Assembly (NCBI GenBank): GCA_964463485.1 | Contig: CAYXDO010000010.1 | Location: forward strand, 34,105-98,104 | Direction of reading: 5' to 3' | DNA length: 64,000 nt | Source of the DNA: an uncultured Myxococcales bacterium | Lineage (GTDB): Bacteria; Myxococcota; Kuafuiibacteriia; Kuafuiibacteriales; Kuafuiibacteriaceae | Translations under genes and position numbers: made by a program | Notes under the pieces: generated by a model | What the model was told of the DNA's origin: nothing | The model's database searches: none | The model's input: the letters and a program-made list of their open reading frames with translations, nothing else | Shown: positions 1 to 64,000 of the stretch, piece by piece | Numbering within the stretch: position 1 is the stretch's first letter | How the letters are laid out: the number at the start of each line of letters is the position of its first letter

Positions 1-1526
1 AGCCCGAAGTTCACGACGCTGGGTGACACCGACACGGAGCAAGTGGTCGGCACGCCGCCCACGCCTCGGACGTCGATGACGAGTGTATTCTCGTCGGGGT
101 CGTCGGAGGTCACGACGACCTCCGCGATGTCGAGCCCAGAGTCGGTGGGGCGGTAGGACAGCTGCAGTGTCACGTCGGCGGCGGGCGGCAAGGTCACGGG
201 CAGCCCGGGGATTCCGGAGATGGTGAGCTCGGAGGTGGTCGAATTGAAATTGATGCTCGAGAGGGTGAGTGGCGTGTTGCCGATGTTCTGGAGCAGCAAG
301 TTCCGCATCGCGGGGTTTTGCGGGGCGATGGGTACGGTGCCAAAACCGACCGAGACTGGAAGCGGGTTGATGTCGGGGCCCGAGTACGTGGCCCGCAAAC
401 TCACGAGTTGCACCGTTTCGTCGACGCTGGTGTTGGGGTCGTTGAACGCGCTGGTTTCGACACGCACGCTGCCTTCGTCGAGTCCTGGTGCATTTCCCGC
501 GTATTCGACCAAGACGATGAGCTCGGTGCCGGGCGCCAAAATGGCTGGAAGCGACGACTGGGGGGCGAGCCCATACTCAGTCGAGGTCCCCGCTTCCAGG
601 CCGACCGAGAACACCGTCGCGGTGACGTTGCCGACATTCTTGACCGAAAAAGTCTTGTCTGAAGGCATTTGAGAGGGAAGTAACTCGCCGAAATCGAGCA
701 GCGTCGGGTCGACCACGAGCGTCGGTTTGGTCCCGAGCCCCCGCAAGGTGACCTGAGTCGAGCAGGTCGGACAAAACGAGATCGGCAAAGTCGACTCGTA
801 GGCTCGTTCCTCTGGAGGCGAGAACCAGACGGTGATCGTGAGGCTCTGATTGGCCGGCACGACCGCGCGGAGTGGCTCCATGGGCGCGGGCTCGGAGGAG
901 CCGTTGCGCACACCGAACGCGACCTGGTCGCCGGGAGCGGGCCCGAGCGCGACCGGCTGGGCAAAGGCCGTAGGGTTCGTGAGCACGAGCTCGAGCTCCT
1001 TCTTCTGAGCTACCGTGACCTCACCAAAATCGAGGAGCTCCGGAGCCACCGTGACTCTGGGCGCAACGCCTACGCCCACAAGAAGAATCTCGGTAGTCGG
1101 CCCGTTCTTTCCATCATGGGAGAGGACAGCCTTGGCCTCGAAGCGCCCTTCCGCATTGGGTGCGAAGCGAATCTCTAAGTCCTGAGTCGATCCCTTAGGC
1201 ACGATGAACTCGCCCTCGATCACCGGCTCGAAGGACATCGAAAACGGCGCGTCCGAGGGATCGACACGAGAGAGCTCGGAGCACGCGGTCGCGCCATCCT
1301 CTACGCAGACATGGAGATCGTCCGTGCCGGTGTCCTCGACATCGACCGCGAGCTTCCGGGTGGCGCCGAGCGGCACCTCGCCGAAGTCGAGCGCGAGGGG
1401 CTCGACAGCGATCTCTGGCGCGAGGCGCTGAATGCCACCCCCTTCTTCGCAGTCACATCCGAAGACGGACATGGCGGCGCCGACGAAAAGCGCGAGGGGT
1501 CGAGGACCTATTTTCAATTGCCGCAT
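1..1526 (-). CDS. Lipoprotein with repeated beta-sandwich (DFG-motif, ASH/choice-of-anchor-like) domains; partial, C-terminus lies beyond the window start
   Basis: Manual reverse-strand translation from the ATG at 1526 gives MRQLKIGPRPLALFVGAAMSVFGCDCEE (signal peptide with lipobox Cys), then repeated ~100-aa units carrying LLDFGE/VNFG motifs. The ORF is unbroken to position 1. It is absent from the supplied ORF track because it has no stop inside the window. Confidence 0.6.
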   Translation of the reverse strand, partial: MRQLKIGPRPLALFVGAAMSVFGCDCEEGGGIQRLAPEIAVEPLALDFGEVPLGATRKLAVDVEDTGTDDLHVCVEDGATACSELSRVDPSDAPFSMSFEPVIEGEFIVPKGSTQDLEIRFAPNAEGRFEAKAVLSHDGKNGPTTEILLVGVGVAPRVTVAPELLDFGEVTVAQKKELELVLTNPTAFAQPVALGPAPGDQVAFGVRNGSSEPAPMEPLRAVVPANQSLTITVWFSPPEERAYESTLPISFCPTCSTQVTLRGLGTKPTLVVDPTLLDFGELLPSQMPSDKTFSVKNVGNVTATVFSVGLEAGTSTEYGLAPQSSLPAILAPGTELIVLVEYAGNAPGLDEGSVRVETSAFNDPNTSVDETVQLVSLRATYSGPDINPLPVSVGFGTVPIAPQNPAMRNLLLQNIGNTPLTLSSINFNSTTSELTISGIPGLPVTLPPAADVTLQLSYRPTDSGLDIAEVVVTSDDPDENTLVIDVRGVGGVPTTCSVSVSPSVVNFG

Positions 1527-1810
1527 CGTTGCTCCGGACACGCGCGAGTCTTCCGGACCGGGCCCACCGAACCCATCAGACGCATGACGGATGAGCCGAG
1601 AGAGAATGAGAAGTGGGTTTCAGAACCACGCCTAGCAAGAGCCTGTTCCGAAACTCGCACTGCTGGCCCTCGAACGACGCTGAGGCGCGACCCGTCCGGG
1701 CGGGGAATTTGTGTCGCCCCTTTGGGGCTCTAGGTAATCTCGTCCGCAACCCGGGGCGGGCTGGCTTGTTGCGGACCTTCGGTCCTGAGGACTTTCGTAC
1801 CAGGCTCCAG

Positions 1811-2431
1811 CTAGCCGAGCTCGGCCAGCTTTGCGCGAGCGGTCGCGACGTCGTCCTCCGCGAGGCCGCCGCGCGACAAAGCGCTCTCCAACCGCGTCCG
1901 TGCGTCCGGTTTTCGACCTTCGTGCAGGAGCTCGAGCCCGAGCATGAAGTGCCCGTAGGACGAGGCCTCGACGTCATCACGACCTGCGAGCGCTTCGAGC
2001 GCGGCCAGGTGGTCTTTCTTCGCTCGCGCTGCTTCGTCCTTCTTCTTGAGCTCGGTCAGGAAGATCACGAGAAAAGCATGGGCTTGGACGCTAGTCACGG
2101 TGGGCGGGCTCGCGGAGGCCGCTTTTCGCAGCTCGAAGATCGCTTGCTGCGACTTTCCTCGTTTGAAAAGCAGCTGCGCCATCGTCACGCGAGCGATCGG
2201 GCCGTAGACCTTGTCTTTGTGGGTGGTGACCAGCCGGAACCGCTCGATCGCCTCGTCGACCTTGCCGAGCTTCATGAGCAAGTAGAGGCCGAGCTTGTAG
2301 TTGGCGACCGCGCCGGCCGGAGTCTCGGGGAACGCGTCTCCGATCGTTCGACGAACCTCCGCCACCCGCTCGTCGTCCTTGAGCTTCAACGTTCGCGCGA
2401 GATCCTTCTTGAGCTCTTCCAAATCAGCCAC
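1811..2431 (-). CDS. TPR-repeat protein
   Basis: 206-aa ORF with helical TPR-like repeats (KLGLYLLMKLGKVDEAIERF, AHAFLVIFLTELKKKDEA). Its start overlaps the stop of the upstream gene by 8 nt. Confidence 0.55.
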   Translation of the reverse strand: MADLEELKKDLARTLKLKDDERVAEVRRTIGDAFPETPAGAVANYKLGLYLLMKLGKVDEAIERFRLVTTHKDKVYGPIARVTMAQLLFKRGKSQQAIFELRKAASASPPTVTSVQAHAFLVIFLTELKKKDEAARAKKDHLAALEALAGRDDVEASSYGHFMLGLELLHEGRKPDARTRLESALSRGGLAEDDVATARAKLAELG

Positions 2432-3689
2432 GACGTGATCTCCAAATCAGCGCCGCGAACACGCCCAGCAGCCACACAACAGCTGGGGCCGGCCGACCCG
2501 TGCGACAATTACAGCCCTCGTCGGGGGTGACTTCATTGCTCTCTCCGATCACCTCGAACGCGGCGGCCGCGATGGCGGTTTGGCCGTCGGGGTTGATCAC
2601 GACGACGTCGAAGGTGCCAGCCGAGATACGCGCCGGGACGACAGCGTTGATGGTCGTAGAGCCGAGCACTCGCACATCGATCGCCGGGATCTGTCCCACG
2701 CGCACGGAGAGGCCAGCAACAAAGGCGCGGCCCGTGATGATGATGTCGGTCGAGGAGACGGACGAGCCTCGACCTGGTGAGACCGCGGTGATCTCGGGCG
2801 GGGGTAGCGGCAGGCCCGCGTCGACGGAGACCGACGCGTCGGGGGCGACCTGAGCGTCGGCCCCAGGCTGAGCGTCGGTGGCCGTCGCGTCCTGGTCGGA
2901 GGTCGCGTCCAGGCCAGGGGTCGCGTCCACCGAGCTCGCGTCGCGATCTACACCCGCATCGGCGCTCGTCGCGTCACCCGCGGGCGACGCGTCGTCGGAG
3001 ACTGTGGCGTCGCCAACGCCTGCGTCCGTAGGGATCGCGTCGCAAGCGCCTCCGGGAAGCCACGGCGCGAGCTCGCTGACTTCGATCTCGGGACGGATGA
3101 TGAAGTCTCCTGAGCTCGAGATCAGCGAGAGGTCGAACCACTGTCGGGACAGGACGTCGTAGACCCAGTTGTCGCCGGCCTCACCATTGGCGTCGAGGCA
3201 GACGTTGTGTCCGTCTTCGAACTGTTTGCGCAAGCAGACTCGGAAGCGTCCGTCGAGCGGGTAGATGTCGCCCAAAGCAGTGACGTCGACCAGTTGGAAA
3301 CGACCGGGGTCTCCTTCGAGACCGTAGCTGTTTGCGGCTGTCGCCGCGATACGAGCTCCGGGGACCGCCGTCCCCGCCTCGACGTAGACCTCGAGGTCGA
3401 ACTGCATCCCTCCGGGATTGAGCGGTCCCAGCACGGAGTAGACGGCGCGCAACAAAGAGCCGGCTGGCGCAGTAAACGAGGCGCACGTGGCCTCTCCCGG
3501 GAGCGCGTTGGCGCCGCAGTTGATCATCTGCGTACCGCTTCCCGTTACCGCGTCGTTGCAGAGAACCACACGACCAGGAGCCGCGCAGTTGGGCCCGCAA
3601 ATGGCCGAGCCGCCGGCCTGAGCGAGAGCGTTCGTCACGAAGGCCGACGACGCCAGCAGGAACGAGATGAAAAACGGAGTGACTTTCAT
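2424..3689 (-). CDS. Secreted IPT/TIG-domain protein with a MYXO-CTERM-type C-terminal sorting signal
   Basis: N-terminal signal peptide MKVTPFFISFLLASSAFVTNALA. Ig-like/IPT segment (ITAVSPGRGSSVSST...VVINPDGQ). C-terminus GCNCRTGRPAPAVVWLLGVFAALIWRSRRG is Cys + TM helix + Arg-rich tail, typical of MYXO-CTERM. Confidence 0.7.
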   Translation of the reverse strand: MKVTPFFISFLLASSAFVTNALAQAGGSAICGPNCAAPGRVVLCNDAVTGSGTQMINCGANALPGEATCASFTAPAGSLLRAVYSVLGPLNPGGMQFDLEVYVEAGTAVPGARIAATAANSYGLEGDPGRFQLVDVTALGDIYPLDGRFRVCLRKQFEDGHNVCLDANGEAGDNWVYDVLSRQWFDLSLISSSGDFIIRPEIEVSELAPWLPGGACDAIPTDAGVGDATVSDDASPAGDATSADAGVDRDASSVDATPGLDATSDQDATATDAQPGADAQVAPDASVSVDAGLPLPPPEITAVSPGRGSSVSSTDIIITGRAFVAGLSVRVGQIPAIDVRVLGSTTINAVVPARISAGTFDVVVINPDGQTAIAAAAFEVIGESNEVTPDEGCNCRTGRPAPAVVWLLGVFAALIWRSRRG

Positions 3690-3710
3690 GGCGAGCCTCG
3701 TCGAGGGGAG

Positions 3711-6500
3711 TCAACGTTCGAGCAGCCGACTGAGCGCGCCCATCAACGTCTCGGGCAGCGGCACGCCCTCGAAGATCTCGGCGCGACCTTCGAGCGCAAC
3801 GGGTTGGGTCGGACCGCTGTTCGTGATGATGACGACGAAATCTCGATTTCCATCGTCGCGCAGGCGATGCACGAGATCGAGCCGTGTAGATCCATCGACG
3901 ATGACGGCGTCGAAGCGACTCGCGACCACACGCTCTCCGCGATCACGCGCTCGGCCGAGCACATATCCCGCGACGCGGAGGCGCTCTTCGAGCTCTGGAG
4001 TCAGCGGCGAGTCGCCCACGAGCAGGAGCCGTCGCGGAGGCGGCTGGCGATCGGGCAGATCGAGCGTCGAGATCACGTCTTTGAGGTGGTCGACCAAGGC
4101 CTCCACGACGTCACCGCCGATTCGACCGGAGTTCGCGTCCGCGCGGAGCTCGAGGATCGCAGCTCGAGGAGACGACTCGTCCATACTCGCCCGAAGCACG
4201 CGGCTGTAGCGAGTGACGACGAACGCGATCTCTGCGGGCAGCGAGAGAGGCTGCGTGTCGCCGGCGAGCGCGCGCATGACCTCCAACAACACGTTCCGAA
4301 CGGAGACGGGAGCCAGCGAAGTGATCGAGGTCTGATCGTTGGGCTCGTTGGTCAAGCGATCGGCGAGGTCGACCAGCGAAGCGGCGACGCTCGCACGTCG
4401 TTCCACCGTCGAGCCCGCGTGAAGACGATGGGCCACGAAGCGAGCGAGGATCGCCGGGCGTGCGCTCTCCGGGAGGTTGACCCGAGCGAACGACTGCGCG
4501 CGCTCGATGATCTCGATGAGCGTGTCGACGTACCCTTGGGCCTCCCGCGGGTCGTCACGGTCAGCGTCGCCCGATGCGGTGGTCGACAACGCGGAGATGA
4601 GCTCGCTGGCGCTAGCGAAGCGGCGCGCGGGGTCTTTTTCGAGCAAGCGCATGACGATCGTCGAGAGGTTTGGATCGACGTCGCTCCGCCGCGCGTCGGG
4701 CGGTCTCGGGTAGTGATCTTTGAGCGCGAGGCGAGCGTTGGCCTTGCCCGACGCGAGGAACGGAGGCTCCCCGACCAAGAGGCGATAGGTGAGCGCACCG
4801 AGGGCGAACTGATCGGAGCGGCGCGAGTAGGTGCCTGCGGTGACCGTCTCGGGCGCGTTGGCCGAGACGTTGTTGGCGCGATCGGGATGAGCGGGCTCGG
4901 ACGATGCCTCACCGAGAGAGAGGTCGACGAGAAAGGCGCGGCCTTCTGCGCCGATCAAGACGTTGGAGGTTCGGATGTCGCCGTGCGCGATCCCTACGGA
5001 GTGAAGGTGGTCGAGGGCCTCGGCGAGATCTCGAAGCACGATGGCCCCGCGCGCGGAGCTGAGGCGCCGCTCGGGTTCGAGATATCGCGTCAGCGGCTCG
5101 GCCTCGATGAACGTGAAGACCAGAAAGAAGAGCGGGCCGTCGCGGCCGGCGTCGAGGAGCGTTGGGAGTCGGTGATGACGCACGCGACTCCACAAGCGGG
5201 CTTCACGCTGAAACAGCGCGAGCCGCGCTTCGTCTCCGTGAAGGCGTGTGTCCAAAGCTTTCACGGCGACCTTGCGGTTGATGTGCGGGTCGCGTCCGAG
5301 AAAGACGACGGTGTCGCGTCCTGCCGCGATCTCGGAGAAGAGCTCATAGCGCCCGAGCTTGCGGACCGTTCGATCTGCGTCGTCGCTCGTGGGCTCGTTC
5401 GTGATCGGACGACTCGCGGGCGAGATCGTGGATTCGGGTCCTCGAACGATCTGTTGCTCGACGTCTTTGGCGCCCACCCGGGTGTTCGTGATCTTGGCGA
5501 GCGTGTCGGCATCGAGCTTGAGATCGGGCTGCGTGACCTCCTCCGGCACGACCTTGGGTCGCGGCGGCGGCGAGGATGGAGGCTTCGGAGGTAACGCCGA
5601 GGCCCGGATCTTGGCGCGCCGAGCGCGAGACAGCGCAGCCTCGAAGATGCGCTGTTGTGCTTGGCGCTCTAAGGTGAGCGTCGATCGCAACAAATCCCGA
5701 ATCGCGGCTTCGAGCTGCGGCTTGGAGACCGGGGAGAGGGCGGCTTCGACCTCTTCGAGGTTGGGTCGGGTCGATGGATCGTGGGCGAGCATGCTCAAGA
5801 TCAGCGCTCGAACCTCGGGAGGGGTGTCGACCAGTTTGGCGTCGGATAGCTCTCCACGCTCGATCGCGCTTCTGGTGAGCTCGACGCTCTCTTTGGGAAA
5901 GGCGCTCCTCCCCGTCACCGTCTCGAAGAGGATGGTCCCGAGGGAGAAGACCGTGGCGGGCTCGGCGACGTCCTTACGCGTGAGCGCTTCGGGCGCCGTG
6001 TAAGGAAGCGACCCGGGGCCAGGTGCGAGCGCTGCTCGTGCGATGGCGAGCTCGTGACCGAGCAGCTTCACGGTGCCTTCGTCGGAGAGCATCACGTGTC
6101 GTGGCGTGAGAGACCTGAGGGGCGAGATGCCCTGCGACTGGATGCGGCGAAGGGTGCCGGCAACCTGCGCTACGATTCCGGCGGCCAGAGAAGGGTCGAG
6201 CGCGCCCTTGCGGATCGCCAACGAGAGCGCGCTGCCAGGAACGATCTCGCGCACCGAATAGAGCGCGTTCTCGAAGACGTCGACCTCGAGCACGGTGGCC
6301 ACGCCTGGATCGGAGACAGCGCATGAAGCCGGACCGCTCTCGAGGAGCCACCGGCGAAAGACGAGGTCCTTGGAGACCTCGGGCAGGAACAGCTTGAGCG
6401 CGCGCGCCGGGTCGGATCCTTCCACGACGGCGAAGTAGACGTCGCTCAAGTCTCCCGAGCTCATGCGCGTGAGGAGCTCCCACGAACCAACGCTGTGCAC
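3711..6500 (-). CDS. Tandem pseudokinase-kinase Ser/Thr protein kinase with C-terminal receiver-like domain
   Basis: The N-terminal kinase-like domain lacks the HRD Asp and the DFG motif (LTPRHVMLSDEG; KLLGHELAI). The second domain has VAVK, HGDIRTSN, DLSLG and APE motifs. The C-terminal ~120 aa (LLLVGDSPLT...DAVIVDGS...VVIITN) resembles a CheY-like receiver. Confidence 0.75.
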   Translation of the reverse strand: MHSVGSWELLTRMSSGDLSDVYFAVVEGSDPARALKLFLPEVSKDLVFRRWLLESGPASCAVSDPGVATVLEVDVFENALYSVREIVPGSALSLAIRKGALDPSLAAGIVAQVAGTLRRIQSQGISPLRSLTPRHVMLSDEGTVKLLGHELAIARAALAPGPGSLPYTAPEALTRKDVAEPATVFSLGTILFETVTGRSAFPKESVELTRSAIERGELSDAKLVDTPPEVRALILSMLAHDPSTRPNLEEVEAALSPVSKPQLEAAIRDLLRSTLTLERQAQQRIFEAALSRARRAKIRASALPPKPPSSPPPRPKVVPEEVTQPDLKLDADTLAKITNTRVGAKDVEQQIVRGPESTISPASRPITNEPTSDDADRTVRKLGRYELFSEIAAGRDTVVFLGRDPHINRKVAVKALDTRLHGDEARLALFQREARLWSRVRHHRLPTLLDAGRDGPLFFLVFTFIEAEPLTRYLEPERRLSSARGAIVLRDLAEALDHLHSVGIAHGDIRTSNVLIGAEGRAFLVDLSLGEASSEPAHPDRANNVSANAPETVTAGTYSRRSDQFALGALTYRLLVGEPPFLASGKANARLALKDHYPRPPDARRSDVDPNLSTIVMRLLEKDPARRFASASELISALSTTASGDADRDDPREAQGYVDTLIEIIERAQSFARVNLPESARPAILARFVAHRLHAGSTVERRASVAASLVDLADRLTNEPNDQTSITSLAPVSVRNVLLEVMRALAGDTQPLSLPAEIAFVVTRYSRVLRASMDESSPRAAILELRADANSGRIGGDVVEALVDHLKDVISTLDLPDRQPPPRRLLLVGDSPLTPELEERLRVAGYVLGRARDRGERVVASRFDAVIVDGSTRLDLVHRLRDDGNRDFVVIITNSGPTQPVALEGRAEIFEGVPLPETLMGALSRLLER

Positions 6501-6583
6501 GCTGGGCCTCAGGCTATGTCGGGTTTGGTATTTCCGCCAGCCTGTGGCAGCCCAAGGCAGGTGTCCTGTGGTACAGTTCGATT

Positions 6584-7765
6584 GTGTCGGTGCGCAGGTC
6601 CGATGGTGCTCGCCCCACCGTGACCCACGGAAGCGCCGAGCAAGTGGCCTCGCAAGATCACAAGGCCAAAGAAGAGCTCAAAGGACGAAACGCGGCCGGT
6701 AAGCAGGCGAAGTCCGCGCGCCTGGCCGGCTATCAGAGGCCGCACCGCGTACACACCGAGCAAGAAGAGCACATCGCCCACCTCCGAAAGCGCCAGCTCG
6801 AGCTGCTCGAAAGCGCGGAGCAGTACGCCGTCGACGAAGACGAGGTCATGCGACTGCAGCGCAACGACGAGATCGAGGATGAGGAGAACAAGCTCAAAGG
6901 CTTCAACCTCGACGAGCGCCGTAAGAAACGCGGACAACGCGACGCCGAGGGCGACGAGGAAAAGAAGGACGACGATCAGGGCGAGGAGGCCGCCAAGTCG
7001 CTCGGCTTCACCGAGGGCACCGGCAAGTTCTTCCAAGACGCGCCCGCCGATCGAATGGGTGACCTCACCCTCACCAGCCCTGAAGACATCAAGAAGATCC
7101 TCGGACCGTCGGTGCGCTTCGCGCAGCACGCCATGCTGCTCGCCGAAAACGAGCTCAAAGGCGGGATGAAGCGCGAGGACGCGCTGGCTTACATGGCGAG
7201 CCTGTTCGTGGGCCTCACCGACTCTGCCTACGCCAACAAAGCCCTCCGCGACTTCGGTCCCGGAACCGGAATCGTCGACCTCTATCCGCTCGAGGTGATG
7301 CAGCACCTGCTGCAGCACGTCCCAGGATTCGTCACCAAGATCTCGACCGCGAAGTTCTTCGTGAACGTGCCCAAAGAAGGCTACGACGGCTTCGCTGGCG
7401 AGCCGATCCTGCTGCGTTATCCGGAGGGCTATCGAATCCGCGGCTTCGCGATCAAGGGTGGCGACAAGCCTGGTTACCTGTTCGAGCCGACCGATCCGCC
7501 GGGCACGTATTTGCTGACCATCGCGAGCCCTGGCACGTACACGGTGATCGTGTCGGCCCTCGCCAAAGGCGGCGTGCTCTCGATCGAAGAGTTCCCTGCT
7601 CGAATCAAACCGGGACGAGGCAACAAGCTCGAGGCCTCCGACGTCATGAAGCGCGCGCGCGCGAACCTCGTGGAGGAAGAGGAAGGCGCTGCGCCGCAAG
7701 ATGAAGAGCCGAAGGCCAAGAAAAAAGACCAGGATCTGAAGGTCGTGATTCCGCGCCGGATCTAA
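6584..7765 (+). CDS. Hypothetical cytoplasmic protein with acidic/charged N-terminal half and C-terminal beta-rich domain
   Basis: 393-aa ORF with uniformly high third-position GC. No signal peptide. Ends with a TAA stop. I do not recognise a conserved domain. Confidence 0.5.
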   Translation: MSVRRSDGARPTVTHGSAEQVASQDHKAKEELKGRNAAGKQAKSARLAGYQRPHRVHTEQEEHIAHLRKRQLELLESAEQYAVDEDEVMRLQRNDEIEDEENKLKGFNLDERRKKRGQRDAEGDEEKKDDDQGEEAAKSLGFTEGTGKFFQDAPADRMGDLTLTSPEDIKKILGPSVRFAQHAMLLAENELKGGMKREDALAYMASLFVGLTDSAYANKALRDFGPGTGIVDLYPLEVMQHLLQHVPGFVTKISTAKFFVNVPKEGYDGFAGEPILLRYPEGYRIRGFAIKGGDKPGYLFEPTDPPGTYLLTIASPGTYTVIVSALAKGGVLSIEEFPARIKPGRGNKLEASDVMKRARANLVEEEEGAAPQDEEPKAKKKDQDLKVVIPRRI

Positions 7766-7802
7766 CGAAACTCCGCGCCGAATCTAACGAGCTGCTCGTG
7801 CC

Positions 7803-9392
7803 TTACTGGCACTTGGCCCGGCCGAGCTCGACAGCGCTCACGCCTACGCGCGTCGCGCCGATCGACGCTGGGCCTACGTTGAGCGTCGCCACGTGCCACA
7901 GATCTCCGCAGCTCGTCAGAGTCTTCTGGTCCGTGAATTTCTGCTCACCCCGCTCATAGACGGAGATACTCGCAGAGGTTGCTGGTACGCCTTCGTAGTA
8001 GTGCACGAACACGTCGTACCGACCTTCGGGCGCGACCGCGAGGTTGACGCGTTCGGGTCCGCCACCGACCCGATCGTCGGCGTCGAGGTACGCGTCGTCG
8101 GTCTCGTCGGTGGGCGAGCCCCAGTTTTGGTGGGCCTTGCCGTAGTAGCAGTCGTCGAAGCCATCGAAGGGCAGCGAGCCGCGGCGCACGACGTGAAGAT
8201 CGAGGTCCGTGTTGAGGGTGTTCCAGTTCAATTGGACCATGAGGCGCGTGTCGGAGGCCAAGGGAGCGGCGATCGTACCGAACACTTCGATCAGGTCGAT
8301 CGCACCGTGAGCTGCTTTGATCTCGACCGTTCCGCCGTGGCGAACGGCGCGACCGCTCCCCTCTAGTCTCACCGCGAAGCTCATGCTCTCGCCGTCTCGC
8401 AAAGAAACGCCTGGTGACGGCTTCAGCGGGAGCGAGAACAGGTCCGACGATCCCATGGCCATGTCGATCGAAGCCAACGTGAAGACACCTCCGTGCGAGG
8501 CACACTCGATGCGTTCGTCTTTGGTGTCTCCGCGTAGCACCGTGCCGACGTCGAGCGGGGAAGGAGAGCACGTGAGCTCGCCGCTCAAGACGGCCGTCCC
8601 GATCACGGGGATCTCGACCGGATCGGCGCCATCGATGTCGAGCGCGAGCTTGTCGTCCTTGGGTCCCACGGGCTGGACTGGACGGAAATGTACATCGAGG
8701 GTTCGTGACTCGGTGGGCTCGAGCACGAAGGAGCTGGCGAGCTTGGTCGTGGCGTGCTCGGCCAGATAGAACTCGTCGGTCGGCCCCATCGCTCGGCCTG
8801 TCTTGGACGACACGCGCTCCACGTTCGCGGGTAGGTCTCCGCTGTTGCGAAGCTCGATCGTGCGCACCACGTCGCGGCCGAGCTCGGCTTCGAAAAAGTC
8901 GACCCTCACCGGTGCGAGCTCGAGCGTCGGCGGCACGAGCACGCGGCCGGCGCCATCGATCGGCAAGGTCACCGCCGAGTTTTCGAAGAGAACCTCCATC
9001 GTGGTGTTGTAGGTGGTCTCTTCGCGCGGCAAGAAGATGATCTTGATGTCGATGTCTTGGGCGCCGACCGCAAAGCCCGTGAGCGTGCCGCCATCAGCCC
9101 TGCGCAGCGCATATACGGATTCGAGCGGCGGATCGAAGCGCACTTCGGAGACGACGATTTCGCCGCCCGTCTGATTGGAGAACTTGGCGCCGATCTCGTG
9201 CCGCGCGTCCACGGCTCGCACACCGAAGTCGATTTTGGCCGGCCTGAACCAGCCTTCGGACCGCAGAACCAAACGGTCTTCGCCGCACGCAGTCCCGGAG
9301 AGCCCAAGCACGAGCGCAAAGTGGAGGCCACGTGAGCGGCCCGACCTGGGCGAAGCGGAGCGGCTTGTCCTGATTGGGGCCGTGGGACGCAT
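7803..9392 (-). CDS. Lipoprotein with repeated beta-sandwich (DFG-motif) domains
   Basis: Start chosen at the internal Met MRPTAPIRTSRS...LHFALVLGLSGTACGE (signal peptide + lipobox). Repeated VDFF/LDVG-containing units similar to the 1..1526 and 13760..17056 proteins. Confidence 0.6.
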   Translation of the reverse strand: MRPTAPIRTSRSASPRSGRSRGLHFALVLGLSGTACGEDRLVLRSEGWFRPAKIDFGVRAVDARHEIGAKFSNQTGGEIVVSEVRFDPPLESVYALRRADGGTLTGFAVGAQDIDIKIIFLPREETTYNTTMEVLFENSAVTLPIDGAGRVLVPPTLELAPVRVDFFEAELGRDVVRTIELRNSGDLPANVERVSSKTGRAMGPTDEFYLAEHATTKLASSFVLEPTESRTLDVHFRPVQPVGPKDDKLALDIDGADPVEIPVIGTAVLSGELTCSPSPLDVGTVLRGDTKDERIECASHGGVFTLASIDMAMGSSDLFSLPLKPSPGVSLRDGESMSFAVRLEGSGRAVRHGGTVEIKAAHGAIDLIEVFGTIAAPLASDTRLMVQLNWNTLNTDLDLHVVRRGSLPFDGFDDCYYGKAHQNWGSPTDETDDAYLDADDRVGGGPERVNLAVAPEGRYDVFVHYYEGVPATSASISVYERGEQKFTDQKTLTSCGDLWHVATLNVGPASIGATRVGVSAVELGRAKCQ

Positions 9393-9528
9393 GACAGACC
9401 TCGATTGTGCTTCAGGAGGGGGCTGGGTGACGAGTGTTTCGAAACGATAAGCGTTCCGTTTGGGTCCGTTCGATTTTCGGACGGCCTTCGAAAAGCGGAC
9501 GGACGTCCGAGATGACCCGAATCTCAGG

Positions 9529-9545
9529 CTGGCACGAACGTCGCA
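9529..9545 (+). promoter_or_regulatory. Candidate sigma-54 (-24/-12) promoter CTGGCACGAACGTCGCA
   Basis: TGGCAC-N5-TCGCA matches the consensus TGGCAC-N5-TTGCA at every position except one T. GG and GC are correctly spaced. It ends about 14 nt before the ATG at 9559. Confidence 0.3.
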
Positions 9546-9558
9546 CCGGCGCTCGCAC

Positions 9559-10152
9559 ATGAACACGGTCACAAAAGACGCGAACTTACTCGGAGAAGTC
9601 TTGGGCATACCGGAGCGGCGCCGCCCGGCCTTCGAAGATCGGCTGGCCGCGGTCGGTGGGCTCACGGGACTTCTCCGCGCTGGCTCCGAAGCCGTCGGAG
9701 ACGCCATTCCGGCTGGTTCCCTCTCGAAAATGGGAGCCTTGCTCAGCCTGCTCGAGCGGTTCTCCGCTCCGGATGCGCTTCCAAGCCCCGTTTCCCGGGC
9801 TGAGGAGGTGGTCAGCTACTTCGCCCCGCGCCTCAACAACCTGGGCGTCGAGACCGTGTGGGTCCTCGGCCTCGACGCACGTGCACGCCCGGTCGGCACT
9901 TGGTGTGTAGCCCAAGGAACACTCACCGCTTGCTTGGTCCACCCCCGCGAAGTGTTCGCGCCGGCCATTCGCGCGCGCGCCGCGCAAATCGTCGTGATCC
10001 ACAACCATCCGAGCGGCGATCCAGCCCCGAGCGACGAAGACCACGAGCTAACACGACGGATCGGCGAGGCCGGCGAGCTCCTCGGCATCCCCCTGCTCGA
10101 TCACATCGTCGTCGCGCGCGCAGGCTTTCGATCGCTCGGACCCAACATCTGA
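9559..10152 (+). CDS. radC: RadC-like JAB/MPN domain protein
   Basis: C-terminal IVVIHNHPSGDPAPSDEDHELTRRIGEAGELLGIPLLDHIVV is the JAMM/RadC signature H-x-H-P-S-G...D. Start taken at MNTVTKD (ATG 9559). The ORF track start at 9460 is also possible. Confidence 0.7.
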   Translation: MNTVTKDANLLGEVLGIPERRRPAFEDRLAAVGGLTGLLRAGSEAVGDAIPAGSLSKMGALLSLLERFSAPDALPSPVSRAEEVVSYFAPRLNNLGVETVWVLGLDARARPVGTWCVAQGTLTACLVHPREVFAPAIRARAAQIVVIHNHPSGDPAPSDEDHELTRRIGEAGELLGIPLLDHIVVARAGFRSLGPNI

Positions 10153-10187
10153 CGCGGCAAGCCACGCGAGGTGTCGAATCGATGACG

Positions 10188-11435
10188 CTACTTCGTGCGC
10201 TTTTGCTTGGGGCGCTTGGTTGCGGGCTTCGATGAAGGCTCGATCGCCTTCTTCGTCTTCGATCTACCGCGAGCCTCGACTGGCTTCTCCGCGGTCGTCG
10301 CTCCGCGGGGCTCGACCTTTCGCTTCGCGACGACGACGGGAGCGTCGAACGCTTCCGGCCTGGCTGCCGGAAGGTCCAACACCGTCCGAAGCCCAGGCTT
10401 CAAGTCGACGATGAGACCGACCGCAGACAGCACCGAAGCGACCGTGCAGGCGTCGCCTGGGAAATCGCACTCCAAATGCAAAGGCGGAATCCCGACGATG
10501 TCGATCGTCGTCATGGGACTCGGCTCGTCCAGCGCCATCACGAGCTCGAGGCTGATCAGCTCCTGGCCCTCGAAATGACCGCGAGCCACCTGGCGGATAC
10601 CGCGAATACGACCCGATCCGAGCGGGCCCAACACCGAAGAGCTCGTCGCTTCTGCTGCGACCAGCGGCTCCAGCCGTTCGGAGACCGCCTCGAGCGTCAG
10701 ATCGAGGCCCCGAGCGATCAGGCGCACCGAGGCATCCAAGCCCACATGACCCACTCGCCCTTGGGCCATCGCTTTCTTGAACGCCGCGGGCGTGAGGCCT
10801 ACGCCCGCTTTGGCTTGAAGCTGCGCGCGTCGAGTGGCCAGATCGACGACCCGCCGCACTCGCACGCGCCGGATCGATCGCGTTTGCTGGGCCAACGTCA
10901 CCGGGAGCCGATCCATCGCAAAGCCAGGATTCACACCCGTCGCCATCACGACGACACCCCGCTCGCGAGCTCGCTGATCGAGGCCGTCGGCAAAGACACG
11001 ATCAGCGTCGCTCGGAGACGCGAGGCTCTCGGTCGTCAGCACGACGTGACAACCGGCGTCGAGGCAGGCACTGGCGACCTGGGCGGAGCGCTCCGCGTCC
11101 GAGCTCGCGCACACGATGACGACCTCGGGCCGTTCGCGCGCAAGCACCGCAGAGAGGTCCGCGTCGATCACGAGGCCGATACGGCCTTCACCAATCACTT
11201 CGCCGAGGTCACGGCCGACTTTGTGCGGATCGGTGTCGGCCACGCCGACGAGCTCGACGCGCGGATCCTCCAGCGAGGCCCGGGCGACCTCGGCGCCGAT
11301 CCACCCGACTCCGACGACCCCAATTCGAACGCGTTCGATGGGCACGTCCGGAAGGTACACAGACTCGTGTTCTCGAAAAAGAGAACGGCAATCGAAGGAT
11401 GACGGATCGCGCCTGCTCGGGTATCCATCGCTCAT
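10188..11435 (-). CDS. DapB-like NAD(P)-binding dehydrogenase family protein (dihydrodipicolinate reductase / amine dehydrogenase-like) with lysine-rich C-terminal tail
   Basis: Rossmann motif VRIGVVGVGWIGAEVAR near the N-terminus. DapB-N-like architecture. C-terminal ~45 aa is K/R/P-rich (KRKVEPRG...KRPKQKRTK). Start taken at MSDGYPSRRD. Confidence 0.6.
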   Translation of the reverse strand: MSDGYPSRRDPSSFDCRSLFREHESVYLPDVPIERVRIGVVGVGWIGAEVARASLEDPRVELVGVADTDPHKVGRDLGEVIGEGRIGLVIDADLSAVLARERPEVVIVCASSDAERSAQVASACLDAGCHVVLTTESLASPSDADRVFADGLDQRARERGVVVMATGVNPGFAMDRLPVTLAQQTRSIRRVRVRRVVDLATRRAQLQAKAGVGLTPAAFKKAMAQGRVGHVGLDASVRLIARGLDLTLEAVSERLEPLVAAEATSSSVLGPLGSGRIRGIRQVARGHFEGQELISLELVMALDEPSPMTTIDIVGIPPLHLECDFPGDACTVASVLSAVGLIVDLKPGLRTVLDLPAARPEAFDAPVVVAKRKVEPRGATTAEKPVEARGRSKTKKAIEPSSKPATKRPKQKRTK

Positions 11436-12153
11436 GACCGCACATCTTCTCGTGGTTGGCCTCTTGCTCGGCGCCTCGCCCGAACGCGAAGGAGGCTGGG
11501 AGGACGTGTCGAACGAGGACGGCGTACGGGTCGAGCGGCGCACGGTGGAAGGGACCTCGCTGGTCGAATTCAGAGGGCGAGGCCTGGTGGAAGCTCCGCT
11601 CCTGGAGGTCGCCGCGGTCATTCGCGACAACGACCGAAAGACGGAGTGGATGGCGAACTGCCAATCCAACTATCCCGTGCGTTGGCGCTCGAGCACTTCG
11701 GCGATCGTGTATCACCGCGTCGGCAGCCCGGCCTTCTTCATCAGCGATCGAGATACCGTGATGGACGTGCGGGCCGAGTGGGCCAAAGAAAAACGCGAGC
11801 TCACCGTGTCGTTCTTCGCCGTCACGGATCCAAAGACTCCGGTCCGAGACGACGCCGTGCGCATGCCCGAGCTTCGTGGGTTTTGGAGGCTCCGGTACGT
11901 GAGCCCCAAACGAACCGACGTAACCTACCAAGTCTTCGCGGACCCCGGTGGCTCATTGCCTCGATGGCTGGTGAATTGGGCTTCGCGAGACATCCCGCTC
12001 CACTCGATCGGTGGGTTGAGAGCGCAGGTCACGAAAGCCGGGTACGAGAAGGACCGCGCGATCCTGGAGCTCGCTTTCGACCTGAGCGTGCTCGACCCGG
12101 ACAAGGTTGCGTCGGAGTCGGCAAAGCCTGAGTCCGAGACGCGAGCGAACTGA
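11434..12153 (+). CDS. START/SRPBCC-domain lipid-binding protein, secreted
   Basis: Signal-peptide-like MTAHLLVVGLLLGASPE. START-like core (GVRVERRTVEGTSLVEFRG...DNDRKTEWMANC). Its start codon is 2 nt from the divergent start of 10188..11435. Confidence 0.6.
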   Translation: MTAHLLVVGLLLGASPEREGGWEDVSNEDGVRVERRTVEGTSLVEFRGRGLVEAPLLEVAAVIRDNDRKTEWMANCQSNYPVRWRSSTSAIVYHRVGSPAFFISDRDTVMDVRAEWAKEKRELTVSFFAVTDPKTPVRDDAVRMPELRGFWRLRYVSPKRTDVTYQVFADPGGSLPRWLVNWASRDIPLHSIGGLRAQVTKAGYEKDRAILELAFDLSVLDPDKVASESAKPESETRAN

Positions 12154-12155
12154 GG

Positions 12156-13754
12156 ATGAAAGACCTTCCGGATCCGCGAAAGACGCGGCGGCCTCGCAAA
12201 GACAGCGTCGCTCAGCGCACCGAGGCCACCGAGCGGGTGCGTGTCACGAGCTCACCAAAGTCGAAGAAGGCGCCGACGGAAGGCGAACCGTTCGAAGACG
12301 ACGAAGCCACGGAGCTGCTGAGCTCGGAGCATTTGAAGATCGAGAAGCACACTCATCCTCCGCTCAGTACATCCCAGCCGGGTTTCGTGGAGGTGCGGCG
12401 AGGCAACCCAGAAAAGGCGAAGTTGGAGACGACTCAGCGGGTGATTCGGTCTCCCAAGGGTGTCAAGCCGCGCGGAGCCATGGCGCTCAAGGGGACCAAA
12501 GCCGCCGGGGCCATGGCCCATAAGCTGCACGTCGATCGGATGGTCGACGAAAACATGCCGGCCACGAAGGTGCCGGCCCTGCGTCTCATCGCGCCTCACT
12601 TGGCCCGGTCGACGTTGGGTGCCATCGAGGAGACTCTCCTCGGTCACCTCGAGTCCCGACGAGAGGGTGACGCGGCGATCTCTCCCAAACGAAATCTCGA
12701 GCGGCTGATTCATGACGCCGAGTTCGCCGCGCTGGAGCCGCGGGCGCAAGCAGCCTTACTCTCCACGCTCGCCGAAGACCCAGCCGACGCCGACGCCGTC
12801 AAAGCCATCGTCAAGCTCGTCGGCTCCGGAGTGCTGAGTAGGGTTCCGGGGAGTGAACGAAGGCTCCTGCTCGAGCTGCTCGGTGCGCTCGCTCCACGAA
12901 ACCGCAGACTCCTCGCGAGCATCGCGGAGCGCCCGTTGCGTCGAAGAACGGCGCTCGAAGACCACGACGTAGAGGACGGAAGTCTCGTCGCCGCCCTCCA
13001 TTCATACTTGCTCGGCACCGAGCTCGACCCTCGCATCGAACGCGCCGGGCTCGATCGAGAGACTGCCACCGTCCTCGTACTCTCGACGCTCGCGCACCCT
13101 GAACGGCTGCCCTTCGAAGACGGCCCGGCCGGCGTTCTCGGCATCATCGAATATGCGCTGGCCGAAGGATCCCCCGCCGAGTGGCTCCGGCTGTGGGCGC
13201 GGCTTTCGAGCGGTGAGTTGGTCGCCGACCTGCCCGGCCGCGGTTCTTTGGATCTAGGGGACCGCCTCGCGACCCTCGGCACCCCCACGTTCAAAGACAC
13301 CGAGACACCCCTCCGACAGGGCCTCGAGATCGTCGCCGGACTCGCCCATCCGAGGAGCGGACCGACCCGAGAGGCGTTCGCGATGCCTGGAGGTCATGGC
13401 ATCGACGCCGACATCGTCGCTCGATCCCTCGGTCTGATTTACGGGATCGATTACTCCGTCTTCGCGGGCGCCCGCGCCGCCCGCCGGGCCCTCGAGAGTG
13501 CCAGCCCCAACCCGCAGAGAGTACCACCCGCGTTCATTTCCGTGCTGTTCGAAGGCGGCGAGCGCCTCTTCATCTTCGATCACTTGGCCGATCGACTGTA
13601 CCTACGCGCGCCCCACGGCACGTCCACCAAACCGCGGGGAGCCGTCCGTCTCGACCCTTCGCGCGTCGTGGAAGATCCTTCACGCGGCCTCGAGAGTATC
13701 TCGAACGAAGAGCTCGATCAGGTCGCGGGCGTGGCGATCACGCCGCGCAGCTGA
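12156..13754 (+). CDS. Hypothetical protein
   Basis: 532-aa ORF directly following the START-domain gene. High GC3. No domain recognised. Confidence 0.5.
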   Translation: MKDLPDPRKTRRPRKDSVAQRTEATERVRVTSSPKSKKAPTEGEPFEDDEATELLSSEHLKIEKHTHPPLSTSQPGFVEVRRGNPEKAKLETTQRVIRSPKGVKPRGAMALKGTKAAGAMAHKLHVDRMVDENMPATKVPALRLIAPHLARSTLGAIEETLLGHLESRREGDAAISPKRNLERLIHDAEFAALEPRAQAALLSTLAEDPADADAVKAIVKLVGSGVLSRVPGSERRLLLELLGALAPRNRRLLASIAERPLRRRTALEDHDVEDGSLVAALHSYLLGTELDPRIERAGLDRETATVLVLSTLAHPERLPFEDGPAGVLGIIEYALAEGSPAEWLRLWARLSSGELVADLPGRGSLDLGDRLATLGTPTFKDTETPLRQGLEIVAGLAHPRSGPTREAFAMPGGHGIDADIVARSLGLIYGIDYSVFAGARAARRALESASPNPQRVPPAFISVLFEGGERLFIFDHLADRLYLRAPHGTSTKPRGAVRLDPSRVVEDPSRGLESISNEELDQVAGVAITPRS

Positions 13755-13759
13755 CTCGT

Positions 13760-16700
13760 TCAGGGCAGGCAGAGGGCTCCGTACTGGACTTCGATCCGGG
13801 AGCCCGGATCAGGGACTGCGCCGCCGTGGAAATCTACGCTGTTCGAGGCGGGGTCGTAGGTCCAGCCGTTCGAACCATCCTGCGGCACGGCCTGGCCGTC
13901 GACGCGAACGACCACCGTTCCTCCGTCCGCCAAGCGGCTCAAGGACCAGGCCTCGCGCAAGGCGAAGACGTCCAAACCCATGTTGGCGAGCATCGTGCTC
14001 CAAGAGTTGGTGCAGATCGACTCGAATTGACCATTGAGTTGGGAAACCGCGTCGCGATACCGAGTCCCAGCCTCGGCGGTCGCGCACCCGCCCGGCACGG
14101 GCCCGGCGATGGCGGAGACCTGGACGAGCTGTGGATTTCGGAATCCCTTGATGTTCCTGAAGAAGTCTACGTACAGGTTCACGGAGCCGGGAGACTGGTC
14201 CTCTTCGTCACTCACCATGATGACCGCGAGCCGCGCGTCGTCGCGCAAGAAGCCGGCGTTCTCGACGTCGATCTTCGGATGGTCGAGGGCCGCGCGAGCG
14301 GCCTGAAGCGCGGCCTCCGCCTCGTCCGAGCCGCCTGGGTTGGGCCGGCGATTTCCGTTCGGTGGGTTGGTGACTCGCGAGGCACACTGGAAAGCCGCCT
14401 CTCGGTTGCTATCGCCCGACTTGATGATTTTGCTGAAACCGTTGCAGGCCCAAAGGTCGCCGGCGATCGCATCGTTGATCTCGGTGGTGGTGACGCCGAT
14501 TTGGTAGTCGACCCCGCCCAGGCTGTCCGCGAACTGGACGAAGGACTGGAAGTTGGCGGCGAGCGCGCTCTGCTCCTCGTCCATCGAGCCCGAGTCGTCG
14601 ACGACCCACAGTATGTCCACCTTGTTCTCGGAGAGCTGGGCGAAGGTATCCGTCTGTGCAGAGTTCGGCGTACCCACGCCATGCAGCGGCACGGTCGTCT
14701 CGATCGTCACGTTGTTGGAGATGACCAGGAGCCCGTTGTGGTCGGGTGGATTGATGCGAGTCGGGAAAAATCGGACGGTGACTTCGGCGTTCCCGCCTGG
14801 CGAGACCGAGAATGCGTACGGAGCGGCGACGGGGTTGCCTGCCCCATCCCGAACCGACGTGATCCTGAACTGCGGGTCGGACGTCGCGTCGATACGCACC
14901 TCGGTGACGTCCAAAGACCCCGAACCGGAGTTGTAGATGCGGACCTCCCGGGTCTCCGACCCACAGGTGCTGGGTTGGCCGGGCTGCGCCGCATCCCAAG
15001 TCACGAGTCCAAAGTCGATCGAATCCGGAATCACGTCGATGCTCGGCACGACCGCGCTCGCGCTGATGCCAATTCGATAGGCCGTGGTGGTCAGACCCGT
15101 GCCAGCGACGTTGACCGTCACCTTGTTGCGGAGCGGTGTGTAACCGAACTGCTGGGAGAAGGGGTTCGAGGCCACGTGAGTCGGGTGGAAGGTGACATCC
15201 ACGGTCTCTGTCGCGCCCGGGGCGACCGTAGCGGGCAAGGTTCGCGGCGTCGTGACCGTGAACTCGCCCGGCTCGGCAAGATCCGCAGACTGCGACACGA
15301 GCTGACAGTCCGTGTTGCCGATGTTCGTCACGCGAATCGACTGGGTCTTCGAATAACCGATGTTCACGCTGCCGAATTGGAGCGTCCCGTCGACGACGGA
15401 CCGATAGAGCGCGCCTTGATTTCCAAAAGGCTGCACGTCCAAGGCACACACGGGCGTGCCACCGCCTTGCGCCACTAAGGTCACATGATTGGTCGCCCCC
15501 GGCGCAGGCTCGTCCGAGGTCACGTCGAAAGCCGAGGAGTCTTGTTGGGGCGTCGCCACCTGAGGCGCGGTGTACCGAATGTGCAGATCCAAGGTGGCAC
15601 CCGAAGCGACCGTAAACGGCAGCGTCGGCTTGTTCACGAACGCAAACCCACCGCTCGGATCGGTCAGCGCGGTGACCGTACAAACATTGGCGCCAATACT
15701 CGCGAGCGTCACCGTTCGGTCGAGTGATCCGCCGGCAGCCACGGTTCCGAAATTCACGTTGGCCGGGACCGCCTGAAGGTCACAGGTCGCGGCGCGCCCG
15801 CGCAACGGAATCCACGAGTTCGATCCGCCCGCGGTCGCATAACGCAGACCGCCCTTGTGATCGCCCGGAGACGTGGGGCTGTAAGAGATGACGCCCTCCG
15901 AGTACTCACCCACGGGCAACACACCGGTCCGGAACGGCGTACCTACGGCGAACTCGGGCCCGGTGACGAACGGGTGCCCGGCGGTCCGTTCGAGATCGGC
16001 TGTTCCGAGATCGACCGGATCGGTCCCGCACGAAACCAAACGAGCGGTCTTCGATGACGTCGCACCCACGTCGACCGCGCCGAAGTCGACCAGCGCAGCG
16101 TTCACGCACGTCGCGCCGTCCATGACGCAAAAGCACAGAGCGGGACCTGCGCCCACGCCTTCGATGGGCACTTCGATCGCTCCGTTTTGCGCATCGCCCG
16201 AGCTGATCTTGACGACGCCGGTGTCCTGACCGCCGTCGACGGGAGCGTAGGTGACGACGACCTCGTAGGATTCGCCAGGCCGAAGCACCTTGCAGAGGTT
16301 GGTCAATGGGCAGTCCGTGACACCTTCAGGAAGCGACGTGGCCTGGGGCGCGCAGTACTCCGTCGAGAGAGACTCGAGCTTGATGTCGCGCAGATCGAGG
16401 TCACCTCCGCCGACGTTCTCGATGTGGATCGTCTGATTTGCGGTCTGGCCCCGAGACACGTTGCCGTACGAGATGCGCGCGTTCGCATCGCACTGATCGC
16501 CTACGCACACTTTGATTTTTCCGAGGCCCGCGGAAAGCAAGATGCGCGCTTCGCCGCGATTTGGATCGTCCGACTTCACGACGAGCTCGACGCCGTCGGA
16601 CTCCGAGTCCGCCGACTGATACGCCACCTTCACCACGATTCCAGGAGGTGAGGTCGGCTCTCGATTTGCCGGAATTGCGGTGGGAACGCTCAGCGGTGTC

Positions 16701-17056
16701 GATCCGTCGGAGCTGAAGATGGAGATCGTGTACTCGGGGTCGGGCTGGGACAGCTCGATCGACTCGACCAAAAGCGGAGCGGTGCCGGTCGAGCGGATCT
16801 CGAACACGCGCTCACCCCGCGAGCCAAAATCGGTCTGAGCACCGGCGGGGAAGTCGTCCGGAATTCGCCGTTTCACGAGCGCTTCGGAGCAAGGATCCTT
16901 TTCGAGCACCGTGAGCGTCATGACGGTGGAGACCTGCTGGATTCCTTCCTCGTCACACGAACAGCGCGGAAGCAGGCCGACCATGAGGAGCCCAAGCGAA
17001 GTCGCGAGCGAGCTCGGATGAGACGCGGTGAATCGGAGTCGTTTCGAAGTTTGCAT
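13760..17056 (-). CDS. Large lipoprotein with multiple beta-sandwich repeats and a C-terminal von Willebrand factor A (vWA) domain
   Basis: Start at MQTSKRLRF...LLMVGLLPRCSC (signal peptide, probable lipobox). C-terminal DILWVVDDSGSMDEEQSALAANFQSF is the vWA MIDAS motif (DxSxS). Confidence 0.7.
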   Translation of the reverse strand: MQTSKRLRFTASHPSSLATSLGLLMVGLLPRCSCDEEGIQQVSTVMTLTVLEKDPCSEALVKRRIPDDFPAGAQTDFGSRGERVFEIRSTGTAPLLVESIELSQPDPEYTISIFSSDGSTPLSVPTAIPANREPTSPPGIVVKVAYQSADSESDGVELVVKSDDPNRGEARILLSAGLGKIKVCVGDQCDANARISYGNVSRGQTANQTIHIENVGGGDLDLRDIKLESLSTEYCAPQATSLPEGVTDCPLTNLCKVLRPGESYEVVVTYAPVDGGQDTGVVKISSGDAQNGAIEVPIEGVGAGPALCFCVMDGATCVNAALVDFGAVDVGATSSKTARLVSCGTDPVDLGTADLERTAGHPFVTGPEFAVGTPFRTGVLPVGEYSEGVISYSPTSPGDHKGGLRYATAGGSNSWIPLRGRAATCDLQAVPANVNFGTVAAGGSLDRTVTLASIGANVCTVTALTDPSGGFAFVNKPTLPFTVASGATLDLHIRYTAPQVATPQQDSSAFDVTSDEPAPGATNHVTLVAQGGGTPVCALDVQPFGNQGALYRSVVDGTLQFGSVNIGYSKTQSIRVTNIGNTDCQLVSQSADLAEPGEFTVTTPRTLPATVAPGATETVDVTFHPTHVASNPFSQQFGYTPLRNKVTVNVAGTGLTTTAYRIGISASAVVPSIDVIPDSIDFGLVTWDAAQPGQPSTCGSETREVRIYNSGSGSLDVTEVRIDATSDPQFRITSVRDGAGNPVAAPYAFSVSPGGNAEVTVRFFPTRINPPDHNGLLVISNNVTIETTVPLHGVGTPNSAQTDTFAQLSENKVDILWVVDDSGSMDEEQSALAANFQSFVQFADSLGGVDYQIGVTTTEINDAIAGDLWACNGFSKIIKSGDSNREAAFQCASRVTNPPNGNRRPNPGGSDEAEAALQAARAALDHPKIDVENAGFLRDDARLAVIMVSDEEDQSPGSVNLYVDFFRNIKGFRNPQLVQVSAIAGPVPGGCATAEAGTRYRDAVSQLNGQFESICTNSWSTMLANMGLDVFALREAWSLSRLADGGTVVVRVDGQAVPQDGSNGWTYDPASNSVDFHGGAVPDPGSRIEVQYGALCLP

Positions 17057-17193
17057 GAATGATAGACCGCGGGCACACCCGCGCTTCTCTTGTGCCGGTT
17101 TGAGTCGAGCTACGCCCTCGGCCGGTCTCCCGATGCCACTCCCCCGTACCCTTCTGGATCCGGGCGCGAGGGCCGAGTACGCTAGCGCGGTCG

Positions 17194-18303
17194 GTGCGCG
17201 TCCGCGGTCCCCTCCTGCTTCTCCTCGCGCTCGGGTGCGCAACCGCGGACACGGGCGGGTGGGGCGACGGACCGTCCCGTCCCGTCACGCTTTGTGGAGT
17301 GTCGACTTCCTCCAGCGCGCTTTCTCGCTGCGACTCCGGCGCCTTGTCCAGTGGCTCGGCGCTCGGCTTGATCGCTCGCCCCGGCTTGATCTCTCGCCCC
17401 ATCGGGCTCGGGTTGATCGGCGCCCGCAGAATCGTCTCCATCGATGGGCCTGCCAAACCTGACGACGAACAGCTCCCAGACGTGGACACCGTCGCGTACG
17501 CGATCGAGCGACGGCTGCCTCAGTTCGCGAACGAACGAAGAATGCTCTGCACGCGACTTTCGCCTCGGGCCCAAACCTGGCCGCTCGAGCTCGAGACCGC
17601 GTGGCGACGCTTCCTCGACGACATGCACGATGATCTCGCCAAGGTCCCGCTCGGAGAGCTTCCTCGTCGCGTGCTCGTTCAGACCCGCGTCGCTGCGGAG
17701 TTCGAACACGACCTGTCCGTACGCGGCTTCGGACCCGCGCCCGAACAAATAGAAGCAGGCGTCAAACGACTGTTTCGAATGGTCACGCTCCACATGTTGG
17801 CCAACGCGGAGATCAACGGGCTGACGCCACGACCGCCGCCCGGCCACATCGCCTGGCCCGTGAGCCCCGTGCTCATCACCAGCTACTTCGGCTACCGCAA
17901 GGATCCGGTGCACGAAGCGGGAGAAGGGGACGACGTACGCTTCCATCGTGGCCTCGATCTCGGCGGTCGCAAAGGCGATCCCGTCTACGCCGCAGCGCAA
18001 GGTCGCGTGATCCACGCCGGATGGCTCGGCGGCTATGGGCTCACCATCATCCTTCAACACGAAGGCGGCCTCTCGACCGTTTATGGCCATCTCTCTCGCG
18101 CGCTCGTCGATCTCGGTGACGAAGCAGAGGAGGCGAGCGCCATCGGACTCGTCGGCGCGAGCGGACGAGCCACGGGTCCACATCTGCATTTCGAAGTGCG
18201 CCGCGACGGTACGTCCGTCGACCCGCTCGACGTGATCGGCTCCGCGCTCGGTGGCGTTGCTCAGCGGGAATCCTTAGAGCTTCAGCGAGTTGCGAGCCGA
18301 TGA
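17194..18303 (+). CDS. M23 family metallopeptidase lipoprotein
   Basis: Lipoprotein signal MRVRGPLLLLLALGCATAD. M23 motifs HRGLDLGG...GDPVYAAAQGRV...GPHLHFEVR. Confidence 0.8.
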   Translation: MRVRGPLLLLLALGCATADTGGWGDGPSRPVTLCGVSTSSSALSRCDSGALSSGSALGLIARPGLISRPIGLGLIGARRIVSIDGPAKPDDEQLPDVDTVAYAIERRLPQFANERRMLCTRLSPRAQTWPLELETAWRRFLDDMHDDLAKVPLGELPRRVLVQTRVAAEFEHDLSVRGFGPAPEQIEAGVKRLFRMVTLHMLANAEINGLTPRPPPGHIAWPVSPVLITSYFGYRKDPVHEAGEGDDVRFHRGLDLGGRKGDPVYAAAQGRVIHAGWLGGYGLTIILQHEGGLSTVYGHLSRALVDLGDEAEEASAIGLVGASGRATGPHLHFEVRRDGTSVDPLDVIGSALGGVAQRESLELQRVASR

Positions 18304-18704
18304 CGTCCGAGCCTATCGCCTCTCCGATCGCCGGGCTCTTGGCGCGCGCAGCCGAAGTAGTGCCTGGCCCAGACGCGAACCGCCGGTTCTCCGAGCTCCG
18401 CGAGCAGACGCTCGCGGCTCACGGCTTCGTCGCGCTGTTGGAGTTCGTGCTGCCGGAGACGGACCCGTGGCGTGATCTAATCGGGCGCGTCGTGCCTCGA
18501 CTCGCGCGACTCGTGGGCGATCGCGGCCATCCGTTCCCGGGAGCGCCCTTCATGATCGTGCCTCTTTGGTATGGAACGTCGGCCTACGTCTTCGTGGCCA
18601 ACGAGCTGTTCGTTCACATCGCGGAGCTCGAAGGCATCACACTCGACGTCCTCGAAGCGCGCGCCCGTGGCCCGCGGTTGGCGTTGGGGCCCGGCTCGAC
18701 CTGA
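18300..18704 (+). CDS. Hypothetical protein (translationally coupled to the M23 peptidase, ATGA overlap)
   Basis: 134-aa ORF. No recognisable domain. Its stop lies inside a 15-bp tandem repeat. Confidence 0.4.
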   Translation: MTSEPIASPIAGLLARAAEVVPGPDANRRFSELREQTLAAHGFVALLEFVLPETDPWRDLIGRVVPRLARLVGDRGHPFPGAPFMIVPLWYGTSAYVFVANELFVHIAELEGITLDVLEARARGPRLALGPGST

Positions 18705-18728
18705 CGTTTGGAGACCTGACGTTTGGAG
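18699..18728. repeat. Tandem direct repeat 2 x CCTGACGTTTGGAGA
   Basis: Read directly: cctgacgtttggaga cctgacgtttggaga, upstream of comM/yifB. Confidence 0.8.
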
Positions 18729-18780
18729 ACCTCGTCTCTTCGGTCAGTCTGAAATCCCAAACTCGTGCGACCGCGGTCCT

Positions 18781-18814
18781 TCGTCCGAAAATCGCATCCA
18801 TCGTCCGAAAATCG
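18781..18814. promoter_or_regulatory. Two direct copies of CGTCCGAAAATCGC at 20-bp spacing (candidate operator), upstream of comM/yifB
   Basis: cgtccgaaaatcgcatccatcgtccgaaaatcgc. The same core CGTCCGAAA(A/T)T recurs as a palindrome upstream of recA (21563..21579). Confidence 0.5.
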
Positions 18815-18885
18815 CGAAAACCGGAGCTCGAGATCGCGTGGCCTTCGATCCTCATAGCGGCGCGGACTTTGCTTTCGTGCGCGAC

Positions 18886-20439
18886 GTGCTCGCGACTCTT
18901 CATTCATCTACTCTGATCGGCGTTCGTGCGGATCCCATCGAAATCGAGGTGGAGTTCGCGCAAGGTCTACCGCTGTTCACCATCATCGGACTCGCAGATA
19001 CGGCGGTGCAGGAGGCGCGTTTTCGGATCCAGTGCGCGCTCAGAGCGACCGGAATCGAGATTCCGAGAAAACGAGTGACGCTGAATCTCGCGCCGGCCTC
19101 GATCAGAAAAGACGGCGCCGCGCTGGATCTGCCGATGGCCCTCGGTCTGTTGGTCGCTGCGGAGCGACTCGCGCCAGAGTGTCTTACCGGAACCCTCGTG
19201 CTCGGCGAGCTCGCGCTCTCCGGCGCCGTTCGTCCGGTCCGAGGGATCGTATCGGCGGCCGCGCTCGCTCGAAGGCTCGGCCTGAGTCGCATCATCGTGC
19301 CTCCTGAAAACGCGGCCGAAGCTCTCGCCGTCGGAGGGCTCGAAGTATTGGCGCCCAAGGATCTGGGCGCACTCATGGACCACCTCGAGGGTCGCCAAGC
19401 GCTCGGTGCACCAACGATCACGACACCCCGACCCATGATCACGTCGTCGCTGGATCTCAGCGACATTCGAGGTCAGGCCGGAGCTCGAAGAGCGCTGGAA
19501 ATCGCCGCAGCCGGAGGTCACAACGTCTTGTTCGTGGGTCCACCCGGCAGCGGAAAGACGATGCTCGCGCGAAGGCTCCCCGGAATCCTTCCTCCGATGA
19601 CCCATGCCGAGCAGATCGAGGTGACCGAGGTCTGGTCAGCCGCGGGCCTCACCATGAATGGGCATGGTCTGGTCACCGAGCGTCCGTTTCGAGCGCCTCA
19701 TCCGAGTATCAGCGAGGCTGGTCTCGTCGGCGGCGGACCCACCGTTCGACCGGGCGAGATTTCGCTGTCGCATCGAGGCGTGCTGTTTCTAGACGAGATG
19801 CCCGAGATCCCGAGGCGCGTGCTCGAAGCGTTGCGACAACCGCTCGAAGATCGAGAGGTCGTGATCTCGCGCGCGCGACAGTTCGTGAGGCTGCCGGCCG
19901 CGTTCCAACTCGTGGCGGCAGCCAACCCATGTCCTTGCGGATGGTTCGGTGACGCGCTTCGAAGCTGTCGCTGCTCGGCGATCGACGTACAGAAGTATGC
20001 GGGCCGCATCTCCGGGCCGCTCATCGATCGCATCGACCTGGTCGTTTCGGTGGAGACCTTGGCTCCCGCTGAGATCCTGACCGAGCGGGTTCGTTGGGAC
20101 TCCGACGATTCCTCTCGAGTGCGGGCGCGCGTGACTCGCGCGCGTGAGCTCGCGTTCGCTCGCGGCGTGCGAGAGAACGCGTCACTCACGCGAGCTCGGC
20201 TGGAGTCGAGCGGAACGGTCACGAGCGGGGCGCGAGACACGCTCACGCGGGCCGCCGAGAAGCTGCGATTGTCCGCGCGAGTCATCGACAGAGTGCTGAA
20301 GATCGGCCGTACGATCGCGGATCTCTCTTCGGAGTCGGAGGTCCGGGAGTCGGCGATTCTAGAAGCGCTGACCTACCGCGCGCCGTCTTCGTGGGCGAGC
20401 GGGTCACGGACGACTTCGGACGTCGGGCTGAGTCGATGA
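18886..20439 (+). CDS. comM: YifB/ComM family Mg-chelatase-like AAA+ ATPase
   Basis: GTG start giving (M)LATLHSSTLIGVRADPIEIEVEF, a canonical ComM N-terminus. Lon-like domain, Walker A VGPPGSGKTMLA, and ChlI-type C-terminus. The ORF-track upstream extension to 18571 is non-coding repeat DNA. Confidence 0.85.
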   Translation: MLATLHSSTLIGVRADPIEIEVEFAQGLPLFTIIGLADTAVQEARFRIQCALRATGIEIPRKRVTLNLAPASIRKDGAALDLPMALGLLVAAERLAPECLTGTLVLGELALSGAVRPVRGIVSAAALARRLGLSRIIVPPENAAEALAVGGLEVLAPKDLGALMDHLEGRQALGAPTITTPRPMITSSLDLSDIRGQAGARRALEIAAAGGHNVLFVGPPGSGKTMLARRLPGILPPMTHAEQIEVTEVWSAAGLTMNGHGLVTERPFRAPHPSISEAGLVGGGPTVRPGEISLSHRGVLFLDEMPEIPRRVLEALRQPLEDREVVISRARQFVRLPAAFQLVAAANPCPCGWFGDALRSCRCSAIDVQKYAGRISGPLIDRIDLVVSVETLAPAEILTERVRWDSDDSSRVRARVTRARELAFARGVRENASLTRARLESSGTVTSGARDTLTRAAEKLRLSARVIDRVLKIGRTIADLSSESEVRESAILEALTYRAPSSWASGSRTTSDVGLSR

Positions 20440-20597
20440 GGATCTCCCGTCGACGGTCCTCGAGCGGGACTTCCTCGTTCACCTGATCGGATGTTGAGTA
20501 TTGAGTATGAATCTGCGGGTGAATCCGTCCGTGTGGTGAATGATAGAGTGGTGCTTCGCCGTGAGCACGGAGGTGTTGTGCAAGTTGGAGAGATGGA

Positions 20598-20627
20598 CGT
20601 GCCGACACGGCTCGCGCCGTCGGCACG
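20598..20627. terminator. GC-rich hairpin between convergent comM and AT-hook gene (candidate bidirectional terminator)
   Basis: cgtgccgacacggc-tcgc-gccgtcggcacg: about a 12-bp stem with a 2-nt bulge. No U-tract. Confidence 0.35.
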
Positions 20628-20718
20628 GGAGTGAGGACAAAGGGTGAGGCTCGACCTTGGAGGTCGACTCAGAAGTCTCGGGAAGGAAGTCAGTGGCCGG
20701 GAATGTCCCGACTACAAC

Positions 20719-21114
20719 TCAGCCCTGTTTCTTCTTGCGGCGCGCTTCCCACATCTTGCGGGCGCGCTCGGCGGCCTGGCGGCGGGACTCTTCGCTCCAA
20801 TTCGGCTTCTTGCGGTCACCCTCGGACGCCGAGGCGACCTCCTGAGTCTTGGCGGGCTTCTCTTCGGCCTTGGAGCGCTTGCGCGGAGCCTTGGGGGGCA
20901 CGGGCTTGGCCTCGACCGCGGCCTTCGGCGGACGTCCGGGCTTCTTTCCCGAACCCTTCGGCCGACCGGGGCCGCGCTTCACCGGCGCGTCACCCTTGAG
21001 AGCTCCGACGAGACTCTCGAGTGCCTTGATGTGACCATCGAGTTGCGTACGCTCGCTGCGGAACTTTTCGAGTACCGCCGCGAGGTCCTTGGTGGTTTGT
21101 GCGAGTGCGGACAT
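20719..21114 (-). CDS. Small coiled-coil / AT-hook DNA-binding protein (paralog of 23011..23301)
   Basis: N-terminal heptad-like segment. AT-hook-like GRPKGSGKKPGRPPK. Conserved C-terminal motif WSEESRRQAAERARKMWEARRK shared with the 23011..23301 protein. Confidence 0.7.
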   Translation of the reverse strand: MSALAQTTKDLAAVLEKFRSERTQLDGHIKALESLVGALKGDAPVKRGPGRPKGSGKKPGRPPKAAVEAKPVPPKAPRKRSKAEEKPAKTQEVASASEGDRKKPNWSEESRRQAAERARKMWEARRKKKQG

Positions 21115-21161
21115 GTTGTGGCGTTATCGCATGCTCAGATCGATCTCGCAATGACTCTCGA

Positions 21162-21180
21162 TCGATTAATCGAAAAAAAA
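21162..21180. promoter_or_regulatory. Perfect 12-bp palindrome TCGATTAATCGA followed by an A8 tract in the promoter region of the AT-hook gene
   Basis: Read directly. Lies 48-66 nt upstream of the minus-strand start at 21114. Confidence 0.4.
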
Positions 21181-21502
21181 TTCTCGAGAACGGATCGGTC
21201 GACGGATCGGAGGACCGACCCTCGGCGAATTTTCGAGCCTCTAGGGATCGTTTCTAGGGATTCTCGGACCGCCATGGCCCATTCCGGGTCGGCCGCCTCG
21301 AACTCGCAGATCGCTCCGTTCTCATCGTTTGAATCATTCTGTGCCCGAATTCGAGGGTAGATGACTGGGCCCTTGGGACCTTCTGGATCCGGCGTCGACG
21401 CCTGCGATCGATCTCAGGCGGCTCGCGACGCCTCCGAAAAGGGGAGGACGGGGAAATTTTCCGCGAGAACCACGACGCCACCCGAGGCGGAGTTGGCGAT
21501 CT

Positions 21503-21535
21503 CATGACGCACTCCGCATGACGCACTCCGCATGA
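21503..21535. repeat. Tandem repeat 2.3 x CATGACGCACTCCG upstream of recA
   Basis: catgacgcactccg catgacgcactccg catga. Confidence 0.7.
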
Positions 21536-21543
21536 ATTTCGTG

Positions 21544-21579
21544 AAAAGCGTTTTCGGATCATCGTCCGAAATTCGGACG
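21544..21579. promoter_or_regulatory. Two adjacent palindromes upstream of recA: GAAAAGCGTTTTC and CGTCCGAAATTCGGACG (17-bp perfect inverted repeat)
   Basis: Read directly. About 145 nt upstream of the recA ATG. Shares CGTCCGAAA(A/T)T with the comM upstream region. Confidence 0.5.
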
Positions 21580-21723
21580 TCGGAGGGCCGGGCGCGCGCG
21601 CTTTCGACCTCGCTCGAGCGGCACGTGAGTTGCGAAGGGGCGAGGAGTTCGCGGCGGATCTCCGGGGTCGGCGCAATTCCGCGCCTTCGCTTTCGGGTCA
21701 GGGTCCGTCGCCTGGGAGTTCAT

Positions 21724-22860
21724 ATGTCGATGAAGGACAAGCTCAAGACGGTCGCGCAAGCCATGGGGGAGATCGAAAAGCAGTTCGGGCGAGGTGCGAT
21801 CATGTGGCTCGGCGGGGAGAGCTCGACGGTGCAGGGTTCGGTTTCGGTGATCCCGAGTGGGTCGGTGGGAGTGGATCGCGCGCTCGGCGTCGGCGGCCTC
21901 CCGCGCGGGCGAATCGTAGAAGTCTTCGGTCCGGAGTCGTCCGGAAAGACCACCTTCGCGCTCCACGCGATCGCCGAGGTACAGAAATTGGGCGGAATCG
22001 CCGCCTTCATCGACGCGGAGCACGCGCTCGATCCGAGGTACGCCAGGTCGCTCGGGATCGACCTCGAGAGGTTGTTGGTATCTCAGCCGGACTCCGGTGA
22101 GCAGGCGCTCGAGATCTGCGAGAGCCTGGTGAGGAGCTCCGCGGTCGATCTCATCGTGGTGGACTCCGTCGCGGCCTTGGTGCCCAAGGCCGAGCTCGAG
22201 GGGAGCATGGGCGACGCGCACGTCGGGCTCCAGGCTAGGCTGATGTCGCAAGCCATGCGGAAGCTCACCGGTCAGATCTCGAAGACCGGCTCGTCGATCC
22301 TCTTCATCAATCAGACTCGGCAGAAAATCGGCGTGATGTTCGGCTCGCCGGAGACGACGACGGGAGGCACCGCGCTGAAATTCTACGCGTCGGTGAGGTT
22401 GGAAGTTCGGCGGATCGGCACGGTCAAAGACGGAGAGGTCGTGACTGGCAGTCGCGTTCGCGCGAAGGTGGTGAAGAACAAGTTGGCGCCGCCCTTTCGG
22501 GAGGCCGAGTTCGACATCATGTACGGCGGCGGGATCTCCACCGCGTGCGAGTTGTTGGACATGGGCGTCGAGCGTGGCCTCGTAGAGAAGTCAGGCGCGT
22601 GGTACTCCTTGCTCGACACGCGCATCGGCCAGGGTCGGGAGCGCTCCCGAGTCTGGCTCGAGCAGCGTCCCGTCCTCATGGAGAGACTGCGCACCGCGCT
22701 GTTGTCCGAAGACCTCGACCGCTCCGTGCTCGGGTCGCCGACCTCCTGGGAGCCCGAGGCCACCCCGGAAGGCGACTCAAGCGCTGCGAAGCCAGATGCT
22801 CCCGTCGGTCGCAACGGAGTCTTCTCCGAAGTCTCCTCGATGACTGCGCAGGCTTCTTGA
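21724..22860 (+). CDS. recA: Recombinase RecA
   Basis: [30 protein letters not shown]...GPESSGKTT...[22 protein letters not shown] is unmistakable RecA. The ORF-track N-terminal extension from 21532 is rejected. Confidence 0.95.
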
Positions 22861-23010
22861 AGCGCTCCTCGCTCGGCAAGTCGTGAGGAGGATTGGATTG
22901 CTTCGTTCGGACGAGAGGAGAAATTTCGCTGCGTCAGCGACCGGACCAACTCGCCCAGTCAAAGACCAAGCGAACTTTCCGACCGAGTCCGAGCGCAGCG
23001 ACGAACCAAT

Positions 23011-23301
23011 TCACGCGTCCGCTTTGCGGCGCGCTTCCCACATTCGACGGGAACGCTCGGCAGCCTGACGGCGAGCCTCCTCGCTCCAGACCGGCCTCTT
23101 TCGCGACTTCGCCGGAGCCTCGGCCGGAGCCGCAACCGCTACGACCGCCTTCGGCTTGCGACCGCGCTTCTTCGGCGCGGCTTCCGCCGAGCTCGCTTTG
23201 GCGCCGGTGAACGCACCAATCTGTTGATCCATGGCCCGAGCCTCAGCTCGGAGTACTTCGAGTGCTCTCTCGAGCACGGGGACGACATCATCGAACCGCA
23301 T
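23011..23301 (-). CDS. Small coiled-coil / basic DNA-binding protein (paralog of 20719..21114)
   Basis: KKRGRKPK basic motif. C-terminal WSEEARRQAAERSRRMWEARRK. About 80% nucleotide identity with the 3' end of 20719..21114. Confidence 0.65.
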   Translation of the reverse strand: MRFDDVVPVLERALEVLRAEARAMDQQIGAFTGAKASSAEAAPKKRGRKPKAVVAVAAPAEAPAKSRKRPVWSEEARRQAAERSRRMWEARRKADA

Positions 23302-23555
23302 GAAGACGCACTAACCTCATTTAGGGTCGAATCGCAATGGCTTCGTTTGGGTGAGATCATTTTTTTTTCATTTCCGGTGCGATCCACTCCAGGCCGGGAG
23401 TCATCGCCGGCCTCATCCGGGAGCCACCGGCATGGGTCGCGCGGAGTCAGCCGAGCTACGATCGCTCGAAAGAGGAGTTTCGAGTCATTTCCCGAACGCT
23501 TTGGTTCGAATCAGACAAACCTTGCCTCCAGAGCCCAGTGAGTGACCGCCGGATC

Positions 23556-24722
23556 TCAGGTCAGGCCACCCGAAGGGTTCGCGCCGCCGAGGAGCTCGCG
23601 GGCCACCACCATGCGCTGGATTTGGGACGTACCTTCGTAGATTTGGATGAGCTTTGCGTCCCGCATCAGCTTCTCCACCGGGTACTCGCGGCTGTACCCA
23701 TAGCCGCCAAACACCTGGACCGCGTTCGTGGCGATTTCCATCCCAAAGTCCGCCGCGAGCGCCTTGGCGTACGAGCTAATCAAGGTGTTCCGCTCGCCTC
23801 GATCCAAGATCCACGCGGACTGAAAGACCAACAGACGAGCCGCTTGGAGCTTCATCGCCATTTCCGCGATCATGAACTGGATCGCTTGGAACTGAGCGAT
23901 CGGTTGGCCAAACGCCTTCCTCTCCTGACTGTAGGCCGCCGCGTGCTCCATGGCCTTGCGCGCGATACCCACGGCGAACGCCGCCGTCAGCGGCCGCGAA
24001 CAATCCAACGTCTTCATGGCGAGCTTGAAACCCTCGCCTTCCAAACCGATCCGATTCGATTTCGGAACTCGGACCTCATCGAAGGTCAGACCAATCGTGT
24101 CCGACGCATTCTGACCCATTTTACGCTCGGGCTTCCCGCGAGAAATGCCCGCCGCGTCGCCTGGAACGACCACGCACGTGATTCCCTTGTGACCAGACGC
24201 GGGATCAGTCTTGCCGAACAGCGTGAACTGCTCGGCATACGACCCATTCGTGATCCACATCTTCGAACCCGAGATCACGTACTCGTCGCCGTCCGATCGA
24301 ATCGTGGTCTTCATGCCGGCGACATCCGAGCCGGCGTTGGGTTCGGTCAGCGCGAAGCTCGCAAACACCGGCTTCTCGGTGAAGGGTCGCACGAATCGCT
24401 CCTTTTGCTCGGCTGTCGCTCCAAGCAGGATCGGAAGGAGCGCCAAGTCGTTGGCGATCATCGAAGTCGCCATTCCGACACATCCGGCGGCGAGCTCCTC
24501 GGCCACGACGACTTCGCTGACTACGTCGAGGCCGACTCCGCCGAGCTCCGCCGGAACGCCGAGGTTGAGGAGTCCGAGTCCGTGAGCCTGCTCGAACACC
24601 TCCTTCGGGAATCGGTGGTTCTCGTCGCACTCGGCAGCGACCGGAGTCATGACTTCGTTCGCGAACTGTCGCGCGACGCGCTGAAGCTCCTTTTGTTCGG
24701 GGGTGAGGGAGAAGTCGATCAT
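23556..24722 (-). CDS. Acyl-CoA dehydrogenase (short/medium-chain type)
   Basis: Full-length ACAD fold: ...[17 protein letters not shown]...GSKMWITNG...[34 protein letters not shown]. Confidence 0.9.
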
Positions 24723-24859
24723 GCCCCGTGTCTATTACAGGACTCGATCGGAATCGATCGGACGATCGAGTGTGCGACGATTGATCTCGCGAAGCCGAGT
24801 TCGATCTTGGTCGACGACACGCGAAAGGTCGGCGGATCGCCAGCCGCCGCTGCACTCCT

Positions 24860-25564
24860 TCAACTGGGTGGCACGTTCGGGTCGCGCCGGGTCAGGCCCG
24901 CGAGGATGAAGTCGGAGATCTCATCGGCGACTTCGAAGAGAGCCCGGCGGGGCCGTGACGCGTCGAGCACCCAGCTCAAAGAGATCTCGTCGATCGCTCC
25001 GAACAGAGCTCGCGCGATGACCGGAGGATGGAGTGACTTCCGAAAAACCCCGGCGGATTGACCTTCGTCGATGATGGACGAGAGGAGCGCGAGGTATCGC
25101 GCGAAACCAAGCGCGGCTCCAGAGGCCCTCAAGAACCGCGCACTCTGCCGAATCTCCACGGTGAGAATTTGCATGAGCTTCGGCTGCTGCTCGACCAGCG
25201 CGAGGTGCTCGGACACATATCGGCGGATCTTGGCTTCGGGGGACGCGGGCTCCGAGGCAATCGCAGAGAGGCGCGCAACGATTTCGCTCATCTTCTCTCG
25301 AAACAACGACAGCAGGAGATCGTCCTTGGACTTGAAATAGAGATAGATAGTACCGTCCGCGACTCCCGCGCGCTCCGCCACGTCACATACTCGGGCCCCA
25401 AAGAATCCTTGCTCCGCGAACACCTCGACCGCTGCTTCGATGATGCGCTGTCGGGTGTCTTCCTTCGAGGTACGTTTGATCGTCACTTTGTGGCCCGGCT
25501 CTCTGTCGCTCCGTCCGAGCGCGGGAGTCAATCGCCTGTGCTTCTCTGCAGACTCAACGGCCAT
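24860..25564 (-). CDS. TetR family transcriptional regulator
   Basis: HTH TRQRIIEAAVEVFAEQGFFGARVCDVAERAGVADGTIYLYFKSKDDLL. Start taken at MAVESAEK. Confidence 0.8.
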   Translation of the reverse strand: MAVESAEKHRRLTPALGRSDREPGHKVTIKRTSKEDTRQRIIEAAVEVFAEQGFFGARVCDVAERAGVADGTIYLYFKSKDDLLLSLFREKMSEIVARLSAIASEPASPEAKIRRYVSEHLALVEQQPKLMQILTVEIRQSARFLRASGAALGFARYLALLSSIIDEGQSAGVFRKSLHPPVIARALFGAIDEISLSWVLDASRPRRALFEVADEISDFILAGLTRRDPNVPPS

Positions 25565-26204
25565 ACGAGAGGGAGACCTGAAAGCCCTCAAAGGTCTCTG
25601 CTCCGTGGCGAGTCGATGAAAATCCGATCCGGCCGAAGCCCGAAACCGTGGCCTCGAGCCCAACTCGGACGCTCACTGCGAAGTCCCGCGCATCATCGGA
25701 GAGATACAGCAGAGGAGTCAGCAGGACGGCGAACAACGGTCGGACCGGCCAAAGAGGCCAAGTCAGCTCGGCCCCGAGCTCCACCGGCAAGATGAACTGC
25801 GGATTCAGAGATGGGTCGACGATCGTCCGAACCACCTCGAGCCCAAACAGCACGAAGAGCGGCCCGAACGTATGAATGCGAACGTCGAAGCCCGCTCCGA
25901 TTCCGAGCTCCTCGGATACGTCCGGCGAGCACACGTTCTGCCCGAGGCAGGCGCGGAGCGGCCGATCGAAGATCCCAGTCCAGACACTCAGCTTGGGCTC
26001 TGCAGCCACGGCCGGAGGGTACGGGGCGTCCGCGGGTCGAGCTTGCCAAGGTTCGGCGGCCGACGTTCGCGCACCCACCAGAGCGGTCAGCGCGAAGAAG
26101 ATACATCCGCGGAGCGTCACCAAGAGCTCACGCCGGAAGCGACAGCAGCACCCGAACCGACTTCGAGACGGAGTCGAACAACTCGCTCGAAACGGCCTTC
26201 CCAT
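25554..26204 (-). CDS. Hypothetical secreted protein (start uncertain)
   Basis: Hydrophobic signal-like segment LVTLRGCIFFALTALVGARTSAAEP. No recognised domain. The start may be an internal GTG/TTG. Confidence 0.4.
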   Translation of the reverse strand: MGRPFRASCSTPSRSRFGCCCRFRRELLVTLRGCIFFALTALVGARTSAAEPWQARPADAPYPPAVAAEPKLSVWTGIFDRPLRACLGQNVCSPDVSEELGIGAGFDVRIHTFGPLFVLFGLEVVRTIVDPSLNPQFILPVELGAELTWPLWPVRPLFAVLLTPLLYLSDDARDFAVSVRVGLEATVSGFGRIGFSSTRHGAETFEGFQVSLSYGR

Positions 26205-26736
26205 CCAGAAAGCCTTGAACGAAGAGTCCGTCGAAGAGCGCCAAGATCATCGCGGCGAGGTGCTCGGGAGGGATCTTTGGTTGGAAGTGCCCACTTTCGA
26301 TTCCGGCCTGGACGACCATCCCGATCGACGATCGGTATCCAAGGTACATCTTCTGAAACCGCTGCTTCACCTTCTCGTTGGCGTCGGCCGTTTCGAGGAG
26401 CAGTCCCAGCAACAAGCGCAAGGTGTCCGGGCGTTCCACCGCCAATACTCGGTACTGCTCGAACAACTTCATGAGCTGAAGCACTGGGTCGGGTTGCGCG
26501 AGAATTTGAGCTCCGGCCTCGACTTCCCAGTCGCTCATCGCTCGGTCCACGACTGTGAAGAGCAGATCTTCCTTGTTCTCGAAATGCCAGAAGATGGAGC
26601 TCTTGCTGGTCTCTGCCTCCTTGGCGATGAGGTCGAGTGATGTGCCCGCGTACCCCCGGGTCGCAAACAGGCGAGTCGTGACGTCGACGATCGCTTGGCG
26701 GGTCTGCTGACCCTGGTCCTTTTTTGGGCGTTGCAC
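26128..26736 (-). CDS. TetR family transcriptional regulator
   Basis: TRQAIVDVTTRLFATRGYAGTSLDLIAKEAETSKSSIFWHFENKEDLL. Confidence 0.8.
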   Translation of the reverse strand: MQRPKKDQGQQTRQAIVDVTTRLFATRGYAGTSLDLIAKEAETSKSSIFWHFENKEDLLFTVVDRAMSDWEVEAGAQILAQPDPVLQLMKLFEQYRVLAVERPDTLRLLLGLLLETADANEKVKQRFQKMYLGYRSSIGMVVQAGIESGHFQPKIPPEHLAAMILALFDGLFVQGFLDGKAVSSELFDSVSKSVRVLLSLPA

Positions 26737-26813
26737 TCTAGTTTCTGTACCAAGTGGTCAGTCGAGAGACAAGGAGGCTCGACTCGAGACCGCTTCCTCG
26801 GTAGTCGGTCTTC

Positions 26814-27866
26814 GTGTCCAAACGATGGAAAGCCGCCCTGATCGGCGGGAGTGGGTACGGAGGCGGCGAGATCATTCGCCGGCTCGCGATTCATCCGGAT
26901 GTGGAGCTCATCCGGGTCGCGAGTATCGATTTCGTCGGGGAGCCGGTCTCGGCGGCCCATCCGAACCTCGAAGGTCTCTCCGAGCTTCGGTTCGAGAATC
27001 TCTCGGCCAAGGAAGCGGCGGCCGGAGCGGACGTAGTGTTCCTGGGTCTGCCGCACAAAGTGTCGGCCCACAAGGTCGCCGAGCTGGTGGAGCTCGGCGT
27101 GCGCATCATCGATCTCTCTGGAGACTTCAGGCTGAAGGACGTCGCCGCCTACGAAAAGTACTACGGAACCCAACATCCTTGTCCGGAGCTGGTGACGAGG
27201 TTCGTGTACGGGCTCCCGGAGCTCTTTCGGGAAGAAATTCGAAGCGCCCGGTTCGTCGCATCCCCAGGGTGCTTCGCGACCACCATCCAGCTCGGACTCT
27301 ATCCCATGGCCAAGCAGGGTTGGTTGATCGGCGGGGTGGAGACGGTGGGAATGACGGGGTCGAGCGGCAGCGGAGTGGCTCCGAGCGCGGGCACTCATCA
27401 CCCCGTGCGGGCCGTGAACTTGAAGAGTTACAAGACGTTGGATCACCAACATGTTCCTGAGATCGTGGAGAGTCTCGCGCGCGTGGGCGCGACGAACCTC
27501 GACCTTCGTTTCGTACCCGTCTCGGCCCCACTCTCTCGCGGAATTCTCGCGACCTCCTTCGTCCATGTGGATCTCTCCGTGTCCAAGGAGGCCATCAAGG
27601 AGTCATTCGCGCGCACTTACGAAGGGGAGAAGTTCGTTCGAGCTCCAAAGAAGCGTCAGCCGGAGGTCGCTGCCGTTTCGGGGTCGAACCACGTCGAAGT
27701 GGGAGTGGTCGTCGGCGAAGTGTTCGAAGGAAAGCGCACGGTCACCTGCATCAGCGCCCTCGACAACCTCATCAAAGGGGGCGCGGGCCAGGCGATTCAG
27801 TCCATGAACCTCATGCTCGGTCTCGACGAATCGGCCTCGCTCCAAGACCCAGGGAGCTGGCCATGA
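26814..27866 (+). CDS. argC: N-acetyl-gamma-glutamyl-phosphate reductase
   Basis: GTG start. ALIGGSGYGGGEIIRRL NAD-binding. Catalytic-Cys region SPGCFATTIQLGLYPM. Confidence 0.85.
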   Translation: MSKRWKAALIGGSGYGGGEIIRRLAIHPDVELIRVASIDFVGEPVSAAHPNLEGLSELRFENLSAKEAAAGADVVFLGLPHKVSAHKVAELVELGVRIIDLSGDFRLKDVAAYEKYYGTQHPCPELVTRFVYGLPELFREEIRSARFVASPGCFATTIQLGLYPMAKQGWLIGGVETVGMTGSSGSGVAPSAGTHHPVRAVNLKSYKTLDHQHVPEIVESLARVGATNLDLRFVPVSAPLSRGILATSFVHVDLSVSKEAIKESFARTYEGEKFVRAPKKRQPEVAAVSGSNHVEVGVVVGEVFEGKRTVTCISALDNLIKGGAGQAIQSMNLMLGLDESASLQDPGSWP

Positions 27867-28687
27867 GTCGCACCGTCGTCATCAAATTGGGTGGAGAGCT
27901 GATCTCGTCGGAGCGCGAAGTCGAAGCGCGAGCGATCGCGAAAGATGTCGCGGCGATCGCGAAGACCGATCGGGTCGTGGTGGTACACGGCGGAGGTCCT
28001 CAGACCACGACACTTCAGGAGTCTCTTGGTCAAAAGCCCGTGATCGTCGCGGGCCGACGAGTCACCGATGACGCGGCGCTCGATGCCATCAAGATGATCG
28101 TCGCCGGCAAGCTCAACGTAGATTTGTGCAGTCTCTTGAGGAGCGAAGGGGTGAATGCGGTCGGCCTTCATGGCGTCTCGGGGCGGGTGATCGCAGCAGA
28201 GAAGCGCCCGCCCCGCGTCGTGAGCGGAGGTGGAGACCAGCTGATCGATTTTCTCCACGTCGGTGACGTCGTGGGTCTGAATCGATCGCTGCTCGAGCTC
28301 TTGTCGTCGGCGGGGTACGTGCCGGTGCTCGCTTGCATCGGGAGCGATGCGTCAGGCCGGGCTTACAATATCAACGCGGACGCGGTGGCGTCGGCGGTCG
28401 CCGGGGGCCTCGAGGCGGACGCGCTCGTGTTGGTCACCAATACACCGGGCGTGTTGAAGGACGCCAAGGATCCCTCGACCCGAATGCCCAGGCTATCGGT
28501 CGCGCAAGCGCGTGCGGCCATCGCGGACGGAACGATCGCCGGCGGAATGATTCCGAAAGTCGAGGAAGCGTTTGGCGCGCTCGACAAAGGTGTGAAGAGC
28601 GTCCGCGTCGTGGGCCGGGTCGGGGCGGGAGACCTCGAGCGCGCGCTGCTCGCGGACGGCTCCGCGGGCACGACCTTCGTGCCCTAG
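27863..28687 (+). CDS. argB: Acetylglutamate kinase
   Basis: VVIKLGGELIS...VVVHGGGPQ...amino-acid kinase fold. ATGA overlap with argC. Confidence 0.85.
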   Translation: MSRTVVIKLGGELISSEREVEARAIAKDVAAIAKTDRVVVVHGGGPQTTTLQESLGQKPVIVAGRRVTDDAALDAIKMIVAGKLNVDLCSLLRSEGVNAVGLHGVSGRVIAAEKRPPRVVSGGGDQLIDFLHVGDVVGLNRSLLELLSSAGYVPVLACIGSDASGRAYNINADAVASAVAGGLEADALVLVTNTPGVLKDAKDPSTRMPRLSVAQARAAIADGTIAGGMIPKVEEAFGALDKGVKSVRVVGRVGAGDLERALLADGSAGTTFVP

Positions 28688-28713
28688 GGGTCGCGCTCGA
28701 CGATCGTTTGAGC

Positions 28714-29142
28714 TCAAGCTTTCTTGCCGAGCTTGCGGAGGGCGCGCTCGCGTTCTTTGCGCCCGTTCTTCGAAGCGAGCTTCTGCTCGGGAGTCAGCTT
28801 TTTCGGGCGATCCGACAGTCGTTGTCGAGCGAGGTCGAGGAGGCGGGCCTTCGAGAAGGTGGCCAGCTTGTTGCGAAAGATCTCGTCGGCCGTGAGGCCG
28901 GCGGTCTTCCTCGCGCTCATCAAGTGCTCGACGAGCTTGGTTCGATCGCCGAAGCGCTCACGGACCTTCTGTTCGACCTGGTACAGGTGCAGGAGCTTCT
29001 TGTTGGAGAGCGACGAGAGTCGACCTTTGAGCTTCTCGGGTCCTTCTCCGGCGAGGTCGTCGACCAGCGGAGCCAGCTTTTCGACGAGCGCTTTTTTGCC
29101 GCCGAAGGTCTTGTTCACCACGGCAGCGGGTGCGGGCTTCAT
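28714..29142 (-). CDS. Small basic (Lys-rich) hypothetical protein
   Basis: Start at MKPAPAAVVNKTFGGKK. Highly basic throughout. Possibly nucleic-acid-binding. Confidence 0.45.
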   Translation of the reverse strand: MKPAPAAVVNKTFGGKKALVEKLAPLVDDLAGEGPEKLKGRLSSLSNKKLLHLYQVEQKVRERFGDRTKLVEHLMSARKTAGLTADEIFRNKLATFSKARLLDLARQRLSDRPKKLTPEQKLASKNGRKERERALRKLGKKA

Positions 29143-29447
29143 TCTTGTTCCTCCAGTGCGCGCCAGGGCATGCCCCGGCATGGCGTTGGGTTGGCTACTC
29201 GATGCGAGCAAAGAGTGCAAGCGGGGCGTGACGCCCGCCCAAGCCAACGACACCGACGAGCATGCTGTGGAATCTCATTCGCTCGGGCCTTCCCGAACTG
29301 CAGAGTCACATCGACACCCAAAACGGACCCCATCGCCCGCCGCTCGACGCCCTTGGACGCGGCGAATCGAGGTTGAGCCTCGATGGCCAACCTGGAACAA
29401 TGGACCGTGTTTCGCGCCTCGGACGCGAATCCCTGGGACGTCTCGGA

Positions 29448-31337
29448 ATGAAAAACAGAGCCGCTTTGCTCATGCTCCTCGTGACCGCTGGCTGCGTCGG
29501 CGACACCCCCGGCGGGTCGATGGGGCCGCCCGATCCGTCTCGGATCGTCGTGTTCTACCAGCTCGACGGGCTCGTCCGCGGCCGAGGTTCCCCAGGGGCA
29601 CTCGGCTCCGAGGCCAAGTACGTCTACGTCGCCGCCCATCCCTCCGAAACCGTGACCGTCCCCGAAGTCTCCGAAGACGGTTCGTTCTTCTTCTCCATCT
29701 CCGCGAGCTCCCGGGACCTGCTCGAAGTCGCCGGCGCTCGGGACTTGCAGGGCTCGGAGCGCGGCACTTCGATCTTCGTCTCGATCCCACCCACCCCGCT
29801 TCCCGAGGTCGACTACATCTGCTGTATCAGCGAAGGGGCCTCGCGCGGAAACTGCCAACCCGCCGACGCCGAGCGAATCTGCAGCGCGAGCGGCGCGATC
29901 ATCAACCCGTGCACCAGCGATCGCGAGTGCGCGCAGTTCTCGGGCAATTCGATCAGCCTGGCCGAAGGTGCGATCACGATCTCCCCACCCGACGAAGACG
30001 GTCGCTCGATCATCGGCGCGTCTGGAAAGCTGCCGCCGTTCGCGTTGGTGAGCATCGAGAATCGCGGGCAGAGCGGCGTAGGCGGAGTGCTCCCGCGTTT
30101 TCGCACCGGCGCGATCACGTCCGACGACGGGAGCTTCTCGGTCCGAGCGTTCGCGCGGGCCGACGACGAGTTCGTCTTCCAGGTACACGACTACGAAGGT
30201 TATCGCTCGCTGCGCCACGCCGTGTACGTGCCCGACGCCGATCTGATCGGGCTCGATGTCGTCGGCGTGTTTCCTTACGCGCCGTTGGGCGAGGGGCGAC
30301 TCGGCAGGGTCGCGGTGCGCTACGCGCCAGCAGGCCGTGACGGCCTCGGAATCTGTCCGGACAGCGATGAAGGTCCCGCGCTCTGCTTCAGCGGGGGCAA
30401 GGTCGGCGACGGCAAGGTCGACGGAGGCCTCGACTTCGACATGATTCGCATCAACCAGTTCAAGATCGGCGATTCGGTCGTCGACGACCTCCGGCCTGCG
30501 GAGACGTCCCCGCTGACGTTCCCGGCGAACAAGTTCACCGACGGAGACGTCCTCGGTGGCCCGCAGACGATGATGTTGGTGATCGAGCTCTCGCTCGAAG
30601 CCTTCGTGAAGGGCCGGGCCATCGGCCAAACCGCAGGCCCCGGCGCCGACTTCCTCGCGATGATGTCGGCGGCTCGATATTTCGTCAGCTCCTTGAGAGC
30701 TCGCGACCAACTAGGCCTGGTAGTGTTTGGCTTGGACGCGGAGTCCCAAGTCTTCTCCGAGCCGACCTCCGATCGGGCCGCGCTCTTCGCCGCTCTCGAT
30801 CGCGCGGCTCGCGAAGCCGAGCTCGCCGCGTCCGTGCCCAATCGAAATCGGTTCTTCCGCGGCTTGCTTGGAGCTGGAGAGAAGCTGGCGAGCATTCCGC
30901 GTCTGGAGCGCGGATCGATCGTCGCGCTGTTGTTGTCCGACCCGCGGGACACGCTCGAGGTCTTCCAGGACGTGATCAACATCGTCACTCCCGACCCAGA
31001 CACGGGTGAAGCGGGCTTTCCGGTGTACATCGTGTCCGCTGGGCTGCAGAACGCGTACCGCGCTACGGAGATCAACGACGTGGCGCAATTCAGCTTGGGT
31101 TCTTATGTGAATGCTGTGGACGGATCCGGGCTGTTTCAGGCGGTGGCGGAGCTCACCGGACGTGTCTCTGGCGCGTATATCCTCGTCTACGACCTCACCG
31201 TGCCCCTCGGAGTCGGGAAGACGCCGGCCGTCGAGGTCGACGCCGAGCTGACGCTGCCCCAAGCCGATGGGAACCCAAAGACAGTCTCGGGCGTTTTCCA
31301 AGGCACCCTCGAGGTGCGAGACGCGCCAGGCCCGTGA
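29448..31337 (+). CDS. Lipoprotein with C-terminal vWA-like domain
   Basis: Start MKNRAALLMLLVTAGC (lipobox). C-terminal LGLVVFGLDAESQVF...vWA-like. Confidence 0.6.
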   Translation: MKNRAALLMLLVTAGCVGDTPGGSMGPPDPSRIVVFYQLDGLVRGRGSPGALGSEAKYVYVAAHPSETVTVPEVSEDGSFFFSISASSRDLLEVAGARDLQGSERGTSIFVSIPPTPLPEVDYICCISEGASRGNCQPADAERICSASGAIINPCTSDRECAQFSGNSISLAEGAITISPPDEDGRSIIGASGKLPPFALVSIENRGQSGVGGVLPRFRTGAITSDDGSFSVRAFARADDEFVFQVHDYEGYRSLRHAVYVPDADLIGLDVVGVFPYAPLGEGRLGRVAVRYAPAGRDGLGICPDSDEGPALCFSGGKVGDGKVDGGLDFDMIRINQFKIGDSVVDDLRPAETSPLTFPANKFTDGDVLGGPQTMMLVIELSLEAFVKGRAIGQTAGPGADFLAMMSAARYFVSSLRARDQLGLVVFGLDAESQVFSEPTSDRAALFAALDRAAREAELAASVPNRNRFFRGLLGAGEKLASIPRLERGSIVALLLSDPRDTLEVFQDVINIVTPDPDTGEAGFPVYIVSAGLQNAYRATEINDVAQFSLGSYVNAVDGSGLFQAVAELTGRVSGAYILVYDLTVPLGVGKTPAVEVDAELTLPQADGNPKTVSGVFQGTLEVRDAPGP

Positions 31338-31363
31338 CCAAACGCGTTCCCGAAGGAGTACTC

Positions 31364-34300
31364 ATGCGCTTTCTGATCCGAGTCTTCGCCGTCTCGTGTG
31401 CCTGTGTCGCGATGGGCGTTGGAGGCTTTCTCACCTCGAAGCTTCGAGCCCAGCACACCCCAGACCTCATCGCAGCGGCCGGCGCAGATCGCGGCATTTT
31501 TGGCGCTGCGGAGGGATCGTCGAGCGATGGCGACTATCGCATCTCGGCGCTGTCCGTCTTCTCGACCGTGGCGCTCCACGTGAAAGACAACTACGTGGAC
31601 CCCCAACGAATCCATCCCAAGGAGATGCTCGTCGAAGCCCTCGACGAGATCGAGCGGGAGGTCCCGGAAGTGCTCGTGGAGCCGGCGGGCGAAGGCAAAG
31701 TTCGGGTCGGAGTCCCTCAACACGAACGGGTGTTCGAAATTGGCGATGTCGAGAGCTTGTGGGAAGTGAATTTGAGACTTCGAGAGATCTTCCGATTTCT
31801 CGAGAAACACATGCCGCCCCAAAAAGACCCTCGCAACATCGAATACGCGGCGGTCAACGGAGCGCTCTCGACGCTCGATCCGCACTCCGTCCTGCTCAAG
31901 CCGGAAGCCTTCGCGGAGATGAAGACGTCCACCAAAGGTGAGTTCGGCGGCCTCGGCATCGTGATTTCGGTCCGCGACGGAAAGCTGACCATCATGTCGC
32001 CGCTCGACGGCACGCCGGCCACCCGCGCCGGCCTCAAAGCCCTCGACGTCATCGAACGGATCGGAGACGTGTCGACGGTGTCCATGCCGATCGAGGACGC
32101 CGTTCAGCGGCTGCGCGGCCCAGAAGGTTCCAAAGTCACCATCTGGGTGTCGCGAAAAGGCTGGCCGGAAGCCAAGAAGTTCACGCTGACGCGCGAAATC
32201 ATCAAGATCGAGTCAGTCGAAGGAAAGCTCCTGACCGAGTCGATCGGCTACGTCCGGATCAAGAACTTCCAACAGAACACCGGTGAAGACCTCGAGACCA
32301 CCATCACGAAGCTCCAGAAGGAGAACAAGAGCCCCCTCAAGGGTCTGGTGCTCGACCTTCGCAACAACCCCGGCGGGCTCCTCGAGCAAGCCATCCGTGT
32401 CTCCGACACCTTCTTGAGCTCGGGCGACATCGTGACGACCGTTGGCTACGGCAACAAGCTCCGCGAGCCGAAGCGCGCCCAGTGGTCGGGTTCGGATATC
32501 GACATCCCCGTGGCCGTCATCGTGAATAACGGCTCCGCATCGGCCTCCGAAATCGTCGCCGGCGCGCTCAAGAACCTCGACCGCGCCATCATCGTCGGCG
32601 AACGCACCTTCGGAAAAGGCTCCGTACAGGTGCTCTACGACTTCCCGGACAGCTCCGCGCTGAAGCTCACCATCGCCCAATACTTGACCCCTGGAAACGT
32701 CTCCATTCAGAACGTCGGCGTCGCGCCAGATGTCGCACTCACGCCTGCATGGATCGACGCCGACCTGGTGCGGCTCTTCTCCAAGCAAGACGAGCATCGT
32801 GAAGATGCGCTCACCAAACACCTCGATCGCGCGGACCCGCCGCCCGATGAAAAGCCGAGCTACTCGCTCACGTATTTCGTCGAGAAGAAAGACGTCGAGC
32901 CCGAGGCCTCGGAGACCGAGGGCGGCGCGGAGGCCGAAGCGCCGGCCTACGACGCCATTCGCGAAGACCTTCTCATCAAATTTACCCGCGAGCTGCTCGT
33001 CAGCGCAGGGCGCTCCAAACGATCCGAGATGCTCAAAGCATCCCAGCGATTCATCTCCGAACGTGCCAACCTCGAAGAGGAGCGGATCACTCAAGCCGTC
33101 CAAAAACTCGGCATCCCGTGGGTGAAGAGCAGCGCGCCGAGGTCGACCACACCGATCGCCGCGGTCTCCGCGGAGCTCCGGATCATCGAGGGCGCGTCGG
33201 AAAAAGGGGACGTGAAGGCTGGAAACGAGGTCAAGGTCGAAGCCAAAGTCACCAACAACGGCGTGTCGCTTTTGTCCCGGGTGCGCGGAGAGATTTCGAC
33301 CGACAACCCGGCGTTCCGGGGCCGCGGTGAGATGCTCTTCGGCACCCTCGAGCCGGGCGCTTCGCGGACTTTCGTCATCAAGACCAAAATCCCAAAGGAA
33401 GCGTCGTCTCGCTCGGACGTGCTCACCTTGAAGCTGGACGCGGACGAAGGTCCCATCGAGGTGGCTCCAAAGCTCGCTTTCATGACTCAGTACGTCCCAC
33501 ACCCCACCTTCGCCTATGGATACATCATCAACGACGCCGACCGTGGTGACGGTGACGGCATCCTCGAGCGTGGGGAAGGCGTGCGCTTCGATACTTTGAT
33601 CTCCAACATAGGCGAAGGCATGGCCGACGAGGTCACGGTCCGCATCAAGACGGGCGCTGGCGAGAACCTCTTTTTGGAAAAGGGACGGGTTGAGGTGGGC
33701 GCGCTCGCGCCCGGCGAGACGAAGGTCGCCTCGCTCGAATTCCGAATTCCAGAGACGATCAAGATCGAGGGCGCCTCCAGCCAGGCCACTCTGCCCATCG
33801 AGTTGACTGTCTGGGACGGATCGACCGGGGAGTGGCTGGAAGACGAAATCAACCTCCAGGCCTTTGCGCCCGCGCCGACTCAGGTAGCAAAGAAGGCGGG
33901 CGTAGGGGTCGCGAACGCCGACCTCGCGGTTCGCGCCGGAGCGAGCCCTGATTCGCCCGTGATCGCTACTCTCCCCGTCGGCAGCGCCGTGAAGTCCGAC
34001 GCCGTGGTCGGTGCGTACGTGCGCGTTCCGTTGTTGGGCGGGGCAACTCGGGCCTTCGTAAAGGCAGACGCAGTCCAGAACAAGAAACCCAAGAAGTCCG
34101 AGGATCCTGTAGCCACCTTCATTCCCATGAGGCGACCCCCGGAGATTCGGATCGAGGGACAGCTCGGCGGCCGCGTGGTCTCGACGCCCACCGTGGAGCT
34201 CACGGGTACGGTGCTCGGGCGCGCGGTGCGTGACGTGTACGTGATCTCGAACGACCAGAAGCTGATTTACGAGGCGGGCCCAGTGGTCTCCGCCAAACCC

Positions 34301-34540
34301 GCCTCGGCCGAGTGGGCGCCGCCCGACGACGCGGCCGCGACTTTGCCTTTCAAGGCCACCGTGCCTTTGACGGACGGCCAAAACAAGATCGTGATCGTGG
34401 CGAGGCTCGACGAGCGAGTGATGTCGATCCGAACCGTTTTCGTGTCGCGAATCGAAGCCACGCAGCCGCCTGCGCCGGCCGTTGCCGAGGCAACTCAGCC
34501 CGCAACTCAGCCTAACGCCGCGGAGCGCAAAACGAACTGA
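31364..34540 (+). CDS. S41 family C-terminal processing peptidase with PDZ domain and ~600-aa C-terminal extension
   Basis: AAGGAG Shine-Dalgarno 6 nt before the ATG at 31364. PDZ (GEFGGLGIVISVRDGKLTIMSPLDGTPATRAGL). S41 catalytic region GLVLDLRNNPGG...NNGSASASEI...GERTFGKGSVQ. Confidence 0.8.
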   Translation: MRFLIRVFAVSCACVAMGVGGFLTSKLRAQHTPDLIAAAGADRGIFGAAEGSSSDGDYRISALSVFSTVALHVKDNYVDPQRIHPKEMLVEALDEIEREVPEVLVEPAGEGKVRVGVPQHERVFEIGDVESLWEVNLRLREIFRFLEKHMPPQKDPRNIEYAAVNGALSTLDPHSVLLKPEAFAEMKTSTKGEFGGLGIVISVRDGKLTIMSPLDGTPATRAGLKALDVIERIGDVSTVSMPIEDAVQRLRGPEGSKVTIWVSRKGWPEAKKFTLTREIIKIESVEGKLLTESIGYVRIKNFQQNTGEDLETTITKLQKENKSPLKGLVLDLRNNPGGLLEQAIRVSDTFLSSGDIVTTVGYGNKLREPKRAQWSGSDIDIPVAVIVNNGSASASEIVAGALKNLDRAIIVGERTFGKGSVQVLYDFPDSSALKLTIAQYLTPGNVSIQNVGVAPDVALTPAWIDADLVRLFSKQDEHREDALTKHLDRADPPPDEKPSYSLTYFVEKKDVEPEASETEGGAEAEAPAYDAIREDLLIKFTRELLVSAGRSKRSEMLKASQRFISERANLEEERITQAVQKLGIPWVKSSAPRSTTPIAAVSAELRIIEGASEKGDVKAGNEVKVEAKVTNNGVSLLSRVRGEISTDNPAFRGRGEMLFGTLEPGASRTFVIKTKIPKEASSRSDVLTLKLDADEGPIEVAPKLAFMTQYVPHPTFAYGYIINDADRGDGDGILERGEGVRFDTLISNIGEGMADEVTVRIKTGAGENLFLEKGRVEVGALAPGETKVASLEFRIPETIKIEGASSQATLPIELTVWDGSTGEWLEDEINLQAFAPAPTQVAKKAGVGVANADLAVRAGASPDSPVIATLPVGSAVKSDAVVGAYVRVPLLGGATRAFVKADAVQNKKPKKSEDPVATFIPMRRPPEIRIEGQLGGRVVSTPTVELTGTVLGRAVRDVYVISNDQKLIYEAGPVVSAKPASAEWAPPDDAAATLPFKATVPLTDGQNKIVIVARLDERVMSIRTVFVSRIEATQPPAPAVAEATQPATQPNAAERKTN

Positions 34541-35066
34541 CTCGTCCTCCGCGCCGCGCTTCCGGGGCCGAGAAGCCTTCGCCGGCGAGCAACCTGAGAA
34601 TCCACCGAGTGAGCCGCCCAGACTCTTCCTTGGCGCTTCCGAAGATCGGGATCTCCTTCTTCGACATCCAGACCTTGGGCGCCACTGGGATGGAGCGAGC
34701 GGACGCCCGACGAGACACGACAGGCCGCTCCAAGTCGGAGAGTCCCTCCCGAATCAAACGAGTCACCGCCTCCTTGCGCAAGTAGCCGAGCTCGAGGAAC
34801 TTGAGGTGGACGAACACGCCCTGATCGAGCTCAGAGGCGCCGACGACCTGACAGGTCGCGGTGTGGAGCTTGGCGCTGCTGGGCGTCGCAAAGGACACCC
34901 GAAAGCGCTCCACGCGGGGCTCGGAGGGAAGTAAGAATCCCACGCCTCCGATCGAGAAATCTCCGAGCTCCTCCGAGATCCCTCGATCGTCTCCCAGCCC
35001 GCGCACGAAGAGCTTGGTGGGGATGCGAGGACTGATTCGGCGTTCCGAGCGACGATCCAAATTCAT
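34512..35066 (-). CDS. PilZ domain protein (c-di-GMP binding)
   Basis: RRSERRISPR...DFSIGGVGF = RxxxR...D/NxSxxG PilZ signature. The 3' end overlaps the S41 gene convergently by 29 nt. Confidence 0.7.
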   Translation of the reverse strand: MNLDRRSERRISPRIPTKLFVRGLGDDRGISEELGDFSIGGVGFLLPSEPRVERFRVSFATPSSAKLHTATCQVVGASELDQGVFVHLKFLELGYLRKEAVTRLIREGLSDLERPVVSRRASARSIPVAPKVWMSKKEIPIFGSAKEESGRLTRWILRLLAGEGFSAPEARRGGRVSSFCAPRR

Positions 35067-35190
35067 GTGCGCGATCCTCGTACCGCGAGCCGAATCGGTC
35101 AAAATTGGGGGCAGGTCCGCGTCCGCCTTAGGTGAATGGGTCGCGACGTCACCGTGGACTCCGTGCCTTCGGCCTGGTTGAGATCCGGAG

Positions 35191-35589
35191 GTGAGCGCAA
35201 AAACCGCCCTGCTGATCGGAGCCATCTTCGGATTTTTGGGCGTAGCGTTCGGAGCGTTTGGCGCGCACGTCCTCGAGCCTCGCTTGGAGCCGCGACTCTT
35301 CAGGGCCTTCGAAACCGGCGCGCGCTACCAGCTCATCCACGCCTTGGCGCTGTTGGTCTTGGCGCCGATGATGAGTCGAGCCGACGAACGCTCGCGGCGA
35401 TGGCTTTCGCGAGCGTGTCTTGCGTTCACGGCCGGCATCGGGCTGTTCTCCTTCAGCCTCTATGCGATGGCGCTGAGCGGAGCGCGCGTGCTCGGCGCGA
35501 TCACACCGTTTGGGGGTCTGGCGCTGATGACGGCGTGGATCTTCGTCGCCTTAGCCGCGGTCTCCTACGCAGAGAACTCTCCGAGATGA
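35191..35589 (+). CDS. DUF423 family small membrane protein
   Basis: MSAKTALLIGAIFGFLGVAFGAFGAH. Four TM helices. Confidence 0.7.
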   Translation: MSAKTALLIGAIFGFLGVAFGAFGAHVLEPRLEPRLFRAFETGARYQLIHALALLVLAPMMSRADERSRRWLSRACLAFTAGIGLFSFSLYAMALSGARVLGAITPFGGLALMTAWIFVALAAVSYAENSPR

Positions 35590-35837
35590 TCGAGCTTCGT
35601 CCTGAGCTGCGACTTCCCGAGTCGACGAACATGACTCGGCCAAGTCCCCGTGAGCTCGGCACCACGCTGAAAGCACAGAGGGCGCGGAGAGAAGACACCG
35701 AAGACGCAGAGAAATGCTCGTTCCCATCGCTCTGTGGTCTCTGTGGTTTGTCCGGTGATCACGAACCTCCGAGGACCTGTACTCAGATTCGTCGAATCTC
35801 GGTTGGCCCTCCTTCGCCGCTCGGGTAACGTCACGCC

Positions 35838-37364
35838 GTGGCCGATCCGACGAGGCTCGAGCGCGAACGCGATTTGTACTCGAGCCTCCTGGAGCTGTGG
35901 CAGTGCGAAGATTTGGACCCGGTGCTTCAGCGCGCGTTGACCCTTGCGGTTCAAGCCACAGGCGCTCACCACGGATACTTGGCGGTGTACTCGGGGCGCG
36001 ATCGTTCGTTCACGCCGGAGTGGAGCGTAGCTCACGCTCTCGAAGGCGAGGATCTCGAGCGCGCCCGTCGAGTGATTTCGAGCGGAATCATCGCCAAGGC
36101 GATGGCGACGGGGGAGACGATCCAGACTCCGTCGGCGTTACATGATGAGCGTTTCGCAACGCAGACCAGCGTGCGAGCCTATCGCATTCACGCCGTGCTC
36201 TGCGTTCCGATCCAAGCGGGCGACGCGACGGGGGTGGTCTATCTCCAGGGCGGGCCGGAGGGCCAGCCGTTCGGTCAAGACGATGTTCGCCTGGCCGAGA
36301 TCTTGGCGCGACAAGTCGCGGCGCAAGTCCGGCGATTGTTGATCGTGGCAGCGCGTTCGAAAGATCAGGACCCAACTCAGCCGTTCAGGGAGCGCCTGCA
36401 CGCCGAGGAGATCATCGGGCGCAGCGCGGCGGTCGCCGATTTGCTCCGAAATGTCGCACTCGTCGCACCGCTCGACGTGTCCGTCTTGCTGACGGGACCC
36501 TCGGGCACCGGCAAGACCCTGTTGGCGCGGACCATTCATAGAAACGGTCCTCGGCGGGCCGGACCCTTCGTGGAGTTGAATTGTGCGAGCCTGCCGGAGA
36601 CGACGGCGGAGGCGGAGCTATTCGGGGCGCTGCCGGCGAGCCTGGCAGGGGGCCCCGAAGGTCACGTCGGGAGTGTCTCGGTGGCGCAGGGCGGCACGCT
36701 CTTGCTCGACGAGATCGGAGACCTTCCACTCGGCGCGCAAGCGAAGCTCCTGCAGGTCCTCCAGTCGAAATCATACAACCCGCTGGGTTCGAGTCGGCCG
36801 CGGTCGGCGGACGTTCGCATCATCGCCGCGACCAAGGCACCCATCGAGGAGTTGGTGGAGCGAAAGCTGCTCCGAGAGGATCTCTATTATCGACTCAACG
36901 TGGTCCGCGTGCGTCTGCCAACCCTGGCCGAGCGCGTCGAAGACGTCGGGTTGTTGGCCGATCACTTCCTGACCGCGGCGAGTCACAAACACAACCTTCC
37001 GCGGCTGGACTTGTCCCCGCGCGCACGCACGGTGCTCGAGAACGCCGATTGGCCGGGTCACGTTCGTCACTTGGCGCACGTGGTGGAGGCCGGGCTCATT
37101 CGTGCGTCCGGCGACGCCGATTCCGTGGTGGAGCCGCATCATCTCTTCGAAGAGGCCGAGTCCGAAGGTCGCGAGCCGAGCTTTCACGAGGCCACTCGCA
37201 GATTTCAAAAGAGCCTCTTGGAGCGGGCGCTCGAAGCGACCGACTGGAACGTGATTGAAGCAGCTCGACGGCTCGACCTCGGCCGCAGTCGAGTCTACGC
37301 GCTCATTCGCGCCTACAACCTCGCCCGCAAATCGAACCCTCAGGTCCAGCGTCGACCAGGCTGA
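35838..37364 (+). CDS. GAF-AAA+-HTH NtrC-family regulator lacking the GAFTGA sigma-54 contact motif
   Basis: GAF-like N-terminus. Walker A LLTGPSGTGKTLLA. ELFGA is followed by LPASLAGGPEGHVG where bEBPs carry GAFTGA. C-terminal Fis-type HTH. Confidence 0.8.
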   Translation: MADPTRLERERDLYSSLLELWQCEDLDPVLQRALTLAVQATGAHHGYLAVYSGRDRSFTPEWSVAHALEGEDLERARRVISSGIIAKAMATGETIQTPSALHDERFATQTSVRAYRIHAVLCVPIQAGDATGVVYLQGGPEGQPFGQDDVRLAEILARQVAAQVRRLLIVAARSKDQDPTQPFRERLHAEEIIGRSAAVADLLRNVALVAPLDVSVLLTGPSGTGKTLLARTIHRNGPRRAGPFVELNCASLPETTAEAELFGALPASLAGGPEGHVGSVSVAQGGTLLLDEIGDLPLGAQAKLLQVLQSKSYNPLGSSRPRSADVRIIAATKAPIEELVERKLLREDLYYRLNVVRVRLPTLAERVEDVGLLADHFLTAASHKHNLPRLDLSPRARTVLENADWPGHVRHLAHVVEAGLIRASGDADSVVEPHHLFEEAESEGREPSFHEATRRFQKSLLERALEATDWNVIEAARRLDLGRSRVYALIRAYNLARKSNPQVQRRPG

Positions 37365-37404
37365 AGGTTCAGGGATTTGTCGCAAACGGTGATATAGGAC
37401 GCCG

Positions 37405-38409
37405 GTGGTAGACCTTCTCGACGCCTGCCGCCCGCGCTTCACGTCCGCTACGCGCGGACACGTCGAGAGCTATTTCCTCCGGGCGAATCATCCGACCGAG
37501 CGTAAGGCATTCTGGCTCAAGGCCACCATCTTCAAGCCTCTCCACGGACCAGCGATCGCGGAGACCTGGGCGATCGTGTTCGACGGCGCTGACCGATTTG
37601 CCGAGCGGGAGACCGTACCTCTCGAGTCCGCGCGCTTTCGTGGGTCACCCCCGAGAATCGAGGCCGCCAAGCTCGAAATTCATGTCGACGGCGACGGAGT
37701 GGCCAAGGGCTCGGTTTCGGGACCAACTGGCAGAGCGGAAATAGATCTCGCCTGGACCGTGGAGGCTGGGTCACTCGGCGCGCCCTTGTGCTTGCTCCCG
37801 CTCGAGAGCTTGCTCGACGGTCCCTTCCCGAAGTCGAAGCTCCTGACACCCTACCCTTCACTCGTCTTTCGCGGGCAAATCTCGGCCCCGGGTCGGACGT
37901 TCGCGATCGACGGCTGGCACGGGATGCTCGGGCACAACTGGGGAAAAGAGCACGCCCACGAGTATCTTTGGGGTCAGTGCAACTTCCTGGATGGCTCGGG
38001 GACCGCCGCTTCGGCCGAAGCCTTCACCGCCCGCATCAAAGTGGGACCTGTCGTGAGTCCTCGAATCTCTGCGCTGGTCGTCAGAACCAGAGGACATGAA
38101 TACCGATTCGAACGCCTGTATGACCTCTGGCGCCAGAAAGTCTGGACGGACGAGCTCTACTGGAGCCTCCGGATGCGCAGCGACGTCGCCGAGGCGAGCC
38201 TCACCATGAGGACGTCGTGGAGCGAGGTCGTTTGCTTGGGCTATGATAGCCCGAACGGCAAGCGATCGTTCTGCGTGAATTCCAAGCTCGCCAAGTCCAC
38301 CCTCGAGCTCCGTGCGCCCGGAGAAAACCGAACCTTCGTCTCGGCTCACGGCGGCGCGTTCGAGCTTCTGAGCGGCACCTACGACGCCCGAGCCGGTCGC
38401 GTCGTTTGA
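37405..38409 (+). CDS. Hypothetical protein
   Basis: 334-aa ORF, first gene of an apparent operon with the GMC oxidoreductase and the GT-C glycosyltransferase. Confidence 0.5.
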   Translation: MVDLLDACRPRFTSATRGHVESYFLRANHPTERKAFWLKATIFKPLHGPAIAETWAIVFDGADRFAERETVPLESARFRGSPPRIEAAKLEIHVDGDGVAKGSVSGPTGRAEIDLAWTVEAGSLGAPLCLLPLESLLDGPFPKSKLLTPYPSLVFRGQISAPGRTFAIDGWHGMLGHNWGKEHAHEYLWGQCNFLDGSGTAASAEAFTARIKVGPVVSPRISALVVRTRGHEYRFERLYDLWRQKVWTDELYWSLRMRSDVAEASLTMRTSWSEVVCLGYDSPNGKRSFCVNSKLAKSTLELRAPGENRTFVSAHGGAFELLSGTYDARAGRVV

Positions 38410-38416
38410 GGTCAAA

Positions 38417-40756
38417 ATGTTAGTGTCATTCCGCGAGCGCATGCTGGGTTCGATCGAGGGCACGCACGGCCGTTCGCCCATCTCCTTCGAAATCGAAGCC
38501 AAGGGCGGCCCTGCCCTCCGCTTCTTGTCCCGAGGCAAGACCCGCATCGTCGGCGTGATTTCGGTGCCCCCCTTCGCCGACGCCGCTCCGCTGGCCGGCC
38601 GCCTCGAAGTCTCTCTGATCCCGGGGCGCACGATTTCTTATGATTTCGAGTTCGTCGGCTCGGACGGCGAACCCTACCGCTTCGTCGGAGAAAAAAACGT
38701 CAAGCTCACCCACCCGGTCGACGGCCTCACGCAGATGGCGGGCCGTCTCATGCGGGATGGGTCCGTCATCGCGTCGGGGCGCGTCGACTTTCTCCTCCCT
38801 GACCTGCCCTCTTTTCTCGCATCCTGGTCCCTCTCCCCCGAATGGTCCCCTCGCCTTCCGCTGAGCGAGTCGGAGCGAGAAATCCTACGCGCCCTGGCCG
38901 ACGCGATGATCCCGGCGGGCCGATTCGTACCCGAGGTCGACGAGCTCACTCAGGACGCAGCGCTCCGCTACCTCGATCATTTTCCGGTGCCTCTCCTCTT
39001 CGGTTATCGAGCCGGACTCTTCGCCCTCGAATCTCTCAGCCTGGCGACGACGCGCGCTCGCTTCACCAAGCTCAGCCGCACCGAACGGACCGAGCTCCTG
39101 GAGCGAGTCATGGACCACGCGGAGTCGAGCTTCGCCTCGCTCTCGGCCGCGCGGCTCGTGCACCTCCTCACCGCGTCGATCAAGCTGGTGCATTTCGGGC
39201 GCGCTGACTACGCCCGGGCGATTGGCCATCCCATCGCGACTCCGGTCGCCGCGGAGCCGGTGCCGCGCCACTTCGAACGGGTGAGATCGGCCGGCGAGTT
39301 GGACTCCGATCGGGAGCTCGAGGCCGACGTCGTGATCGTCGGAACCGGCGCTGGGGGTGGCGCCTTGGCCAAGGAGCTCGCCGAACGCGGGGTCGCGGTG
39401 CTCGTCATCGAGGAAGGTGGCTACCAAACTCGCAAGGACTTCTCGGGTCCCCCCATCGAGCGCATGCACCGAGTCTGGCGGGACCACGGACTCACCTTCG
39501 CCATCGGAGAGCCCGCGATCATCGTTCCGCTCGGACGAACCGTCGGAGGTACGACGGCGATCAACTCGGGGACCTGTTTCCGCGCGCCTGATCGCGTGTT
39601 GCTCGAATGGGTGCGTGAAGGAGGATTTCCGGAGGACTTCCTTCCCGGGTCGTTCGGTCATTACTACGACAAGGTCGCGAATGAGCTCGGCGTCACCGCC
39701 GGCACCAAACAGCTCTGCGGCGCGATCGGCGAGGTCGTCGGACGCGGCGCTGACGCGATGGGTTTGTCACACGGTCCTCTCCCGCGAAACGCTCCGGACT
39801 GTGACGCGCAGGCCGAGTGCATCTTGGGCTGCCCGACGGGCGCAAAACGGTCCACCGACGTGTCGTACGTTCCGCGAGCGCTCAAGGCGGGCGCCACTGT
39901 CCTCACCGGACTTCGCGCCGAACGCTTTGTTCTCAAAGGATCTAACGTACGCGCGATCGAGGCGCGGGCCGGCGAGCGGAAGCTATTGGTGCGAGGGAGG
40001 TCATTCGTGTTGTCGATGGGCTCCTTGATGACTCCGACTTTTCTCGAACGTCAGGGGCTCGACTTGCCGCGCCTTGGAAAAAACCTGTCCGTCCATCCGG
40101 CGCTCGGCCTCGTCGCGCTCATGGACGAAGACATGCAACCCTGGCACGCCGTCCCTCAAGGCTATGGGTTCTCTGGATACGAGGACGAAGGGATCTGCTT
40201 CGAAGGTTTTTATCTCCCACCTCCGCTTTTTCCGCCGATGCTGCCCATGGCCGGCCGTGAGCTCACCTGGTGGATGGATCGGTTTCGAAACCTCGGTCAG
40301 TTCGGGTTCATGGTGAAGGATCCAGGCGTGGGTCGGGTGCGGATGGGTCCGGACGGACGGTCGCTCATCTTTTACTCCGCGGATGACGCGACGGTGAAGA
40401 AGTTGGTGCGTGGGATCGCGGTGCTCTCGGAGGTCCTGATTCGGGGAGGGGCGAAGCAGGTCGTAACAGGCGCCATGGGCGTGCCCCCGGTGACTTCGGT
40501 GACCGCCGCGCGTGCGCTCGAAGACCGAGGGATTCGAGGATCTCAACTGGCGGCGTTGGGAGCGCATCCGCTCGGGACCTGTGCCATGGGAGCCAATGCC
40601 GAACGCGGCGTGGTGGATTTCGAGCATCGCGTGTTCGGGTTCGAAAATCTCTACGTCGTCGATGGGTCGTCGGTACCCACCTCGCTCGGCGTGAATCCGC
40701 AGATGACGATCATGGCGATGGCCACGCGCGCGGCCGAGCTCCTGGCGCGGGCTTGA
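38417..40756 (+). CDS. GMC family FAD-dependent oxidoreductase fused to an N-terminal unknown domain and a gluconate-2-dehydrogenase-subunit-3-like segment
   Basis: FAD motif VVIVGTGAGGGALAKELAERGVAVLVIEEGG. GMC C-terminal domain. Upstream segment SESEREILRALADAMIPAGRF resembles the gluconate 2-DH subunit 3 family. Confidence 0.75.
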   Translation: MLVSFRERMLGSIEGTHGRSPISFEIEAKGGPALRFLSRGKTRIVGVISVPPFADAAPLAGRLEVSLIPGRTISYDFEFVGSDGEPYRFVGEKNVKLTHPVDGLTQMAGRLMRDGSVIASGRVDFLLPDLPSFLASWSLSPEWSPRLPLSESEREILRALADAMIPAGRFVPEVDELTQDAALRYLDHFPVPLLFGYRAGLFALESLSLATTRARFTKLSRTERTELLERVMDHAESSFASLSAARLVHLLTASIKLVHFGRADYARAIGHPIATPVAAEPVPRHFERVRSAGELDSDRELEADVVIVGTGAGGGALAKELAERGVAVLVIEEGGYQTRKDFSGPPIERMHRVWRDHGLTFAIGEPAIIVPLGRTVGGTTAINSGTCFRAPDRVLLEWVREGGFPEDFLPGSFGHYYDKVANELGVTAGTKQLCGAIGEVVGRGADAMGLSHGPLPRNAPDCDAQAECILGCPTGAKRSTDVSYVPRALKAGATVLTGLRAERFVLKGSNVRAIEARAGERKLLVRGRSFVLSMGSLMTPTFLERQGLDLPRLGKNLSVHPALGLVALMDEDMQPWHAVPQGYGFSGYEDEGICFEGFYLPPPLFPPMLPMAGRELTWWMDRFRNLGQFGFMVKDPGVGRVRMGPDGRSLIFYSADDATVKKLVRGIAVLSEVLIRGGAKQVVTGAMGVPPVTSVTAARALEDRGIRGSQLAALGAHPLGTCAMGANAERGVVDFEHRVFGFENLYVVDGSSVPTSLGVNPQMTIMAMATRAAELLARA

Positions 40757-40780
40757 GCGAGTCGGCCCACGAGGGTTGGA

Positions 40781-42634
40781 TTGAGCGATCCGGCGGTCTC
40801 TGATTTCCCTGGACGAGGGGCGCCGAGAGTCGATTCCGTCCGCGTTCTCATCATCGGTTGTTTTGGGCTCGCCGGGCTGTTGCTGCTAATGGCCCGGACC
40901 GCCCCACCGGCCGGAGATGCCTGCGCGGTGTACCTCCCGGCTGCGCGAGCGTGGGTCGACGGTCGATTTTGGGACGGCGTCGAGCTTCATCGGCGGGGCG
41001 CTCTTCGCACGCCAATGTATGCCGGCCTGTCGGCGATGGTCGCCGCGGTGACTCCGCTCGGGGTTTTTCGAGCCGCTCAGGTCGTGAGTCTGTTGTCGAC
41101 GATGATCAGCCTGGAGCTGGCCGGTCGAATGGTCGAGCGCGGGGCGGGTCGCTTCGCCGCGAGAGTTTGTGTCGGTGCGCTCAGCTGTACACCGCTCGTC
41201 CTCGAGCACGCCGTGCAACCCATGTCCGACGCGCTCGGCTTGCTCTTTTGCATGGGGACGCTCGTGATCATCCTCGGGCGGCGGTCACGCCTCGGGGTCG
41301 CGTTCGCCGGCGGATCGGTCGCGTTGGCCGTACTCTCGAGGCCGGCTGCCTTGGTGCTCACGGGGTGGGTAGTCGTGGCTGCGGCGTTTCTTCCCTTCTT
41401 TGGACTCACGTGGCGGCAGAGGGCTTCGACGGGAGCGATCGTCGCAGTGGCTGGGTTGTTGCCGCTGTGGGTTTGGGCGCGGTGGCTGGGAAGTCCTTCA
41501 CCGGTTCACGCGCTCCATCCGAACATCACGTCAGACGCGATTCTCATCACGCCCGCGAACCTGCTGTCACACGTCGGCCCGTACCTACGTCATTTGCTGA
41601 CGCGGGCTCCGATCGAGATCGGCGCCACGGCACCGGCCTGGATCGTAGCGGCCGCGTGCGTCGGCTTTTGCCTCCTTTGGTTCAATCGAACGCACTTTTG
41701 GGTTGGGCTCGTCTCGTTTGGCTTCGCCTACGCGGCTGGGGTTTCGTGGTTTCCGTTCGAGGCACGCTACTCATTGCCGCTCGCACCGGTTTTTTCGGCG
41801 CTCGTTGGGTTGGCGGCGGCGTCGTTGGTCGAACGAGTGGCACGGCCGCACGCGAAGGCGTTTCTCACCACGGCGCTCGGTGCTCTGGGAGTGGCGATGG
41901 TCTTGGAGACTCGAACGTTGCTCGGTGTGTTCGAGGCGGAAACGGTCGAACGGAGGCCCGAGCGTGAGGTCACGGAGGTCGCGCTGCGTTTTCGAAAGCG
42001 ACGACCGGATATGATCGTGGGTGTGCACTGGTCGACGGAGACGTACTCTCCGGTGACCTTCGAGCTTCGGGAGCGCGGTGGCGTGGTTCGGAACGACTCT
42101 CCGATTCGACCGAAAGAGTCATTTTACCTCTATCTACCGGAAGAGGAGCGACGAGGAGGAGCGGAGCTCGAGCGTTGGCTCGTGTTTCGGGATTATTTTC
42201 GATTTCTCTACTTCGATCCTGGGGCCGTGCTGATCGAGCGCCGAGACAAAGGTCAGTGGCTCGCTCCGATGCGCGTGATCGTAGATGGTCGTCCCGCTGG
42301 TGTGCTCGCGGACGGGGACCCGCGGACGACGATCACGGCGACCGGCGTGGCCATTTTGTCGGTTGATTTGGGGCCCGCTCGCGGAGGAGGGACCCATACG
42401 GCGAGTCTGCGGAAGGTCGAGCTCGCGGCGCTGCCGGCGGCGAAGTCGGCGAAGTCAGGGGCCGGGCCGCTGGAGGTTTACGTGGCCCGTCCACGGCGTG
42501 AGCTCTCGTCGGAGCCTGGCCTCGGAGCGCATCTCATTACGCTGGGAAGCCTCGATGAGTTGCCGGACCAGTTGGAGGTGGAGGTTCGCGAAGGGGGCGA
42601 GCTCGCCGAGGTGTACGTGTGGACGGACGACTGA
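40781..42634 (+). CDS. GT-C fold membrane glycosyltransferase (PMT/ArnT-like, dolichyl-phosphate-mannose mannosyltransferase family)
   Basis: Multi-TM N-terminal half with PMT_2-like organisation, followed by a soluble C-terminal domain. Confidence 0.6.
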   Translation: MSDPAVSDFPGRGAPRVDSVRVLIIGCFGLAGLLLLMARTAPPAGDACAVYLPAARAWVDGRFWDGVELHRRGALRTPMYAGLSAMVAAVTPLGVFRAAQVVSLLSTMISLELAGRMVERGAGRFAARVCVGALSCTPLVLEHAVQPMSDALGLLFCMGTLVIILGRRSRLGVAFAGGSVALAVLSRPAALVLTGWVVVAAAFLPFFGLTWRQRASTGAIVAVAGLLPLWVWARWLGSPSPVHALHPNITSDAILITPANLLSHVGPYLRHLLTRAPIEIGATAPAWIVAAACVGFCLLWFNRTHFWVGLVSFGFAYAAGVSWFPFEARYSLPLAPVFSALVGLAAASLVERVARPHAKAFLTTALGALGVAMVLETRTLLGVFEAETVERRPEREVTEVALRFRKRRPDMIVGVHWSTETYSPVTFELRERGGVVRNDSPIRPKESFYLYLPEEERRGGAELERWLVFRDYFRFLYFDPGAVLIERRDKGQWLAPMRVIVDGRPAGVLADGDPRTTITATGVAILSVDLGPARGGGTHTASLRKVELAALPAAKSAKSGAGPLEVYVARPRRELSSEPGLGAHLITLGSLDELPDQLEVEVREGGELAEVYVWTDD

Positions 42635-42663
42635 GCGCCGTGTCTCGGCCGTGAGCGAGACGG

Positions 42664-42735
42664 GATCCCGGATCGGGCACGGGGGATCCTGGATCGGGCA
42701 CGGGCAGGGCTCGGGCACGGACGGGCACGGGCACG
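42664..42735. repeat. Degenerate tandem repeats of (GATCC)YGGATCGGGCACGGG / CGGGCACGG
   Basis: gatcccggatcgggcacggg ggatcctggatcgggcacggg cagggctcgggcacgg acgggcacgggcacg. Confidence 0.6.
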
Positions 42736-42884
42736 TTGGTCCGTGACACGAAAATGCTTTGGCGTGCACTGAGACCAGTCGAAACTGCCACGGTTCAGCA
42801 CGGCTGAAGTTCGTGCCCATGCCGTCGGCCGCAAGGAACCAGGCCTCGGCGGAAGGCTGATTTGACCTGAGGTATGATGGGCGC

Positions 42885-44111
42885 GTGAGGCTTTGTTTCA
42901 CGCTCGGCGGTACAAATCAGCAGGGTCAGCGCGTGATTCGGCGCGTCCACGCGGAGTGGGCGGCGGACGCCGTCGAGTCCCTGGCCAAGGAGGGCCTGGC
43001 AGACATTCGGCTGCATACCGACGAGACCACGGCGCTCAATACGGCGCTCACGAACGCTCAGGCGCGAAGGCTCTCGAAGCCTGAAATCACCGTACCGACG
43101 CCCGAGAAGGACATCGCTAGCCAAACGTCGTCGTTCCCGCCGCTGCAGTTCCATTTGCTCGGCCTACTCAGCTCGAGCTGGCTGCCCCTCCTCGCGGGTA
43201 CGGTGTTGATCGCTTCTTCGGTCTCCTTGGGAGCGCGGGGATGGGTCGCTTGCATCGTCGGGCTCGTCGGATTTGGGGTGCTCAAGGCGACGAGTGCGAT
43301 CGCAGCGCCGGTCTATCTCTACATCGCTCTCGTTCGCGCCCAGACCCGCGACCAGTGGGTGAAGAGCCGAAGGATTCAGGAGAGACTCTTGGCTGCGCTG
43401 AAGTCCGCTGGCTTCGAGCACGCGATCCCAGCGCACGAGCTCATCGTGCGAGAGGCCAACACGTTGGCCGCATCGGGTCGTCTATCAGAGGCGATCGACC
43501 TGTATGAGTCGGCTGGACGCGACGCGCTCATCCCGGCCTGGTTTCACTCGACCCGGAAGAGCTCCATCTTTGCGTGCGCCGGACGGTACGACGACGTGAT
43601 CGAGTGCTGTCGCAAGGCCTGCGAGCTGGCCCCGCGAATAGCCTCGCTTCACTACGACCTTGCGTTGCAGCTGCTACTCTATCGGCGAGATTCCGAGGCC
43701 GCTCGAGAGGCCGTGCTCGCCGCCGAAGGACTTCCGCTCGCAGAGTCGAGCAAGTGGATCATTTCCCTCGTGAACGGACTCATCGCGCTCGAAGAAGGTC
43801 GCTATGACCTCGCCAAGTCCGAGTTGATGGACTGTGACCGCCAAGTCCGCGCTCGACGGCATGTCACCTTCGATGGGTTCGAATCCATCATCGCAAGCTC
43901 GCTCTGCCTGGCGAACGTCGGCCTCCAGAAGCAGGGGGACGCACGAGCCGCGCTGCGAAGGGCCGGGCGCAAAGGTCCCAAATCGAGCGTCCAGTTCAAG
44001 AGGGCGACGAAGGCCTTCGCGACAGGACGCCTGTCGATCGTCGAAGAAGGCACTCTGTCGGTATCCACGGAGCCGCGAGAGCACGCTCAGCAGGCCGTTT
44101 CGGACACGTAG
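42885..44111 (+). CDS. Membrane-anchored TPR-like hypothetical protein
   Basis: Two TM helices (LLGLLSSSWLPLLAGTVLIASSV; CIVGLVGFGVLKATSAIAAPVYLYIAL), then a helical repeat region. Confidence 0.5.
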   Translation: MRLCFTLGGTNQQGQRVIRRVHAEWAADAVESLAKEGLADIRLHTDETTALNTALTNAQARRLSKPEITVPTPEKDIASQTSSFPPLQFHLLGLLSSSWLPLLAGTVLIASSVSLGARGWVACIVGLVGFGVLKATSAIAAPVYLYIALVRAQTRDQWVKSRRIQERLLAALKSAGFEHAIPAHELIVREANTLAASGRLSEAIDLYESAGRDALIPAWFHSTRKSSIFACAGRYDDVIECCRKACELAPRIASLHYDLALQLLLYRRDSEAAREAVLAAEGLPLAESSKWIISLVNGLIALEEGRYDLAKSELMDCDRQVRARRHVTFDGFESIIASSLCLANVGLQKQGDARAALRRAGRKGPKSSVQFKRATKAFATGRLSIVEEGTLSVSTEPREHAQQAVSDT

Positions 44112-44126
44112 CCCGTGAAGTGGCGC

Positions 44127-44666
44127 TCATTGCGGTTCGAACCGTTCATCCAGAGTCGCCAAGATCCAATCGAGAGCCTCCCATGGAGTGAGTGAGGGAA
44201 GCGGCACGCGCGGGTCCAAGAGTGGTTTCGCGGCTGGATTTGCGCCGATGTGACAGTGCAGCAGTGGGTGTCCACAGGGCCCTTGCCCGCTTTGGGCTTC
44301 CGTCAGGTCGATGCGCGCAAACCAGCCCTCGGCCACGATTGCGACCACGAACGAAAGAATCGAGGGTCCACGAGTGTCGTAGGTCGCCCGAAACCCAAGT
44401 AGGCCGTGCGGAAGCCGCCCGAGATCGGTGAGACGGATGCAGCGATGGCCATCATGAACCTCGTCAGCCGACTCTGCAACATACACCTCCCGTCGGGATC
44501 CGCTTCGTTTCTCTGAGATCCACCACGGAGCGCGCTCGTGACAGACCTTCGCGCGACTCAGCTTCGCGACTCGCGCACGAAGTTCGTCACGCAGATTGTC
44601 CTTCGGAACACAACGTCCATGGTTCACCTCGTCGGCCAGCGAGCGCCACCTGGATGCCGGACTCAA
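44127..44666 (-). CDS. Cys/His-rich hypothetical protein (third gene of the STAND-like operon)
   Basis: 179 aa. Clusters C19, C41-H43, H68/H71/C74, and C146-H148...H152-C153-H154 (CGHPLLHCH) suggest metal binding. 4-nt overlap with the upstream gene. Confidence 0.55.
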   Translation of the reverse strand: MSPASRWRSLADEVNHGRCVPKDNLRDELRARVAKLSRAKVCHERAPWWISEKRSGSRREVYVAESADEVHDGHRCIRLTDLGRLPHGLLGFRATYDTRGPSILSFVVAIVAEGWFARIDLTEAQSGQGPCGHPLLHCHIGANPAAKPLLDPRVPLPSLTPWEALDWILATLDERFEPQ

Positions 44667-45187
44667 GACCGGGACTCCAGGAGTAAGGCGTCATTCGCAA
44701 TCCACGAGTTCGCCAGAGTGTCCTCCAAAAGACCCGACCGCCACTCGGTCAGCCACTCCTCCGGGGATTTTCTGTGGATCTCGGAGAATCGTCTACGCTC
44801 GGACTCGATGTCCACGGTACCTTCGCCTCCGAAGTCGAGTCCTCGAATCCAACTCGCCAGAGCGGGTACGCCGCTCAGCGCGCGCTGACCTTCTCCTTCG
44901 TCTAGTAGGAAGAGAAACACCGGCACGGTCCGGTTCTGAAGCGAGTCCCGTACCCGCTCGAGGGCTTTGACCACTTCGGCCTCTCGCTCGGTGATGATTG
45001 CGAGCATCTCGTGCGGATGCGCAAGGACGTCATCGACGTCGGTCACGGTTGTCATGGGCCGCGCCGCGAGCGCGGCGATCTCGGACACTGCGACGTCTCG
45101 TTCTGAAAGAGATCGATACAGGACGACGGCAATAGGGGCTTTGCTCCAGAGCGCATGGAACAAGGCCGATTCGAAAGTTCGGCTCAA
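44663..45187 (-). CDS. Hypothetical protein (second gene of the STAND-like operon)
   Basis: 174 aa. No recognisable motif. 4-nt overlaps on both sides. Confidence 0.55.
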   Translation of the reverse strand: MSRTFESALFHALWSKAPIAVVLYRSLSERDVAVSEIAALAARPMTTVTDVDDVLAHPHEMLAIITEREAEVVKALERVRDSLQNRTVPVFLFLLDEGEGQRALSGVPALASWIRGLDFGGEGTVDIESERRRFSEIHRKSPEEWLTEWRSGLLEDTLANSWIANDALLLESRS

Positions 45188-46194
45188 GATGGCCTTCCGG
45201 AGAGGAGCGGGTGTAACACGGGCTGAGCTGAGCCCGAGTACTCGAGAAGAATGCCGTGAGTCAGGAATCGCACTTGCTGGTCCTCAGTCATGGGAGGGGC
45301 CGGGCGCAGGTGACGGTCAATTCCAAGCGCGAGAGCATCCCTGTCTTGCTGACTCAGCAGTCGATGAAAGCTTCGGGCGTGGTCTTGCACGGCGGACACC
45401 GCGTCCTCGAAATCCGGAAAATCATCGCCTCGGAGGGCTGCAGCGGCGGATGCGTCCATGAGGATCTGCAGAAAAAGTCGAGGCACCCCGCCGCTGTGTC
45501 CGGAGCAGAGGTCGACGACCTCGCCGAAACGACCTTCGAAACTCTCGAGACCCAATCGAGATCGGACGATCTCTCGAAAGAAGCTCCGGCCGGGCTCCGA
45601 TTGAGTTGGAATCGCGTGCAAGAGAAACAGCCGCAGGTGAGCCAAGACATCGAAAGCGGTCGACCCGGTCACGAGGCTCGGAGGTAGGATGAAAGCGACC
45701 TGGACCTCTGGAAAAAGCTCGAGAATCCTCTGAATCACCATCCGGGCCGCATCGATGGGTGCGCGCTCCAACCCATCCAGCAGGAGAACGACTCGGAGGT
45801 GCCGGGCTCGCAACTTATTGAATGCGAGCCTGGCCAAGTCGGTCGGAGGTCGAGATCCGGCCCGTCCCACGGACGCGGGCATGGCCTTGGAAGTGCGGCC
45901 AAGATGCTCCACACATTGAGTGAGGACCTGGTCGAGGGGCTCGTTCCAGTCCCGACATTCGAGAGGAACATAGACTGGGGCGAACTCATCCAGAGCCGAC
46001 AGCGCGGTAGTCGCACGAATCAATTCGGTCGTCTTGCCAATGCCAGCGGGACCGGCAACTGCGAAGGAGCGCCCCGGGCTCGCGTGCACGAGGCTCGCGA
46101 GACGCTCACCACCGTCCTCCGGCCGCCGGATGTACGCGTCGTCTCGCGGCGCGACGGGACGATATGGCGCGAGTCGCTCCCAAGGGATCGGCAC
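45184..46194 (-). CDS. Minimal NB-ARC/STAND-like P-loop NTPase (NBD-HD-WHD only, no sensor repeats)
   Basis: Walker A FAVAGPAGIGKTTEL (compare NB-ARC GMGGIGKTTLA). Walker B RVVLLLDGLE. GLPL-like motif CSGHSGGVPRLFLQIL (compare CGGLPLA). Possible MHD-like VQDHAR. Only 336 aa. Confidence 0.65.
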   Translation of the reverse strand: MPIPWERLAPYRPVAPRDDAYIRRPEDGGERLASLVHASPGRSFAVAGPAGIGKTTELIRATTALSALDEFAPVYVPLECRDWNEPLDQVLTQCVEHLGRTSKAMPASVGRAGSRPPTDLARLAFNKLRARHLRVVLLLDGLERAPIDAARMVIQRILELFPEVQVAFILPPSLVTGSTAFDVLAHLRLFLLHAIPTQSEPGRSFFREIVRSRLGLESFEGRFGEVVDLCSGHSGGVPRLFLQILMDASAAAALRGDDFPDFEDAVSAVQDHARSFHRLLSQQDRDALALGIDRHLRPAPPMTEDQQVRFLTHGILLEYSGSAQPVLHPLLSGRPS

Positions 46195-46646
46195 CGCCCG
46201 ATTATAGCCGGCCGTTGGCGACCTTGCAGACGATTCGCAGGCGACAATCGCGCACTCTTGCGATTACGTACGTTGGCCGAAGACCGCGCCCAGCTCGGCG
46301 GCCCGCACAGATCCGGCCCCTACACTCGCCGCGAGGGACTGAGCACGAAAGGCTTGGGAGAATCGGCGCGGGTGATGGACGATGGCTAGCCTGGAGCTCG
46401 CGCTGGTCACCATCTCCCGCTTCGTCTCGACCTGGGTGCCTGGAGCCGCCTCGGCCTTGACTGATTCCGCGACGGCGGCGGACGAAGAGCTCGAAATCGG
46501 TCGAAAGCCGGTCACCTGCATGAACGGCTTCTTCGCAATCCTCGGGCCAGGGCTCGAGACTCACGAGAACACGGCGCCGCGTCGCCTGCAGGCGACACCG
46601 GCAGTCCATTTCGTTCGCTCGAGGAAACGGGGACAACCATGTCGAG

Positions 46647-46988
46647 TCACATCCCCGGGATCGGCAGGTACTCCAAAACTTCGATCGTGAATCCGGGCAT
46701 CATGAGGTGCGGGTGACCGTCGAGGTGCTTCTTCACCGCTCCCATCGACTCGGCCTGCAGCACCGAATATCCGCCGATGAACCCAGTACCGGTCGGAGTC
46801 GACCCGCCCACCGTAACCGACTCTCCGAGCGGCGATCCGAGATCGACGATCGCGCTTCCAGCCCTACCGGCCCAAGCCATCCAAGCTTCCATGCCGGCCT
46901 TGGCATGCTCCGGCGTGGAGTTGGCCATCTGCTGAGCGCCGGAAATCGGTGATCGGTAGAGCACGAGGAACTTCTTCATGGCTGCCAA
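46647..46988 (-). CDS. YciI-like (YCII-related) small protein
   Basis: 113 aa. ...AWMAWAGRAG...GGYSVLQAESMGAVKKHLDGHPHL, typical of the YciI/Dabb fold. Confidence 0.65.
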   Translation of the reverse strand: MAAMKKFLVLYRSPISGAQQMANSTPEHAKAGMEAWMAWAGRAGSAIVDLGSPLGESVTVGGSTPTGTGFIGGYSVLQAESMGAVKKHLDGHPHLMMPGFTIEVLEYLPIPGM

Positions 46989-47197
46989 TCACCAGAACGT
47001 CAGCCGAAACGCAAGGCTTGCGGCGAGAGCTCGCGTGAACGGCGATCGGAAGGGCAATCCAGGCCGAATCGGCCGAGGACCGCGCGACCTGCGTCGCCGG
47101 CAAATCAGCCGGGCATCGGTCGCCTGGCTGATGACCTTCGCGCGCCGCCGACTAGGGTGGCGCCAAATCCGAGTCCGGAGAAGCCCACTTCTCCGCC

Positions 47198-49051
47198 GTG
47201 GAGCGTGCGATGAGATTGTCAAAAGCGATGACGCTGAGCTTGGTGCTGTCGGCCTGCGGAGGTGAGTCTGACAAGCCGAAGCTCGAAGCGGGCGATGAGT
47301 TGGAGCAGACTGAGTTCGCCGTGGAGCGTTCGGGGTCTTTCACCGAGCTCCAGAGTCTCGAGAGCGCGCACCCCTACGCCGACGACCACGTTCAGGCATG
47401 GGAGGTTCGGGGGAGCGCCGACACGACCAAAATGCGCGTCGTGCTGGACCGATTCGAGCTCGAGGAAGGGTACGATGTGTTGGTCGTGTCGAATGGCGCG
47501 ACGCGCACGACACTCACCGGGTTGAAGACGGGCCGCGAGGTCGAGCTCGACGGGAACGTCTTGAAGCTCGAGCTTCGCACCGACGGCTCGATCACCAAGT
47601 GGGGATTCAGGCTGAAAATCCTCGAGGCAAAGCCGTGTGTGTGCCCGATGGTGTTCCAGCCAGTCTGCGGAGCGGACGGACGACAATATAGCAATGGGTG
47701 CGCGGCGTCTTGTGCAGGCGCCACGATCGACTACGCGGGCCCGTGTCGCGGCGACTGGTTCCGCGTCGATCGCGGGATCGCGTCGCTTCATCCCTATGCC
47801 AACGACACCGACTTCGAGTGGGAAGTCGGCGAGGGCGGAGCGACTCGGATGAGGCTGCACTTCACGTCGATCGACCTCGAGCGAGGCTACGACAAGCTCG
47901 AGGTCCGCGACGCACAAGGCCGGGTCGTCGTCGAGTACACGGGCAAGCAAGCCGATGTGACCACGCCGGCGATCTCCGGGAGCCTGGCCAAAATTCGGCT
48001 CGTCACGGACTCATCGGTGACGAAGTACGGCTTCGCGATGGATTTTTACGAGGTCGTGGGTGGGTGCGCCTCGGCAGCCGACTGCGGCCCGGGCCAGACC
48101 TGTTTGCAGCCGCAGTGTATTCGAGCGCCGTGCTTTTCGATGTGCGTGGCTGACCAGCCCGTCATTCAGGACGTCAGCGTCGCCGACCTCCTGACAAACG
48201 GCGCGGCATACTCGGGCAGAGTCGTGCGAGTCTCCGCGGAGCCGACCGCGCGGAGCCCGGTCTGCACTCGGATCGCTTGCTCACCCTCCAACCCATGCTG
48301 CAACCGATGCAGCTCGAGCTTCTCGATCGGGGAGGAGATCATGCTCACCACGCCCGGCGGTGAGCCGATGGGTTGCTCCGGAAACGAGTGCACGGTGACC
48401 GCGGCCTGCGAGCCGTTCGCCGCCCGCGAGAACGGGCCCTATGAGTTGACCGGACGGTTCGAGCTCGACGCGAGCGGTGGGCGCAGGTTGTACCTCGACT
48501 CGTTCCGCGCGGCGGCGTGTCACACGACCGGATGCAGCGGCCAGGTTTGTGCCAACAGCGACCGGATCACGACCTGCGAGTTCCGAGATGAGTACATGTG
48601 TTATCGCTCGGCCTCCTGCGAGCCCCAGACGGACGGGCACTGCGGCTTCACGCCCACCCCGACGCTCGATCAATGCTTGGCCGGCGGGCGAGACTTCGCG
48701 GTTCAGGCGGTGGACACGCCGATCACCATCCCCGACGCCGACCCCACGGGAATTCGAAGTATCATCTCGGTTCCCGACCGCGGACCGGCCGGTGTGGTAC
48801 GGGTGAGCGCGGAGCTCCGTCACAGCTACCGAGGCGACCTGCGCGTCGTACTCACGGCGCCAGATGGAACCGAGGTAGTCCTGCACGAGCGTCAGGGCGG
48901 ATCGAACGACGATCTGGTGATCGTGGACCGCGTCCTCGATGGGTTTACAGGTCGGCCAACCGCGGGCAATTGGACTCTCAAGGTGGCCGACCTGGATCGC
49001 GTCGACACGGGCACGCTGACTTCATTCGGACTGGTCTTCGCCGCCCGCTGA
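47198..49051 (+). CDS. Lipoprotein with two CUB-like domains, a Kazal-type inhibitor domain, a Cys-rich module and a C-terminal proprotein-convertase P-domain
   Basis: Lipobox LVLSACGG. CUB-like HPYADDHVQAWEV...KWGFRLKI and HPYANDTDFEWEV...KYGFAMDFYEV. Kazal CVCPMVFQPVCGADGRQYSNGCAASCAGATIDYAGPC. P-domain SYRGDLRVVLTAPDGTEVVL...AGNWTLKVADL. Confidence 0.75.
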   Translation: MERAMRLSKAMTLSLVLSACGGESDKPKLEAGDELEQTEFAVERSGSFTELQSLESAHPYADDHVQAWEVRGSADTTKMRVVLDRFELEEGYDVLVVSNGATRTTLTGLKTGREVELDGNVLKLELRTDGSITKWGFRLKILEAKPCVCPMVFQPVCGADGRQYSNGCAASCAGATIDYAGPCRGDWFRVDRGIASLHPYANDTDFEWEVGEGGATRMRLHFTSIDLERGYDKLEVRDAQGRVVVEYTGKQADVTTPAISGSLAKIRLVTDSSVTKYGFAMDFYEVVGGCASAADCGPGQTCLQPQCIRAPCFSMCVADQPVIQDVSVADLLTNGAAYSGRVVRVSAEPTARSPVCTRIACSPSNPCCNRCSSSFSIGEEIMLTTPGGEPMGCSGNECTVTAACEPFAARENGPYELTGRFELDASGGRRLYLDSFRAAACHTTGCSGQVCANSDRITTCEFRDEYMCYRSASCEPQTDGHCGFTPTPTLDQCLAGGRDFAVQAVDTPITIPDADPTGIRSIISVPDRGPAGVVRVSAELRHSYRGDLRVVLTAPDGTEVVLHERQGGSNDDLVIVDRVLDGFTGRPTAGNWTLKVADLDRVDTGTLTSFGLVFAAR

Positions 49052-49211
49052 CCTGGCTCGGTAGAAGATTCTCGGTAGAAGAGTCTCCGCGGGTTCGCGA
49101 TCACCGAGCCACCACGGAATCACGGAACGCCACGCCGGAAGCTCTGCGGCTAGCTCGGCGCTCGTCAGGGAACGGTGAGTGCATTCGCGGCGTTCTTGGG
49201 TTGAAGAAGCG

Positions 49212-49853
49212 TCAGGGGATGAGTGCCTCGCAGCTTCGGCCGTTCGCGTTCACGACGGTGGAGTTCGCGGCTCGGGTGGCATCGAGGCGGCACTGGTCGT
49301 TGCCGCCGCCGCCGTCGATCTGTGGGTCGGAGTCCGGGCCGTCCCAGGTAACGGTGTCGTTGCCGAGTCCGCCGAACAAACGGTCGCGACCCACGCCGCC
49401 CTGGACGATGTCGTCCCCGTTGTCGCCGAACACCGAGTCGTCGCCGAGGTTGCCCCGCACGAGGTCGGCGCCGTCGCCGCCGTGGAGGATGTCGTTTCCG
49501 CTGAATCCGAACACGACGTCATTGCCGGCCTCTCCGTCGATGAAGTCGTCCCCGTCGAAGCCGATGAGGATGTCGTCGCCGGCGTGGCCGAGGATCGTGT
49601 CGTTGCCGCCGAGGCCGAGGATGCAGTCATCGGAGAGGTCTCCCAGACCGGAGAGTACGTCGTCGCCATCGGTACCGACGATCACGCGCTCAGGAGGGAA
49701 CGGGATGCCGTCTCGCTGGCAGTAGGCAGCCACGAAGTCGGCGATGGCGGCACCTTCGAGCGCGAGCTCGGAGTCAGCGACCTGGTTGTCGAAACCGCCG
49801 CAGGCGGTGACGGTGACGAAGGCCGGGGCGAGGAACAAATTTTTGACTCTCAT
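49212..49853 (-). CDS. RTX (hemolysin-type) calcium-binding repeat lipoprotein
   Basis: Lipobox FVTVTACGG. More than 8 nonapeptide repeats of GGxGxDxhx type (LGGNDTILGHAGDDILIGFDGDDFIDGEAGNDVV...). Confidence 0.75.
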   Translation of the reverse strand: MRVKNLFLAPAFVTVTACGGFDNQVADSELALEGAAIADFVAAYCQRDGIPFPPERVIVGTDGDDVLSGLGDLSDDCILGLGGNDTILGHAGDDILIGFDGDDFIDGEAGNDVVFGFSGNDILHGGDGADLVRGNLGDDSVFGDNGDDIVQGGVGRDRLFGGLGNDTVTWDGPDSDPQIDGGGGNDQCRLDATRAANSTVVNANGRSCEALIP

Positions 49854-50148
49854 GATTTTCGTTTCCTATCTATTTCGGTTTCGAGGGTTCATCAGGGCGC
49901 CGCGGCTCTGCCGTCGAGTGACTTACCTTCGTTTGCCAAGGGGCGCCGACGAAGTCGCGGGCAGGACCGCATGCGCTAGTGCGTCGCAAGAACGGCGCCA
50001 ACCGCACAGCGTCGGGTTCGATGCGCCTTGGGTGTTGCAGTTCGATACGCTCGTCGGAGACGATGCAGAACGCGACGGGCCCACCGAAGAAATTCCTTCC
50101 GGGCCACCGGGAACGAACTCTGCTTTGCACGGGAAGGACACGAACGAA

Positions 50149-51564
50149 ATGAGGCTTACCCGAAAGCTTGTCCTCGCGCTCTCACTTGCGATTCTCGTGG
50201 TCCTCGGGATCAACGCAGCAGTTCGGATTCGTCGAGAGGTGAGTTTCTTCCAATCCGAGATGAGTCGCGACAGCCGAGTCCTGGGGCGCACCGTGGCCGG
50301 GTCGGTGGCCTTGATCTGGCAGCGCGTTGGTCAGGCCGACGCCCAGGCGCTGGTCGAGGATGCCAACGAACGCGAGACGAAGTTTCTGATTCGGTGGGTA
50401 TGGCTCGGGGACCTCGCCTCGTCAGCCGCACGGCTCGACGCGGCGCGGATCGACGCGATTCAGCGCGGCGAGATCGTGACGCAGCGGGCCGCGACGCCGG
50501 ACGGCTTCGACGCGGCCTACACGTACATTCCGATCGAGCACGCCGGAAAGGCGGCGGCGGCCATCGAGATCCGCGAGTCGCTCGAGGCGGAGGCGGAGTA
50601 TCTCCGGCGCTCGATCGTGCAGACGCTCATCACGACGACGACGCTCGTGTGTGTGTGTTCGGCGCTGGCGTTTGCGCTCGGAGCGATCTTGGTGGGGCGG
50701 CCCGTGCGGAGCCTCGTTCAGCAGGCGCGGCGGATCGGTGAGGGCGATCTGTCTGCTCGCCTGAGTCTTTCGCAGCGGGACGAGATGAGCGACTTGGCGC
50801 GAGAGATGAATTCGATGTGTGAGCGACTGGCGCAGGCGCGGGAGCGACTGGAGTCCGAGACCGCGGCGCGGGTGGCGGCCGTCGAGCAACTCAGGCACGC
50901 CGACCGGCTGACTGCGGTGGGTCGGATGGCCGCGGGGATCGCGCACGAGCTCGGCACGCCCCTCAACGTCATCGTCGGCCACGCCCAAATCGTCGAGGAG
51001 GAGCAACCCGAGACCAAGGAGGGGATGAGAGTGATCGTCGAGCAAGCGCGGCGAGTCACGACGATCATCCGGCAGCTCCTGGACTTTGCGCGTCCCAGGG
51101 CGCCGGATCGGATGATTCAGGAGCTGCACCCGATCGCGGGTCAGGTCGTGACGCTGCTGAGATCGCTCGCGAAGAAGCAGGGCGTGGAGCTCGTGCTGGA
51201 GGGTCCGGAGGGTCCGGTATCCGCGTCGGTGGATGCGGGCCAGCTTCACCAGGCGCTCACGAACCTGGTGATGAATGCGATTCAGTCGATGCCCGGGGGA
51301 GGTGTGGTAAGACTTCGAGTGAGGTCCGAGGGGGAGGACGCGGTCGTCGACGTGGAGGACGAGGGCGAAGGGATCGCGCCCGAGGTCAGGCCGCGCATTT
51401 TCGATCCTTTTTTTACGACCAAGGCCCCCGGTGACGGGACGGGGCTCGGCCTTTCGGTCGCGTATGGCATGATGAAGGAGCACGGTGGGTTCATCGAGCT
51501 CACGGGTCGGTCGGAGGGTGGGTCGAGGTTCTCGATTCACGTTCCGCGCGGGAGTTTCGCATGA
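50149..51564 (+). CDS. Sensor histidine kinase (TM-HAMP-HisKA-HATPase)
   Basis: Start MRLTRKLVLALSLAIL. H-box AHELGTPLN. G-boxes DEGEGI...GLGLSV. The ORF-track start at 49744 is rejected. Confidence 0.85.
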   Translation: MRLTRKLVLALSLAILVVLGINAAVRIRREVSFFQSEMSRDSRVLGRTVAGSVALIWQRVGQADAQALVEDANERETKFLIRWVWLGDLASSAARLDAARIDAIQRGEIVTQRAATPDGFDAAYTYIPIEHAGKAAAAIEIRESLEAEAEYLRRSIVQTLITTTTLVCVCSALAFALGAILVGRPVRSLVQQARRIGEGDLSARLSLSQRDEMSDLAREMNSMCERLAQARERLESETAARVAAVEQLRHADRLTAVGRMAAGIAHELGTPLNVIVGHAQIVEEEQPETKEGMRVIVEQARRVTTIIRQLLDFARPRAPDRMIQELHPIAGQVVTLLRSLAKKQGVELVLEGPEGPVSASVDAGQLHQALTNLVMNAIQSMPGGGVVRLRVRSEGEDAVVDVEDEGEGIAPEVRPRIFDPFFTTKAPGDGTGLGLSVAYGMMKEHGGFIELTGRSEGGSRFSIHVPRGSFA

Positions 51565-52913
51565 AGTCGAGAGTGCTCGTCGTCGATGACGACGCGGACA
51601 TGTGTCGGATGTTGGAGGCGAGCTTGTCTCGCCGAGGATTCTCCGTTTCGGCCTTTTCGGATCCGGCGCGGGCGTTCGAGGAGATTCGGAGCGCGGACTT
51701 CGATGTCGCAGTCACGGACTTGAACATGAAGGGAATGAACGGCTTCGAGCTCTGCGAGCGGATCTTGGGCGATCGACCGGACGTGCCCGTCGTCGTCATC
51801 ACCGCTTTTGGGAGTATGGACTCTGCGATCAAGGCGATTCGAGCAGGTGCGTACGACTTTCTTCCCAAGCCATTCGAGACCGACGCGCTCGTGGTGGCGC
51901 TCGAGCGGGCCATCCAGCACCGGGTGCTTCGCCAGGAGGTCAAGCGTCTGCGCGCCGTCGTCGAGCAGTCACAGCGGTTCAACGAGATCATCGGGGCGAG
52001 CCCCGCGATGCAGGCGACCTATGCGCTCCTCGACCGGATCTCGGATTCCGAGTCGCCGGTGTTGATCACGGGCGAGAGCGGGTGCGGCAAGGAGCTCGTC
52101 GCGAGGGCCCTGCACGCAAGGAGCCGCCGGCACTCCGGGCCGTTCGTGGCGGTGAGTTGCGCGGCGATGCCCGAAGCGCTCCTGGAGAGTGAGCTCTTCG
52201 GGCACGTGCGCGGAGCGTTCACGGACGCTCACGTGTCGCGCGCGGGGATCTTCCAGAAGGCGAGCGGAGGCACGTTGTTCCTGGACGAGATCGGCGAGCT
52301 TCCGCTCTCGCTCCAGCCCAAGCTCCTGCGAGCGTTGCAGGAGAAGACGATTCGCCCGGTGGGATCCGACGAGGAGGTCCCCTTCGACGCGCGGATCGTC
52401 ACGGCGACCAACCGGGACCTCGAGACCGAAGTCCACGAGAAGACTTTCCGCAGCGACCTCTTCTATCGAATCAACGTGATCTGCGTGGAGCTCCCGCCGT
52501 TGCGGAGTCGTGGGACGGACGTGCTGCTGCTGGCTCACCACTTTCTCGAGAAATACAGCCGCGCCGCGGGGAAGACCATCGCCGGGATCTCGTCCGGCGC
52601 GGCCTCGAAGCTGCTGGCCTACGTGTGGCCAGGCAACGTCCGCGAGCTGTCGAACGCGATCGAGCGCGCCGTCGCGGTGGCGCAATACTCGGAGATTTCG
52701 GTCGAAGATCTCCCGAGCAAGATTCGCGACCACGAGCGGAGCCACGTGGTGGTCGTCAGCGACGACCCTTCCGACCTCGTCCCACTGGACACCGTGGAGC
52801 AGCAGTACATTCAGCGCGTGGTCGAGTCGACGGGAGGCAACAAGACTCTGGCCGCGAAGATCCTCGGTCTCGACCGGACGACCTTGTATCGAAAGCTCGA
52901 GCGCTCGAAGTGA
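51561..52913 (+). CDS. Sigma-54-dependent response regulator (NtrC family: REC-AAA+-Fis HTH)
   Basis: REC VLVVDDD...DVAVTDLNMKGMNG. ESELFGHVRGAFTDAH (GAFTGA variant). C-terminal HTH. ATGA-coupled to the kinase. Confidence 0.9.
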   Translation: MKSRVLVVDDDADMCRMLEASLSRRGFSVSAFSDPARAFEEIRSADFDVAVTDLNMKGMNGFELCERILGDRPDVPVVVITAFGSMDSAIKAIRAGAYDFLPKPFETDALVVALERAIQHRVLRQEVKRLRAVVEQSQRFNEIIGASPAMQATYALLDRISDSESPVLITGESGCGKELVARALHARSRRHSGPFVAVSCAAMPEALLESELFGHVRGAFTDAHVSRAGIFQKASGGTLFLDEIGELPLSLQPKLLRALQEKTIRPVGSDEEVPFDARIVTATNRDLETEVHEKTFRSDLFYRINVICVELPPLRSRGTDVLLLAHHFLEKYSRAAGKTIAGISSGAASKLLAYVWPGNVRELSNAIERAVAVAQYSEISVEDLPSKIRDHERSHVVVVSDDPSDLVPLDTVEQQYIQRVVESTGGNKTLAAKILGLDRTTLYRKLERSK

Positions 52914-52970
52914 GTCTGCTCGGTGGTCCGATGGTCGAACGAGCTCGAAGGATAACCGCGGCTCTTGTAC

Positions 52971-54020
52971 TCAGAACGCGAAGCGGAGTCCTGCCGCCAC
53001 TGCGACTGTCAAGTCCTTCAACGCAAGATTGACCTGTCCGAAGCCATGGACGGGTCCCACGTTGGCCTCGACGCCTACGAGCGCGCGGGCCACGAGCCGG
53101 TCTGCGGAGGCGCTGTCGGTGACTTGAACCTTGGCTTGGCCGACGTGCAAGTCCTCCGATCCCACCTTGGCGGAGAGGTCGCTCGTCAGGTCGAAGCGCA
53201 TCTCCGAGCTTCCGAGCGGAATGTCGACGCCGCCTCCGGCAAACACCGTGACAAAATAGGCGACCGTGAGGCTCGCGGTCGCCTCGAACGGAATCGTATA
53301 AGCGGATTGATCGAGGACGAGAGTTCCGGTGGAGAGAGTCTTGAATTCGACAGACTCGGCGAGCTGGGTCGAAGTCTCGAAGCTCTCCGTGAGCTCGTAC
53401 TGAGCCCGCGAGAGCTCGAGACCAGTGGTGAGTCGAAATCCACCCCACTCGAGCGCGACCGGCTCACCGGCCGGCCCGAGCACCGTATATTGGACGTGGG
53501 CGCCGAGGTTCGTGAAGGTGCCGTCGAGCTGATGGGTCGACAGGGGATAGTAGAGCCCGTTCACGAAGAACGCGAGCCCTGGAACGCCGACGCCGGCGAG
53601 ATCGACCCCGGCCATCAGCGAAATTTGGGCGCCCCCGGCGACGGGCACGGCCCGCTCGACGATGACTTCGACCTTGTTCCCTTTCGGAATCAGGGTCAGA
53701 TCGGTGTCCCCGGCGCTCGCCGCGACGTTCACACCCACTCCGAAGATGAATCCGTCGATCACCGAGCCGTAGTGGGCCCCGAGGCCCTTGTTGGAGAACG
53801 ACTGCGCGTTCGCTGACAATCGCAGAAACTCCTTGGTGTCCACGAGTCCATACAGCGCTCGAAGCTGGTTCGTGAGCAGGGTCTCGAGCTCCGTCTCGAC
53901 CAGGCCGAGCTCGTTCGAGAGCGCCTGCTTCGCCGCTGGGTCGAAGGTGATGTCGACCGTCTGCGCCAGGGCGGGCGCGGGCAAAGCGCTGAGTAGCAAG
54001 GCCAAACCAGTCCGCGACAT
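52971..54020 (-). CDS. Secreted/outer-membrane beta-rich protein (putative beta-barrel, C-terminal F)
   Basis: Signal peptide MSRTGLALLLSALPAPALAQ. Alternating hydrophobic pattern. Ends ...AAGLRFAF. The long ORF-track extension to 55364 is antisense to the cyclase gene and is rejected. Confidence 0.55.
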   Translation of the reverse strand: MSRTGLALLLSALPAPALAQTVDITFDPAAKQALSNELGLVETELETLLTNQLRALYGLVDTKEFLRLSANAQSFSNKGLGAHYGSVIDGFIFGVGVNVAASAGDTDLTLIPKGNKVEVIVERAVPVAGGAQISLMAGVDLAGVGVPGLAFFVNGLYYPLSTHQLDGTFTNLGAHVQYTVLGPAGEPVALEWGGFRLTTGLELSRAQYELTESFETSTQLAESVEFKTLSTGTLVLDQSAYTIPFEATASLTVAYFVTVFAGGGVDIPLGSSEMRFDLTSDLSAKVGSEDLHVGQAKVQVTDSASADRLVARALVGVEANVGPVHGFGQVNLALKDLTVAVAAGLRFAF

Positions 54021-54182
54021 TCTGCGATCATGAGCAGAAACGGGGAGGACTGCAAACGAGGAGAGCGTGAGCGCGGTCCCGTCGGCGCGGTCCTGTCGGC
54101 CGGCGGCGAAACACACGGTCCGAGGGTCCGAGTGAGCGAGGAAATGGTCCCACCGGGCTCGGTTCTGAGCTAGGGTGGTCGC

Positions 54183-55508
54183 ATGAATTTGGGACTTGCC
54201 GAAGGCATCGAAACCCTTCGCGCTCGCGGCGTCAAAAGCGACCTCTGCGAGCGGCTCGCGAGCTTCATCCGCGAGGGCGCGCCCGCGGAGCTCCTCCGGA
54301 TCGCTCCGCCCCGGTTGGCGCTCGCATGGAACGTACCCGACGCCGACTTGCTCGACGCGTTCTTGCTGGGAACGCGGATCGGTCTGTTCGAGCTCGAGTG
54401 GGACGTTCGATGCCCGTCTTGCACTGGACCGACCGCGCGAGAGCAACACCTCGCCAAGGTTCCCAGCGAATCGGAGTGTCCTCGTTGCGACGTTCATTTT
54501 TCGTCCACGTTCGATGAGTCCATCGAGGTGACTTGGCGAGTCCATCCGGCGATACGAGATCTCTCGAACGTCGATCCGAACGCGGTCTTTTCCGCTTACT
54601 TCGCTTCGACGCTGGTCGAGTCGGCGGTCGTCGAGCCGCGCGGCTCGAAGATCATCAGCCTCGAGCTCCTGAAGGGCAACTATCACCTCGCGGCGGCCGA
54701 CCGAAACGCCCAGAGAGGCCTGCGGGTGACCGACGAAGGTGGGTCGGGGCAAATCGACGTCGCGATCGCCTCCGCCTCGCTCGATCGCGGGCCTCCGAGT
54801 CGAGCGGCCGGACGGTATGATCTTCGAGTCGCCAACCGATCGGATTCTCCCACTGAGTTCGTCATCGCGAGAGTGACCGATCGGCCCTGGGTTTCGGCGG
54901 CTCGCCTGGCCGCCCACCAGAGTTTCAGAGACTTGTTCTCGCGCGAGCTGATCTCTCCCGACGAGACTTTCGCGATTCGGAGCGCAGCCTTCGTGTTCAC
55001 CGATTTGAAGGGGTCGACGGAGCTCTACGAGCGGATCGGAGACGCCCGCGCGTACCCTCTCGTGCGAGACCATTTTCGAATCATGTCCGAGTGCGTTCGC
55101 CGAGCCAACGGAGCCATCGTCAAGACCATCGGTGACGCGATCCTGGCGACCTTCTTGAGCGCCGAGGACGCGGTCCGGTTCGCGCTCGAAATGTCGGCGG
55201 CCTTCGAGGAGTTCAACACACGCGACCGATCGAGGGAAGAGATCGTGGTGAAGGTCGGCATTCATGCCGGGCCGTGTATCGTGGTGACTCAGAACGAGAC
55301 CATCGACTACTTCGGTCGCACTCTCAATACCGCTGCGAGAATTCAGGGGCTGTCGCGCGGGCACGACATCGTACTCTCCGACGCGGTGGCCAGGGGGCGC
55401 GGAGTGAGTGCGATGCTGAGCGACTTGCCGGGATGGTCTCGGGAGGACGATCGAGTAGAGCTGAAAGGGATCGCGTCTGCCATCGACGTGGTGCGACTGA
55501 CCAGGTGA
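54183..55508 (+). CDS. Class III adenylate/guanylate cyclase with N-terminal Cys-cluster sensor domain
   Basis: CHD AFVFTDLKGSTELYERIGD...IVKTIGDAILATF...GIHAGPCIV...GRTLNTAARIQG. N-terminal about 260 aa includes CPSCTGP...CPRCDVHF. Confidence 0.8.
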   Translation: MNLGLAEGIETLRARGVKSDLCERLASFIREGAPAELLRIAPPRLALAWNVPDADLLDAFLLGTRIGLFELEWDVRCPSCTGPTAREQHLAKVPSESECPRCDVHFSSTFDESIEVTWRVHPAIRDLSNVDPNAVFSAYFASTLVESAVVEPRGSKIISLELLKGNYHLAAADRNAQRGLRVTDEGGSGQIDVAIASASLDRGPPSRAAGRYDLRVANRSDSPTEFVIARVTDRPWVSAARLAAHQSFRDLFSRELISPDETFAIRSAAFVFTDLKGSTELYERIGDARAYPLVRDHFRIMSECVRRANGAIVKTIGDAILATFLSAEDAVRFALEMSAAFEEFNTRDRSREEIVVKVGIHAGPCIVVTQNETIDYFGRTLNTAARIQGLSRGHDIVLSDAVARGRGVSAMLSDLPGWSREDDRVELKGIASAIDVVRLTR

Positions 55509-55535
55509 GGCGCTTTGGGCCTCGAGCTTCGGTCT

Positions 55536-56297
55536 TCAATCGAAAAGAAGACCTCCGATGAAATTACCCAGGTTCGACAGGGCCTGATTTACGGCTCCGT
55601 TTTTGCCGCTGGCGTTGTCTGCGTTCCAGCGGGCGGTCTCGTCGGCTGAGCCCAACGCTCCTTTCGCGATGTTTTCGCCGGCCCAGGCGCCGATGGCGGC
55701 GGGGACGCCATTGTCGCCGCTTCTGTTCTGCTCGTGGACTTTTTGGGCGCCCGCGGTATTGCCGGTCGCGAGGGCCTCGGTCGCCGCAACCACAGAGGAG
55801 GCGGTGGCTTTTGTGGTCGCGCTGACTTGGCCTCCGGTCAACACATCCACCACGGCCACTCCTGGGTTCGCGACGAGCGCGGCCGTCGTATAGCCGGACG
55901 AAGCAACTCCGTTGGCGATCTTGCCACCGAGGGTGGTGCAGTGACTATTGACGCCTTGCTCTACACCCGTAATCAGCGCGCCCGCCACGCCTAGGCCGCG
56001 ACCGAGCTTGTTGGAGGACCGAGCAACGCCCTCATAGACATCAGCCTCGAGCCTCATCAATCTCAACGCTTTGTTGCCCATGGCGGCCCGCTCGGCGGGG
56101 GACAGGTTCTTCACCGCTTCGACCTGGGCGCGCGCCGCCCCTGCGAGCCCGGAGAGACCGGAGCTCGCGAGCGTCGCTCCTATGCCGGCTCGTTCGACGT
56201 TTTTGTCCAACTTCTTGACAGTATCGCCGAAGCTCGAGTGGGGATGGGTTTCGGTCTTGGACGTAGGGAATCGTGGTCCGATCTTGGGATTGCTCAT
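55536..56297 (-). CDS. Gly/Ala-rich hypothetical protein (putative sigma-54-dependent target gene)
   Basis: Start MSNPKIGP is preceded by GGAG. 253 aa, very Gly/Ala/Thr/Asn-rich. C-terminal NLGNFIGGLLFD. No signal peptide evident. Confidence 0.55.
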   Translation of the reverse strand: MSNPKIGPRFPTSKTETHPHSSFGDTVKKLDKNVERAGIGATLASSGLSGLAGAARAQVEAVKNLSPAERAAMGNKALRLMRLEADVYEGVARSSNKLGRGLGVAGALITGVEQGVNSHCTTLGGKIANGVASSGYTTAALVANPGVAVVDVLTGGQVSATTKATASSVVAATEALATGNTAGAQKVHEQNRSGDNGVPAAIGAWAGENIAKGALGSADETARWNADNASGKNGAVNQALSNLGNFIGGLLFD

Positions 56298-56334
56298 ATT
56301 TTCTCCTTCGTTTCGGCTTCGCCGAGCGTGCTCG

Positions 56335-56358
56335 AAGCAAGAGCACGATGAATGCCAA
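56335..56358 (-). promoter_or_regulatory. Candidate sigma-54 -24/-12 promoter TTGGCATTCATCGTGCTC
   Basis: The reverse strand reads GGTTGGCATTCATCGTGCTCTTGC. TGGCAT-N5-gTGCt has correct GG...GC spacing. It sits about 40-60 nt upstream of the start at 56297. Confidence 0.4.
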
Positions 56359-56453
56359 CCGTGGCGGCGCAGGTCGGAGGTTGGGAGCCGTTCGGGTGAG
56401 GCTCCGCGTGTCTCACTTCTCGGACATCCGGTGTCCCAGCTGGATTCCGATCC

Positions 56454-64000: not shown

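Follow-up and report, generated by a model that had tools for sequence, protein, structure and literature searches.

We identified a 17-bp dyad, CGTCCG-AWWTT-CGGACG, upstream of comM, recA and a radC-like gene in the window (the whole 64-kb stretch of DNA analysed here). Each motif site in the window lies 38–69 bp upstream of a −24/−12 sigma-54-type promoter. The motif probably serves three sigma-54-dependent promoters as their enhancer, or upstream activating sequence, and from these sequence features we infer that sigma-54 and an enhancer-binding protein act at comM, recA and radC. The initial annotation had proposed that comM and recA may share the operator of a lineage-specific SOS-like or competence regulon. 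Its shared cis-regulatory element stands: the motif is conserved, is not a LexA box and marks recombination and repair genes, with radC as the third. The reading as a repressor operator is not supported, since the sites lie 38–201 bp upstream of sigma-54 promoters.

The gene identities first assigned to comM and recA are borne out. The comM/yifB gene (18886..20439, forward strand) encodes a Mg-chelatase-like AAA+ protein (Pfam Mg_chelatase 1e-89, ChlI and Mg_chelatase_C) with 75% identity to ComM of the closest relative, L082. Its likely start is the GTG at 18886. The recA gene (21724..22860, forward strand, ATG at 21724) matches Pfam RecA at 3e-132, and the exact protein is also found in GCA_016208175.1 (contig JACQYO010000081.1). 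The radC-like gene (9559..10152, forward strand) encodes a JAB-domain protein (Pfam RadC 3e-37) whose start aligns with those of its orthologues.

The motif first noted upstream of comM and recA, CGTCCGAAA(A/T)T, is common to both regions far beyond chance. At recA it forms a perfect 17-bp palindrome, CGTCCGAAATTCGGACG, at exactly the annotated position (21563..21579). This is the best site in the window (position weight matrix [PWM] score 26.9), and its centre lies 49 bp upstream of the −24 GG. A possible extra half-site, TTTTCGGAT (21551..21559), may precede the right arm of this dyad by 19 bp, and its CGGATC is kept in L082. A third motif locus, missed by the initial annotation, lies upstream of the radC-like gene (9467–9501) and consists of two near-perfect dyads 18 bp apart. 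The first of these, CGTTCGATTTTCGGACG (9467..9483), scores 24.6 and is centred 56 bp upstream of the GG; the second, CCTTCGAAAAGCGGACG (9485..9501), scores 17.7 (16.2 with a matrix built from other genomes' sites) and is centred 38 bp upstream.

The two direct copies of CGTCCGAAAATCGC reported upstream of comM at 20-bp spacing are present at 18782–18795 and 18802–18815, one base to the right of the annotated interval (18781–18814). They form a 20-bp × 2.0 tandem repeat (18777–18815 by TRF) and may be a recent slippage duplication. Site 1, CGTCCGAAAATCGCATC (18782..18798), has a strong left arm and a weak right arm, scores 9.8 as a full dyad and is centred 69 bp upstream of the GG. Site 2, CGTCCGAAAATCGCGAA (18802..18818), lies 20 bp from site 1, scores 11.3 and is centred 49 bp upstream of the GG, as at recA. 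As full dyads, both comM sites are thus weak, with PWM scores of 10–11 that fall inside the noise range of the window. The strong arm at comM is oriented relative to the gene opposite to that at radC; the site itself is palindromic. Conserved information is held in the GC-rich arms (CGTCCG/CGGACG), with an invariant T at position 3 and A at position 15, around an AT-rich centre of 5 bp.

Other repeats described in these intergenic regions are unlikely to belong to the element. A 15-bp tandem repeat (18698–18732, ×2.3 by TRF; annotated as 18699–18728) and a 14-bp tandem repeat (21503–21535, ×2.4 by TRF) are both present. The sequence GAAAAGCGTTTTC (21543–21555), presented as a second palindrome, is a 5-bp inverted repeat around GCG and is not perfect. 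L082 has none of the three, and we therefore do not count them as belonging to the element; they are window-specific and probably incidental slippage duplications. The long intergenic region before recA showed no remnant of aat.

The motif is rare and specifically placed. The exact sequence CGTCCGAAAWT occurs four times in the 64 kb, each time upstream of comM, recA or the radC-like gene. Within the window the motif marks each of the three DNA-recombination genes and is absent from the ~45 others. A control weight matrix built only from the sites of other genomes, with window sites left out, scores the recA site at 26.3 and the first radC dyad at 23.7; the next unrelated match in the window reaches 13.3, and Markov simulations (n = 200) reached a maximum of 21.4. 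In ~2.3 Mb of retrieved loci, which come almost entirely from other lineages, a single dyad match of at least 17 lies outside the clade.

The sigma-54-type promoters were scored independently of the motif, using a crude consensus count with a maximum of 22. The promoters of radC (TGGCACGaacgTCGCA, 9530..9545, score 20.5), recA (CGGCACGtgagTTGCG, 21619..21634, score 20.0) and comM (CGGCGCGgactTTGCT, 18858..18873, score 19.5), all on the forward strand, rank first, second and joint third among 1012 GG-N10-GC candidates on both strands. Their GG and GC doublets (radC 9531–9532 and 9543–9544; recA 21620–21621 and 21632–21633; comM 18859–18860 and 18871–18872) are exactly 10 bp apart in a TGGCACG-N4-TTGCW-like context (TGGCACGaacgTCGCA, cGGCACGtgagTTGCg and cGGCGCGgactTTGCT, respectively). 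The −12 GC is followed by the start codon after 14 nt at radC and 13 nt at comM, so that both genes would give near-leaderless sigma-54 transcripts if this reading is true.

The total number of high-scoring sigma-54-like sites is at chance level (4 observed versus 2.5 ± 1.7 simulated), and the signal therefore lies in their placement. Three of the four are on the gene strand, just before a start codon and 38–69 bp downstream of the motif, an arrangement with a chance probability of ~1e-8 (0.0023 per 120-nt stretch, cubed). The fourth site, 46549(−), was taken as a chance match, having neither a dyad nor a convincing downstream gene. No sigma-70-like promoter was detected in 18600–21800. The same interval gave no Rfam match at E ≤ 1, and the palindrome is therefore not accounted for by any known RNA element.

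The window encodes three enhancer-binding proteins: GAF-AAA-HTH_8 (35838–37364), REC-AAA-HTH_8 (51561–52913) and FHA-AAA (56454–57824). Their presence implies that this genome uses sigma-54 activators; rpoN itself was not seen in the window. These genes are 14–35 kb from recA, no dyad lies upstream of them, and nothing ties any of them to the dyad. An enhancer-binding-protein gene was likewise not found beside comM, recA or radC in the loci of seven relatives scanned.

We compared 19 comM, recA and radC promoters from eight related assemblies whose RecA is 69–84% identical to that of the window. All 19 have a −24/−12 match of 18–21 out of 22 on the correct strand and at the correct position. 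The comM promoter is found 28–29 nt before the start in eight loci (L082, L084, L158, L171, L172, L003, L002 and L174), orthologous recA promoters are present in L083, L084 and L170–L172, and the radC promoter is kept in L164 (TGGCACGGAGGTCGCA) and L166 (TGGCACACGCGGTGCT). In L082, the recA promoter falls within a 27-nt block identical at 27 of 27 positions; no other part of the 600-bp intergenic region is as well conserved.

Dyads accompany most of these promoters. Sixteen of the 19 have a dyad score of at least 11 and 13 have a score of at least 17; the initial annotation had staked its motif on conservation at orthologous loci, and the dyads are kept there. The same 16 promoters carry one to three tandem dyads spaced 18–27 bp apart (mostly 18–21, with 27 in L172). 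Several of the dyads were found after the matrix had been fixed and thus count as independent confirmations: L083 recA (22.0 and 16.5), L170 comM (21.2 and 19.3), L170 recA (22.0), L171 comM (19.3) and L172 comM (21.0 and 17.3). Even where ComM or RadC identity falls to 45–56%, dyads recur at orthologous positions before these gene families. Exceptions include L082, which lacks a recognisable comM dyad and keeps only a weaker, degenerate one at the orthologous recA position, and the recA genes of L171 and L172, which have sigma-54 promoters without a clear dyad.

The distance between dyad centre and −24 GG varies from 38 to 201 bp across relatives. In L165, two ~60-bp repeats (a 120-bp insertion) separate the dyads from the promoter, and the dyads are still near-perfect (23.7 and 24.7). 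Tandem dyads about two helical turns apart, placed 38–201 bp upstream of conserved promoters and apparently tolerant of changes in distance, have the layout expected of a sigma-54 activator's enhancer. The window dyads lie at ~−62 to −94 from the predicted transcription start, nearer the promoter than the classical −100 to −150. The spacing between dyads and promoters is suggestive of a ~10.2-bp phasing (R about 0.6–0.7), but we place no weight on it, given that several periods were tried on promoters that are not independent.

Control loci outside the clade were examined for both features. Among the matches listed, about 150 loci of comM and recA in other phyla have neither the dyad nor the promoter; of the 80 recA loci from other phyla, 2 reach a sigma-54 score of at least 19.5 (the RecA controls listed come from many phyla and are 58–68% identical). 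Among the 76 listed comM loci from metagenomes, mostly 44–48% identical in ComM, a strong sigma-54 promoter is found only in L084 and L158, both clade members; the 74 others, mostly distant, have none. The comM sigma-54 promoter also occurs in Anaeromyxobacter, Corallococcus and Myxococcales MAGs, with a recognisable dyad in only three of these five, so the initial description of the element as lineage-specific was too narrow.

These observations suggest a mechanism. A dimer-forming enhancer-binding protein (an AAA+ activator with a C-terminal HTH) would read the dyad and assemble on one to three tandem copies. DNA looping would then bring the activator into contact with the closed complex of RNA polymerase and sigma-54 at the downstream promoter, and ATP-driven promoter opening would turn on comM, recA and radC together. 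DNA damage and competence or starvation are the obvious candidates for the inducing signal. Some relatives have ogt and recA immediately after comM, and there the genes may be co-transcribed.

A repressor operator is an unlikely alternative. A LexA-like or other dimeric repressor (XRE/WYL type) would occupy the dyad and hold comM, recA and radC off until DNA damage. The perfect palindrome before recA has classic operator anatomy, and comM is an SOS gene in Alphaproteobacteria. The LexA-independent part of the damage response is large in Myxococcus xanthus, and what regulates it is unknown (PMC12288472); PexR is an example of a myxobacterial enhancer-binding protein that can act as a repressor, too, at similar repeats (PMC12754779). 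However, the dyads never overlap the −24/−12 elements or the start codon, the variation in their spacing from the promoter would be incompatible with occlusion, and no known LexA box is matched. Moreover, sigma-54 promoters stay silent unless an activator is present, and we see no further conserved element upstream that could be the enhancer. A repressor at such promoters would need an anti-activator role or would have to block the activator site.

It is improbable that the dyad instead binds an accessory or architectural protein, such as the conserved small coiled-coil/AT-hook protein whose gene lies between comM and recA, with the activator acting from solution or from another site. In favour of this reading, all clade genomes examined keep the AT-hook gene (KRGPGRPK motifs) in synteny with comM and recA, the centre of the dyad is AT-rich, and the FHA-AAA protein of the window has no HTH_8 match. 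The conserved GC-rich arms nevertheless indicate a sequence-specific dimeric reader rather than a minor-groove AT-hook, and radC, which has the best tandem dyads, is not beside any AT-hook gene. Finally, it is very improbable that the motif has no regulatory function: three perfect short tandem duplications (the comM copies among them) in the same intergenic regions and the chance-level count of sigma-54-like 16-mers would fit a short dispersed repeat, slippage product or chance likeness, but this is already contradicted by the comparative data, with dyads at orthologous positions before the same gene families, their absence from the rest of the window and the control DNA, and their restriction to the recombination genes.

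The enhancer reading would have consequences for how recombination is controlled. To our knowledge, recA is under negative control in almost all studied bacteria, by LexA, another repressor or a WYL/XRE factor. In the scheme proposed here, genes would be off by default and turned on by a dedicated sensor. If true, the requirement of recA, comM and radC for sigma-54 and an ATP-dependent activator would represent a different control logic. Our literature search returned no report of control of recA or comM by sigma-54 or an enhancer-binding protein. We tentatively raise the possibility that, in much of Myxococcota, comM, recA and radC (perhaps with ogt) form a positively controlled sigma-54 regulon governed by one dedicated enhancer-binding protein reading GTCCG-N5-CGGAC, which could be the missing regulator of the LexA-independent damage response or of natural competence. 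The pairing of cis-element and promoter offers a concrete, testable entry to two myxobacterial questions: which regulators act in the damage response that does not depend on LexA, and how natural transformation is controlled. Anaeromyxobacter oryzae and Corallococcus sp. EGB share the comM sigma-54 promoter and are in culture, which makes experiments feasible.

The dyad resembles LexA/SOS boxes in being a palindromic element before recA and comM, and the gene content overlaps SOS regulons, although radC is not a typical SOS gene. In contrast to such boxes, its centres lie upstream of the −24 GG and not over the promoter, and the promoters are of the sigma-54 class, which needs activation. There is also no sequence match, in line with the initial annotation: LexA patterns of the Myxococcus (CTRHAMRYBYGTTCAGS), Gram-positive, E. 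coli and cyanobacterial types are absent from the whole window, and the alpha-type and Geobacter-type patterns have one match each, far from the three upstream regions.

Competence regulons offer a second comparison. These include Sxy/TfoX–CRP-S in Gammaproteobacteria (comM and radC) and ComX/ComK in Firmicutes (recA and radC). Like the genes identified here, their members belong to the DNA-processing core of natural transformation; they are under positive control, as is proposed here. Unlike them, the system described here would use another class of sigma factor and has no CRP-S site (the core TGCGA-N6-TCGCA has no match in the window). Patterns for CRP/CRP-S, DriD and PexR are not found in the comM, recA or radC upstream regions.

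At enteric glnAp2, NtrC binds a 17-bp odd-centre dyad (TGCACCA-N3-TGGTGCA) and requires at least two sites for oligomerisation and distant activation of a −24/−12 promoter. The dyad length, odd centre, multiple sites and promoter class are shared. The sequences are unrelated, the NtrC sites lie at ~−108 and −140 as against ~−62 to −105 for many of the present sites, and the genes serve DNA metabolism rather than nitrogen control.

An in-silico survey of sigma-54 regulons found COG2003 (RadC) among the repair COGs enriched beside predicted sigma-54 promoters; unlike the present analysis, it does not mention recA, comM, an upstream dyad or a Myxococcota-specific regulon (PMC12316311). A further comparison is with M. 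xanthus PexR, whose binding to three CACCG-n6-CGGTG repeats, arranged in tandem ahead of the sigma-54 promoter of katB, has been validated (PMC12754779). The half-sites differ (CACCG/CGGTG versus GTCCG/CGGAC), as do the targets (peroxide defence versus DNA recombination), and the AAA+ enhancer-binding protein that binds the repeats is established for PexR and predicted here. Both systems belong to the same phylum and place tandem interrupted palindromes (5-n6-5 for PexR, 6-n5-6 here) upstream of a yTGGCACGrnnnTTGCw promoter.

The window (64% G+C) contains four copies of the exact 11-mer CGTCCGAAAWT. The sequence features listed by the initial annotation around comM/yifB and recA are all present; only the comM copies differ in position, by a single base (18782-18795 and 18802-18815). 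The fourth 11-mer copy lies upstream of a RadC-like JAB gene (radC). Pfam confirmed the identities of these three genes, and no further DNA-repair or recombination gene emerged when most of the other larger ORFs in the window were annotated. The nearest relatives of the window RecA, by protein look-up, belong to uncultivated Myxococcota-type genomes.

All four strong window sites share CGAWTTTCGGACG. The recA site is a perfect match to the 17-bp dyad CGTCCG-AWWTT-CGGACG, and the radC site, where CGTTCGATTTTCGGACG (9467-9483) and CCTTCGAAAAGCGGACG (9485-9501) lie 18 bp apart, is two mismatches from it. The comM sites combine a strong left arm with a weak right arm and are poor full dyads; their two copies represent a 20-bp tandem duplication. 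Scored with a weight matrix that excluded every window site, the window recA (26.3) and radC (23.7) sites stand far above all else, including the next unrelated window match (13.3) and the maximum of 200 Markov simulations (21.4). In ~2.3 Mb of fetched loci, the same matrix gave a single match scoring at least 17 that lay outside the clade of related assemblies.

Three short intergenic tandem arrays lie beside comM and recA: a perfect 15-bp array of 2.3 units (18698-18732), a 20-bp array of 2.0 units that are 94% identical (18777-18815), and a perfect 14-bp array of 2.4 units (21503-21535). L082, the closest relative, has neither the 15-bp nor the 14-bp array. Recent slippage would account for these duplications, and one of them probably gave rise to the second comM motif copy.

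A -24/-12 sigma-54-type promoter is found directly downstream of each motif, at 9530-9545 for radC (TGGCACGaacgTCGCA), 21619-21634 for recA (cGGCACGtgagTTGCg) and 18858-18873 for comM (cGGCGCGgactTTGCT). In blind consensus scoring of both strands, these ranked first, second and joint third, respectively, among 1012 GG-N10-GC candidates. The scorer is a simple consensus count and crude, and high-scoring sigma-54-like 16-mers are not above chance in number (4 observed vs 2.5 ± 1.7 simulated). The evidence therefore lies in their placement: three of the four are on the gene strand, 38-69 bp downstream of a motif. The remaining one (TGGCCCGAGGATTGCG, 46534-46549, minus strand) has no upstream dyad, precedes a doubtful 85-aa ORF and is probably a chance match. 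Between 18600 and 21800 we detected neither a sigma-70-like promoter nor an Rfam family match.

Ten of 12 clade promoters of comM and radC place the -12 GC at a distance of 12-14 nt from the start codon (18871-18888 for comM and 9543-9561 for radC in the window); besides the window, the loci concerned are L082, L084, L158, L171, L172 and L164-L166. The distance recurs in three more distant comM loci (L002, L003 and L174). The comM and radC transcripts are thus predicted to be leaderless or to carry a 2-3-nt leader, and the window comM transcript would begin with GUG. A leaderless form looks unusual for transcripts from sigma-54 promoters.

True relatives were gathered by protein look-ups; collection-wide scans gave mainly distant homologues, which serve as controls. 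Most true relatives share the gene order M23 peptidase – (small ORF) – comM – small AT-hook protein – (aat) – recA. L084, with ComM and RecA 52% and 70% identical to those of the window, carries CGTCCGAAATTCGGAAG and TGTCCGAAATCCGGACG ahead of TTGGCACCGCGGTTGCT in the comM upstream region, and CGTTCGGATTTCGGACA and TTTCCGAATTTCGGACG ahead of CGGCACGTTGCTTGCG in that of recA. The radC genes of L164 (closest relative), L165 (same assembly as L084) and L166 (an 11.5-Mb genome) are each preceded by two strong dyads and a sigma-54 promoter. Sites at L083 recA, L170 comM and recA, L171 comM and L172 comM were found after the matrix had been fixed and are independent confirmations. Across eight assemblies, all 19 promoters match the sigma-54 consensus with scores of 18-21 out of 22; one or more dyads scoring 11 or higher precede 16 of the 19, and 13 are preceded by one scoring 17 or higher. 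The comM dyad is absent in L082, as is a clear recA dyad in L171 and L172. When the window is aligned with L082, no block of the 600-bp recA intergenic region is better conserved than the sigma-54 promoter (27/27 identical), and a weaker CCGCCGATTTCCGGACC is retained at the recA dyad position.

Among the 76 comM loci listed by a metagenome search, a strong comM sigma-54 promoter is confined to L084 and L158; its distance to the start codon, 28-29 nt, is that seen in the window, and both loci proved to be clade members. Sigma-54-like sites scoring at least 19.5 precede recA in only 2 of the 80 listed loci of other phyla, and the dyad motif occurs in none of the listed recA control loci. Recurrence before comM, recA and radC in relatives bears out the proposal that the motif is a genuine regulon signal.

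One gene between comM and recA always encodes a member of a small-protein family (73-164 aa). These proteins have a coiled coil at the N terminus, one to four AT-hook motifs (KRGPGRPK) and, at the C terminus, the conserved motif (K/R)PxWSxExRRxxxxRMxxxWxxRRK. The 131-aa copy, tested against Pfam, had no match. The window encodes one copy at 20719-21114 (minus strand) and a second, shorter one just downstream of recA (23011-23232, minus strand); copies in relatives are at L083 7999-8301, L170 8768-9118, L171 8846-9133, L172 8872-9171 and L084 10134-10628. In L083, L084 and L170-L172, aat (Leu/Phe-tRNA-protein transferase) lies directly upstream of recA, in some relatives together with a 2-oxoacid-dehydrogenase-like gene. 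The window (21115-21723) and L082 have neither gene in this position and instead contain a 480-600-bp non-coding gap, in which no aat remnant was found.

Dyads occur singly or as tandem pairs or triplets, in which neighbouring copies are mostly 18-21 bp apart (27 bp in L172). From dyad centre to the -24 GG downstream, the distance is 38-201 bp. The upper end of this range comes from L165, in which a ~60-bp repeat (…GGGCCGTYAACGGCGGAGCAAGTCCGCCTGCGGCCCCTTCGCTCGCGGTGCTCGC…; 2808-2940), inserted in two copies between the radC dyads and promoter, places the dyads 183-201 bp upstream; the dyads are not eroded. The L165 radC -12 element is CTGT, not TTGC. Dyad-promoter spacing shows a suggestive 10.2-bp phasing, to which we give little weight because the data are not independent.

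This layout is that of a bacterial enhancer, and judging from the arrangement of sequence elements we consider it fairly probable that the dyad is an activator site and not an operator. An AAA+ activator dimer would bind each dyad, oligomerise, loop to the sigma-54 closed complex and open it. A repressor acting by occlusion at the dyad is hard to reconcile with sites that lie upstream of the promoter at variable distance and with promoters of a class that stays silent unless activated. The initial annotation, which proposed the operator of an SOS-like or competence regulon, was thus right about a real regulon signal distinct from LexA boxes, while its operator assignment gives way to a probable activator site.

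ORF annotation revealed three sigma-54 activator genes in the window: a GAF-AAA-HTH_8 protein (35838-37364), a REC-AAA-HTH_8 protein with a histidine kinase (49744-52913), and an FHA-AAA protein with no HTH match beside a convergent Ser/Thr kinase (56454-59359). None of the three has an upstream dyad of its own, and no enhancer-binding-protein gene was found near the targets in the relatives' loci scanned. The window also encodes a large tandem-kinase protein (3711-6500, minus strand) and an AbiEii-type nucleotidyltransferase toxin of a type IV toxin-antitoxin system (59513-60202, minus strand). The activator and kinase gene set is typical of Myxococcota signalling load.

In four more distant genomes, a sigma-54 promoter lies 13-16 nt before the comM start codon. 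Anaeromyxobacter sp. RBG_16_69_14 adds two one-mismatch dyads 20 bp apart, and another Myxococcales MAG a variant dyad (CGCCGAcatTCGGCG); the others are Myxococcales SKS1.bin67 and cultured A. oryzae, in which a clear dyad is not visible. In Corallococcus sp. EGB, both comM and the adjacent recA are preceded by sigma-54-like promoters, that of recA being CGGCATGAGCGTTGCT at L173 7933-7948, 53 nt before the ATG. In M. xanthus, recA1 is the recA copy without a LexA box (PMC7029660); if the Corallococcus gene is its orthologue, that gene may depend on sigma-54. A comparable arrangement may exist outside Myxococcota: a Bacteriovoracaceae MAG (L037) has a good sigma-54-like promoter before recA (TGGTACGGTCTTTGCT, about 840-855) and, ~120 bp upstream of it, a GTCCAAAAATCGGAC dyad (714-728) inside the end of a pgpA-like ORF.

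Together, comM, radC and recA form the DNA-processing core of competence regulons. The presence of ogt directly downstream of comM in several relatives, and of a uracil-DNA glycosylase gene adjacent to comM in Anaeromyxobacter, lends the predicted regulon a repair flavour. M. xanthus mounts a large LexA-independent damage response, and several of its sigma-54 activators rise after mitomycin C (PMC12288472). An in-silico survey placed COG2003 (RadC) among the repair COGs enriched near predicted sigma-54 promoters (PMC12316311). In the literature searched, we found no account of recA or comM being controlled by sigma-54 or by an enhancer-binding protein.

Mechanistically, the predicted system is an ordinary sigma-54 enhancer; the novelty lies in the motif and in the genes that make up the regulon, above all recA under predicted positive sigma-54 control. 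The nearest validated example of the layout proposed for the dyads comes from M. xanthus, where PexR binds CACCG-n6-CGGTG repeats, three in tandem, that precede the sigma-54 promoter of katB (PMC12754779).

Follow-up and report, generated by a model that had tools for sequence, protein, structure and literature searches.

What are two small genes of common origin doing on either side of recA, and why do their 3' ends resemble each other? The question is raised by a 64-kb stretch of DNA from an uncultured Myxococcales bacterium (hereafter the window, meaning the whole stretch of 64,000 nucleotides that was analysed), in which recA is bracketed by genes for two short proteins, here called A and B. 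The reading that we favour, with a probability of roughly 0.6, is that A and B are old paralogs which would act as dimeric, architectural DNA binders of the nucleoid-associated type, and that the repeat at their 3' ends consists of tail-coding segments which have been kept alike.

Two paralogous genes bracketing recA

The full-length recA gene (21727..22860, plus strand, 377 aa; Pfam RecA 3e-132, TIGR02012 3.5e-155) lies between orf131, encoding paralog A (20719..21114, minus strand, 131 aa, pI 10.7), and orf96, encoding paralog B (23011..23301, minus strand, 96 aa, pI 11.1), and is oriented divergently from A and convergently with B. Both small genes are identified by ORF, orthologs and family HMM, and their coordinates are exactly those of the preliminary description, which had placed minus-strand proteins of 131 and 96 aa on either side of recA. 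The gene to the left of A, conserved in this place and converging on A, is comM/yifB (Mg-chelatase-like AAA+; 18880..20439, plus strand, assigned from ORF and synteny), the ORF of which is listed from 18571, the true start probably lying near 18880. The two proteins are true paralogs, as had been proposed: they align with a BLASTP E=7e-12 and share the tail WSEE(S/A)RRQAAER(A/S)R(K/R)MWEARRK, in which 21 of 26 residues are identical and which a six-frame motif scan of the window found in orf131 and orf96 only. A is identical to P0001 (MAG hypothetical protein HY791_18150), and orthologs with conserved start codons are available for both A (69% identical) and B (P0028, 64% identical).

In DNA of 64% GC, with the many overlapping long ORFs that are typical of it, one or both of these ORFs might be spurious and the repeat non-coding, an explanation to which we attach practically no weight. 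It could draw on the lack of an evident Shine-Dalgarno sequence and on the fact that the exact B sequence is missing from the protein collection searched; judging by this absence, a gene call for B may be lacking in the source assembly. The conservation pattern, however, refutes it, given that start codons are retained in the orthologs, dN/dS is 0.29 between A and its L106 ortholog, third positions hold most of the differences, the same three-part architecture recurs in hundreds of homologs, and a common promoter-like layout precedes both starts.

This layout was spotted by eye in the aligned upstream regions, whereas a scan for the sigma-70 consensus found no promoter. The putative promoter of A (21146..21180, minus strand) comprises the element CATTGCGA with a -35-like TTGCGA, 37 nt before the ATG, preceded at UP-element distance by an 8-nt A/T homopolymer (21173-21180), and the same arrangement is seen in L106. 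An identical CATTGCGA element stands 36 nt before the ATG of B in its putative promoter (23332..23368, minus strand), with a 9-nt A/T homopolymer (23360-23368) ahead of it; no other A/T homopolymer of at least 8 nt occurs in the window. A perfect palindrome, GTCCGAAATTCGGAC (21564..21578), located about 150 nt upstream of recA, is a candidate recA operator and possibly an SOS box. Rfam gave no match in the window.

Three-part architecture of A and B

According to AlphaFold, both proteins consist of an N-terminal helix (residues 3-40 in A, 3-38 in B), a disordered linker and a C-terminal helix (108-130 in A, 74-95 in B), the helices reaching pLDDT >90 at a pTM of about 0.3. In a PDB sequence search, the N-terminal profile matches only coiled coils, either designed or natural. 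The linker of A is basic and carries the AT-hook-like motifs KRGPGRPKGS and KKPGRPPKA, while that of B carries one KKRGRKPK motif; these hooks are non-canonical (PGRP in A and RGRKP in B, compared with RGRP), and neither protein reached the Pfam AT_hook model at E<=1. The C-terminal helix, bearing WSEESRRQAAERARKMWEARRK in A and WSEEARRQAAERSRRMWEARRK in B, is amphipathic, with a hydrophobic stripe and an S-x-x-E capping box. The predicted coiled-coil N-terminus, the AT-hook-like basic segment and the near-identical C-terminal motif, which had been described as shared, are seen in both proteins.

An unnamed protein family

The same plan characterizes an unnamed but widespread family: an N-terminal coiled-coil helix is followed by a disordered, basic stretch that contains 0-5 AT-hooks, and this by a C-terminal tail helix with the consensus W-S-x3-R-x5-R-M-x2-Y-W-A-x-R-R-K. 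A and B, which possess all three modules and match the family profile with E=1.8e-29 and E=2.4e-24, respectively, belong to it. The family is real: an exhaustive profile search yielded 548 representative clusters at 50% identity (E<=1e-3), and at 90% identity no fewer than 1208 are counted (E<=1e-5). With this number of clusters, and with distant members situated away from recA, the family is not the lineage-specific one that had been suggested from the window. Organisms are named for few members only, namely Myxococcota and one Bryobacteraceae.

Across 163 family proteins, the median length is 113 aa and the number of GRP hooks ranges from 0 to 5, with one tail copy in 128 proteins and two in 21. 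Since the GRP hook is absent in 58 of these 163 members, hooks cannot be the core function; Pfam AT_hook matches 7 of 115 members (best E=2.6e-5), and the linkers vary from hook-rich (e.g., P0004) to K/A/P-rich (e.g., B of L091 and L092). In the tail, W17 is invariant and R12 occurs in 255 of 256 instances.

Pfam, NCBIfam, PHROGs and PADLOC contain no model for the family, and our literature search found no paper on such proteins adjoining recA. A NUMOD3-like minor-groove helix (pattern hSxExRxKxSxxxK) was also considered; NUMOD3, however, matches neither A nor B at E<=1, nor does it appear in the family-wide list of the 25 commonest Pfam matches. An origin from a mobile element, phage or defence system was likewise discarded, with no match in PHROGs or PADLOC and none by tblastn against plasmid and phage collections; the stable chromosomal synteny of the A locus also speaks against a mobile element.

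Conserved position next to recA and comM

The conserved gene order is M23-comM-[MGMT]-A-[aat]-recA-(VWA or B)-DsbH, complete in eight loci (L001, L003, L086, L087, L088, L091, L092 and L095) and partial in four (L093, L098, L103 and L106). A second metagenome scan returned 12 loci. That the paralogs accompany recA in other myxobacteria is borne out in part. In one clade of uncultured Myxococcota, about 13 lineages have A between comM and (aat-)recA, and the A-recA-B arrangement recurs in four genomes beyond the window (L003, L091, L092 and L095), so the family is by no means unlinked from recA elsewhere. By contrast, the recA loci of other Myxococcales and of Anaeromyxobacter among the 80 listed revealed no family member; in this set, which was gathered with RecA as bait, spans Bacteria rather than close relatives and serves solely as a negative control, no full member adjoins recA, and the sole match, in L006 (Myxococcales), is weak and tail-less.

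Conservation this tight and deep beside recA and comM could mean that the role of A and B is more specific than general nucleoid architecture. In an alternative that we consider unlikely, though not negligible, the linkage is functional, and A and B would be dedicated accessory factors of recombination or the SOS response, which might regulate the (aat-)recA operon locally or modulate RecA or ComM on DNA. Consistent with this, wherever a contig of the subfamily is long enough, A is found between comM and recA, over loci whose RecA proteins are 66-74% identical; its start is 57-77 nt away from the divergent gene heading the recA operon (aat or a 2-oxoacid dehydrogenase gene) in L001, L003 and L091; and B recurs directly 3' of recA in five genomes. 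Furthermore, comM, recA and, at some loci, MGMT are genes of DNA transactions, and a distant tandem pair in L090 adjoins a UvrD helicase gene. The whole block is syntenic, however, including the unrelated genes for the M23 peptidase, Aat, the DsbH-like thioredoxin and Ig-repeat proteins, which makes adjacency alone weak evidence; with the peptidase, comM, aat and thioredoxin genes conserved alongside, the linkage to recA may be plain block synteny. Also contrary to a dedicated recombination role, A is transcribed in the same direction as its neighbours, instead of divergently, in L088, a VWA gene takes the place of B in four lineages, members in L089, L090 and L099-L102 have neither recA, comM nor aat nearby, the family is absent from the other myxobacterial recA loci mentioned above, and about 450 nt separate the palindrome near recA from the start of A.

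The direct repeat and the evolution of the tails

The preliminary description had noted that the 3' ends of the two genes form direct repeats of about 80% identity, 2.3 kb apart around recA. These are the copies of one 80-nt repeat, at 20735..20814 in the coding 3' end of A, covering the tail motif, and at 23024..23103 in that of B. They are spaced 2289 nt apart, agree at 64 of 80 positions, match without interruption over 20 nt at most, and lie wholly inside the coding 3' ends. The likeness of the tails is far beyond chance at the protein level, whereas the excess of DNA identity over what peptide and codon usage predict is modest. In the window, 62 of 78 tail positions are identical against an expected fraction of 0.69 from amino acids and codon usage (P about 0.003), and 15 codons are identical against 10.2 expected (P about 0.003), whereas DNA identity does not exceed expectation in L003 (P=0.13) and L091 (P=0.09). 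For the most part, the resemblance of the DNA copies follows from purifying selection on the encoded tail, in a genome that is GC-rich and codon-biased. Between the A and B tails of the window, dN is 0.114 and dS is 1.07, and the saturated dS rules out both a recent duplication and a recent gene conversion.

Direct copies that bracket recA exactly, and that contain a 20-nt perfect match, invite the idea of recombination substrates by which the recA segment could be excised, lost or duplicated in tandem, as had been suggested. We regard this as very improbable. The identity of 80% is interrupted mainly by synonymous differences and is mostly as predicted by the conserved peptide and codon bias, and the dS indicates that the copies have gone without exchange for a very long time. 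The A-recA-B order has been kept in five divergent genomes and a sister lineage, a stability that extends over the RecA divergence given above, and recombination between the copies would remove recA itself; moreover, variant contigs were not found, and a metagenome scan for window-type tails was empty. Recombinogenic repeats bracketing recA were a tempting but wrong reading, which is now removed.

A different form of exchange, gene conversion between A and B across recA, might have made the 3' ends alike by concerted evolution beyond selection on the peptide, a possibility that we hold tentatively and judge to be improbable on balance. It would account for the disagreement of the trees, in which the N-terminal regions separate A from B while the C-terminal regions group by lineage: A and B tails within one genome are 81% (window) or 85% (L091) identical, compared with 35-54% for tails in the same position across lineages and 20-40% for the N-termini. 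The rare A/S13-M16 tail variant (8 of 256 instances, the commonest state being M13-Y16 with 222 of 256) is found in both window paralogs and in the orthologs P0002 and P0028, the tail of L091 B is A-like while that of its relative L095 B is not, and the modest excess of identical codons in the window points the same way. On the other hand, dS between the window tails exceeds the value of 0.52 between A orthologs, so that any conversion must predate the split of the window and L106 lineages; the DNA identities in L003 and L091 stay within expectation; the trees are weak, with tails of 26 residues; and the pattern would be no different under co-evolution with a shared partner or after independent duplications. 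Taken together, tails that group by lineage and N-termini that group by paralog type suggest either old conversion at the 3' end or co-evolution.

Comparison with known DNA-binding and RecA-associated proteins

H-NS, MvaT/TurB, Lsr2 and Rok are small proteins with an N-terminal coiled-coil helix that dimerises or oligomerises, a flexible linker and a C-terminal AT-hook-like Q/RGR motif, and the C-terminal part of H-NS-type proteins reads the AT-rich minor groove (PMC6936261). A and B resemble them in length class, basicity and predicted three-part plan. In contrast to H-NS-type proteins, A and B match none of the models Histone_HNS (PF00816), Lsr2 (PF11774) and MvaT, which are also not among the 25 commonest Pfam families of 115 members, and they lack the folded C-terminal domain with a TWTGQGRxP-type motif. 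Instead, the putative DNA-reading element of the family is the set of 0-5 GRP hooks in the disordered linker, and its C-terminus is a single Trp-containing helix of 22 residues without a counterpart in H-NS-type proteins.

Closer to the organism, CarD of Myxococcus xanthus is an example of functional AT-hook/H1-like DNA-binding segments (PMC4374960). The C-terminal domain of CarD is described as basic, intrinsically unfolded and HMGA-like, with RGRP AT-hooks that are replaced by K/A/P-rich, H1-like sequence in some species (PMC4374960, citing Garcia-Heras et al. 2009). The linkers of the present family similarly alternate between hook-rich and K/A/P-rich forms. Unlike CarD, however, with its RNAP- and CarG-binding CarD_TRCF N-terminal domain and its acidic stretch, A and B possess a coiled coil and a Trp helix, and no match to CarD_TRCF (PF02559) was found. 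The segment KRGPGRPKGSKNK, which is present in many family members, is nearly the sequence of HMGA1 AT-hook II (KRPRGRPKGSKNK). The hook cores of A (P-G-R-P) and B (R-G-R-K-P) nevertheless differ from the R-G-R-P of eukaryotic HMGA1, and A and B are bacterial proteins with flanking helices that HMGA lacks.

Small genes adjoining recA also include those for RecX, which is co-transcribed downstream of recA, and DinI, an acidic protein. A and B are similar to neither in sequence, with no match to either in Pfam or NCBIfam; A is divergent from and B convergent with recA, unlike RecX, and both are strongly basic, unlike DinI.

Proposed function

In the architectural reading that we prefer, the predicted N-terminal helix of ~38 residues would form a coiled-coil dimer or oligomer, and the disordered K/R/P/A-rich linker, through its AT-hook/histone-H1-like segments, would contact AT-rich DNA in its minor groove. 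The tail helix, an invariant and amphipathic module that defines the family, would probably touch the DNA backbone or a common partner, and its hydrophobic stripe would also suit a protein-protein contact. A is fixed between comM and (aat-)recA in one clade of Myxococcota and B stands just past recA in some of its members, and the likeness of their tails may reflect old 3'-end gene conversion or the co-evolution of two tails serving the same partner. We infer DNA binding, oligomerisation and abundance of A and B from sequence features.

A bolder extension, which we think has little chance of being right, is that A and B together would form a heteromeric chromatin unit bracketing recA. Paired through their coiled coils, they would engage a common partner, e.g., RecA, ComM or the RNAP alpha-CTD, with co-evolving Trp-helix tails, while binding to the A/T tracts that are unique to the ends of the locus would form a loop around recA or insulate it, and would set its expression or the local recombination activity. 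If true, the recombinase gene would have an architectural system of its own, dedicated and specific to the locus.

Significance

A and B belong to a sizeable bacterial family that has neither a curated model nor a studied member; it divides into hundreds of clusters at the 50% identity level and over a thousand at the 90% level. Its three-module design pairs a coiled coil with eukaryote-like AT-hooks. The fixed place by comM and recA, together with tails that are alike within lineages, leads to concrete hypotheses on partner binding. If nucleoid-associated, these proteins would be candidates for an H-NS-like role, which is poorly defined in Myxococcota and other GC-rich phyla.

Two paralogous genes flank recA

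The complete recA gene of the window (21727-22860, plus strand) lies between two open reading frames on the minus strand, A (orf131, 131 aa, 20719-21114) and B (orf96, 96 aa, 23011-23301). The preliminary description had taken their products for paralogs, and the protein alignment agrees (BLASTP, E=7e-12); in a six-frame motif scan of the entire window, the shared C-terminal Trp-containing helix motif, here called the tail, was confined to these two frames. A and B are genes. The product of A is identical to P0001, a hypothetical protein deposited from a MAG labelled "Deltaproteobacteria bacterium", and has an ortholog, P0002, at 69% identity, with a dN/dS of 0.29 at the DNA level. The ortholog of B, P0028, is 64% identical and has the start MRFDDV in common with it (dN=0.25, dS saturated). 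In a collection of 15 billion proteins the exact sequence of A is present and that of B was not found; the B gene may have gone uncalled in the source MAG assembly.

Conservation of the recA neighborhood

In related genomes, A belongs to a block of genes in the order Ig-repeat protein, M23 peptidase, comM (Mg-chelatase-like), sometimes MGMT, A, aat and recA; beyond recA comes either a VWA gene or another member of the family, and after it a DsbH-like thioredoxin. The block is seen in every sufficiently long contig with a close relative of A (L001, L003, L086, L087, L088, L091, L092 and L095) and partly on the short contigs L093, L098, L103 and L106. The left side of the window agrees with it (Ig-repeat protein, M23, comM). 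In most related loci aat lies between A and recA. The window lacks it, so that A and recA diverge with no gene between them, across a 612-nt non-coding spacer (21115-21726); aat is likewise missing, and the two genes directly divergent, in L103 and in the sister-lineage locus L106. A second copy at the position and in the orientation of B occurs in L003 (3619-3930), L091 (3392-3793), L092 and L095, giving five A-recA-B sandwiches including the window, and the sister-lineage ortholog of B (L104, L105) retains an acyl-CoA dehydrogenase neighbor. Seven genomes that carry both the block and a complete recA were compared (the window, L001, L003, L086, L087, L088 and L091), and in a RecA tree they form one clade; since their RecA identities are merely 66-74%, the arrangement is old.

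Within this clade the association with recA is real; three findings limit its reach. In none of the 80 recA loci listed, which span Bacteria, does a full family member lie beside recA, and those from other Myxococcales and Anaeromyxobacter have no family member. The sole weak relative in this set is an open reading frame of an uncultured Myxococcales (L006, 6910-7356, minus strand), divergent from recA, whose match to the family is confined to the coiled-coil N-terminus and the basic region; it lacks the Trp tail and may be a relative that has degenerated or diverged. The deep and exact conservation of position within the clade would favor a role of A and B specific to recA or comM; however, unrelated neighbors are conserved too, recA, comM and aat are all absent from the surroundings of distant family members (L089, L090, L099-L102), and we consider such a role unlikely. 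No homolog was found in plasmid and phage collections.

The direct repeat and the history of the tails

The 3' coding ends of A and B do form direct DNA repeats about 2.3 kb apart, as initially described: the copies at 20735-20814 and 23024-23103 are identical at 64 of 80 positions, start 2289 nt apart and constitute the sole long direct repeat of the region, with exact matches of no more than 20 nt. For the tail codons, nucleotide identity was set against the value predicted from the peptide pair and local codon usage. It exceeds expectation in the window (62/78, 0.79, against 0.69; P about 0.003), with the same codon at 15 of 21 identical residues where 10.2 were expected; the corresponding values are 52/78 (0.67) against 0.62 in L003 (P 0.13) and 65/78 (0.83) against 0.78 in L091 (P 0.09). 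Because of this test, and because the window tails differ by dN=0.114 and dS=1.07, compared with a dS of 0.52 between A orthologs over the same segment, the repeat represents coding sequence of old paralogs, strongly constrained by purifying selection and not recently homogenised. Recombination between the copies would delete recA, and no evidence was found for the suggestion that they mediate its excision or duplication: at 80% identity and a maximal exact match of 20 nt they are a poor recombination substrate, and the A-recA-B order persists in five divergent genomes.

The two ends of the proteins group differently in trees. In a tree of the N-terminal 40 residues, all A copies group together, as do the B copies of L003, L092, L091 and L095, and window B and P0028 form a separate long branch; in a tree of the 26-residue tail, window A, window B, P0002 and P0028 group together and the L091 B tail falls among A tails. 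Within a genome, A and B tails are 81% (window) or 85% (L091) identical and their N-termini 20-40%, and same-position tails of different lineages are 35-54% identical. Across the family, 222 of 256 tail instances carry M/Y at positions 13 and 16 and 8 carry A(S)/M, a covariation consistent with both residues packing on one helix face; four of these eight are window A, window B and their orthologs. A rare derived state in two anciently diverged paralogs suggests old 3'-end conversion, lineage-specific re-duplication or co-evolution of the tails on a common partner.

Upstream regions of A, B and recA

The only A/T homopolymers of at least 8 nt in the 64-kb window (64% GC) are those at 21173-21180 and 23360-23368, 59-67 nt upstream of the start codons of A and B, respectively. 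An identical CATTGCGA, with a -35-like TTGCGA placed 36-37 nt ahead of the ATG, follows each tract, and after it a weak -10-like hexamer ends a few nt short of the start codon. The sister-lineage orthologs retain this arrangement, and TTGCGA or TTGCAA occurs at the matching distance upstream of A in L001, L003, L091, L092 and L095. Judged from sequence, this suggests a shared promoter layout with near-leaderless mRNAs and an UP-element-like tract, features that fit abundant proteins; the tract may also be an autoregulatory AT-hook site.

About 150 nt upstream of recA lies a perfect 15-nt palindrome, GTCCGAAATTCGGAC (21564-21578), in its sole exact copy in the window. Weaker copies are found at 9468-9482 and at 18783-18797, the latter near the 5' end of comM, and similar half-sites precede recA in L088 (two copies), L001 and L087. 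The palindrome is a candidate operator for recA rather than for A, possibly the clade's SOS or LexA-type operator. The A-recA intergenic region also holds the 14-mer CATGACGCACTCCG in exact tandem duplication (21503-21530).

Protein architecture and family

Both proteins are basic (pI 10.7 for A, 11.1 for B) and follow one plan in AlphaFold predictions: a long N-terminal helix (A 3-40, B 3-38, pLDDT >90), a basic linker predicted to be disordered and a C-terminal helix (A 108-130, B 74-95). We estimate a probability of about 0.6 that they are dimeric architectural DNA binders of the nucleoid-associated type. The predicted N-terminal helix would mediate dimerization; the AT-hook-like GRP motifs ("hooks") or H1-like stretches of the linker would, from established AT-hook behavior, engage the minor groove of AT-rich DNA; and the conserved tail helix may make a family-specific contact with the DNA backbone or a partner. 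AT-hooks bind DNA, including those of myxobacterial CarD (PMC4374960). The overall plan resembles that of H-NS, MvaT, Lsr2 and Rok (PMC6936261), but Pfam (115 members scanned) and NCBIfam models did not place A and B in the H-NS, MvaT or Lsr2 families.

Neither protein matches any Pfam, NCBIfam, PHROGs or PADLOC model. The proposed coiled-coil, AT-hook-like family with a common tail is real: an exhaustive profile search returned 548 representative clusters at E<=1e-3, 76 of them at E<=1e-10, and a word-indexed search with a 115-sequence profile at least 1208 at E<=1e-5, none of which carries a precomputed Pfam domain. Members (75-215 aa, median 113) share the coiled-coil-like helix pattern L..AL..L..ER..ID..I..LE, a linker rich in K/R/P/A with 0-5 hooks and the tail consensus W-S-x3-R-x5-R-M-x2-Y-W-A-x-R-R-K, which 128 of 163 proteins carry once and 21 carry twice. 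Pfam detected AT_hook in 7 of the 115 members and otherwise coiled-coil noise alone, and PDB sequence matches were restricted to the N-terminal helix and to coiled coils, whether designed or natural. On the unrelated contig L090, two tandem members (5364-5828, 6001-6522), each with two tail copies, adjoin a UvrD-type helicase and have a CarD_TRCF gene in their vicinity.

Eight proteins with coiled coil and hooks (P0015, P0016, P0021, P0023-P0027; "transposase-like protein" in JGI naming) form a separate group outside the family and end in a winged-helix HTH (PF13412); this suggests that the coiled-coil and AT-hook module is joined to differing C-terminal heads. The family of A and B is uncharacterised and fairly large, and of a kind already known, that of small coiled-coil and AT-hook DNA-binding proteins.

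Follow-up and report, generated by a model that had tools for sequence, protein, structure and literature searches.

In published descriptions, an immune switch of the STAND/NLR type is one large protein that unites sensor, switch and effector. STAND NTPases (NACHT, AAA_16, nSTAND, AP-ATPase; Avs, bNACHT) have a P-loop nucleotide-binding domain (NBD), a GxP-type helical lid and a winged helix, and all three are present in the product of gene A, the first of three adjacent genes (A, B and C, hereafter the trio) analysed here. The likeness extends to a NACHT-like hhhhDGLE Walker B and to sub-threshold to moderate matches to the AAA_16, NACHT, nSTAND_NTPase5 and NPHP3_N profiles. However, A is a protein of 336 aa without a C-terminal sensor or an N-terminal effector, it has no conserved MHD-type histidine at the proposed site, and two orphan genes are its obligate companions.

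Several other described systems resemble the trio in part. The vWA-MoxR-VMAP and iSTAND systems of multicellular bacteria use MoxR AAA+ and vWA proteins together with a wide range of exchangeable effector domains (Kaur et al., eLife 2020, PMC7159879). Like the trio, these NTP-dependent ternary conflict systems have three components around an NTPase, and they are enriched in deltaproteobacteria/myxobacteria and further multicellular bacteria. In the trio, however, vWA, MoxR, VMAP and effector-associated domains are all absent and the architecture hardly varies. BREX and MANTIS each couple a wHTH-bearing AAA+ protein to a small co-regulator, and the AAA+ domain of BrxB is inactive (bioRxiv 10.64898/2026.09.23.753747). 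In contrast to the BrxC-BrxB and MtsA-MtsB pairs, the trio is not accompanied by PglX, PglZ, MtsC or MtsD genes, the PADLOC BREX and Gao_RL models are unmatched, and no similarity between B and BrxB/DUF1788 was detected. BrxC and MtsA are also much larger than A and have long C-terminal tails. The archaeal stand-alone ATPases PAB2304 and SSO1545 (Pfam ATPase_2) are 10-13% identical to A and differ from it in taxonomic range, and we know of no B/C-type partners of the ATPase_2 family. Finally, Cdc6/Orc1 and TnsC/MuB lack profile similarity to A, whose winged helix is acidic, and the trio has no origin, transposase or TniQ context; for TnsC, TniB, IstB and MuB, neither a profile match nor linkage to a transposase was found.

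No description of the A-B-C trio was found in the literature, and it is probably an accessory conflict or signalling module that has not been described before. We regard it as a previously unseen variant of NTPase-switch systems whose mechanism we infer. Such a trio would be a natural "disassembled" STAND/NLR, in which a switch reduced to its core has two small orphan proteins as permanent partners, and would be useful for learning how triggering and signal passing work. If the trio is truly a split NLR, then the sensor, switch and effector of an NLR can exist as separate, co-evolving genes. B and C additionally define two protein families that none of the libraries searched annotates. The module is rare and so far almost restricted to myxobacteria, which limits its practical value.

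Organization of the three-gene locus

The window, that is, the whole stretch of 64,000 nucleotides that was analysed, contains the three tightly packed ORFs on its minus strand (Table 1). The preliminary description of this DNA had reported them as three co-translated ORFs of 336, 174 and 179 aa; the ORFs and both 4-nt overlaps were verified, and the A-B-C order recurs at other loci. The overlaps had been called ATGA-type, which requires correction, as both junctions read TTGA. Elsewhere, the A/B junction is a 4-8 nt overlap or a gap of a few to ~30 nt, the 4-nt B/C overlap with a TTG start is repeated in loci L002-L006 and L024, and C starts with TTG or GTG at 8 of 16 loci. Later starts are not feasible, because N-terminal residues are conserved (W5, L8 and P10 in A; W7 in C). 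The suggestion that B and C are unannotated in the source record was rejected, since independent public gene calls carry both B (MBI4818210.1) and C with identical boundaries. The trio is a genuine translationally coupled unit.

Table 1. Features of the A-B-C locus, in window coordinates
Feature	Position	Strand	Description
Gene A	45184..46194	-	336 aa, GTG start; sensor-less AAA+/STAND-like ATPase: NBD, helical lid and winged helix
Gene B	44663..45187	-	174 aa, TTG start; acidic orphan protein
Gene C	44127..44666	-	179 aa, TTG start; orphan protein with invariant Cys/His cluster
A/B junction	45184..45187	-	4-nt overlap TTGA: B start TTG over A stop TGA (read tcTTGAg)
B/C junction	44663..44666	-	4-nt overlap TTGA: C start TTG over B stop TGA (read tcTTGAg)
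Walker A / P-loop	46021..46053	-	GPAGIGKTTEL, A residues 48-58
Hypervariable helix-loop-helix insert	45820..45954	-	A residues 81-125; separates strand 2 from the Walker B strand
Walker B	45766..45792	-	VVLLLDGLE, A residues 135-143; type hhhhDGLE(K/R)
Lid motif	45451..45507	-	(C/A)xxxSGGxPRxFLQLLxDA, A residues 230-248; GxP-type motif and near-invariant Arg239
Winged-helix motif	45241..45270	-	RxLxHGLLLE, A residues 309-318
Cys/His cluster	44244..44288	-	GxGxCGHPLLHCHxG, C residues 127-141; CGHPLLHCH = 131-139
Possible -10 box	46201..46206	-	Perfect TATAAT, 6 nt upstream of the A GTG start
Gap upstream of A	46195..46646	.	452 nt

It is possible that the TATAAT hexamer upstream of A is the -10 box of a leaderless transcript. 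A consensus promoter scan did not call it because its -35 hexamer matches at only 3 of 6 positions, and the hexamer is not kept at the other trio loci compared; an AGAGG- or AGGAG-like motif lies upstream instead in the Archangium loci and in L009, L012 and L014. The upstream gap, previously given as 450 nt, has no Rfam match, its longest ORF has no Pfam match, its codon-phase signal is only weak, and the corresponding gaps at other loci are much shorter. A fourth gene within it was considered and rejected, as it lacks a coding signal, a Pfam match and conservation. As for the flanking genes, the earlier labels of a TPR membrane protein and YciI are weak: the TPR matches of the 408-aa neighbour and the YCII match of the 113-aa neighbour (E 0.008) are all sub-threshold.

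The ATPase encoded by gene A

All sequence motifs quoted in the preliminary description were recovered from the translations of A and C. Among 78 members of the A family, G48, G51, G53, K54 and E57 of Walker A are invariant. In Walker B, 77 of the 78 have D140, 77 have G141, and position 143 is Glu in 67 and Asp in 11; we take this motif to resemble the NACHT-type DGhDE Walker B, and the Pfam NACHT match on A spans residues 44-147. The GxP-type lid motif is similarly well kept (S234 in 76/78, G236 in 78/78, P238 in 63/78, R239 in 76/78 and L242 in 76/78) and falls in model helices 223-234 and 238-254; the sequence noted earlier as GLPL-like, CSGHSGGVPRLFL, corresponds to residues 230-242. Within the winged-helix motif, R309 is invariant and H313, G314 and E318 are found in 55, 71 and 71 of the 78 members, respectively, and the motif might act as a nucleotide-sensing, MHD-equivalent element. 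A different MHD-like candidate proposed earlier, QDH at residues 270-272, is not conserved (His272 in 25/78, Gln in 35/78). The insert at residues 81-125 has the highest column entropy, is ~20-25 residues longer in most relatives, and is the lowest-pLDDT stretch within the body of the AlphaFold (AF2) model.

In that model (pLDDT 93.9), the NBD, lid and winged helix wholly cover A, which fits the initial proposal of a minimal P-loop ATPase without sensor repeats or an effector domain. Nearly all of the 150 listed relatives are 320-400 aa long. The P-loop core with Walker A and B and the NBD, GxP lid and winged-helix order that characterize STAND proteins are all present, and the fused sensor repeats and/or effector domain are absent. 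Pfam profiles point in the same direction. For the A of the window, AAA_16 scored 25.5 bits (cutoff 32.6) and NACHT 20.6 bits (cutoff 26.7), and every match fell below its gathering score; across the 78 family members, AAA_16 matched 75 (E<=0.01; best E 9e-12), nSTAND_NTPase5 30, NACHT 22 and NPHP3_N 19, and ATPase_2 gave weak matches in 10. The NB-ARC membership originally assigned to A is not upheld, since PF00931 matched neither the window protein nor any of the 78 relatives. The preliminary description had also named housekeeping AAA families as a possible identity that would speak against its proposal; such an identity was not borne out, as the family matches STAND models and none of the TniB, IstB, DnaA and Cdc6 models. 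Profile searches of PDB sequences with A, B and C returned P-loop-level or chance matches only. The sequence of A leans towards the STAND families AAA_16, NACHT and nSTAND5, and these affinities, together with the invariant Walker A and B motifs, the conserved lid and winged-helix motifs and the high pLDDT, suggest that A may function as a switch.

Structure comparison of the predicted model is less selective: TnsC, Cdc6/Orc1 and STAND proteins are all equally good matches to the fold. A could be a DNA-associated loader comparable to Cdc6/Orc1, TnsC/MuB or BrxC/MtsA, assembling on DNA with ATP and recruiting or activating B, C or a neighbouring enzyme, with B in the place of BrxB/MtsB. The pairing of an AAA+/wHTH protein with a small co-regulator in BREX and MANTIS is a precedent, two distant relatives carry an N-terminal methyltransferase-like domain, and at L019 a DUF7008-wHTH gene precedes the trio, its reading frame running into the start of A; DUF7008 occurs as a domain in PglX-type methyltransferases. 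However, the winged helix of A is acidic (pI 5.3; whole protein ~6), genes for a transposase, methyltransferase, PglZ or nuclease are absent around the trio in the window and at most loci, and the family repeatedly matches STAND models rather than TniB, IstB, Cdc6 or DnaA. Moreover, B resembles neither A nor any Pfam family, DUF1788/BrxB included, and both methyltransferase-fused relatives are without B and C. Such a loader is considered quite improbable. Two further candidates were rejected: that the trio is part of a transposon, as prompted by the TnsC fold match (no transposase, terminal repeats, or TniB or IstB profile match), and that B represents the ATPase domain of A in degenerate form (hhalign of B against A, probability 0.6%).

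Proteins B and C

B and C had been described as lacking recognizable domains, and both are indeed orphan families, with no relative in Pfam, PADLOC, NCBIfam, PHROGs or the PDB. In B, a sequence pattern of alternating beta and alpha elements precedes a conserved segment at the C-terminus, F..G..PE.WL. Its 17 orthologues each lie directly after A and are uniformly acidic (pI 4.2-5.0 in 17 of 17), and C is neutral to basic. The model of C, built from a 6-sequence alignment, predicts a beta meander flanked by two helices on its N-terminal side and one on its C-terminal side. The dense Cys/His cluster noted earlier in C is borne out by conservation: 21 sequences all share G127, G129, C131, H133, H137, H139 and G141, which makes C-x-H-x3-H-x-H an invariant core, C138 is nearly invariant, and further Cys residues are conserved beyond it. 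The cluster, which sits in the least confident part of the model, may bind metal.

The character of the two small genes raises the possibility of a tripartite toxin-antitoxin-like module, a special case of a conflict module, in which toxin C and its acidic antitoxin B would form a pair, with A as their ATP-dependent regulator or chaperone. The 4-nt overlap of B and C, the contrast of a uniformly acidic B with a neutral to basic C, the frequent weak start codons of C, a PemK toxin gene adjoining the trio in L017 and the existence of decayed copies are all compatible with this. On the other hand, no toxin or antitoxin family was recognized in B or C, B bears no signature of a DNA-binding domain, 174-179 aa is large for type II pairs, and no plasmid copies of the trio were found. 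We consider this version very unlikely.

Distribution, genomic context and the conflict-module reading

The A-B-C order, with overlapping or abutting frames, was found in the window and in L002-L006, L008, L009, L011, L012, L014, L017-L020, L023 and L024 (at least 17 loci), and 7 of 10 loci found through A alone carry B and C directly downstream. Since this order persists at 25-40% identity between the loci compared, with dN/dS values well below 1 (0.07-0.29 for the trio; 0.23-0.29 for A and 0.07-0.10 for B and C), the trio is more than a chance arrangement, and each of its genes is under purifying selection. A evolves faster than its partners, with its variability concentrated in the insert. 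A, B and C diverge together, as their pairwise identity matrices are correlated (r 0.82-0.93, Mantel p<=0.0005). All named hosts, Archangium and Cystobacter fuscus (CYFUS_001269 operon) among them, belong to the Myxococcota. The exact C motif occurs in only 9 of 185,579 species genomes, all of them Myxococcota or unclassified delta-proteobacterial MAGs, and at E<=1e-10 the A family accounts for just 158 clusters in a set of 1.84 billion representatives. Word-index protein searches, run with A and with B and C joined, yielded next to nothing and missed the B and C of the window itself, although the collection contains both, and their silence was not counted. Several copies are decayed: L015/L016 contains a deletion remnant, C of L005 has an internal stop, A of L009 has a frameshift, and L010 is degraded.

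The genes flanking the trio vary between lineages, and its GC3 is 0.63-0.77 against 0.73-0.97 for its neighbours. Together with the sparse distribution and the decayed copies, these features argue for an accessory or mobile character. At L024 and L010, a Septu PtuA gene (best E 2e-115) and an HNH PtuB-like gene lie within ~5 kb of the trio, an adjacency seen at only 2 of ~14 independent loci. These Septu genes, the DUF7008-wHTH gene of L019, the PemK gene of L017 and the fusion of one relative, P0150, to an AAA_21/AAA_15 ABC ATPase were counted in favour of a conflict function. The fit of variable flanks, low GC3, Septu neighbours and decay with an accessory conflict module is nevertheless weak. 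Ordinary chromosomal genes, for example AsmA, GlnD, SbcCD, hydrolases and histidine kinases, make up most of the flanks, and the window is not a defence island, which counts against a conflict function, as does the failure to find relatives of the trio in viral contigs, phage records or plasmid records. The earlier statement that this architecture is not among familiar defence systems holds for PADLOC-DB v2.0.0, in which the trio is absent. In the window, A matched only GajB (E 0.018) and B and C had no match, and weak mad8 matches were obtained for 20 of 78 A-family members (best E 3.5e-5); the lack of any PADLOC model beyond such weak generic ATPase similarity likewise counts against conflict.

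The trio has a single syntenic location in four Archangium genomes, where purifying selection on it is strong, which fits a stable cellular function as well. The trio could be a non-conflict myxobacterial signalling or metal-homeostasis module, with C as a metal or redox sensor or metal handler, A as a gating NTPase and B as an adaptor; myxobacteria are rich in STAND/AAA_16 signalling proteins. The invariant Cys/His cluster with its additional conserved Cys residues and the mostly housekeeping neighbours agree with such a role, and at L020 the trio adjoins genes for a heavy-metal P-type ATPase, a CDF cation-efflux protein and a hemerythrin. However, metal-related neighbours occur at that locus only, and the very sparse distribution, atypical composition and several decayed copies would be unusual for a homeostatic function. 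Additionally, the metallochaperone NTPases known to us are G3E GTPases and not AAA+/STAND proteins. A metal or redox role is judged unlikely.

The reading we favour is that the trio is a self-contained, horizontally mobile NTPase-switch conflict module, acting in phage or mobile-element defence or in abortive infection; we hold this tentatively, at somewhat below an even chance. In such a conflict module, A would be a minimal STAND/ORC-type AAA+ ATPase acting as a nucleotide-gated switch, ADP-bound and closed at rest and becoming ATP-bound and oligomeric upon a trigger, for which the fast-evolving helical insert is a candidate contact surface. Because A has no sensor repeats or effector domain, its co-translated partners would supply the missing sensor and effector functions in trans. 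C would be the likeliest metal-dependent effector or ligand-binding sensor, the effector role being a guess because no nuclease, protease, NADase or pore-forming fold is recognizable in it. Acidic B would be the likeliest adaptor or inhibitor, either coupling C to A or restraining C. Oligomerization, sensing, killing and metal binding are all presumed activities of the trio. A narrower version, a largely myxobacterial "split NLR" anti-phage or abortive-infection system in which a bare switch is wired in trans to two families not seen before, with G-x-G-x-C-x-H-x3-H-C-H-x-G marking a metal-dependent effector or sensor fold in C, is doubtful. In favour of a conflict module, C often has a weak TTG or GTG start, which would be expected of a dosage-sensitive component.

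Conservation of the three-gene unit

Genes A (the ATPase), B and C, here called the trio, are a real unit. The three minus-strand open reading frames lie exactly where the preliminary description had placed them, and the boundaries of B and C are identical in public gene calls. The start codons are well supported, since no alternative ATG, GTG or TTG occurs upstream of conserved W5/L8/P10 of A or invariant W7 of C. The junctions, described earlier as ATGA overlaps, both read tcTTGAg, with a TTG start over a TGA stop (4 nt). Across loci, A and B overlap by 4-8 nt or are separated by a gap of a few to ~30 nt, B and C overlap by 1-14 nt, and the start codon of C is TTG or GTG in 8 of 16.

The A-B-C order of the proposed operon recurs beyond the window. 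Homologues of C contain an invariant Cys/His motif, and scanning this motif through species genomes and metagenomes yielded 12 loci; in every sufficiently long one, A, B and C are adjacent and in unchanged order (tblastn). Ten loci were found independently of the motif, via A-family proteins. B and C are directly downstream of A in seven of these (L014, L017, L018, L019, L020, L023 and L024), and the other three are all rearranged. The A family is discrete, with 279 representatives at E<=1e-3 and 158 at E<=1e-10 in an exhaustive HMMER search of 1.84 billion proteins, nearly all of them 320-400 aa long. A word-index search with a concatenated B+C query missed the window's own B and C, though these are in the collection, and its silence is thus not absence.

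Pairwise identity matrices of A, B and C are correlated (r 0.82-0.93, Mantel p<=0.0005), with close Archangium copies contributing to the signal. Among the Archangium loci, A has a dN/dS (Nei-Gojobori) of 0.23-0.29, against 0.07-0.10 in B and C. Several copies have decayed. For instance, the trio of locus L010, with a truncated B and only the final third of C detectable, looks degraded. At L015 and L016, a truncated A-family gene (293 aa) runs on in frame into a stretch sharing 54% identity with the 26 C-terminal residues of C, apparently the remnant of a deletion that took out the last part of A, the whole of B and the bulk of C. The gene that follows is a housekeeping RF3-type GTPase. In one Archangium MAG a stop codon interrupts C, and in another MAG A is frameshifted; each is due either to decay or to an assembly error.

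Some A-family proteins are extended. P0150 ends in a fused AAA_21/AAA_15 ABC ATPase, and P0099 has an N-terminal extension resembling that of its relative P0117, which has a weak methyltransferase match (Pfam); neither P0150 nor P0099 is accompanied by B or C. P0061, extended at its N-terminus by 300 unannotated residues, retains B and C.

Coordinates of the trio, its motifs and associated features
Feature	Source	Position	Strand	Detail
A	window	45184-46194	minus	336 aa, GTG start
B	window	44663-45187	minus	174 aa, TTG start
C	window	44127-44666	minus	179 aa, TTG start
GPAGIGKTTEL	A	residues 48-58
VVLLLDGLE	A	residues 135-143
CSGHSGGVPRLFL	A	residues 230-242
QDH	A	residues 270-272
CGHPLLHCH	C	residues 131-139
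TATAAT	window	46201-46206	minus
85-aa ORF	window	46264-46521	minus
Direct repeat	window	46170-46193, 46643-46666
617-aa protein	window	47198-49051	plus
C with stop codon	L005	5935-6504
A with frameshift	L009	2630-3708
Septu-like genes	L010	4140-6186, 10409-12186		PtuA, then HNH PtuB-like
Septu-like genes	L024	772-3518		PtuA, then HNH PtuB-like
Truncated A fused to C end	L015/L016	6001-6882
Three extra genes	L018	3116-4493
P0061	L020	7001-8956
P0150	L021	4629-6743
P0099	L022	1234-2808

Predicted properties of the three proteins

The motifs quoted in the preliminary description for A and C are all present in the translation, and the assignment of A can be refined. Window A has sub-threshold Pfam matches to AAA_16 (E 2e-5), NACHT (4e-4), AAA_22 and ATPase_2. 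Over 78 A-family members, matches were obtained to AAA_16 (75), AAA_22 (55), nSTAND_NTPase5 (30), NACHT (22), NPHP3_N (19) and ATPase_2 (10), and none to NB-ARC, TniB, IstB, Cdc6 or DnaA. The NB-ARC assignment is therefore not borne out. "STAND-like" is a fair label given the repeated AAA_16, nSTAND_NTPase5, NACHT and NPHP3_N matches, and the housekeeping identity that had been considered (TniB, IstB) finds no match in these members.

In the AlphaFold2 model of A, built from the family alignment (pLDDT 93.9, pTM 0.92), the nucleotide-binding domain has five strands and is followed by a helical lid (~200-254) and a module resembling a winged helix (~262-330). Walker A residues G48, G51, G53, K54 and E57 are invariant in the 78 members. 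The conserved Walker B is hhhhD140-G141-L-E143-(K/R), and hhhhDGLE-type patterns are typical of NACHT proteins. The lid motif, S234-G-G236-x-P238-R239-x-F-L242-Q-L-L-x-D-A, joins a GxP motif to an Arg that is almost invariant, and R309-x-L-x-H313-G-L-L-L-E318 is conserved in the winged helix. QDH, previously called MHD-like, is unconserved (His272 in 25/78 members, Gln in 35/78). Variability peaks in a helix-loop-helix insert (residues 81-125) between strand 2 and the Walker B strand, which has ~20-25 extra residues in most relatives. Together, sequence and model indicate that A is probably a STAND/ORC-type AAA+ protein without sensor or effector, upholding the earlier observation that sensor repeats and effector are missing.

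A role as a DNA-associated loader, comparable to BrxC-BrxB or MtsA-MtsB, would fit the fold matches of A (TnsC and Cdc6/Orc1, with STAND proteins matching equally well) and the logic set out in bioRxiv 10.64898/2026.09.23.753747. However, the charge of A speaks mildly against an initiator that binds DNA, the protein as a whole being near neutral and the winged helix acidic (pI 5.3). Partner enzymes are absent, and B lacks any similarity to BrxB; we regard a loader as unlikely.

As described earlier, B has no recognised domain: no relatives were found in Pfam, PADLOC, NCBIfam, PHROGs or PDB sequences, and it has no profile similarity to A. Over ~115 residues, hydrophobic strand-like segments alternate with amphipathic helix-like ones, ending in a conserved tail, D..F....G..PE.WL. 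In the family alignment (17 sequences), R80, G98, L110, F134, P142, W145 and A167 are invariant, no conserved residues look catalytic, and every member is acidic (pI 4.2-5.0, net charge ~-11).

Among 21 sequences of the C family, W7, G127, G129, C131, H133, H137, H139, G141 and R153 are invariant, and C138, C42, P155, P161 and W167 nearly so. The AF2 model of C, from 6 sequences (pLDDT 79.8), starts with two helices, continues as an antiparallel meander of eight strands and ends in a helix; confidence is lowest in the stretch around the Cys/His cluster. A Foldseek search of this model against the PDB gave nothing below E 0.1. This result and the invariant Cys/His residues suggest that C is an orphan protein and probably has a metal site, be it catalytic, structural or sensory, in agreement with the dense cluster and lack of a recognised domain reported earlier. 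The cluster, one neighbourhood with metal efflux (L020) and the stable synteny in Archangium would suit a non-conflict metal, redox or signalling module, which we consider doubtful, if not remote.

The best-supported reading, a tentative one, sees the trio as a conflict-system-type NTPase switch made of three proteins. A would gate the system through nucleotide state and oligomerisation, C could be a metal-dependent effector or ligand sensor, and the acidic B may be an adaptor or inhibitor; contact with the trigger might be made by the fast-evolving insert of A. A tripartite toxin-antitoxin variant seems quite improbable. In multicellular bacteria, the ternary NTPase conflict systems have MoxR and vWA proteins at their core (PMC7159879), and the trio falls outside that description. 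The earlier view that the architecture lies outside known systems is consistent with B and C being in no library searched, among them Pfam, PADLOC and NCBIfam. A literature search found no paper on this module. What appears new is the putative NTPase-switch module in split architecture, with B and C as two new protein families. Overall, the trio is robustly real, unannotated, rare and lineage-restricted, and its function is putative.

Hosts and genomic context

The named hosts are all Myxococcota (Archangium, Cystobacter fuscus, Polyangiales and Byssovorax), and the rest are unclassified delta-proteobacterial MAGs. Four Archangium genomes share a single syntenic insertion site, with an AsmA-family gene on one side and hydrolase genes on the other; outside Archangium, neighbours differ in every lineage. 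Most are ordinary chromosomal genes (SbcCD, GlnD, PAP2, Band_7/NfeD, histidine kinases). In the window and Archangium loci, GC3 of the trio (0.63-0.77) is below that of the flanks (0.73-0.97). No relatives were found in plasmid, phage or viral-contig collections. Taken together with the decay of several copies, these features make the trio resemble an accessory module that moves horizontally.

The link to defence genes is modest. PADLOC on 95 flanking genes gave strong Septu PtuA matches (best E 2e-115), from two unrelated loci, L010 and L024, in which Septu-like genes lie within ~5 kb of the trio. A DUF7008-wHTH gene overlaps the start of A at L019, and neighbours elsewhere include a PemK toxin (L017), a Uma2 nuclease-like gene (L008), a Macro-domain gene (L006) and an integrase (L023). 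The trio is not a clear defence-island resident.

At L018, three further small genes are tightly packed downstream of the trio, encoding a 189-aa protein that combines a zinc-ribbon-like, Cys-rich segment with a hydrophobic helix at the C-terminus, a Cys-rich, secreted-looking 172-aa protein, and an 83-aa protein with SDEGNPS repeats; none has a Pfam match or was seen in other loci. The window also encodes a 617-aa protein with CUB, Kazal-type inhibitor and proprotein-convertase P domains (Pfam E 1e-11 to 3e-19), a predicted mix that is eukaryote-like and unusual in bacteria. The TPR and YciI labels given earlier to flanking genes are weak, as matches exist and are sub-threshold (TPR, 408-aa protein; YCII, 113-aa protein).

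The gap upstream of A, described as ~450 nt, measures 452 nt; an Rfam search of it gave no match and its coding signal is not convincing. The 85-aa ORF within it has a mild codon-phase signal (GC3 0.74) and no counterpart seen among other loci, and may be a gene remnant. The perfect TATAAT, 6 nt upstream of A's start codon and with a -35 match (3/6) 17 nt further upstream, suggests a leaderless transcript of A in the window genome. It is absent from the other loci, several of which have an AGAGG- or AGGAG-like Shine-Dalgarno motif there. An imperfect 24-nt direct repeat (79% identity) flanks the gap, one copy coding for the first residues of A (MPIPWERL) and the other for the last ones of the YciI-like gene (LPIPGM*); the repeat may have arisen by chance or be left over from recombination.
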